DNA of 39,834 bases from Hyphochytrium catenoides (Eukaryota; Protista; Hyphochytriomycota). Shown here piece after piece: positions 1-39,834 of the stretch. Below the pieces are notes generated by a model. The model was not told the origin of the DNA and ran no database searches. It saw nothing but the letters and a program-made list of their open reading frames with translations. Made by a program: the position numbers and the translations under genes. The stretch lies in NCBI GenBank assembly GCA_900088475.1, contig FLMG01003623.1, forward strand, positions 1 through 39,834, in the 5' to 3' direction. Numbering within the stretch: the stretch's first letter is position 1; each line of letters starts with the position of its first letter.

Positions 1-2332
1 AAGGATCCAAGGATGGATCTTATGCAGGTGAAGTCTCTATTCCCCTTACCATTCGTTCCTTGAACAATTAGCTTCAGCCATTTCTTCATACTGTCTTGCA
101 AACTTTGATCTCGAGTCCAGCTCTGTAATAAATAGTGCACAAGGGGGGAATCGATGTCGTCTACGGCAAGCAGCGAAGTTAGAGTCATATCCTACGACCA
201 AACATGATGAGATGGTCCGACATCCAACCTGGAGGCGCTGGGAAGAAAGACTCGTCAAGAACCCATTCGCCATACTTCCGCCGCTGAGCCAAGCTGTCAG
301 CGCCATCTGGGAGTTGGCTGCTGAAAAAATCTAACTGCTCCGTCAGCCGTCGAATCTCTTCTTGTGCGTCCCGAAGACACTCCTGAAGCTCCCCGATCCC
401 GGGCTCAGAAGCATCTTCACTTTTCTGAGAAAGGTCGCTGGAAGTACCAACGGCCAGGCTGACTTGAACTCAGCATCTGAAAGAACTGAGACGCAAGAAG
501 AGGCTAACCACCTACCGTTCTGTCTTGACTCTTGCTAGTTCATCTCTGAGCTGTGAGTTTTCCTCCCGAAGTGTCTGTACCTCACCCTCTAGAAGTTCAT
601 GCTGAAGGGAAGGGGCTTTGGCAGCCTGTTCACCACGCTCTGAAGGCGCAACGACAGACGTCGGCCACCGCCGTGCGGGTCCTGGATTTAAGGACGTGAG
701 TTTGCAGCTGTAAAGAGGGTCCACAGACCCCTAGAATAGGGTAGCTGCATGGTATAGTATTTTCTTTACACCTTGGCCTCTATAGATACTGCCTCGATCC
801 AAACTAGAGAGCACGGGCACACTCCCTCCGACTTCAGCCTTTTCGCTATCCACCTGTGATAACAAGTGCTTAAGCGACTGAGTCCATCGCGCAATGAAAC
901 TTTTCGCCTTACATTACCTCGAAAACCCAGTTCGAAGCACTGCTGAGTCTGGTCATCGAGGACATGCGCATATTTTCTTCGCCATACACATGCCTGGAAC
1001 CCGCAATTTTCTAGAAAATAGTATGGCAAATGGAAGAAACAGGCGAGACACCAAGGGTAGCGATGCCTGTGAGGTAAGTGCGATTTCCCTGCTCTTGCTG
1101 TGACACACCAACCTTGTACGTTTTGACCATTCCTCGTAAGCTCTCTATAACTGCTGCACTCTCCGCTTTTTCGGTCTGCGTGAAACGAAGCTGCCCTTTC
1201 AGAGCTTCGACTTCTTTTTTCAGCATTGTGGTCTCCTCCTGCAGCTCCTGCGCCTTTTGAGTGGTACTCTTGAGCTGGTCTTTCAGGCTTGTTAGGGATG
1301 ACTCCCCTTTCGCGGTTGAGCTAAGTGATGTGCGCCGGAGAGCCTGATCAGGAGTAAGGCTTGTCAGTCCTGATGCTGGTCTAGATATATCTCAGGACCT
1401 ATGAGGATGCTCATACCTGTTCTGGTGAGCGAATGGCTCCATTCTGACTCTCTAAGGCAATTGCTCTCTTGTTTGCCTGGAGGTTCTAAGAGCTCAGCTC
1501 AGCTCATCAAGGGTCCTCGAAGACCGAAATCGTACCTCTTCGAGCATAGCGGCTTTATTCTCTAGGTATATCAGCCTCCGCTCCCGCTCTTTCAATAACT
1601 CCTGCAGTTTGGTGACATCACCTTTCGCCCCCTGCATGTCCGCCCGCAGCCGGTCCAACTCAAGAGCTTTTATCTGGGTGTCTTGCTGCAGGCTAATCAG
1701 CTCTTCGTTCTGTGTCCAGTCAAAGGAGAAAAATGGCCCTTAGAGGCATGGTCCTGTCAACAATTCTGGCAAGAGGACAGATACCTTTATCTGCAGGTCA
1801 TGCTGAAGACGGTCAAGTTCCAGGGCATCCTGGCGCCGGAACTTGTCCGCTTGATCCTTCTCTTTGCGGAGTATGCTGCATTGAGCTTTGAGGTCTTCGA
1901 CGGACTTCAACAGGGTCGCGTGCTGAGCAGCCATTGAGCTTGCATCTTCTTGCTGCTGTGACAGCTCTAAGGCTAAGGCTTCTTGATGACTCCTTTCCTT
2001 GAGTCCTTCCGGAGTTATAGCGATTGCTGCTAGCTGATCCTTTAGTTTCCTGTTCTCCTCCAGTAGGGCCATTCCCGCTCTAGCCGCCGTCTCAAGCTCT
2101 GGAGCAAAAAATGTTAGAGTAGTAAAGCTACGCGCCGGAGCTACTTACGTTCTCGTAAAGAAGCATTCTCAGCGTAGATGTCTACATCTTCCATGGAGTC
2201 TCGGATACTCTCCTGAAGGCAATCGATGTTAGCGCTTCTACTTTACGGAAGCGTAAATTACACACGATTCACCTGTCCCCTCGAGAAGGAACTTCCGACC
2301 CTCCTTAACGGGATCGGACCATCGTCAGCCAT
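1..2332 (-). CDS. Long coiled-coil protein with CC1-box (AAxxG) motif, candidate BICD/TRAK/HAP1/Spindly-like dynein adaptor; multi-exon, 3' end outside the window
   Basis: Spliced reading across GT-AG introns: MADDGPIPLRRVGSSFSRGQ|ESIRDSMEDVDIYAENASLRE-Q-LETAARAGMALLEENRKLKDQL...LQIK|NEELISLQQDTQIKALELDRL...|...LKKEVEALKGQLRF...|...APSLQHELLEGEVQTLREENSQLRDEL...|...GELQECLRDAQEEIRRLTEQL. Heptad-rich E/Q/K/L/R composition. Start at 2332 is the first in-frame ATG after an upstream stop; 2194 is an alternative. Confidence 0.7.
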
Positions 2333-3310
2333 CTCCCTTTTGACTATGACTGGTTCTCTTTCGTCAGCCTTCTCGTTGATCTTGTTCGTTGATTCATCAT
2401 CACTTCAGCCATGCTAGAATGCATTCGGTTGTACTAATGCTTCCGATCGCTGTTTCGTTCGCTGCACTGCTAAGGAGGAGCCGGACTCAGCTCTCATCCG
2501 TCAGCCCCTTCGATGCAACGAAGTCTTCTCTTGATCTCATGTTGTCAGTCTTCGGCCAAGGGCATGTCTACACCGGTCCCTTTATGCTACGGCAAAAATG
2601 TCTGAACCTCAAGGAGGACCGTCTATTCCAGCTAAACCGTGAAGGAGAATTTCTCTATAATCGAGCTTGCTGATGACGATGGTCGTGGGTCCTGAGATCT
2701 GCCAGAGGTGCAGGACCGTTCTGCAGTGCAGCAGGAGCACAAGCAGCAAGCAGCAAGCAGGCGAGCAGCAAAAGGATGAGAACGCGATGACTAGATGACA
2801 TGATGATGATCCGTCCCTCCTTCCTTCCTGCCTCACTGATGGCGTCTCTTTCGCACAACAAGAGACATTTTGACATTCTGAAGTATTCCAATACTTCATT
2901 CGGATTGTTTCTTCAACAATGGTAAATACAGCAAGTAATACCAGTATAAGGTAGGACAAACAGTGGGAAAGGGAAGCAAGATAGGTTTCAATCTTCATTT
3001 GTTTCATGGTACAATTGTGGAAAGTCTTCACGAGGGATTGATAATCACTTCCTCTGATCTTTCCTTCTGAAGTGAAAGCCAGCTTCAAACTTCAGAGGTT
3101 TGAAATCAAATAACCAATAGAATCTAAAGGCCTTTATCCTCCATAGAACTAGATCTTCATCAGCATTGGTGCGTGCACTGAAGATGTTGATGGACTGTTA
3201 TTCCTGCAGCGCCGGGCTCTTTAGAAGGGCTTTTGGAGTTGAAGCGGGAGCTTGAGCCGCTGAAAGTTGCTAATCCTTCTCGTAGCCACGGTCTTCGTAT
3301 CTTCGCAAAG

Positions 3311-4421
3311 ATGGGTGCGAACGACCTCGACCTCTTAAGCAGCTTCGACTGGCGAAGGCCCGATACTCCCTTGTCTTCGATCTATGCCCCTATTGGAGGA
3401 GCTATTGTCTACTTGGTCCTTATCTTTGCTATTCGCTCTGTAGCTCATGACAAACCAGCTTGGACGGTAAGCGTTCACTCTGCTGTGTCCTTTGCGCTCA
3501 TGTGACTCCAACCTGATGGGGGGTTTCTGCAGAACTTGGAATGGAATGGGAAGATGCAGTTGATTCAGTCATATCACAACGTCTTCCTGGCATTGCTCTC
3601 TCTGATGATGCTCCTGGGAACAGCTATGGCTATGAAGGACCGCATAGTAACCGAGGGCTATGACTGGATCTTCTGCGAGAAACTTGCTACAAAGCCCATT
3701 GGGAAACTATTTGGCTGGTAGGATGACTTTGGATGGACTCTTCAAGCAAGATGGTCGGTTGACTTTTATCATCATCACCTGACCGCACAGGTCTTACATT
3801 TACTACCTAAGCAAGTACTATGAGCTTCTGGACACCATCCTCCAACTGTTGAAGGGCAAGGATCCTCCACATTTTTTCCTCCATTCCTTCCACCATGTGG
3901 TTGTCCTCTTCATGTCTTACTTCTGGGTGGACCAAGTCCAGTCTTTACAGTTTCCCGGACTACTCTTCAATACCTTTGTTCACGTTATGATGTACTCGTA
4001 CTACTTCCTACGAGCGAACGGCTATAACCCCTGGTGGAAGAGGTAAGAAGACAAGACATCGACTATCGGCATCACCTCTCGCCACTCGTCTGACCTCTTC
4101 GTTCTACTGACCACGTGCTTGTCACGCAGCTGGGTAACACGCATCCAGATTATCCAATTCGCTACCTCTTTTGTCCTTCTGATGGTGACACTCTTCAAGT
4201 TCGTGGTGCCTGGTCGAGCCTGTGCAGGCCTTGAAGCACTAGGCTTCAACGCAGCGTTCAACGCCATCCTCCTGTTCCTTTTCTTTGGAGTCTTGCGGAG
4301 CAGTCGCCGCACGTCTTTGAAAAAGACTCTGGAAGGTAATAGCGAAAGACATGCTGAGGCCAAGGTGCCATCGCCCTCGAAGTCAAGGGGACGCCGGGTC
4401 ACAAGGAAATCCTCTGACTGA
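3311..4421 (+). CDS. ELO: Fatty acid elongase, ELO/GNS1/SUR4 (ELOVL) family; 4 exons
   Basis: Family motifs across exons: HNVFLALLS, YYLSKYYELLDT, His box LHSFHH, NTFVHVMMYSYY, WVTRIQIIQF. Three GT-AG introns restore the frame. ATG at 3311, TGA at 4419-4421. Confidence 0.95.
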
Positions 4422-4995
4422 GGACCGCCCTGATGGTGGAGATGGAGATGTCGGGTTCAGGAGTCCTGATAGAAGAGCAAACCTCAACTGCGCGTTCGAT
4501 CCCGTATCAAGCTCTACCTTGTTTTAACATAAAGTCATCATGAAAGAGCCATCATACAATCACCTTCACGAGACCTCATCTTCTTTGATGCCCTCATCCA
4601 GGTTGGAGAAATGATCTTTGCTCCAATAATAATAGTAAGGGAAAACACATGACAGAGTGCATGATAAAGAGGACGTTGATGAACAGAGATAAATATGACC
4701 GCTAACGCTCATCTATGGATCTGATCATACAGATTCCCCCAAAAGAGAGATCTGAGATGAGACGTGCACTTCCGGTCATAGAGTAAGTTCTCTGACAAAT
4801 GGTCTTATGGAGATCAGCCCAATAAAGTTGCCATGCAGACATAGGGAGCAACACGAGCAGCGTGGATTATTGAAAGGCCTGCCAGCAGAAGTTAGCCTAT
4901 GAAGTGACGTAGGACGTAGGGCTATTTTTTACCAACGCGAACGTAGTAGGGGCTAAGGAACGCTTCGTTGGGCTCTTCAAGTACTCGCACATACT

Positions 4996-5886
4996 ATGAC
5001 AGCCCCAGATATGAGCTTGGAAGAACTTGCCAACGAGAATGCCGCCCTGCGAGCTCAGCTAGAGGAGGTGCTCGATGCTAAGAAAGCTCTTCAGTTTGAG
5101 CTAGATCAGCTGCGGAGTTATGTCCATCAGTGGTTTTACAGGCCCGGACCTCACTATGGACCGCCACCTCATCATATGCATCACGGACCTCCTCCGTTCT
5201 CACCAGGGTCGCACCCGATGATGCCCCATCAGGTCCCTGGTGGTCCTCCTCCTCACTTACTTCCTACACCACCTCCTCCCCCTATGTATCAGCAAGAGCA
5301 ACGGCCGCATTATAAAGATCAATCCAACCAGGCAACTTCGCCGTCCAGAGAGCAAACCGATGCCGAAGAACAAAGTCAAGACGATGGAGACATAAAGTTT
5401 GGGTTCTCACCAAGGATGTTAGGGCTAGGTCCACGCTCCCCACGATCGCCCGGCAGGGGGTCTCATACCACGGAAATTTCAGCGACAGATGCGACAATAG
5501 GAACCATCGAAAGCTTACTTTCTTCTCCCCCGCGTGACAGGGGGGAGGATCTTGAGGAAGACTTCTCTAGCTTGGGTTTGGGATCGCCAAGGCGGTCATC
5601 ACCTCCAGCGTACCTTGAGCCAACCATACCCTCCAGCCCTGATGTTGCAAAGGATGGGGTGTCAATAGGAGAGTCCCATAGCCCTCGACAGGAGCCTTTA
5701 CTAGACTTCGATAGTGTTACAACTGCCCTGCCAACGGTTACTCGAGAAGAGGTGACTGCGATGATGCGTGAGGGCTTTTTAAGTCGGGATGCTGCCAAGC
5801 TTCGGCATGCCATCGAGCTTGCCGAGCATAATAACCTCATTTTTGAAGCCAAGCAAGGCAAAAGACAGCTTGCCAAGATAGAATGA
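4996..5886 (+). CDS. Uncharacterised intronless 296-aa protein: N-terminal coiled coil, Pro/His-rich and SP-rich disordered middle, short helical C-terminus
   Basis: Single uninterrupted ORF with protein-like organisation (LEELANENAALRAQLEEVLDAKKALQFELDQLR; GPPPHHMHHGPPP; several SPR motifs). No family recognised. Confidence 0.75.
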   Translation: MTAPDMSLEELANENAALRAQLEEVLDAKKALQFELDQLRSYVHQWFYRPGPHYGPPPHHMHHGPPPFSPGSHPMMPHQVPGGPPPHLLPTPPPPPMYQQEQRPHYKDQSNQATSPSREQTDAEEQSQDDGDIKFGFSPRMLGLGPRSPRSPGRGSHTTEISATDATIGTIESLLSSPPRDRGEDLEEDFSSLGLGSPRRSSPPAYLEPTIPSSPDVAKDGVSIGESHSPRQEPLLDFDSVTTALPTVTREEVTAMMREGFLSRDAAKLRHAIELAEHNNLIFEAKQGKRQLAKIE

Positions 5887-6012
5887 GCATTGCGGTAAGG
5901 TGCTTCCCTCCTAGCCTGCATACTACCCGTCTGTAACTTCGTTAAGGCTGAGCGAGACTTCTGGATTGACAGTGACTATCTCTTTTTCTAGTGTTATTCC
6001 CAGTAACATAAG

Positions 6013-7389
6013 CTAACGAAGGCCAATAGCGTTGAGTGCTTTCCGAGATGTTTCGACGCCTAAGAAGCAGGCTGCATTGGCCGGGAAGGCACGCGCCATA
6101 GCAGGCCCTAAGCCCTTGAAAAGACCCCCGACACCCTCTTCTGCGATAAGTTTTCTATCGTATGGCAAAACTTAGCACGGGTTTTGAACATGAAACCAAA
6201 GAGAACGAGTGTCTTACTTGAAGACATCCCCTAGGCCCTTGTAAGTCCCCTCTGGGGCTGTCTGGAGTCTTGACTTAAGAGTATCAGGAGGGATGGCGAC
6301 GGTCCAGTTAGCAATTCCTGAACAGTTTAGCGGCGCAAATTTCCGTCAGGCACTCTGAGACGCTGTACATATGACACGCAGGGAGCCTAACCTGCACAGC
6401 CTCCGGCTACCAGGACCGCCCCTGGGTTAAGCTGGCTTGGATCTCCACCCTTCGGTGTCAGCATCATTTTCACCGCCTCATAAGCTCCAAAGTACGCCAC
6501 AGATCTATGAAGTCGGTTATGACCTTGAGGATTATACGTAGGATTTATTCCATGACGCGTCTTACCCTGGAATATCACGGAGCAATGTTGCGCCAGTACC
6601 CCTGTAAAGACTTGCGATACCGCCTTCTTTGAAGAGCTGCTTGCCACAATCCAGCATACCGCTATATCTAGGTTTGGCACCTCGCTCCACCTCCTGGGCT
6701 TGGACCTGTAACAGGCACTTGATCCTCTCCCCTGGAGCCATAACAGCCTAAATCACAAGTTAGAGCAGGGCGTCATAGAGGGAGTGAACACAGGTGAGAA
6801 AAGGAGGTCGTAGAGGTGCGTAAAGCTTCCCTTACCGTGGTTGGCAACGCGGAAAAGCCACCGGCAAACATAATCTCGTTCATGGTGAGTGCGTCGCTCT
6901 CGGACTTTTTGCTCCACCACCGCTGTTACCATTCTCTGTCAGTGCTAGTCGTAGAGGATTAATGCCAGTTATTTTGCTCACCGCCAAGTTATCACCCTGC
7001 TTGTATCCCCAAAAGCAAATCATGAAGATAGGGGTGATGCCAACCATTGGGGCACTCATTCCTCGGTAAAGGCCAGTAAGCCCGTCTTTTGCAACGATCT
7101 TTCTGGCACAGTCCATCATACCAGTGTACATTGGTGCCTCACCAGGCTTGGGTCTCGGCATGGTTTGAAGGTTGACCTTGATAAGGTCCAGCGGGTGGCC
7201 TGCCGCGACAAGGCACATACCTATTGGAGTGGGGTTAAGCCCTTGTTCTGATTCTAAGTACCATTCTTATATCTACCTCCAAAACCTCCAGATAGGGTGG
7301 AGTTCAACGCTGAGCTCTGACCTACAAGGCAGGATATGTGAGGGTGGGAGACTAGAAGAGATGTGCACCGATCATCTACCTGACGACAT
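6013..7389 (-). CDS. SLC25A20: Mitochondrial carrier (SLC25), carnitine/acylcarnitine translocase-like (SLC25A20/CRC1 group); multi-exon
   Basis: Spliced: [38 protein letters not shown]...GLYRGMSAP...[11 protein letters not shown]...YFGAYE...[12 protein letters not shown]...[12 protein letters not shown]. Three Px[D/E]xxK carrier signatures plus the RAFPANAA motif typical of the carnitine carrier. TAG at 6013-6015. Confidence 0.9.
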
Positions 7390-8758
7390 GGTTCTCAAAG
7401 GGGGTAAGGGTGGCTCCAAAGCGGCGGACTCTCCAGAATCTTAATTGATGTCGGTTAGTTCGAAGGGGAACCTGAAAAAGCTGAAGCAATGACTCAACTA
7501 TGGATTTCAGAGATTGTTGATCTGCCGTCGTCAGTTGAGGGCATTAGAGCTCAAAGACTCTTGGGCACACTTGGCTAGCCTTGTTCAAGGAGCACTTCCG
7601 CTAATGTTATTATCCAGTTGAGCTTAATGCCTTCCCGCCATCTATCTCTATTACCCTCTGTCTCGCTACGATGAGTGGTCTACCGTGTGTTTGAGTATAT
7701 CTCCCCTCCTCTCTCGCTCGCTTATATTGGGAAAAACCTTCCCCTAACCCCCTACATGTCCCAGATACGCGCGTTGGACGTGTCAATTTGTTGACGTGAA
7801 GAGCCGCTGCAGGATATGAGATAAAGATCTGGAACCAGGAGAACATTTATTCTAGTATATCCTCAGACCTTTCCTCTGGATTCGGAATGCCCTAATTGTT
7901 GAGGACTGTCATTGATTTCGGGTGCCATTTTGCACACAAGGCCTTTGTAGAATGGGACCAAAGTCGGGAATATTCCCCAAGGTTTCAAGGAAGAGTATAT
8001 TGAAAGCTTCATCATGTCGGTTACTCCCTGATGTTGGGTCAATACAAATCTGAGCTTGATACCTTATAGCCTTTGCCTTTGGAAGTGGTGCACTAGGAAC
8101 AATCCTCCGCATTAGGTGATAGTCAAGAGCCCATCATGCTGAACACTTTTGTCCATCTACACCTCGAGCCCCATGCTTTGTTTGTCCTTGCAAGCTCGTC
8201 AGTCGTCAGCCCATCTTCCTTACATTATCAGCCGCCCCAGCAACCAAAGGGTGCAATCAGTGCGTTGCGTGTCGTAGAACTACCACTTATCGAGCGGGGA
8301 GTATTCTCACAAACCTCCAACTTTTGTCGACTTCTCCTTTGCCTGTCTCGCTGTCTCCTCACATAACAGCTCTTAGACTGAACGCGTTAACTGAGTGTGT
8401 TGCATGCAAACGGGATAGATATACTCAAAAAGAGAGGAGATTGCACTGTATGAGAGGTATAGGAAGTGCTTTGTAATGATAGCAGTCTCAAGACCGTGGT
8501 CTCTACTATCGATATCTCAATGGGAAGACGTGACGTCTAAAAGCAGATTCAATATGAAGAGGGTGGTTTCTTCTTTCAACCTACTCGTTTCCCTTAGGAC
8601 TTCACATCTCGGTGCGTGTTGAGAGCCTCATCAGGACTTTGTCAATCACATAGATGGTGGACGGAATGCTGAGGACTGCTCATGATTGAGGCTTAAGGTT
8701 GCTATAGCTCGTGGTCATCCACCAAGCTGCCGGCTATGCGATAGGATCAGTCTGAGTT

Positions 8759-10462
8759 ATGTCTCACGATACCGGCAGCCTCTTGTTAAGGCTTGGTCCT
8801 TGTCACGATAGGGAAGACCAGACGGCATTGTTTGACCCATGGGAAACACTAATAGCGGTGGTAGGAGGAAGAAGCACTCATCTCGCATACCTGAACCTGA
8901 TAAGCTTGCGCTCTTCACGAATCGTTCTCCAACTGTTTCCCGTGCTTGGCTATGTCTTTTCCACGATCAACATCATCATGAATGGCGACATGTGGGTGGC
9001 CGTGATAGGGTTGGTCCTTTCCCTTCCATCTATCGTGCACATTATCGTCACTCTAAACCCCTTTCTGCTAAGAGAGGTGATAAAGAGCTTCGAGTTCTGG
9101 TTTTTGACCGTGTCCAACGGCCTTATGATAGTGACGACTAGCGTGTACATGGCGCCGTCGACGGCGACGGTGCTGAGTATTCTAGTTGGTGGTATAGGTA
9201 TACAAACGGCCCTGGTCATTGATAGTTATCACTTTCAAGTCCGCAGGAGTTCACCCCTCCATCTTCTAGTTACGGTTATTGCCTTAGGTACCTACTGCCT
9301 ATGTCTCACGCTTGGATACATGCAAGACTCTCGAAGCGTTGTCTTCTCGGCTTTCGGAAGGGATTACCAAGCCGCCGATCTTGCAGTTAATGCTGCCGGG
9401 ACCACCACCATATTCTACTTGAAGAACTACTGGCGAATTAGACAGGACATGAGGAGCATCAGGCATTCCCTTGTAGGAACTACAAGTACGCTGACATTTA
9501 CTGTCAAGTGTCTCACCTTGCGAAGGCCCTTGAGAATGACGCTGATGGGCAAGAAGGACTTTCACCTGACACGGACCAACACCCAGGGTGATAACAGTAG
9601 CCTGTACTTCGTCAGCCATCCCTTTCTTAGACTCAGCTTTGCGCAGGACATTAGAGCTGTCACGGAGAACCATCTGGTAGCACTGTATGCGGTGATTGCT
9701 CTATTTCTGGTTTCTGGAAATGTGCTGGCCTCCCTCTCCATGAGTCCCATCCTAAGAGTCAAATGGGGTGTAGGACTGCAGACTGGGTTGGCCTGTGCAG
9801 GCCTTTTCCTCAACGCCGCCTCTCTATTTATGGTGCTGATACGGTCTGACGCTTCTATTTGGGTGAAAACTTTCCAGAGCTTTGACGGCCTCTTTGTGCT
9901 TGCTCAATGCGCCTTGTGCTGCGGACTGCTATGCGATATGCTGAACTGGGACTATAGATGTATAAGCGTGGCATCTTACATTCTCCTCCTCTTCGTTGTA
10001 TTTCCTCTTGATGCTGAGATTGCCTTCGTCTCCAACATCCGCCTGAAACGTGCCTACGCGCTAGTCGGCTGGTCCATGCTCCTACTATGGCAGCTGCGAA
10101 TTATGGATATCCTGCACAACATCACTGCCACGCAGACCCATATCAGCGATAGGAGTTTTGTACGACTAGACCACGGTTATCGGGAGGGCTCTAACTCCTC
10201 CTATGAGTCTGCTGCTCGTCCGCCAGGTCTATATGCATCTGCTATTGTCATTTATCGGACCTTTTCTATGTTGCTTCTGACGGTCAGGACTATAACCAGG
10301 ATAGCGCACGATGCCACGCAATTGCTCTTCGTACACTCAAGATTTAGTTACACGTTGTCGGTGACAAGAAGAGTTAACTTTCATACACACCTCCCACTCA
10401 AGAAAGCAGCCGGCCCTGCCAAGAGATGGAGTATCAAAACGGCTGTCAAGCCTAGCAGCTAG
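8759..10462 (+). CDS. Intronless 567-aa multi-pass membrane protein of unknown function with internal two-fold repeat
   Basis: 1.7-kb uninterrupted ORF with about 10-12 hydrophobic segments in two clusters. Repeated motifs: LLREVIKSFEFWFL...ALVIDS versus IWVKTFQSFDGLFV...VFPLDA. Confidence 0.8.
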   Translation: MSHDTGSLLLRLGPCHDREDQTALFDPWETLIAVVGGRSTHLAYLNLISLRSSRIVLQLFPVLGYVFSTINIIMNGDMWVAVIGLVLSLPSIVHIIVTLNPFLLREVIKSFEFWFLTVSNGLMIVTTSVYMAPSTATVLSILVGGIGIQTALVIDSYHFQVRRSSPLHLLVTVIALGTYCLCLTLGYMQDSRSVVFSAFGRDYQAADLAVNAAGTTTIFYLKNYWRIRQDMRSIRHSLVGTTSTLTFTVKCLTLRRPLRMTLMGKKDFHLTRTNTQGDNSSLYFVSHPFLRLSFAQDIRAVTENHLVALYAVIALFLVSGNVLASLSMSPILRVKWGVGLQTGLACAGLFLNAASLFMVLIRSDASIWVKTFQSFDGLFVLAQCALCCGLLCDMLNWDYRCISVASYILLLFVVFPLDAEIAFVSNIRLKRAYALVGWSMLLLWQLRIMDILHNITATQTHISDRSFVRLDHGYREGSNSSYESAARPPGLYASAIVIYRTFSMLLLTVRTITRIAHDATQLLFVHSRFSYTLSVTRRVNFHTHLPLKKAAGPAKRWSIKTAVKPSS

Positions 10463-10797
10463 CGTAGAACGCGGTGGCCCTTCCCGCCTTTCTGGTGGTA
10501 TGTTTACAGGTAGCAGCACCCTCCCCACCACAAGCATTGTGGACGCGGATGCTCGAAACTGCGTACTTTGTTGATTAGGAAGAAAAAAGAGTGTTCGTCG
10601 GACACTGGGTTTGCTATCCTCTATGGGCGAAGCACATTCCCTGTGGCAACCAGTCACACTTGCCTTCAATGTAGACTAAAAAGAGATGAAGAAAAGACCT
10701 AATACTGGTGTTGTCCATGACAGCAGGATAGCGTAAGCCTACAATAAATACATATATGGGCGACCTCTCCTGGAGAAGGGGCTGCGCCATCACTCCG

Positions 10798-13605
10798 CTA
10801 GCGGTAACTTTGTCTTTGGTGAGGTGGATAAGTATTGTTTGGTGGCTCTTGATGCCATCCAGCTCCTTGTCCTCGTGGTGGCGGAGAGAATGCCTGTGGG
10901 TAGCCTTGGGGGGTCAGGATAGTGGTCGTTGTCGGTGAGTATAGCGTGCTAAATGGGAAGAAATTAGCCCTGGGTGCTTCAACCATAAGCTACTCATGGA
11001 TACCACTTACCTGGAGTGGGCATATCGCTGCTGAGTAGAATGTGGTTGGGTTCCTGCAAAAAGAGCTCTTAGGTATTCAAGTAAGGGTTATCCTTGCCTT
11101 ATTTTGCAGGCGACTTGTACCTTGCGGGGAGAGGAGCTGACCTCCATAGCCATAGGGCGCATATGGTCGATTTGAAGCTGGCATCCCTTGATTCATATAC
11201 GGAGAGTGGTACGCAGCTGGCACGGCCTGCCTTGCCATGGTATCAGCGAGCGGTGGCCTAAACGAAGTCGGAGGGTACCCTCTATTTGAAACAGGCGCCT
11301 GCTGGTACTGGTGCGTCGCGGGCGGTGGATTCAACGCCATGCTTACGCCGGCTGTCTGTCCTAAGGCGACTGGATACTGCAGACGTGCAATCAACTGATC
11401 AGATCCCATGCGTGATTGAACCGAGATGATGCAGGTAGTACCTGATTAGAAACAACGCTGCCATAATGGGGATATGAGGTGGGAGGATAGCTTGGAGTGT
11501 GACCAGGAGGGGGTGGATAGCCTGGAATCCTCGGAGCGGGAGGAGTGACGTTGGGGTTGCCTTGGAATGCTGTTGGTACTGCAGGGTTATAGCCTGCAGC
11601 GGTCGGGTATAAATGCACTGCATATGCTCTACTTGATGCGATTGTCCTACCGTGATTTACGGTAGGTCTGGCAGCCTGGGGAGCTTCCGAAACGATGGCC
11701 TCTATCCGTGGCCTCTTAGGTTCACTTTCAGCTGGGTCTGCTCTTACCAAACATTTAGAACTCGACCCATCATAGCAGAATAAGACTTGGACATGGTAGG
11801 GAGAGGTGGATGTATACCCGCAAAACTGAAAGCTATGAGGTAGACTGACCGCGGTTTGACTCCTGCAAAATCTTCTGCTGTCTTCTCTCTTTTTCTCGTT
11901 TCGCCTCTTCTTCCTCCCTGTTTTTAGAGAGTTCAGGAAGTAGTAACATTACGAACGAGAAAAGGCGCTAGTGTTCTTACCTAGCAGTAGCCAAAGCTTC
12001 TCTAGCTAGTCGCTGCTCCTCCTTCACTGCCTGGCGCGTCAGCGTCTAGGACCAGTCAAAAGTGAGGACCCTTTCCTTCCGCGGACCTCGCGTCGTCCAA
12101 CCTACCTTAAGCTTCGAGAGGAGCCCCACCTTTGCTTCTGCATCTTCAGCTATAGACGACCACTCCATCACTCCCTCCCGGGATGGCGGGTCCTCAAGAA
12201 GACTCTCCAAAGCCCCTGAAAGGTCTGCTCGCAAGTTGATCTGTATAGTGAACGACCATTAGGGCCTACGTACTGGGTAAAGAAGTCCTACACTTTGGTA
12301 CCTGCTCATTTAAGGTTTCGGCATAAGCCAAGGTCTGTGTCTTCGCCTCTGCAGCGTCTAATACTATCAGATCTTCACCTATATCTGAGACATCTTTTTT
12401 AGTCTTTTGTCCTGGGTACATATAAATGACCCCTATTACCATCTATATTGTACTCGTTTTCGGCACCAAGAGCACGTTCGGCTCCCTTCAATGTCTCAAT
12501 GAGTTTGCTGAACTTTTCAGCAAGAATATCGCTAGATACTATTCTCACAAGTCAGTAGGGGTCAGTACTCAGAAGTAAGGCTTTGGCTGGATTACCTGTT
12601 CGAGCAGCTAAGTTGTCCAGGATCGACATGACCTGTAAGGTTCGCTCCGAAGGCTGTCATTGCGTCAGATAAGCAAAGGATTACCGTAAAACTGTGCGAT
12701 AGGATGTACCTCAAAGCTGTTCAGATGGTCGTTAAGTTCCGACGCCAGAGGATCCGTAGCTTCGGATTGTCCGCTTTCTTGAGACAGATCGTTCGTCAAT
12801 TTCTGTCCGCTTTCACTAGGCTGGATTTGTGAAGTGCTCTTCTTCTCGGATGGACTCTCAGGGTTTCTTGTGGTACTGCGGTATTTGAGTGACACGTAAG
12901 CTGACCCGCAGCCCACATGATGCTTGCGATCTAGTACCTATCAGTCGCAATATATGTTGCCAATTCGTTCAACAAGGCCGTTGACACTACTTGTCTTTCC
13001 TGCCATATAGCAAGCACTCGGGCTGTCTGTCGCTTAATGCTCTCATCTCCTAAGCTGATCAACTAAGGGTTAAGGAAGAGCAGAGATAGTTCTAGGTGAA
13101 GTAGCCATCTTACTCATTGATTACTGCCGCAGCTTTTGGCAGAACTCTTGAGAACTCATCCGAGACCTGCATACCGAGGTTAGAGATAGCGGCACTTCTG
13201 GATCTGAAAAGCACACGTACCACAGATCCGTATTTCTTGAGACAGGTCTGCATGGCATCATTGGCAAGGTAAAAGAGGAGGAGCTTCCGAGAAGGACGTG
13301 CTGAAGCAGCAACAAGGTAAATTGGGTAAACACAGCTTATGTACAAAAATGGACTCAGCGCACCTTCCAGAAACTCCCTCATCCATATGTCAACAATGTC
13401 TGAAATGGACTCCCGGTGAAAGACTACCCAGTGTGAGACAGCTATAAACAACAGCGATATGTTAGCACTCTGCGGTTCCGAGATTAGTGCTTGTTAACCT
13501 ACTTTGAATGCTGTTCTGACTGTTGCTCAGGAGAGAAAGCTTTTTGAGGAACTTCTCCTCGGAGAAGCTACTGAGAGCTACCGAAGGCGTATTCCCCGAC
13601 GTCAT
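10798..13605 (-). CDS. RNA polymerase II CTD-interacting domain (CID/RPR) protein, Rtt103/RPRD1/RPRD2-like, with Pro/Tyr/Gln-rich C-terminal tail; multi-exon
   Basis: Spliced N-terminus: MTSGNTPSVALSSFSEEKFLKKLSLLSNSQNSIQ-T-VSHWVVFHRE...IVDIWMREF...RKLLLFYLANDAMQ...RVLAIWQERQV. This matches the CID hallmarks (SQxSIQTxSxW, YLANDxxQ, IWxER). The last exon ends ...HQRQSYR at TAG 10798-10800. Confidence 0.88.
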
Positions 13606-13974
13606 CGTCACCAAACTCTTAAGCAGGCTATTTCAACCTCAGCGCAGAGCAAGAGCTTTATTGCCGCTTCGTTGCGGTTACTGTTCAGGATTAAGCAAGT
13701 GGGTTATGCTGGCAAGACTTTGCTAAGCTTGACCTCCTCCATCAGGACGTGCGGATCCAACGGCACCAACCATGCAACAACAGTAGAGTTTATTGTCAAG
13801 CAGTCCGAGCCACAATGCAGGCGCTTCGTGTCCGTTTCCTTTGCTATTATCAGAGGGTGTTCTTGACGGAGGGGATGCTGTTGGTGTTGATGAGGATGCT
13901 GCTGCTTTTCGATGACCACCAGCCTAGCTCTGATGTGAACTGAGCTTTCTGAATGGGCTGAAGAGCTTCTTTTT

Positions 13975-14002
13975 GTCTTCTTCCAAGTCTTCTTCCAAGT
14001 CT
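13975..14002. repeat. 12-bp tandem duplication (GTCTTCTTCCAA x2.3)
   Basis: gtcttcttccaa gtcttcttccaa gtct read directly from the sequence. Confidence 0.85.
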
Positions 14003-14545
14003 CGGCAAGAAACACACCATTAACCTAAATAACCAGAATTAGATAACTAAATCTGGCTAGCAGCGGTAATCGCTAAAGTACTGGTTACTGGGAGCGGATA
14101 GCATTGATGCTTGTGTACAGCCGGGCAGAGCTGCTGACCGTTAGAGGTCTTATTTGCCGAGAAGCCACCAATCGTTACAACTCGGGGTCAGAGATTTCCA
14201 GATTGACAGAGACTCTGGATTGAGCTTCTTCAATAGATTGAGCTTTCTGACGAATAAAGACCTTGAACTCCGAATCTAGCGGGGCTTGCACGAAGGCAAC
14301 TAAGCGCAAGCTTACATTGGTAATTGTTCCAAGTCCTTTACTCCTTTATTATTACATAGGAGGAGAGGTTACAGTTAAAAAAACAACAACAGTAAAGCGA
14401 TGCCGGATGCTGATGATGAGATTATCGTCGAACGTGGCGTTGGCGGCAGCTTCTTCCTGCTGGGCTCTTCTTCTCTACTTCTTGTCAGTCGTCGCCTTTT
14501 CTGCCTGTGGAATAGAATACTCAATATCGATTCTAGTACCACTAC

Positions 14546-14561
14546 CTACTACTACTACTAC
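14546..14561. repeat. (CTA)n microsatellite
   Basis: ctactactactactac read directly. Confidence 0.85.
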
Positions 14562-14765
14562 GACCGACTCCTTCACGTCAGGACACATTCTTTGCGACAG
14601 TTTTCCATCATCTTTTTATAATTAGATTTAATAGCTATTAGCAGCGCTAATACTCCACTAACTATAAGGAAAAACGAAGCAGTAGTGGTGGCAGCCCAAG
14701 ACCAATAATCCTTTGTTCCTAGCTAGGAAAAATGTCAAAATTCATCAGAGAGTTATTGCGGTCAT

Positions 14766-14801
14766 TCACACATTGACAGTATCACACATTGACAGTATCA
14801 C
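14766..14801. repeat. 16-bp perfect tandem duplication (TCACACATTGACAGTA x2.25)
   Basis: tcacacattgacagta tcacacattgacagta tcac read directly. Confidence 0.9.
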
Positions 14802-16988
14802 CTGCTTTCTTTTTCTGATAAAGAGTTCAGATATTGCTAACTACTAGGGTACTGTATCTTTTTTTTGTTACGAGCAACCCAAAAGATCGGCAATACAAAG
14901 GATACGATACTTAGTTCTAAACCATGGATCTACACTAGTAGTACTATTCTATGCACTTCTCAGATTCCCTGCCGGGTAGCGTGGGCAGCGCGAGTATCTG
15001 TGAAAGATACAGATCCAACACGACTTTCACTGTACAGTACACTTCCATCTTCTCCTATTCCCGATAACGAGCTCATTACGGTTATCCCCCTGCGGGGTTG
15101 TGTACTGTATTTTGTGACAAGCGTCAGAGGGATGATGTCGAAGTGCGGGACCAGCGGCCTAATATCTTCACCTTCCTTTTCTGGAGGCAGGCAAGATGGT
15201 GCAAAACAAACTACAGTAGTAAGGCTCCGATACTCGTGCTGACCGAGTCCTAGGTGGCTGAGGAGCGTAAGCTGGGGCCCAATCACAGGTCTTTGGAATA
15301 AAGGATGAGGAGAGGTGTACCGCAATGCTGCCTATTCTTTCTGGTACATACATGTACGGCTTGATTCTGTAAGAATGAGAATAGAACTACGCATTCAAAC
15401 ATGTGGCTGCAAGATAATAAACTGGTATTGTTGTTGGACTTTCTGTTTATTGCACTCTTGAAAGGTGTAGGTCTAAGAGCCTCAGAACAACCCAAGGTCT
15501 AGGAAAGAAGAAGAGAAGATAGCGCGAAGGTACAGAATAACACGAATTCGGTTGGAAAACGGAGGGCTGTCTCACTTCGTTAACAGTGACGCTCCAGCCG
15601 CCGCTGGTGCTTGCTGGCACGCGTGACGAGGAGGCTGGTTGGCAGAAGAGTGCCTCCTCCTTCTTCTCTCCTTTCTCCTGTTGGGCTCTCGCACCTCTTA
15701 AGGCCCATGGTACCGCCGAAAGGCTGGACAATTCTAGAGAGCGAAGGTGCTACGACATCCTTCACAGGGCTTATTACAAGTACAAGTACAAGCAGCTTTT
15801 GCAAATAGCACGTAGAACTACTGAGATCTTCTACCAGCAAAACAAGGGAAACTCTCTCGGCCCCCACCACCTTTCCCCGGCCATCATCTTTCACTCGCTT
15901 CCTCAGGCAGAGTGTAGTTCTGGCGTCTTGCTTGGAAGCCGCGGAGCAAGTGCCATTGGCCGTTCTACCGTTTTACACGGAAAACATGGAGTTCTAGGTT
16001 CTTATTACTAGCCGCCAGTGATGCAATGATGATGGCTTTCTCTAAAATAAGCAATAGGAAGGTACATAGAGGATTCATTTCTACTTAGAATTACCTCTGG
16101 ATGGACCATTGTGAGGGCAAGGTGAAGGCCTAAATGGACCACCCATCGTAGCGGCCCGGATACAAGGGCAGTGGGGTTGTCTAAGAATTGGGTCGGTCGT
16201 CACCACAATCGAAGCAGTTTCCCTCTTCCTTCTCTTCTTATTCATATTCCACTGTCGTTCTCCCTCCTCCTCCAAACACAGCTTCTGTGGGTTTCACCCA
16301 ATATGGGATAACAATCCAGTTAACCCATCAACCCTTTATAACTTCAACCCCCTCCCGTGGGTATGGGTATATGCTTAAAATAAGTATCTCTTGCAGCAAG
16401 GGGTTCACTAATGGGCCTCTCAAGGGGTAACCTGGGTAACTCGTCTAAGTGTAGGACTGAGACCTTCACATCGTCTTTGCCTTTTCTTCAGGCATCATCT
16501 TCTTTCTCCCTTCTTGTCCTCCTCACAACGCACTCATGAGCTGTCATCATCGCCTGGTAGAGAGAGGTCGTTGGCGCAATGCGACAGATCTGCAGCACGA
16601 AGCTGGAAGGGCTTGACTAGCATTACGGGTTTCTGTGGCCCTCAGACATACATGTACCATGGCACAGCGTGGACGCCTGTGGCAGAGTGTGCCAATTCGC
16701 ATTTTAGGGGAAACACCCCGGAGAACGTCAGTTCGCGATCGTCCCGCTTCGCAGACCTCTTCTTTGAGCACTTTATCGGAGGAGGCAGCCAGTGGCATGT
16801 CGGCGTTTCTTGGCTTCTCGTTCTTGATACTTGCATCTGAAACAGCTCGGGAGGTGCTTCAAGATGTCTTTATGCATGGTGCTATAGTAGTAGCAGACAA
16901 TTTTTCCTGCGTCTGCATTTGCACCCTCACTCTGGCGGTGATCTGTCACTTCCATTCTGTGCTACTTAGAATGAGGGATGAATTAAAG

Positions 16989-19900
16989 ATGGCTTCCCCT
17001 TCCTCTGATACAAGGGTAGGTCGTCACCGTCTGCGTGGAGTTTATTATGGTGTGGCCTCTCATATTCCCGCCTGCAGGTTGTAAACTTCGGCAGGCTGGC
17101 AGTCCTCCTGCTGATGTCTGCGGCTCTGTCCCTCCAGGCCTCCGCAGCAGATAATTCTGCGAATCTTCAGATAATCAACGATCCCGAAACAAGTTCACTC
17201 TTTCCTCCTGCCAAGCGAGGACCCGGTGAGACCGTAGACGGAATAGGCTAATTAGTCATAATCTGACTTGGGAACCACTTTCGGCAGGGTACTGTCTGGG
17301 CTTTGGTGCAGCCAGGACTACTAAAGCTACGCTTATTGCGTCGGAGCCAACCCAGTACCAGCCGACTGCTGTCACGGTACATCATGGCATTGCACCCTCG
17401 ATGTGTCTGGGGATGCACTAATTTACTTCCTTTGTCTGTCACCTTCCTATAGGACGGCGTTGACAATGACTATAAACAATGGTCAGAGGCCTACCAGAAG
17501 AACTTTAAGGGTAATTGTCCCCTGCTATATGAGGTTATGGAAGCCAGCGGGTCCTCTCGAGTAAGACTTCGTTTGAACCTTTCCTTTGGACCTCACGACA
17601 AGTGGTTGGCTCACTCTCGTTATGATTGCCCGTCACAGTTATGCTGTGACTCCTATCAGTTCAACGGGTTGGTCACGCAAATAAGTGCGTTGGCAGTGTT
17701 GAGCCCTTGCCCAGCTTGCGAGATGAACGTTAAAAATCTCTTTTGTCACTACGCTTGCAGCCCGAATGCCTCTGAGTTTATGCAGGTTAGCCCCTTCATG
17801 TGATAGACAAAAGTTAAACATTATTCTTTGGACTCAGTAATGAGGCTCTTTCTCAAGAAGGGGCAGTTCCTTCGTTTGGCGGATGTACTGTCACTAAAGT
17901 CGCTTCTATCAGGTCCATGAAATAGCAGAGCAGCGCGAGTATGTTCGGGATGGCGGCGCCTCAAACAAAACTTACTTCGCGTTTTGGAATGTAACTGTCT
18001 TTGTCACGGAAGACTTCGCGAGAGACTTCTGGGACTTCTGCCAAGGCATCAAGAACCTATTCAAATTCCTCTGCCAAGGAGGCGAGGTAAGCCTTTCTTT
18101 GCCAGTGTTCTGTACTTAGTACTCACTGATTCTTCTTTCAGTGTAACGACGCCTTTGATGTCTTGGCGTCCCTCGGGCAGATCAAATTTGGTGCGAATCA
18201 GCCTGGTTCTCCTAACCAGATCAACTTCAGAGCACCAGGAAACTTTTCTGAATCAGAGCAGAAGGAAATGTTTTGCCCTTGCGGAGCGGAGAATGACGGG
18301 AAATGCCTTAAGCCACTGGTGAGTATCCAGATGAGCATTGCAGAAAAATAGAAGGAGGCAAGGGCAGAAGTGATGGATGCAATAAAGGGGGCAGGAAATA
18401 GGTGGCTGGAATGTCACAGAGCATAATAGCGAGTTCCTCACCCGTCTGAACTATTGCACCCCCCCAGAATCCTCGCCAGCAGCCTTGTGACTCTGGCCCC
18501 TTTAAATGCTCCGACGGCTTTTGTGCCGCCAAAGGAGCAGATCGGACTTACTGCAGTTGGTGCGGGCCGCAAACCTGTGCCGCAGGAGGCCCGGGAGTGG
18601 GGCCAACTGACTCAAATACCTCTCCTGGCTCCAACGATACCACTGGTAAGTTTGAGGATAGCCTTTGTAGTTAATCCGCAAACTGGCTCTATTTTAGTTA
18701 TTTGCAAGTATACACGTGGTCCTGTACCACCCGAGTCCTTATAAACATGGTCTTCTTACAGGCGTCAGAGCCATTCTCTCTGCAATAGAAGAACCTGAAC
18801 AGGATTTCAAGACACTGAACTGGATCTTACTTGTGGTTGGAGTCATCGTCCTACTAGTAGTCCTTGTTGTCACCTTTATTGTCCTTCGCCGGCGCTCGAC
18901 TGAAACTCGGCAGAAAGCTGAAGATGCTTCGGGTGCGTCAGCCCTCAATAAGGAGCATGACGTCAGCGCTGTTGATACAGCAGCGTCTGAATGGATGGGC
19001 AGAGTGACTAGCTGGGCTACTAGGGGCACGAGGCCTTACCTGGTGCTGACAATCGGCTCATGTGTGGTACGCATTGTTCTTGATTGGCTCTTAAGTCTTA
19101 TCCTCCTTCCTTGTTTCTAATATCCTTTTCGCAGATTGCAATCCTAAGTGCGGGGCTTTCAAAGATTGAGGTTGAGACTGAGCCAACAAAGTTGTGGTCC
19201 CCACCGGATAGTCGCTCCATAATTGAGATGAATAAGTTTGGGGAGCAGTTTGGACCCTTCTATCGCACTGCACAGACCGTTCTTACAAGAAAGGACGGCT
19301 CAGAAGGTAAAGCATGACAGGAGAAGCTTTGAGCATAGGAAATGCATGCCAACAACTAGGATACAGTAGGTGGAACCACCTAAACCCCTAAAGGACTTAG
19401 TAGGCGTAGTGAAGAATAGCAGTGGAGCAGAAAGACTTGTAAGGAAGAGAGAAAGACACGTTCACAATGTAACACCTTCCCACTCAACATCCAGGTCCTG
19501 TTCTCGAGGAGGCCTATTTAGAGGAAGCGCTCAATATTCACCAAGCCATCGCTTCCCTTCAGGTCTCATCACCAGAACACCCAGAGGGCATCACTCTCGA
19601 TCAAATCTGTTGGAAACCAACCCGCACAGCCTGTGCCGTGAATGCCATATACGAGTACTTCCAGAACAGCCCCCGTACGTTCAAGATGTACAAACAAAGC
19701 GGGTTGGCTATGAAGCACTTCAACTTCTGTCTGGAGTCACCTAAAGCACAATACGACAAGAGCTCCTGCGACGAGGTAGGGAAAATGAAGGGAATGATGG
19801 ATGAAAGGAGGTGACATAGGGGGTCTGAACGAGGTTTAAGCCATGGTTTGGAGATGTACGGTACATCCATTGACCAAGCTGAACTAGAACATCGACGTCT

Positions 19901-22900
19901 AAATTGTCATCAGGCGGTGCAAAGTCTCTTGGAGCTGTATTCTGGTAGGAACTCCAGGCAAACGATTAAGCTTCTGGCTTCTGTTGTCTGCTGCCTAATG
20001 TAACAGTTTAAGCGCCTGAACGTTACACTGCCGTCGGATATGACGGGTTGCCCTTGTTACGGAGACTGGGGCGCTCCGATGGACCGATACAATGTTTACC
20101 TTGGCGGGTATCCAGAAGGGGCTTTAGATCAACCCAGACTCTTGCTCCAGGTCAGTGGGCGTACTATGCTATTCTCGCATTTCAGCAGCGTAGTTTGCCC
20201 TACTCGATTTTTCTTGCCAACCTACTCGCTGGGTAGTGACGGATTCCTTCTTGCTGGTCTGATACACAGAGCAAGGCAATGGTGAACAGCATTCTAATCT
20301 TAAATAGTCTGGATGAGAAGCAGAACGAAAGGGCGATTCTTTGGGAGAAAGGCTTCATCAATCTAATGAAGGTAAGAAGTTCTTGGCTTCCATCATGGTA
20401 TTCTCCTTCCGTTCTCTTAGCCGTTTGCTTGCAGGACGTTGCTGCGACATCGGACCTCTTTGCAATCTCTTTTATGGCGGAGAGCTCGGTCGAAGCGGAG
20501 ATAGCGAGGAGTTCTCACTCATCTGCTCTGGCGGTGTTTGTGAGCTACCTTCTGATGCTCATATATGTGACTGTGGGGCTGGGTAAATGGAAGGCTGGCC
20601 GGGAGTTTTTCCTCCGCGCTAAGTTCACCGTGGGATTCTGCGGGGTGATGATAGTCATCTTTTCTGTCACGAGCACTTTCGGGCTCTTTGCTTGGTTTGG
20701 CGTCAAGGTAATGTCGAAAGAGTCTCATTGTAGCGCCGGGCTCTTCCGGCCCTAAACGATGTGCTTGCGAAATTATTTCTTGATGAGGACCGACGTTCCG
20801 CCTTTGATGAACCAGGTGTCTTTCCTCTTATCATTCCTGCAGGTTCAGCTTGTCATCATTGAGGTGGTGCCCTTCCTCACCCTTGCCATCGGAGTAGACA
20901 ACATATTCCTTATGCTGCATGAGGTGGATGTTGTGAAGAAGATGAGAGCTGAGGCCATTTCAGCTGCAAAAGAGAGCGGCACCAAGACCGTCGACGATGA
21001 GGTGTGTTAACCACAGCTCCCTTGCACCGCTCTGGGTCCTTTGCTGGCGGCAACATCCCGCACTATCTAACCCGATCCTACACAGATCTCTACCATCATG
21101 GCTTCCGCAATCCGTCGCCGCGGTCCAAGTATTTTTTTGGCTTCTTTTACCGAGGCAGTGGCTTTCTCCTTTGGAACAATCACCTCCATGCCCGCAGTCA
21201 GATGGTTTGCTGCCTTCGCGGTAAGTGGTCGTAGCGGACAGAATGATGAGCGTTTACTGCTTCTCTATGGGTCTCGACTCGTCTTTCAGGGGTTTATAAA
21301 GTGATCTATTCGACCGTCGTAGGATCTTCTCCTTTACAGTCCGAAACATTAGCTAATCACAGCTTCAAATATGGCCTTTACCAGGCTGTCGCGGTCTTGG
21401 TTAATCTGTGCCTTCAAGGGACGATGCTTGTGGCCATCGTTACTCTGGATCAGCGGAGGGAACTTCGCGGGAAGTATGATGTTTTCTGCTGCGGACAGGC
21501 CCGTCTCAATGAGCCCCGTGTTGCCACCCCTAACAGCAACAGATCAGCCGCAAGCGGACAAGACCGCTGTGGGACAGCCGACGGTGACGGTGCACTGGGC
21601 TATGCGGCGATCCGTGAGGGCAGTGCAATACCGGATACGATGTCCGTAAAGGCTGAAGAGGATACGCGTAAAACTCCTGAGTACGAGAGCTCACTCGCCC
21701 AGAGCTTGGTGGTCTCTTACTCCGAGTTGCTAACCGTTGGCTGGGTAAAGATGGTGGTTCTTTCAGTCTTCTTGGTGTTATGGGGCCTGGCCATTTATTC
21801 AGCAGAATCAATCGAGCTCGGGCTAGATCAGGCTGAAGCAATGCCCTCTGGCTCTTACATGTTGGACTACTTTGAAGACCAGTCCTCGTACCTTATGACA
21901 GGTAATATCGCCTTGATGTCCAGACCTTGTAGCTTCATTGTCTGCCCCCTGAGCAATAAAGCCCATGCTGGCTTTCCTTTAACTCGACAGATTCGCGTAG
22001 GACGTAGTCTTTTGCCTCCTTTTGGCTCTCTCTTTATTGCATCTGCATAGTACTTGGTGGCAGTCACAGGGCGTGGAAGATCATATATGCCCATGTCTGT
22101 TCAGCCGTGCGACTAAATATCCGTGTCACAGGCCCGCCGGTCTATTACATTGTGGAGAACGGATTCAAGCGCAACCCAGCCTTCAATTATTCGGATCCCC
22201 TTGTACAGAGAATGTTTTGCCAGAACAATGTGAACACATGCTCGCCTACGTCTCTGCCCAACTATCTTAGCGCCTTGCAGCAAAAATCAGAAATCACAAG
22301 AGTAGCTCCAGCCCAGGTCAGAACTCAGCAACTTAGGAAAATTGGCTCTGTAAAAGACTCCAAATCTTTGATCGGTCGTTTCAAGCCTCTTGACAAAGCC
22401 TGGCTGATCGCTCATTCCGGTCTTTAGCTCATGAAAAGGCATCTAGTAATGTAGTCATGTCCTCGTCTCCCTGATTGTTCCGATAGGTCTTCTCTTGGAT
22501 GGATGACCTCACCGCGTTTGGCAGCCCTACTACAGACTGCTGCTTCATCGATGCAAGCAACGGTTCCTTTCTTCCCGCGAACTTAAACGACGCTTCGTAC
22601 TCAGCGAAAAGAAGCTCTCAGCCCCATTGCGTTTCGTCCAACGATCCCATCCCATCTTCTCAGTTCATGAACTTATTCAATGTCTTTTCCTACGCACTAC
22701 CGGGACAAAACTGTCCTTATAGTGGTGCCGCTGTTTACTTTGGTCAGTTTGAGGTGAACGACAAGCCGTTGCCCTCATTTAAGAGCACGGATCCACCTCC
22801 GTCAATGCAGGCGGATGTAGGGGGAAAGCAAATAACTGGGGCGTCATACATGACCCTCTCCTTGCCCACTCAGGCACAACAAGACTTCATAGAAACCATC

Positions 22901-24336
22901 CGGCAGAGCTACCGCATATGTGACTACATCAGGTATGGGCAATATGGGGCTAAATATCGAAAGTAGAGCTTAATTAACCGGCTTACTCCTGGTTGCTAGG
23001 CGCTTCTCCTAGGCGCCGCTTCTGTGTTTTGCTTTGATGCATCTCTTAGCCTTTCCTCTCATCGTTTTCAAATTGTCTGACTACTCGCCTACTTCTCAAC
23101 AGTGAGGCTACCGGCGTCGACGTCTGGTCCTACTCCGTCATGTAAGAACTGTATGAAGCATATGCCTCATGAGACATAACTAACTGGCCGTCCTATTGTG
23201 CAGCTTCCCCTTCTTCGAGCAATACCTTACCCTCTGGAATACGCTGTTTTTACTCCTCGGAGTGGTGCTACTCATGGTAAACTAGCTTGTACTCAATTTT
23301 ACCTAGGGAGATTACGGCTGCTCACTACTTGTTACTTTTCACCTGTATGTGGGTGTCCAGATCTTTCTCATGCAGGCGCTCTATATGTTGGCTATTTGGG
23401 TCCCTTTGCTGAATGTGCTGACCATTCTGGGGATTGTTATATGCATGATGGGAATTATGCCGCTCTTTGGCATCATGCTGAACGGTCTTTCTGTTGTCAA
23501 CCTTGTCGTATGTGCTGGTAAGAGACACTCTGATCGCCTGAGAAATGCACTCACCCCTTGTCCCTGGTGTTTTGGTCTTCACACTCTTCAAGTTTGCTCT
23601 GCTTAACCGTCTTTCACATCTTTGCCATTGTTAGTGGTAGTTCCACTCTGGTGAGCATGCTGAGCTACTTAGCACTCTCTGCCGCTTTCAAAGGTTTAGC
23701 ACCTCTCTGCGTACTCCTCCTGAAAACCTCTCATTAACCCCGACACACTTAGGAATCTCGGTGGAGTTTACATCCCACGTTAGTCGTGCCTTCGTTTCCG
23801 CGTACGGAAACGGGGACGTGCGCATGCAAGCAGCATTGCGCCAGGTGATGCTTTCTGTCATCTTTGGCATCACTGTCACCAAGATCATCGGAGTTTCAGT
23901 ACTCTCGTTTGCTGAGAGTAGGATATTCTACAGGTGATGACCATACATAACTTGCTCCCGTATACCTACTCACTTCTCTTCCCCTCATCCTTTGCCAAAG
24001 CTTCCATGTATGCATCAGCTGGTTACGACTAATTCACCGTCTCCACCTTTCTGTTCTGACTGCTTTCTATGGTCACTTATGATTCTCTTGATAACGCTAA
24101 GTATCTTCGCAACTAATGTTTAATCTTCATCCCTGTGCAGATACTATTTCATCATGTATATGTGGGTTATTCTCATCGGCGCCCTTCATGGTCTACTCTT
24201 CTTTCCCGTCCTCCTAAGCGTTTTCGGGGACCTAGAGGAACGCCTGAGGAAGAAGCAGCCTAAACCCTCCCTCGAGGAAGAAGTAATCCAGTCTCCACCT
24301 GTAACACCGGATGAGGTCAAGGCCGATAGCTCGTAA
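16989..24336 (+). CDS. NPC1: Niemann-Pick C1-like sterol transporter (Patched/RND family, sterol-sensing domain); many exons
   Basis: Signal-peptide-like RLAVLLLMSAALSLQASA. Cys-rich NTD LCCDSYQF...CPACEMNVKNLFCHYACSPN. VETEPTKLWSPPDSRS...FGPFYRTAQ; WEKGFI; SFMAESSVEAEIARSS; SSD EVVPFLTLAIGVDNIFLM; MPAVRWFAAFA; IELGLDQ...MPSGSY; GPPVYYIV; FPFFEQYL; ISVEFTSHVSRAF; GALHGLLFFPVLLS. TAA at 24334-24336. Confidence 0.95.
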
Positions 24337-24564
24337 TTGGAGGCAACGGGCAAAAGTGCGTGATCTTTGAGAAAAGAGGCTACACTGAGTTTGGAGTTTG
24401 GCACTAAATTCCCCTCGGTCGTTTTTGACGTTTTATAAAAGTTTATCTACATCGAGAGTTACGAATCCACCTTAATGTCTCTATTGAAGAGACCCATCTG
24501 CTTTGTGTCCTGTTCCGCAAGGTGGGGCTATCAGATACAGTCGGTATAGACTGAGTGCAGCAGC

Positions 24565-27469
24565 TCAATCTATTGTAGGGCAGGCATTGTCTCTTCCACC
24601 CTTGAGATCGGGAGGTGGGGTCTCAAGTGCCTCCCACTGCTTCAGCTTTTCTTTCACCTGCTCGTCGGAACGACTGTCGACGTGGGAGGTTAGCATAGAC
24701 TAGTTCATCCTATCCCTCTCCATTGTACTTCTTTCTACTTGGTTCCTCACTCCAATCATGTGATTTGGTCTACCAAAGTGACTTCCCTTCCCTTAAGTCA
24801 TTTCCCCCTAGCACTTACTTGCCCTCCTTTTCTTGGTAAGCAGCCGAGCACTTATCAAAAAGTGCTGCATCCATTTCCATGAAGAGCTTGAGGACGTTGT
24901 ACGTTAAGGTCTGCACCGTGCTGTGATTGAGGATACATTTAGTTCAAAGTCGACAACAACCGCCAACGAACCATAGTCTGACAGAACGAGATAGCATGGA
25001 CGTACAGCAAAGTAATTGTGGAGAGAGTAACGAGGCAGCACAGAAGTAGAGAAAGACCTAGTCTCACAAATGCTGTGCAAGTGATAAAACTTGCATTGCA
25101 ATACACGCGACGTGTTTCAAGAAGAAGAGGCGTTGCTCAACGCTCTCACCTGTGCCAATGATTCTCACAGTTGCGATAGAGAGGTCCAAAAAGTATGGGT
25201 AGAATCTCCTCCCGCTTGTGGGCTACCAGGCTCACAATGTATTCATTGTTCCACAAGTAGAGGGCACGTTGTGCGACCTGCATGATTCAATGTCGTCAAC
25301 CTTTCGTTATCACTTCACGACAACATAGTCAAACAGGCGCACATAGATAGGCTGAGGAGGACATAGATAGGCTGAGGAGGATCCTTCCGGCCTCTTATCA
25401 GGCGCTCAATGCCTACCTGAAAATGTTCACTGCACATTGCTTTGCCTATATGGTTGAACAACAACCTGATCACCTGCAAGAGCGTACAGTCGCGCTGTTA
25501 GAAGTCTGCTGCATCATCACCTAAGGTTTTCTTTACTTCCGTCACTCTTCCTGTGGCTATCCAATCATCACTCACCTTCTCAAACTCTGGTGGCTGGGTG
25601 AGATCCAAAAGCTCTTCCAATTCATTGAGAAAAAGGACTTCCTTAGTGCTGCTAGTCACAGGCCAGTAGCGGAGCAGGCCCGTTATGACTCTTTCTGCGG
25701 TTGTAGGATCCTTCTCCACGAACTGAGTGACGCAATAAGAGAGTTGACTATGATAATTGGCGACACATGACACCTGTTGCGTGGCGAACACACAAGAGCA
25801 GAAGGATAGAGGATAAGGGTGAGTCACATCAACACCAACAAAGAGGGAAGAGTGTAAATGCATAGTCCATTGTTCCTAATGTGAGTTTAAAGCGTGAACG
25901 AGGGAATCGTGGGAGACTGAGTTCAACAACTTGACCTTGTAAACGCTCTCCAAAGACTCACCTTATGCAAGGGAATGAGGGCCTGATCTAGAAAGTGAAT
26001 GTGCTCCTGCTTTAACGGCAGGGCAAACCCGTTGATGATGCTGAAATGACAGATATGCGACGTGCAAGCATTGACGAGAACCCGTTAGCATTACGACATC
26101 GAATGCAAAGAGATCGGAGTGCGCAAAGGAGTTGCTGCAGGGTTGGGCCGAGTAAGCCTTCGCTTTGGCGCCAGCAGAACATCTCCTGCCACTAACCTTC
26201 CAAGGATCTCAAGCAACTCTCCTATCCCGTTGAATCGCTCCGTCTCATAAATAAAGGTGAAGAATACATTGTTAATAGTCTTCCGAATAAACGCCCGAAG
26301 TGCCATAGATTTGCCGTATATCCTATGCAGTATGGTCTGCCGTGGAGCATTGAGGTTGACGAGATTGCCAAATCTTAGTACCGCGTGTACAGTGAGGAAA
26401 GTTGAGAACGTATCAAGAGACACCCCCTACCCCAGCTATCGGATGCAAATCCCACGCAAAGAAGCTGGTGGCGATGCACCAAGACAATCGTCATCGGGAT
26501 AGGGAAGGAAGTGCTAGTCAGATTAGAAGGAACAGAAGGTCGTACTTTCAGGTATTCTCGCTCCCTAGGATCCTCCGAGTCAAACAAGCCAATGAGCTTA
26601 ACAAGGTGCTGCTTTGTGATATATTTCTTCGCAATCTTCGCATCTACCTCTCTTGAGACGACGAATCTGAGGAGAAGTTCATATACGATCTGCAAATGGG
26701 GCCAGGCTTCTTCTAGCATCGGCTCCTCGTCTTCAACAGCTGAAAGAAAAAGGAGTTAAGCGGCAATAACAAGCAAGAGAGCTACATATCTCCGGATCAA
26801 GCCCGTAGAGGTATCAAACAAAGAGTTGATCCAACATTACGTCTCAACAGCTTTGATGCAAGAATGAAGTCTATAGACAAAATACCAGTAGCTACAGGGT
26901 GACAGAGGTATTATGTCTTACCTCCTTCGGGATAAGTCCTTTCCCGGCTGGGCAAGGCGCGGAAGAGGTTGTCACTTATCATTGCCATAAAATCTGTGAG
27001 GATTGCCTCCGTAAAGACGTTATCCCGTGAACTGGCGTAGTCCACCATCTCCAGAAGGGCCTGGCGCTTGCATTCCTTTTCCTTTAAATCTGAACAGAGC
27101 TTGTTAAGCAATGTTCATTTCGCTCTTGGTGTTTTTCTCTCTCTCCTTCCCACCTCACTCACGCTCACACTCTCTCGCACGCACACGCACTCTCCCACGC
27201 AAGCTCTCTCACTTTCTCCGAACTCCTCTCTCCCTTGTTGTTTCTCCCCTTTCGTACTGTCTAGTCTAGCATTCAGCTACCTCCCCGCCGCTAGTCGCTC
27301 ACGAACCTATTTTGGGATTTTTGAAGTCATAGACTTTCCTACAAAGTAACAATTTCTTATGGAAGAGTGCTGGCTTATCACTCGCAGGAGCAGTTGCCAG
27401 GGGCGGGAGATCTGCTAGGGTTTGCGTTTTCCCAGCCATCGCGGCACTGCTAGTGGTAGAGGGTGGCAT
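24565..27469 (-). CDS. PPP2R5: Protein phosphatase 2A regulatory subunit B56/B' (PPP2R5 family); multi-exon
   Basis: [15 protein letters not shown]; [11 protein letters not shown]; NLFRALP; [18 protein letters not shown]; [14 protein letters not shown]; LHRIYGK; [16 protein letters not shown]; [10 protein letters not shown]; QFVEKDP; [22 protein letters not shown]; [16 protein letters not shown]; [13 protein letters not shown] at 24565-24567. Start is the first in-frame ATG; further 5' exons are possible. Confidence 0.96.
25341..25381. repeat. 20-bp perfect tandem duplication inside a PP2A-B56 intron
   Basis: acatagataggctgaggagg x2 read directly. Confidence 0.95.
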
Positions 27470-28307
27470 GGACCTGTAGCCACCGCTCTAGAAGCTCTTT
27501 CTTTCTCACGAAGAGCGTACGCTAGCTTCTCGCACTGTCGTAGGATTGTCCTAGCACCTGAAGCTCCAGGACAAGCGCTCAATACTGCCGAAAAAGGAAG
27601 GGCTATTGATCAATTGCCATTTACCTTCCAGATATGTCACACATGATAAAGAGGCGTACCTTCGCGGTTGCAGGTAAGATCCAGCTCCTTTCTCCGCCCA
27701 TTTATATACGCCCTAGAGAAAGCGAGCTTCCAGCTCCTCTGGAAAGCTACCTACTATAACCTTAGTTCTCTGAACTAGAACATAGAGGAAAGATCTACTT
27801 GGAGATTTCCAGATATATGCCGTTCCTATAGAGGTAAAGGCGACTTCCTACGGCATGAGGTCACGACCAGAAGGTAATATCCAGGCTATGGCTTGTCTCC
27901 GGCTGGGAGAAGGCCTATTCCTTGGAGAGAAAGAGAGTCTCACGCAGGTCAAAGAAACAGCGTTACTCTCCAGATCGGCTCCTAGGCTCCTTCTCTCTGC
28001 TAAGGGTTCTCTTCCCTTTAACTTCTCTGTGTCTCTCTCCCTTCTTCTCTCCTCTCTGTTTCCGCTTGTCGAGGGTGGCAGATGAGGGAAGACACATCAA
28101 TCAGCGCGAGCAGTAGAAGAGAGAAAGAAGAGGACAGGCAAACAGAAGCACGATGCCAAACAGCCGACGAGCGGAAGCAGCCGACAAAGCGGTGGGGTGC
28201 CTCCTCCTGCTAAGTCACAAACAACACTCTGCAGACGAACTTAGCGAGTTGTACATAAGATAGGAAAGAGATGGAGACGGCACTGTTGTTAAGTAGCGCT
28301 GACAGTC

Positions 28308-28362
28308 AAGAGACAGAGAAACAGAGAGCGTGAGCCAGAGAGAGAGAGAGAAGAAGAGAGAA
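28308..28362. repeat. GA/CT-rich low-complexity tract with (AG)n core, upstream of the B56 gene
   Basis: agagacagagaaacagagagcgtgagccagagagagagagagaagaagagagaa read directly. Confidence 0.7.
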
Positions 28363-28578
28363 AGTGGTGTATGGTTTGCCAAGAATGAGCCAGAACAGCC
28401 TCTTATAAGAGAAAGAGAGGGTAAAAGATGGCGCACGAGAGAGCTGTCAAGACCATTCAGAGCTAGGAATGAACGAGACAGAGCGTAAGCGAGATACGAA
28501 AGATGATGGCGAGAGAGGCGTGGAGACAACTTGACGCTAGTTGGAGGATGTCCTCTCCTACTTCCGCTTCTGTTGAAC

Positions 28579-28864
28579 TTAGGATTGGAGCCACCACCGC
28601 TGTATTACTACTCCAATTGCCTTAGAGATTAGCGAAGTACTTTGGGGCGTGTTATTATCTCTCTGGGTGGTTTCCTTTTTGCAGACAGAGCACGGGTGGG
28701 TGGGCCGAGTGAGACCACTATCGAAATGTTGCCAAAACCCCTTTGGCTGATAGGCTCTCTCTATCAACATAGCTCTGTAAGCATTGAACCTGTTTTATTG
28801 GGCGTTCTACTTTACCCCACGGTTGCCTTACGCTCAAGGCGTGCAGGACTGTGGGAAGGTCCAT
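28579..28864 (-). pseudogene. Probable remnant of an ASCH-domain gene (N-terminal motif only)
   Basis: ATG at 28864 gives MDLPTVLHALSVRQPW. Removing a 43-nt GT..AG segment (28815-28773) continues as A-MLIERAYQPK. ALSVRQPWAxLI resembles the ASCH N-terminal consensus (LSxxQPwAxLI), but the GxKxxExR motif is missing and similarity stops there. Confidence 0.5.
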
Positions 28865-30643
28865 TTTAGCAGGAGTAGAATAGGAAGTTCTCACGAACGG
28901 TAAGATCATAAGTAATCTGTACGTAAATGTAACTACAAGTAGAACTACAACTGGATAATTCAAGTCTCCTAGTTCCTCCTTGTACAAGGGGTTGTTCCAG
29001 CTCAGAGCCAGTATCCAAGTACTACTAAAAAAAAAAACCCGTCCGTACCATGCGGCACACAGCCACAACCGTGATTGTTGTTGGTGTTGGTGCCTGTGTC
29101 GCTTATTAGACTATCCTTTCATAGAAAATCCAATGTGAGCGTCAAGGCTATTTATTGTTTGTTTGTTCTTCTGTCTACTCCTGCTGTCCAGCTACTCTCC
29201 CGAAAGAGAAACGTCATAGTTTTTATAGGTCTAATAAATAATCTTCACGATCTAATAATAAGAAGAAAGAAGAGTGCTGCTTGCATGCTGGTGGCAATAA
29301 CACGGTAACCCGCTGTTGTTTCCCATGTAATAGAGTTTATGAGACGGTGGATGTCCCTACAGCCTGTATGGCATAACAATAATCATCATAAAATAGCTTA
29401 CGAATACTGCGCATCATCGTCATCTTAACACTGGGGTAGAAGGGGAACAAGTGCTCGCAGCTGCGTCGTGAATCCACTAGAGTAGGATAACTTTCTCTTG
29501 AATTGTTTGGATGTTCAGTCCATCAGATGCCTATTCACTCTAAGGCAACCAGCAGCAGAGGAGCAAATAAAATTTATTTTTAGCAATGTACTTAGAGAAG
29601 ACAGACTACTGTGTAGATAGAGAGAGGACATTGAGGTTAACTTTTTTCTATACTATTGACGATGACCTTTCTACCGCTGGGAAGCCAAAAACCACGAGAA
29701 GCGCTGTGGTGGTGCGGCTGGCGTTTACTATCCGTCTTTTCTTCTTCTCTTATCATGGAGCATCGTCAATCACCACTCTTTTTCTGTTACTTATTGCGTC
29801 CCTGCCTCCCCTTCCTAATTTAAGAAAGACGACAAGAAAAATTAGCGCAACCTCCGTCCATACTCCAGGAAGCATGTCACAATGCTCCACAATGACAATG
29901 AAGGGCTTCTTCCTACTTCTTTATTCTTAGTTATTACTCCGTCTTTGATGATGATGACAGAACAAGGATTGATGCTTGAAGGTGCACTCCTGGAGGAGCT
30001 CTGAATCTGGTTTGCCAGACGCATATTCTTATGGGCCAGCAGCTCTCCCAAACCTTAGCCGCCCCATTAGACCAGTCTCCTTCCCTTCACCCTTAAAATT
30101 CCAATCATTGTCTGAGTGTCTTTCCCTGATCGTACGCCAGCATCATCAGAATCTTGAACCATCACCGACAATCCTCTAGGAACTACAGGTAAGAAATTGC
30201 TCACAGAGCTTCGAAGAGAGAAGCCACTGAAGCTTTGGCAATGATGACTTTCCTCCTTGGGCTGCCCCAGCCCGAACTAGAGCCTGCAGTCCATCATCTG
30301 ATTCTCTGTCTCTACTAAAGTTAGGATACATTCACTCCTCGTGAGGTCATTCTCTCCTACGACTGCTGCTGCTTTTGCTTTGTCGGTGTAACATAGTCCC
30401 TGGTCGTCTCCTTGGCGTCCTCCTGATCGCTCCTCAGCGGCCAACCTTCTAAACAACTAGCTTGCAAGGCAGATGCTGTAGATCCACGGTGTGCTTCCAC
30501 CTTCGACGAGGCTGAATTAGTCCACCAGGACTCTATCAGCGGGAACTGGTTGTGCTGGAGAGGTGTGTACACCCGCCAAAGGTCAACTTTCCTAGCAGAT
30601 TGAGACGGTCTAGCCTGTAGAGTCAACGACTTCACTTAAAGCA

Positions 30644-32989
30644 ATGGACGTGCAATTCCGCCCCACACTTGAGGAGGTTGAGAGGCTCGCGTCACTACCA
30701 GAAGTAAGCTAATCTCATGCCTGCCATTTGGAGCGGACAGATTTGTGACATTCTTCTCTCAACAGAATGAGGGAAAGAACTTGATACCAGTCTATAGGGA
30801 GCTGTTTGCGGACCTCGAAACTCCAGTTAGTGCCTTTCTTAAAATCCGAGAGGGAAACTACTCCTTCCTCTTAGAGTCAGTGGTCCTCGGAGAGCAGCGG
30901 GTACGTTTGCGATGGCCACACAATTCGTTGCTTGCAGCTGATGCCATTAGTATGAGTAGGGGCGATACTCCTTCATTGGGACCAAGCCCTTTAAGATTTT
31001 GGAAGTGGGCGATGACAGTCCCGTCTCCGGCGATCCGTTAGTGCACCTCGATGACGCCATGAGAGGTGAGCGCCGGTTCTCTTTACTCTTAACGCCGACT
31101 CGTTTATCTATATTTCAACTCTACCTGTTGTACCTTGTAGACTTCAAAGTAGTTCCTGTCGCCGGACTACCTCTGCCGCCCTTCACCGGTGGTGCCGTGG
31201 GTTACCTAAGCTACGATGCAGTGAAGTACTTCGAAAGTGAGTACCACTGTATCATAAAGGTTGCTTCAGGTTCCCCGTTCCGTCGATTCCTTGTCATAAG
31301 GGCCATAGCTGTAGGGTTTGAGAGCAAAAGAGCTCACTTCAATACGATACAAAGAAAGACCAATGTAGTTCTTTGGACGGATCAGGAGTGCATCTGTAGA
31401 GGCTAAATGATGGCATCTACAATCCCCTCTTCTTGTACATTGTGCAGGCCGTGTGAAGCCAAACATTCAAAAGCAAACAGATCGGCTACAAGTTCCAGAC
31501 TGCATCTATATGTTCTGTGACACACTGCTAATCTTTGACCATGTCCGGAACACCATCAAGGTTGTCAGTCATTGTGATCTTGGCAGAACTGACCTTGCCA
31601 CATCTTACCAGCAAGCGACCTCGCGTGTGGAGGAGCTGGTAGCCAAACTCCAAACACCTATTGAAAGTAAACTGAGGGGTGTCTCTGCTCTGAGTAATCT
31701 AGCTCGGCTCCCTCACTCAGAGTGGAATAAGGGATCCAATGTCGGCAAGGACGGGTACATGGCCTTTGTCAATAACTTGAAGCATCACGTTACAGGAGGA
31801 GACATTATTCAAGCTGTACCATCCCAGGTAGGTAATGAAGCTTAGGCCTGGTCCTGACTTTTGGGCAAGAAATCGTCTTACAGCCTTGCAGCGGATAGCT
31901 CTTTCCTTCGAGGGCGGAGACGTTAGCGCGCTTGATATCTACCGCCAACTAAGAGTGTTGAATCCGTCACCTTATATGTACTATCTTGACCTTGGGCCGA
32001 ACTTCCAGGTGGGCTTATCTCCCATTAAAACGAATAGCTGAAAAACTGGTTCTGTAGCGGCATCTCTAAGCATACTCCAGATTGTAGGTGCCTCCCCTGA
32101 AATGTTGCTAAAAGTGGACGAGAAGAGGATAGTCCAGACCCATCCGATCGCAGGTAAAGTTCAAAAGAGCCTTTCCCCCAAACGCAACAGCTAATTTAGA
32201 GGGGTCCGAGCTAGGTACACGCCCACGAGGGGCTACTCCAGAGGAAGATGAGGCTTTGGCCAAGGAGCTTCTGGCTGATGAGAAGGAGCTGGCAGAGCAC
32301 GTAATGCTTGTAGACCTGGGCCGTAACGACGTAGGCCGGGTGGCTAAGCCCGGAACCGTGAAGGTCCAAGGCTTGATGCACATTGAGAAATACTCCCATG
32401 TCATGCACATTGTCTCGGTTGTGAAGGGAGAGCTAAGGGAGGAGTGCTCCCCGCTAGTAAGCCCAAACGTTTTTTAAGGTTTTACCTCTGTCCATATCTC
32501 ACCGGACTATGTCAAGGATGCATTCCGTGCAATATTCCCTGCCGGGACGCTTACTGGAGCTCCTAAGGTCAAGGCAATGGAACTGGTCGCAGGACTGGAG
32601 CCAGAAAAAAGAGGTTAGCTATAACTACACTTCCTCTGTTGAAGCTTCTATGTTGGAAAGCTAACACCCAGACTAGGTATCTATGGTGGATCGGTAGGCT
32701 ACTACTCCTTCTCAGGTGTCCTTGACACCGCGATCGCAATCAGAACGCTTGTGATCAAGGATGGCACTGTTTATGCCCAAGCAGGTATGTCGCATTCTAC
32801 GGTCATTCGGGTTTTAGGACAGACCTGTCTTCCTCTTACACTGTACGCATAGGTGGGGGAATTGTGTATGACTCAGATCCTGAGACAGAATACCTAGAAA
32901 CAATGAACAAATTAGGGGCTGTGTTGGCTGCCATCCAGTTGGCTGCGAAGAAGGGTGACGCTGCGATCATTCCGCGCGCCACAACTTGA
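30644..32989 (+). CDS. TRP2: Anthranilate synthase component I (TrpE/TRP2); multi-exon
   Basis: [13 protein letters not shown]; SFLLESV; GRYSFIG; [12 protein letters not shown]; [10 protein letters not shown]; [15 protein letters not shown]; GASPEML; PIAGTRPRG; [25 protein letters not shown]; YSHVMHIVS; [15 protein letters not shown]; YGGSVG; DTAIAIRT; [12 protein letters not shown] at 32987-32989. Confidence 0.97.
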
Positions 32990-33183
32990 GCTGACGGAAA
33001 CAGTCTGGCGACTAATAAATTCTCTTACAAAGCTGCTGATTTTTTTGTTTAACGTCTCACTTTGTGGCTGCGGTAAAGTACTCCAGAAAACTAATTATTG
33101 TCCTAAAAGTACGCATAAGTGATGAGAACGACAGAGAAAGCCACCTCCAAAGCGGCTAAGGCTCTGGCCTATCACTTCATGCA

Positions 33184-36100
33184 TCAGGCAGCACGATTAG
33201 GTTCGTGGAGCTCATCTGCAATCTCGCTGTGTTGATCTGAAGCGCGTAGGTCCCACTTTTTGGCTGTCTGAGCTTTAGCAGGAGATGGCATTACAAGGTT
33301 TGCGCCGGACATTCTTGGTGTTTCTGCAATCATAAAAGAAGCTCTTCAATATTGACAAAGCAGTTGATAGGCAGTTTCATAGGCCAATCTGTCTACCTGT
33401 GTTCAAGTCCATCCTTAGCGGTTGAAGAGCTCGGTGGGATCCTGATGGGGTGGTATGGGCTCTTCTGAGCGCAGTAGGAGGCGTGCCGAGGGCAGCCAGT
33501 ACAGCTTCCTTAGGCGTGCGCAGCGAACTGAATAGGATATAAGAGGGGTTTGTCATGCGCGAAAAGCCGGAATGGAAGGCGCCAAAGTAACTACATCATC
33601 AGCCGCGTCTTCAATATGCTCGCAAGCTTACCGTTTAGTGGAAGTGAGATGTTCTGCGCGAAGCCTTGGGGCAGAGCACTCATGCAGCTTCGGAGCCGGT
33701 GAATCACTGTTAAGAGGAATGGGTGTTCTTACGCTGCTACCAGGACCAATGCTGTGGCGCCGTTTGGCAGCGGTCATGGGCGTGCGAGGAGCCTGTGAAG
33801 TGCTACCTATAGAAGTGGAAGCGGCTTCTGTCGCAGCTTCATCAGGAACAGAGTTAAAGTTCTTTTTATGCAGCTGATGCTGACGAAGATCGAACTCGAT
33901 TTCCTTTTGAAGCTGAGGATCGGAGGACAAAACATCTTTCACCTCTTCCTTGAACTGGCTGCAGACTTCTGCCAGATACGACATAAGATCTCTCGTAAGA
34001 GAGCTGTGGCACCTTTCCAGCTTATGTTTTAGGGCGATAAGGATCGGCAAGATGTTCTCAATTAGGTGCTTTCGCGAGAGCTTAGTCAGGACCTATTCCA
34101 GGGTCGTGAACCAGGTCTCAGTCTCAGCGGTTAAGTGCGTGTGTGGAAGAGAACATGTATACCTTGTTTCTAGCTGCATCTAGACTTCGAAGTTGTGCAG
34201 CTGCGTCATCATCATCTTCCAAGTCATGGGATTCGGCACCTTGTAGCTTCATTTCTTGGCTGCACAGGACGCGAAAGCTATCCCGCAGAACCCACTCCAC
34301 GGTCGGATCTTTCAACTCCGACCCAGGGATAGTGAGTCGTAAGCCGTCGTCGACGACAGCGGCGAGAATCTACGGAAGGAAAGGGATTCTGCTTTTTATC
34401 CATGAGTAGGTGACAGCACAACAAACACCTACCTCTGCTGTAATCTTGCCCATAGCTTGCAGCTTCTGCTCACTTTTAAAGGTTCCTAGCATGGCTGCGT
34501 AGCAACGGAATCGAGCTTCACTACCACTTTCCCCTTCGAGCTGACAGCTTGCCCTTCCTGAACCTGAAGAAGCCACAGTCTCGAAACCTGTAGGTGTCCA
34601 CACAATAAGTGCAGCTTTCTAATAAACTGAGTACACCAGCCACGTCTTACCTGAAGGTCTCTGGGTGCAGTTGTTAAACGCAAAGATTGCGTCAATAAAA
34701 TTGTTATGTAGAAGATGCGGGAACCTTCTGAGATATGTGACGGTAAGAGTGAATTGCGCCAGCTTGGCTAATTCTGCGTCCTCATCAGCCATCAAGACGG
34801 CAAGGTCTAAGAAAAGTGGGAGCCTATCGCTTTCGTTAGCCATGTCTCTGAGTCCGAGATTTACCGCATTGTACCTGCACTTGACGTAGTCCTGGAGGAT
34901 GAGCTGGGATAAGATCGTGAAAGCGTGCCGTCTGACGACGCAGTTGGTGTCTCCCAAACATTTGGCCATAGAGTCGATGTAGGGGTCCACCATAGAGGTG
35001 TAGCGGATACAAAGATCGCTCAGAACCAAAAGGATGTTGGAGCGGATGGCTGCAGTAGAATTCAAGTTCGATTCCAGCTCTCTGACGAATGTTGTCATAT
35101 TCTGCTTTGCCAAGTCCTACACCGCCATGTGTGATCTGGATACCTTACGAGTAGGGTGAAGAAAAAAGCGAATCTTACCTTCTCTACCAAGCAGAGCTTT
35201 CCGAGCGTAACGAAAGCGTGAGCACGTACTCTAGAAGGTATTTGAAAGGGCGCCACCACCCCGTCGGATGACGCATGAGATGACAAGGTCGATATTGCTG
35301 GGGCGAGAAGGGATTGAACAATGAGGACTGCTTTCCTTGTGGGCCGCAGAGACTTCTGCACCTTACGCTGATCAGGAAAGTCATTTAGTGTGATGTCCAC
35401 AAAAGAACGAGCCATGGTATACCTGGTCTTGATCCTTATCGAACCCCACAAGGAACATTTCTCCAAGGCTAAAGAGTCGCCGCTCAACTTCTTCAACCTC
35501 AAGCTGGCGCCTCTCCTCATTGGATAACCGCATAACGTAGCCCTCTAGGAAATCTTCCGCTAACTTCGAAATATCTGTGGCCCAGGACAGGCAAATGGTC
35601 CTGGCAACCTCTTCTTGAGGAACTTTAGCATAGCACAGCCTCTCCAGGGCCGACACCATTAAATGAATAAGGGGCGGTGGACAGCTGAAGTTGACCAGGT
35701 GCTGCAGTAGATCATCTGCGAGCTAAAACATTGCATCAGCCTTTCCCCCCAAAGGAGATCATGCACAACGCGTACCTCTGCCGCCTCTTCTGCAGGGATT
35801 GTGCTAGCTGTACTAGCCAGGACCTTGAGTATCCGCTGCACGCTCTGCGGGTTAGTATCAGCTTCTCTTCTTGATATCTGCAGAACAGGTCCGTCAACAA
35901 TTAAGGGTATGACTTTAGATCGCGTATCTTTCCTTTCATACCCTGCGCCAACATTGAACCACAAAGTCAGGGTTAAAGTACTCATTGCCCTTTCCTTTCC
36001 GCTTGAGAAGCAGATCTTGCTCTGCAACGAGTATTCTTGTTAGCACCCTTTGGGAGGTCTCATTGCCTCAACCACTCGCACCTGCTAGCTCTTCCAATAT

Positions 36101-39100
36101 AATCCAGGCGCAATTTCCCAATGCCTCCCTGTATTTCAGTTCTCTGTCCGCGGCCTCATCTTCTAGTGCATTGAGCGATTCGCTGGCAGCTTTTCTCATG
36201 CTTGACATTAAAGTCAGGGCATCCACTGCACCTGACTGGATCAATTGCGTTACCGCCTTTTGAAAGCAGCGTATTAATGGTCCTTCCAGTTGGTTTAATA
36301 GGGTCCAAGCCCCTTGTCTACGTGTCTACGGTTAGGTAAGCAGCACTTGTCACAGATGCCGGAGCCTTCACACCTTGATATTGAGGAGTCCTCAGGTGAC
36401 CAGCTGAGGATCCTATACAGTTACTACCGTCAACGAAACCGTTCACTAAGCCGAGAAGGGACATGCAAACCTTTGAATAATGATTGCGTCGATGGCTTCA
36501 ATGGCCTTTTGCTGCATGACACGGTCAGCAGGTGCGACAAGATAGTATGCAGTTATTGAATCTACCTGTACAGTTGTCTCCACATCCGAAACAAGCGGAA
36601 CAACCCCTGACAGCCAAGTCGACTGTAAGCTTTGGTTGCTGAAATCTCCTCGGACAAGAGTGGTTATCAGGCTGATAGCCTGTTTCCGCACTAAGACGGA
36701 CTCATCCGTACACTTAGAATGAATAGCGTCATAGTCGGAGTCCGTAATGTGTTCGTAGACTGGAAGACGGCCTACTGAACCCAGAATAATAAGCCCTTCT
36801 AAGCCCTGAAGGGCATACTTGCGGACGGACGACTTCAAATCCGCCATTCTTTTCAGGAATAGACCAATAATTTCGTGAAGTAATGTCTCTGTCGTGCCAG
36901 AAGTCTACAAACGGCACGGCGACGAAAGTCAGTATGGAACGCTGCAACACTTGAAACAACGTGTCGCTACCTTCTCCTGAAGATTTGCACTCAAGCAACC
37001 GAGGAGAGTTCGATCAAGTGTTGTTATACTCTCAAATGATGTCCAGTAAACTTTAGAAGAAAACTGCGCGAGCGGAAGGGACAGAAGATTGGCGAGTCCC
37101 TGCAATGCTTTGGCACGCACGGATGGAGCCTTGTCACGACCTCTTTCCAAGAGGATTGACAGCAAGAGCCTGAAGACAGAGGCTGGTCCATCAGCCGAGT
37201 CTTTTGAGATTACCGGTGTGTTAATTACCCAACCTCATGTCATTATACTCAAGACCTACCTTCGCCATTACCAGCACTATTGGTCCTTACAGAGCTCTCT
37301 AGAAGCTTTGACGACAGCTCAGCTGCGAAAAATCTGAAGCTAACCTAGGTGCGCGTCAATGAAGGCTTAAAGGTGCCTGAGACTTCGCATTGTCATGCAT
37401 CTACCTTCGTGTTCTTAGACAGCTTGGTCAAGAACTTTAAGAATGATTTCCTGGCCAAATCAGGAAGTTCTTTAGCATCATAGATCTGGTTGTTGTTGTT
37501 TTTTTGTTTGGGGGGTTGGGGAGAAGCGAAGAGAGGAGAGGAGAGATGGGGGGCGTGGAGGAAATGAAAAAAGAATAGTCAGCGTACGACTCGAATCCCA
37601 TCCGTACTTAACTTTCTACCTTCTTGATGGCTTCGATAGTCAGACCGCGAGGCTCCGCCTTGTCCGACGGGTTCGTACAGATATGCTGTAGGACAGTTAC
37701 GATGGTTGCTGCCACAGCGGCGTGGAGCTCTTCTTCGTTTGCACTCTTCTCGAGGAGTTCCTTTAGCATCCCCACTGCAGCATTTTGGATGACGCTCCGT
37801 TGCTTGTTCGTCAAGCTATCGCATTGAGGGAGGCGGCAACTCAGGTTTAAGAGAGGAAGCATCCGCTGCCCTAGTGCATTAAGAGCCTGCGTCTTATTCT
37901 CTATAGGACCATCTCCGTCCATCACAGTCGCTAGACCTAGACGTCGAGCAAGAAGAGAGCAACGGGAATGCAAGTTCGGGTCTGGAGAGGGGCGCTGCTC
38001 GGCAGCGACAGTTAGAAGGAGGCTTAGATCTACAGTGGCTTGACTGAGCTCCTCTCTCTCTGCTAGAGACATCATATCAAAGAGCCCATCCGAAATTGTA
38101 TCTGCAAGGGTCTCAATGGCAGCCAGACCACGCTCATTGGCAGCGTTGTTGGTTCTCCAAGTTGCTTTGCAATTAGATCTGCCTGCCGTCAGTGAAGTTA
38201 CTTCCCCTATGTCATCCTCATCCTGCGACGCTTGTGAGTCTGGCTCTTCGTCCTTTCTCCTACTCAAGCCACGCATAGTAGCTGAAGTGCTGTCTTCCTT
38301 TCCTACTCGGGACAAAGCTGGCTTAGTATTATTAAAATCATAGCGCGACAATAGCACACACACGCCCTGACCTCCTTTGCCAACATGGGGAGAAATCTTG
38401 CGCTTTTTGGACGGCGGAAGCTCTGGGCCGCTCTCTTCATATTCTGGACCCATTAGAGCAGATTTAATCCATGCTCTACAAGCCTAGTCCAATCTCAGCT
38501 TCCCTATTAGGTTGGCAAAAGGACTAAAGTGCTCACCAGCAAAACCGATCGATAGACTTGCGACGAAAATAGGCCATGAGCAGAGGTCCCAGGAATCCCT
38601 AACCAGTTAAGATATGTGGAAGCCGCAAGGTTCTGAAGCTGGGTTCACAATGTCGTTAGAGGTCACCATTTTCGATCAACGTCTTCACTGTGGCTCTACC
38701 TGAAGAAGATCCTCCCAATCCTCCTTAAGGTTTTCCTCCTTAGACTTCGCCAAAATCTGATGAAGACAGGCGTACAGTGCACGATAGAGCACGATCGAAG
38801 AATCTTTGAAAAGTAGTGGGGTATTAGTATGATGGCTGGAGAATGACAGCAGAGGAGTAACGAACCTTCTCCCATTACGTTTAGCTGGACATCTTGCGAG
38901 GAAATGAAGGCCCAGAAAGGAGACTGCAAGGCTGAAGTTGCTTTAGTGGAAGGACTCTTTAAGCAACAGCCACTACGCACTTACCAGGTAGGAGACTCAA
39001 CTCTTTGCCGCTATTGGCAGAGGTCTTGCAACGACTTCGCCATGATTTCATCAGATGATGGAGTTCGCTTAGTGTACCAGCTAACTTTCTTAGCCCTAAG

Positions 39101-39379
39101 GTCCCCAAAGAAAGAGCTTTAATATCTCACACTGGCCTCGACCACTAAGATCAAGATCAACTCCACACCTTCCTGGTCATGAGGCACGACATCTTCTGCT
39201 TCGTCAATGTCTGGGGCACTTTGCTCCATGGAGGAGTCTTGACTGTTACCTCCAAACAGCGCATTGATGGAGGTTAAACTCACATCTTTTAGCGGTAAAC
39301 GTTTTAGGCATTGCACAAAGTCGTCCTCAAGCTTTGTCATTCCTGTCAGGCTGTGCGGCGTCTGACCGCCAACCCTCAT
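33184..39379 (-). CDS. NCAPD3: Condensin II HEAT-repeat subunit CAP-D3; many exons
   Basis: AASTYLNWLGIPG; DKAEPR; RGRDKAPSVRAKALQGLA; DLKSSVRKYALQGL; DESVLVRKQA; VRAHAFVTLGKLCL; IRSNILLVLSDLCIRYTSMVDPYI; LILQDYVK; KHLIENILPILIALKHKLE...LAEVCSQFKEEVKDVLSSDPQLQKEIEFDL (CAP-D3-type C-terminal block); TP/SP-rich tail. TGA at 33184-33186. Start is 39379 or 39340. Confidence 0.9.
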
Positions 39380-39598
39380 TATTCAGCGAGTCTTAGCGCG
39401 TTTACTCCTTTTTATAATGACGTCTGACCTATGCCTGTGAAGCTGACGAAGTCCGCATAATCCTATGAGCCAGCTTCATGAAGCTTTTTGCCTCAACCGC
39501 TATTTTCGCTTGTTTAGAAATGGAGCTCAGGTTCAAAGGCGATCGTGCCAATTTTCAAGCATTCAAAATTCGCTCCTAACGAAATTCCACCCATCCTC

Positions 39599-39753
39599 GT
39601 ACTTGTTTACTTGGTACTACAGTACTTGAGTTCGCTAGAACTTACCCTTTCACCTAACCGGTAACTACTAACAAAAGATGTAGTTGTACACTTGTACACA
39701 CTACAACACTCCTTCTCTCGAGGGCGTTTCATTTCCAAGTACGACTCAAGTAC
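39599..39753. repeat. Nested imperfect inverted repeats (foldback/MITE-like remnant)
   Basis: GTACTTG-type units at 39599-39630 are mirrored by CAAGTAC units at 39735-39753 (gtacttgag / ctcaagtac are exact reverse complements). A central near-palindrome tgtagttgtaca-ct-tgtacacactaca lies at 39679-39705. Confidence 0.5.
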
Positions 39754-39834
39754 ACAGGTCGTGCATAGTGCATAGTAGTTCACAAGACTTTGTCCCTGAC
39801 GACCTTCTTGACCTCCTTGCCCAACACAACCACG

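Follow-up and report, generated by a model that had tools for sequence, protein, structure and literature searches.

The switching of dynein by cargo adaptors has been studied nearly entirely in animals and fungi. According to the anatomy described for such adaptors, a coiled coil (CC1) about 260 residues long comes after an N-terminal site for the dynein light intermediate chain (LIC); a linker then leads to a further helix, which begins with a Spindly motif (PMC5379953; 10.64898/2026.04.25.720804). In BICD2, mutation of A43/A44 from Ala to Val abolishes LIC1 binding, and a Spindly-like motif lies at residues 336-340 (PMC5379953). The Spindly motif is exceptionally conserved, and its S256 and F258 are required for function (PMC5379953). 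For Spindly itself, an origin in Obazoa has been inferred, as has its absence from stramenopiles (PMC10630089). A literature search found no paper joining 'activating adaptor', 'dynein' and 'oomycete', and no description of a stramenopile CC1-box adaptor.

Here we describe a gene of Hyphochytrium catenoides that is known so far only from Hyphochytrium and one relative. We favour, with moderate confidence and by analogy, the reading that it may encode a dimeric coiled-coil cargo adaptor of CC1-box type for cytoplasmic dynein-1, restricted to its lineage. It would then be the first of its type to come from beyond animals, fungi and their relatives, which is credible but unproven.

A ten-exon gene and its only known relative

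The gene runs on the minus strand from position 2194 to position 50 of the window (the whole stretch of DNA analysed, 39,834 nucleotides) in 10 exons with short GT..AG introns, and it is truncated by the start of the contig. Its features are as follows, with comparisons to the orthologue L003 described below.

2149 to 2194, minus strand: exon 1; ATG at 2194-2192; codes for MEDVDIYAENASLRE and the first base of Gln16; GTAAGT donor
2099 to 2148, minus strand: intron 1; 50 nt, GT..AG, phase 1, ending in CAG; 75 nt in L003
1785 to 2098, minus strand: exon 2; 104 whole codons; first part of the coiled coil CC1; 44-45% identity to L003
2031 to 2096, minus strand: CC1-box-like block LETAARAGMALLEENRKLKDQL within exon 2; AARAG at 2073-2087, model residues 20-24
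1536 to 1709, minus strand: exon 3; coiled coil; heptad score above all 300 shuffles
1417 to 1476, minus strand: exon 4; 20 codons; poorly conserved in L003
1113 to 1343, minus strand: exon 5; 77 codons, exactly 77 also in L003; final part of CC1
1113 to 1154, minus strand: conserved block AVIESLRGMVKTYK at the end of exon 5
918 to 1010, minus strand: exon 6; 31 codons, equally 31 in L003; low-complexity linker after a conserved start
972 to 1010, minus strand: conserved start of exon 6, KIAGSRHVYGEEN
772 to 853, minus strand: exon 7; Pro/Gly/Ser-rich linker, poorly conserved; phase-1 donor kept in L003
516 to 681, minus strand: exon 8; first half disordered, then the helix that starts CC2
578 to 610, minus strand: Spindly-like site S-L-Q-H-E-L-L-E-G-E-V at model residues 358-368, in which the LxxE-phi matches LQHEL and LEGEV overlap
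229 to 437, minus strand: exon 9; CC2; conserved blocks ELQECLRDAQEEIRRLTEQLDF (326-391) and GEWVLDESFFPAPP (230-271)
50 to 160, minus strand: exon 10; 36 whole codons, DIDSPLVHYLLQSWTRDQSLQDSMKKWLKLIVQGTN; L003 is 53% identical here and agrees in length and phases
1 to 49, minus strand: first bases of intron 10, with a GTAAGG donor; truncated where contig C1799 begins, the window starting at its base 1

AARAG comes into frame with the start codon only when intron 1 is removed. The junction of exon 1 with exon 2, which begins at 2098, reads ...LREQLETAARAGMALLEENRKLK, and the spliced N-terminus reads ...REQLETAARAGMALLEENRKLK; an in-frame stop codon, read from the sequence, lies 5′ of the start codon at 2245-2243. 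In the unspliced reading an in-frame TAA (2147-2145) precedes the mechanical ORF at 1740-2072, which begins at MALLEEN and misses AAxxG, just as the preliminary description had remarked. That description had also read AARAG from a spliced N-terminus with an exon starting at about 2098; the 50-nt intron with its GTAAGT donor and CAG end bears this out, and what it observed in the sequence is confirmed in place.

A search of 1.84 billion cluster representatives turned up a single relative (P0001), an orthologue with introns that lies on a Logan contig (L003). Its intron phases match those of the Hyphochytrium gene and exons 5, 6 and 10 are identical in length, which confirms the ten-exon model; the position and phase of intron 1 are also conserved, and its first exon is equally short (MENQALQQ) and ends in the same phase. 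The least certain boundaries of the model are those of exon 7. The contig of the orthologue stops at the same exon as the Hyphochytrium gene, so that both proteins lack their C-terminus. The single RNA run found (X1) provides one 269-nt contig, which lies within exon 2 and spans no exon junction. All searches were run exon by exon, and the joined spliced protein was used for frame checking only.

Word searches with exon 2, its profile and the profile of exon 9 yielded no relative besides P0001, nor did an exhaustive search, which was made with exon 2 only, or an Atlas search with exon 9. The word search is confined to proteins whose length is 0.55-1.75 times that of the query, a limit that the exhaustive search does not have, and thus full-length intron-poor relatives, for example in oomycetes, could escape the C-terminal exon queries. 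With only two members of the family known, conservation rests on one comparison. The protein had been proposed to be either lineage-specific or ancient; with a single relative found, there is no support for an ancient origin, and a lineage-specific one is the better reading. Exons 9 and 10 match no Pfam family, exon 9 has no word-search relative or Atlas match, and the profile of exon 10 has no fold match in PDB and no paralogue in the genome. Judged from its sequence, exon 10 looks like the start of a C-terminal domain with no known match.

The CC1-box-like block and its matches

The 22-residue CC1-box-like block has 18 of its 22 residues identical in the orthologue, with nine synonymous-only codon differences. 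In LExAARAG, the eight codons before the in-exon Met, five codons differ synonymously only, one by replacement and two are identical; this synonymous bias between the two genes indicates that AARAG is translated. AARAG itself is identical in the only orthologue and lies inside a confident AF2 helix of exon 2, and it is under purifying selection at the protein level. Seven blocks of the protein reach 8/12 identity with L003; the CC1 block is the only one in exon 2 and the best conserved of the N-terminal half, and it lies within 25 residues of the N-terminus. Translated in six frames, the window contains the bare pattern AAxxG 27 times and the extended pattern AAxxG[LMIV]xx[LIVM]E a single time.

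What does this block resemble? A profile of its two sequences had a sole match at E up to 10 in PDB (177,635 sequences), BICD2 (6PSE_A, E 0.052), which is the CC1-box fragment co-crystallised with LIC1; the AA pair of the query aligns on A43/A44. Among 24,736 Pfam models, HAP1_N was the top or only family for blocks of 30 and 44 residues in both species, the match to the CC1 block covering profile positions 80-104 in both (E 0.0095-0.034). The comparison with HAP1_N and BicD profiles that the preliminary description had called for came out short of either family: HAP1_N (PF04849) scored 13.5-15.6 bits over profile positions 80-104/113, below its gathering score of 33.9 bits, and BicD (PF09730, threshold 27.9 bits) matched no exon. 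In exon-wise scans of the genome, which have low sensitivity where introns are so many, HAP1_N found no locus above the cut-off and BicD one unrelated match of 16.5 bits; a canonical BICD or TRAK gene elsewhere in the genome was sought in these scans, and none was above the cut-off. As the family matches are all below threshold (E 0.01-0.05), they do not show that the protein belongs to BICD, HAP1/TRAK or Spindly. The numerical margin of the BICD2 match is also small, since an unrelated 36-position profile of the same protein gave chance PDB matches at E 0.2.

The coiled-coil exons match unrelated coiled-coil families in Pfam by the dozen, at E 0.001-0.1. Rab11-FIP3-like matches on exons 5 and 8 were rejected as being among these, and a HAP1_N match on exon 8 (E 0.0019, profile 154-191), which is non-collinear and absent from exon 8 of L003, was set aside as coiled-coil noise.

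These results bear on a possible, if less likely, alternative, in which the protein serves its lineage as a coiled-coil scaffold or tether, perhaps at the centrosome, the flagellar root or the Golgi, and does not activate dynein. AARAGMALLEEN would then be kept for dimer nucleation or another partner, and its likeness to a CC1 box would be due to chance or convergence. Such a protein would be consistent with adaptor matches that are without exception sub-threshold, with short profiles of the same protein that reach chance PDB matches at similar E-values, with the promiscuity of the coiled-coil exons in Pfam, and with the lack of an HBS1 motif beside an unspecific Spindly consensus. Moreover, the locus was picked for its resemblance to a CC1 box in the first place, and thus the adaptor matches are not independent of the choice of locus. 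However, the only or top matches in the two databases are two CC1-box families with AA in register, the block is among the best-conserved stretches and stands no more than 25 residues from the N-terminus, as in Spindly and BICD2, and the length of CC1, the linker and the onset of a helix at LxxE-phi fit adaptors too.

Coiled-coil layout, the Spindly-like site and partner genes

After the N-terminal block, CC1 extends over about 255 residues, mostly helical and heptad-rich, and gives way to a linker about 80 residues long. Exons 2, 3 and 5, which are helical and rich in heptads, carry the coil as far as residue 275, probably interrupted at about 190-215; exon 4 and the start of exon 5, rich in Gly, Pro and Ser, are likely to be the break in CC1. 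The per-exon heptad scores of exons 3, 5 and 9 exceed all or nearly all of 300 shuffles, those of exons 2 and 8 are much less clear, and exons 6-7 are rich in Pro, Gly, Ser and Thr and have low scores. AF2 gives helices at 2-26 and 29-103 of exon 2 (pLDDT 94); in exon 8, residues 1-23 have a pLDDT of about 54 and are followed by a helix at 25-53 (about 97) with its onset at the Leu of SLQHEL. The order of coil, break and new coil that had been read from the sequence is supported by the heptad scores and by the AF2 models of exons 2 and 8. CC1 of about 255 residues, a flexible linker and a helix onset at LxxE-phi match the published anatomy of adaptors, and the coiled coil between the LIC site and the pointed-end motif is in the range of roughly 230-290 residues.

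APSLQHELLE, previously put at about 590-615, is placed at 587-616. The AA pair corresponds to model residues 20-21 and S-L-Q-H-E-L to 358-363; hence both motifs are where they had been described, and their separation is 338 residues, the linker of about 80 included, rather than the estimated 350 or so. In L003 the Spindly-like site is S-M-Q-Y-E-L-L-Q-A-E-V. LQHEL and LEGEV both fit JxxE-phi, but the older L-phi-x-E-phi fits neither of them; L003 has MQYEL in place of the first, so that JxxE-phi is found in both species only for LEGEV / LQAEV. The conservation in orthologues that was proposed as a check therefore divides: AARAG is identical, whereas SLxxEL has its Leu replaced by Met. JxxE-phi occurs 5-8 times per protein, and five times in the Hyphochytrium protein model, which makes the Spindly-like pattern unspecific; with this count and the abundance of AAxxG in the window, neither motif is significant alone.

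The QxxH/Y motif, which about 33 residues after AA and together with an acidic patch makes up heavy-chain binding site 1 (HBS1, the CC2 box), was looked for in CC1 of both species and found in neither; the nearest conserved feature is QxQ(E/N)(D/E) at +42. FIP3 and NIN are proven activators without a canonical QxxH/Y, and the main site of HOOK3 makes no Tyr827 contact (10.64898/2026.04.25.720804). As these proteins also deviate, a missing QxxH/Y does not rule out adaptor function.

The same gap makes room for another, improbable explanation, namely that the block is a true CC1 box that binds LIC in a non-activating recruiter or anchor, or in a TRAK-like two-motor adaptor working mainly with kinesin; in that case the conserved GEWVxD(D/E)S stretch might make contact with a motor or with cargo. 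Besides the unrecognisable heavy-chain site, it would fit an unusually long and poorly conserved linker in front of a weakly conserved Spindly-like site, and a best Pfam similarity to HAP1_N, the family of TRAK, which also binds kinesin-1. Against this, FIP3, NIN and HOOK3 depart from QxxH/Y and yet activate (10.64898/2026.04.25.720804), CC1 is long enough to span dynactin, and the locus holds no evidence of a kinesin contact.

The preliminary description had named LIC and dynactin among the genes that the genome should encode, and genes for LIC, dynamitin and p62 are indeed present. The LIC gene has two collinear DLIC exons above the cut-off, with dynein-1 LIC2 as the best PDB match; for dynamitin, three exons match in collinear order, of which one passes the Pfam cut-off alone and a second does so with its neighbours; and for p62 the zinc-binding N-terminus was detected. 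Exon-wise genome scans gave no match to p150 (PF12455) or to the N-terminus of the dynein-1 intermediate chain (Dynein_IC2, PF11540), which is not read as absence. A candidate for LIC helix 1, AFLDKLA, picked by eye, fits FFxxLL only in part and has no phmmer match against PDB, and a second LIC exon (L002 2292-2633) has no match in PDB or Pfam.

Taken as a whole, the proposal of a dynein adaptor gains from the conservation of AARAG, the register with BICD2 and HAP1_N, the layout and the partner genes, and it loses from sub-threshold matches and the missing QxxH/Y.

Possible mechanism and comparison with known adaptors

An outline of how a dynein adaptor of this kind might work can be drawn, each step by analogy. 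Initially, the block AARAGMALLEEN (residues 20-31) would offer a hydrophobic cleft on the coiled coil to receive LIC helix 1. CC1, about 255 residues long, would lie along the Arp1 filament of dynactin, between dynein and dynactin, and the conserved block IESLRGMVxTYK-KIAGxRHVxGE at its end may contact the pointed end. Past the flexible linker of about 80 residues, the helix that starts with SLQHELLEGEV would dock on p25, and CC2 and the C-terminal domain (GEWVxDxSxxPAPPDDIxSPLxxxLLxSWT...) would bind cargo. If binding to LIC and dynactin is true, a rule made of an AAxxG box, a CC1 ruler and LxxE-phi works far outside Obazoa, and is simple enough to evolve repeatedly or to persist after all other similarity in sequence has gone; cell biologists of oomycetes and hyphochytrids would also gain a first handle on dynein cargo. 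If there is no binding, the locus warns that strong conservation of a CC1-like block can have other causes.

How does the protein compare with the named adaptors? The C-terminal region of Spindly binds the RZZ complex, and many species have a CAAX box in Spindly. The AA pair is A20/A21 in the Hyphochytrium protein and A23/A24 in Spindly, in both cases some 20 residues into the protein, and the order of CC1 box, coiled coil and, as a candidate motif here, S-L-x-x-E-phi at a helix start resembles that of Spindly (PMC5379953). Unlike Spindly, S-L-Q-H-E-L / S-M-Q-Y-E-L has Gln in place of the functionally required Phe and does not match the Spindly motif at both S256 and F258, with Leu changed to Met in L003; AA and the motif lie 338 residues apart, compared with 233 in Spindly. 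It is very unlikely that the gene is a stramenopile counterpart of Spindly, that is, a kinetochore dynein-dynactin adaptor working with RZZ, which by independent origin or extreme divergence would have kept only the CC1 box and the LxxE-phi motif. RZZ orthologues, and no SPINDLY orthologue, have been reported in the stramenopile/alveolate lineage (PMC10630089), and a marginal Zwilch-like exon is present in the genome.

With TRAK1/2 and HAP1, the likeness is that of the CC1 block to HAP1_N, its top Pfam family in both species, at profile positions 80-104. These positions presumably cover the CC1 box of TRAK, judging from the TRAK1 QxxH and the start of the domain in TRAK1. The TRAK1 QxxH is at 163-166 (10.64898/2026.04.25.720804). 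In contrast, only about 25 of the 307 HAP1_N profile positions are matched, at 13.8-15.6 bits for the CC1 block and thus far under the cut-off, and a Milton-type C-terminal region is not seen. BICDR1 (BICDL1) has a CC2 box with Q150/H153 and E172, 33 residues after its AA pair, whereas the Hyphochytrium protein has Gln54 at position +33, followed by neither His nor Tyr at +36, and L003 has Lys at +33. The spacing of 338 residues exceeds that of Spindly, BICDR1 and BICD2 (about 230-290).

The Hyphochytrium protein differs from BICD2 in giving no sign of a CC3-type cargo domain or of a QxH/QxxH site, and its available C-terminal part (GEWV...PAPPDDIxSPL...SWT) resembles nothing catalogued. The likeness to BICD2 lies in the block itself, QAAEYGLAVLEEKHQLK against kAARAGMALLEENkkLK in the query with AA on A43/A44, and in the overall plan, a long CC1, a flexible linker and then a Spindly-like motif at the start of CC2, which BICD2 and the Hyphochytrium protein have in common.

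Gene structure and translation of the N-terminal block

The genome searched is a 61-Mb assembly of 4,759 contigs, and the window is the start of one of them, C1799 (bases 1-39,834). The candidate gene was modelled there as ten exons:

Exons 1-5, minus strand: 2194-2149, 2098-1785, 1709-1536, 1476-1417, 1343-1113
Exons 6-10, minus strand: 1010-918, 853-772, 681-516, 437-229, 160-50

The nine introns separating them are all GT..AG and 50-102 nt long, and splicing them out leaves 495 residues in one open frame. A tenth intron begins at position 49 and leaves the contig at its start, and thus the C-terminus is missing from the model. All searches and folds of the gene were made with single exons, not with the joined spliced protein. 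As had been noticed earlier, the ORF list begins the gene at MALLEEN (ORF 1740-2072); the unspliced frame is blocked by an in-frame TAA at 2147-2145. Between an in-frame stop at 2245-2243 and the start codon there is an acceptor-like site (ccttcag/GAG, window 2213-2215), 18 nt short of the ATG, and the gene may have an additional 5′-UTR intron or upstream exon.

When exon 2 was searched exhaustively with HMMER over 1.84 billion cluster representatives, a single protein reached E 0.001 or better: P0001, a singleton of 163 residues (E 1.2e-11, 44% identity) from the Logan assembly of run SRR29757257. Its 3,078-bp contig (L003) holds an intron-containing orthologue, with a short first exon bearing its own ATG and a phase-1 intron directly 5′ of LEKAARAGMALLEENKQLKD, and terminates just past exon 10. 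Exons 5, 6 and 10 are equal in length in the two genes (77, 31 and 36 whole codons) and intron phases agree at the other junctions compared, so that the modelled exons are validated, even at intron 9 with its weak GTTGGA donor. Within an A-rich run at L003:2400-2420 (AAAGAAAGA) the orthologue frame slips by one base, ...KEENARLKE being read in one frame and RDLKKDLL... carrying on in the next; this is either an error in the low-coverage contig or a real difference. No further relative was detected by word search with exon 2, by profiles of exon 2 and exon 9 or by an Atlas search, and no paralogue of the N-terminal or C-terminal block occurs elsewhere in the genome. Since only one relative was found, the proposal of an ancient adaptor is not supported.

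Is AARAG translated? In LExAARAG, the eight codons 5′ of the in-exon Met, 2 codons are identical to those of L003, 5 differ only synonymously and 1 changes the amino acid; the corresponding counts for the 22-codon block are 9, 9 and 4. The differences are mostly synonymous, indicating purifying selection on the protein and hence a stretch that is coding in both species. Translation of AARAG, on which the preliminary description depended, is thus borne out by codon comparison between two species rather than by RNA: the sole contig found, of 269 nt, lies wholly inside exon 2 and covers 0 splice junctions. This contig, spanning window 1793-2060, comes from the only public run with part of the locus (X1, its kind guessed as RNA). 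It has 3 differences from the window, among them a synonymous 1965 C>T and a 1932 C>A replacing Met with Ile, which may reflect two alleles of a diploid or a different strain.

Resemblance to a CC1 box

The motifs reported earlier are present in the sequence as described. Bare AAxxG, the LIC-binding motif of adaptors, is frequent (found 27 times across the six translated frames of the window), and the extended form AAxxG[LMIV]xx[LIVM]E has 1 match there. A 44-position profile built from the N-terminal blocks of both species, searched against 177,635 distinct PDB sequences with E up to 10, returned solely 6PSE chain A, a BICD2 fragment crystallised with LIC1 (E 0.052). Profile positions 3-32 align with BICD2 44-73, with the AA pair placed on A43/A44; LIC1 binding is abolished by BICD2 A43V/A44V and by Spindly A23V/A24V (PMC5379953). 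In scans of the blocks by themselves (30 and 44 residues, from each species), HAP1_N was the top or only Pfam family (E 0.0095-0.034), matching at profile positions 80-104 every time. From the Gln of BICDR1, 33 residues past its second Ala, and the QxxH of TRAK1 at residues 163-166 (10.64898/2026.04.25.720804), we infer that these positions are the TRAK/HAP1 CC1 box.

The PDB and Pfam matches are below threshold, and when the C-terminal block was profiled as a control, the PDB yielded a terpene synthase, an unrelated protein, at E 0.2; the case therefore draws its strength from the families hit and the register, not from the E-values. Nor are the two species two independent tests, as they are nearly identical in the block. 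A CC1-box-type adaptor for dynein-dynactin, restricted to this lineage, is in our view the most likely reading, with a roughly even chance of being right. To this extent the proposed activating adaptor is supported, but no membership of the protein in the BicD, HAP1/TRAK or Spindly family could be detected. The main rival, a coiled-coil scaffold with a conserved N-terminal block that looks like a CC1 box and is none, is a substantial though lesser possibility.

A second, weak match of the CC1-block profile in the genome (E 0.09) was seen at another locus, L012 (G000:C1850:16648-19731), in a stop-free open frame of 4,861 residues, a putative giant gene.

Dynein and dynactin partners

Dynein-1/dynactin, whose absence was to count against an adaptor, is not lacking as far as tested, since LIC, dynamitin and p62 were found. 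LIC is represented by two collinear exons at C392 above the DLIC cut-off, with best PDB matches to dynein-1 LIC2 and not to the dynein-2 chain. An exon past its G domain reads VDDEQAFLDKLAEDGG / EFDLKPEITVDDEQAFLDKLAEDGG (L002, G000:C392:4985-8104, minus, about 846-920) and, by eye only, may contain the counterpart of adaptor-binding helix 1 as F-L-x-x-L-A, where human LIC1 has FFxxLL; this candidate helix was missed by phmmer. At C4095 three exons match dynamitin in collinear order, one of them above the cut-off by itself, and the Cys-rich N-terminus of p62 is on an exon at C414. Exon-wise matches to p150 and to the N-terminus of the dynein-1 intermediate chain numbered 0 in the genome.

RZZ has been reported in stramenopiles and alveolates, but a SPINDLY orthologue has not (PMC10630089). 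A marginal Zwilch-like exon (L014, G000:C3751:2490-5651, ORF 1444-1815 minus; 24.4 bits, cut-off 25) would agree with reports that RZZ components are kept in stramenopiles. Nothing ties the candidate protein to kinetochores, and therefore a functional counterpart of Spindly seems very improbable.

Coiled-coil architecture and motif sites

AF2 predicted, at pLDDT 94, helices at residues 2-26 and 29-103 of exon 2 and a kink at Thr-Pro. Of 300 shuffles, none or almost none reached the heptad scores of exons 3, 5 and 9; the result is much less clear for exons 2 and 8, whose values were reached by 37/300 and 25/300 shuffles. CC1 thus comprises residues ~8-275, with a probable break near 190-215, and is followed by a linker of ~80 residues; in exons 6-7 Pro, Gly, Ser and Thr abound and conservation is poor. 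In exon 8, residues 1-23 have pLDDT ~54 and a helix at 25-53 has ~97, its onset being at the Leu of S-L-Q-H-E-L. Three further conserved blocks had no Pfam and no PDB match:

End of CC1: (V/L)IESLRGMVxTYK-KIAGxRHVxGE
In CC2: ELQECLxDAQxEIRRLTxQLDF
Start of apparent C-terminal domain: GEWVxDxSxxPAPP-DDIxSPLxxxLLxSWTxD...WLxxIVxGT

The current consensus of the Spindly motif is JxxE-phi (10.64898/2026.04.25.720804), which matches 5-8 times per orthologue and is so frequent that it is diagnostic by position alone. The Spindly-like L-Q-H-E-L of the preliminary description is present at a predicted helix start, but reads M-Q-Y-E-L in L003. An overlapping L-(E/Q)-(G/A)-E-V, five residues further (window 578-592), fits JxxE-phi in both species; neither site fits the older L-phi-x-E-phi.

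No QxxH/Y was found in CC1 of either species; at +33 the candidate has Gln54 and L003 has Lys. FIP3, NIN and HOOK3 likewise depart from QxxH/Y (10.64898/2026.04.25.720804), and thus its absence weakens the adaptor case without excluding it. A LIC binder that recruits dynein without activating it, which would share the CC1-like block, appears unlikely.

In the L003 version the overlapping site, LQAEV, resembles LAAEI of HOOK3 (10.64898/2026.04.25.720804). The distance from AA to the motif, 338 residues in the candidate, is shorter in Spindly, BICDR1 and BICD2. Adaptors have a CC1 averaging 260 residues, a flexible linker and a Spindly motif where a helix begins (PMC5379953; 10.64898/2026.04.25.720804), and the candidate protein has the same layout of CC1 and linker, with its Spindly-like candidate site at a predicted helix start.
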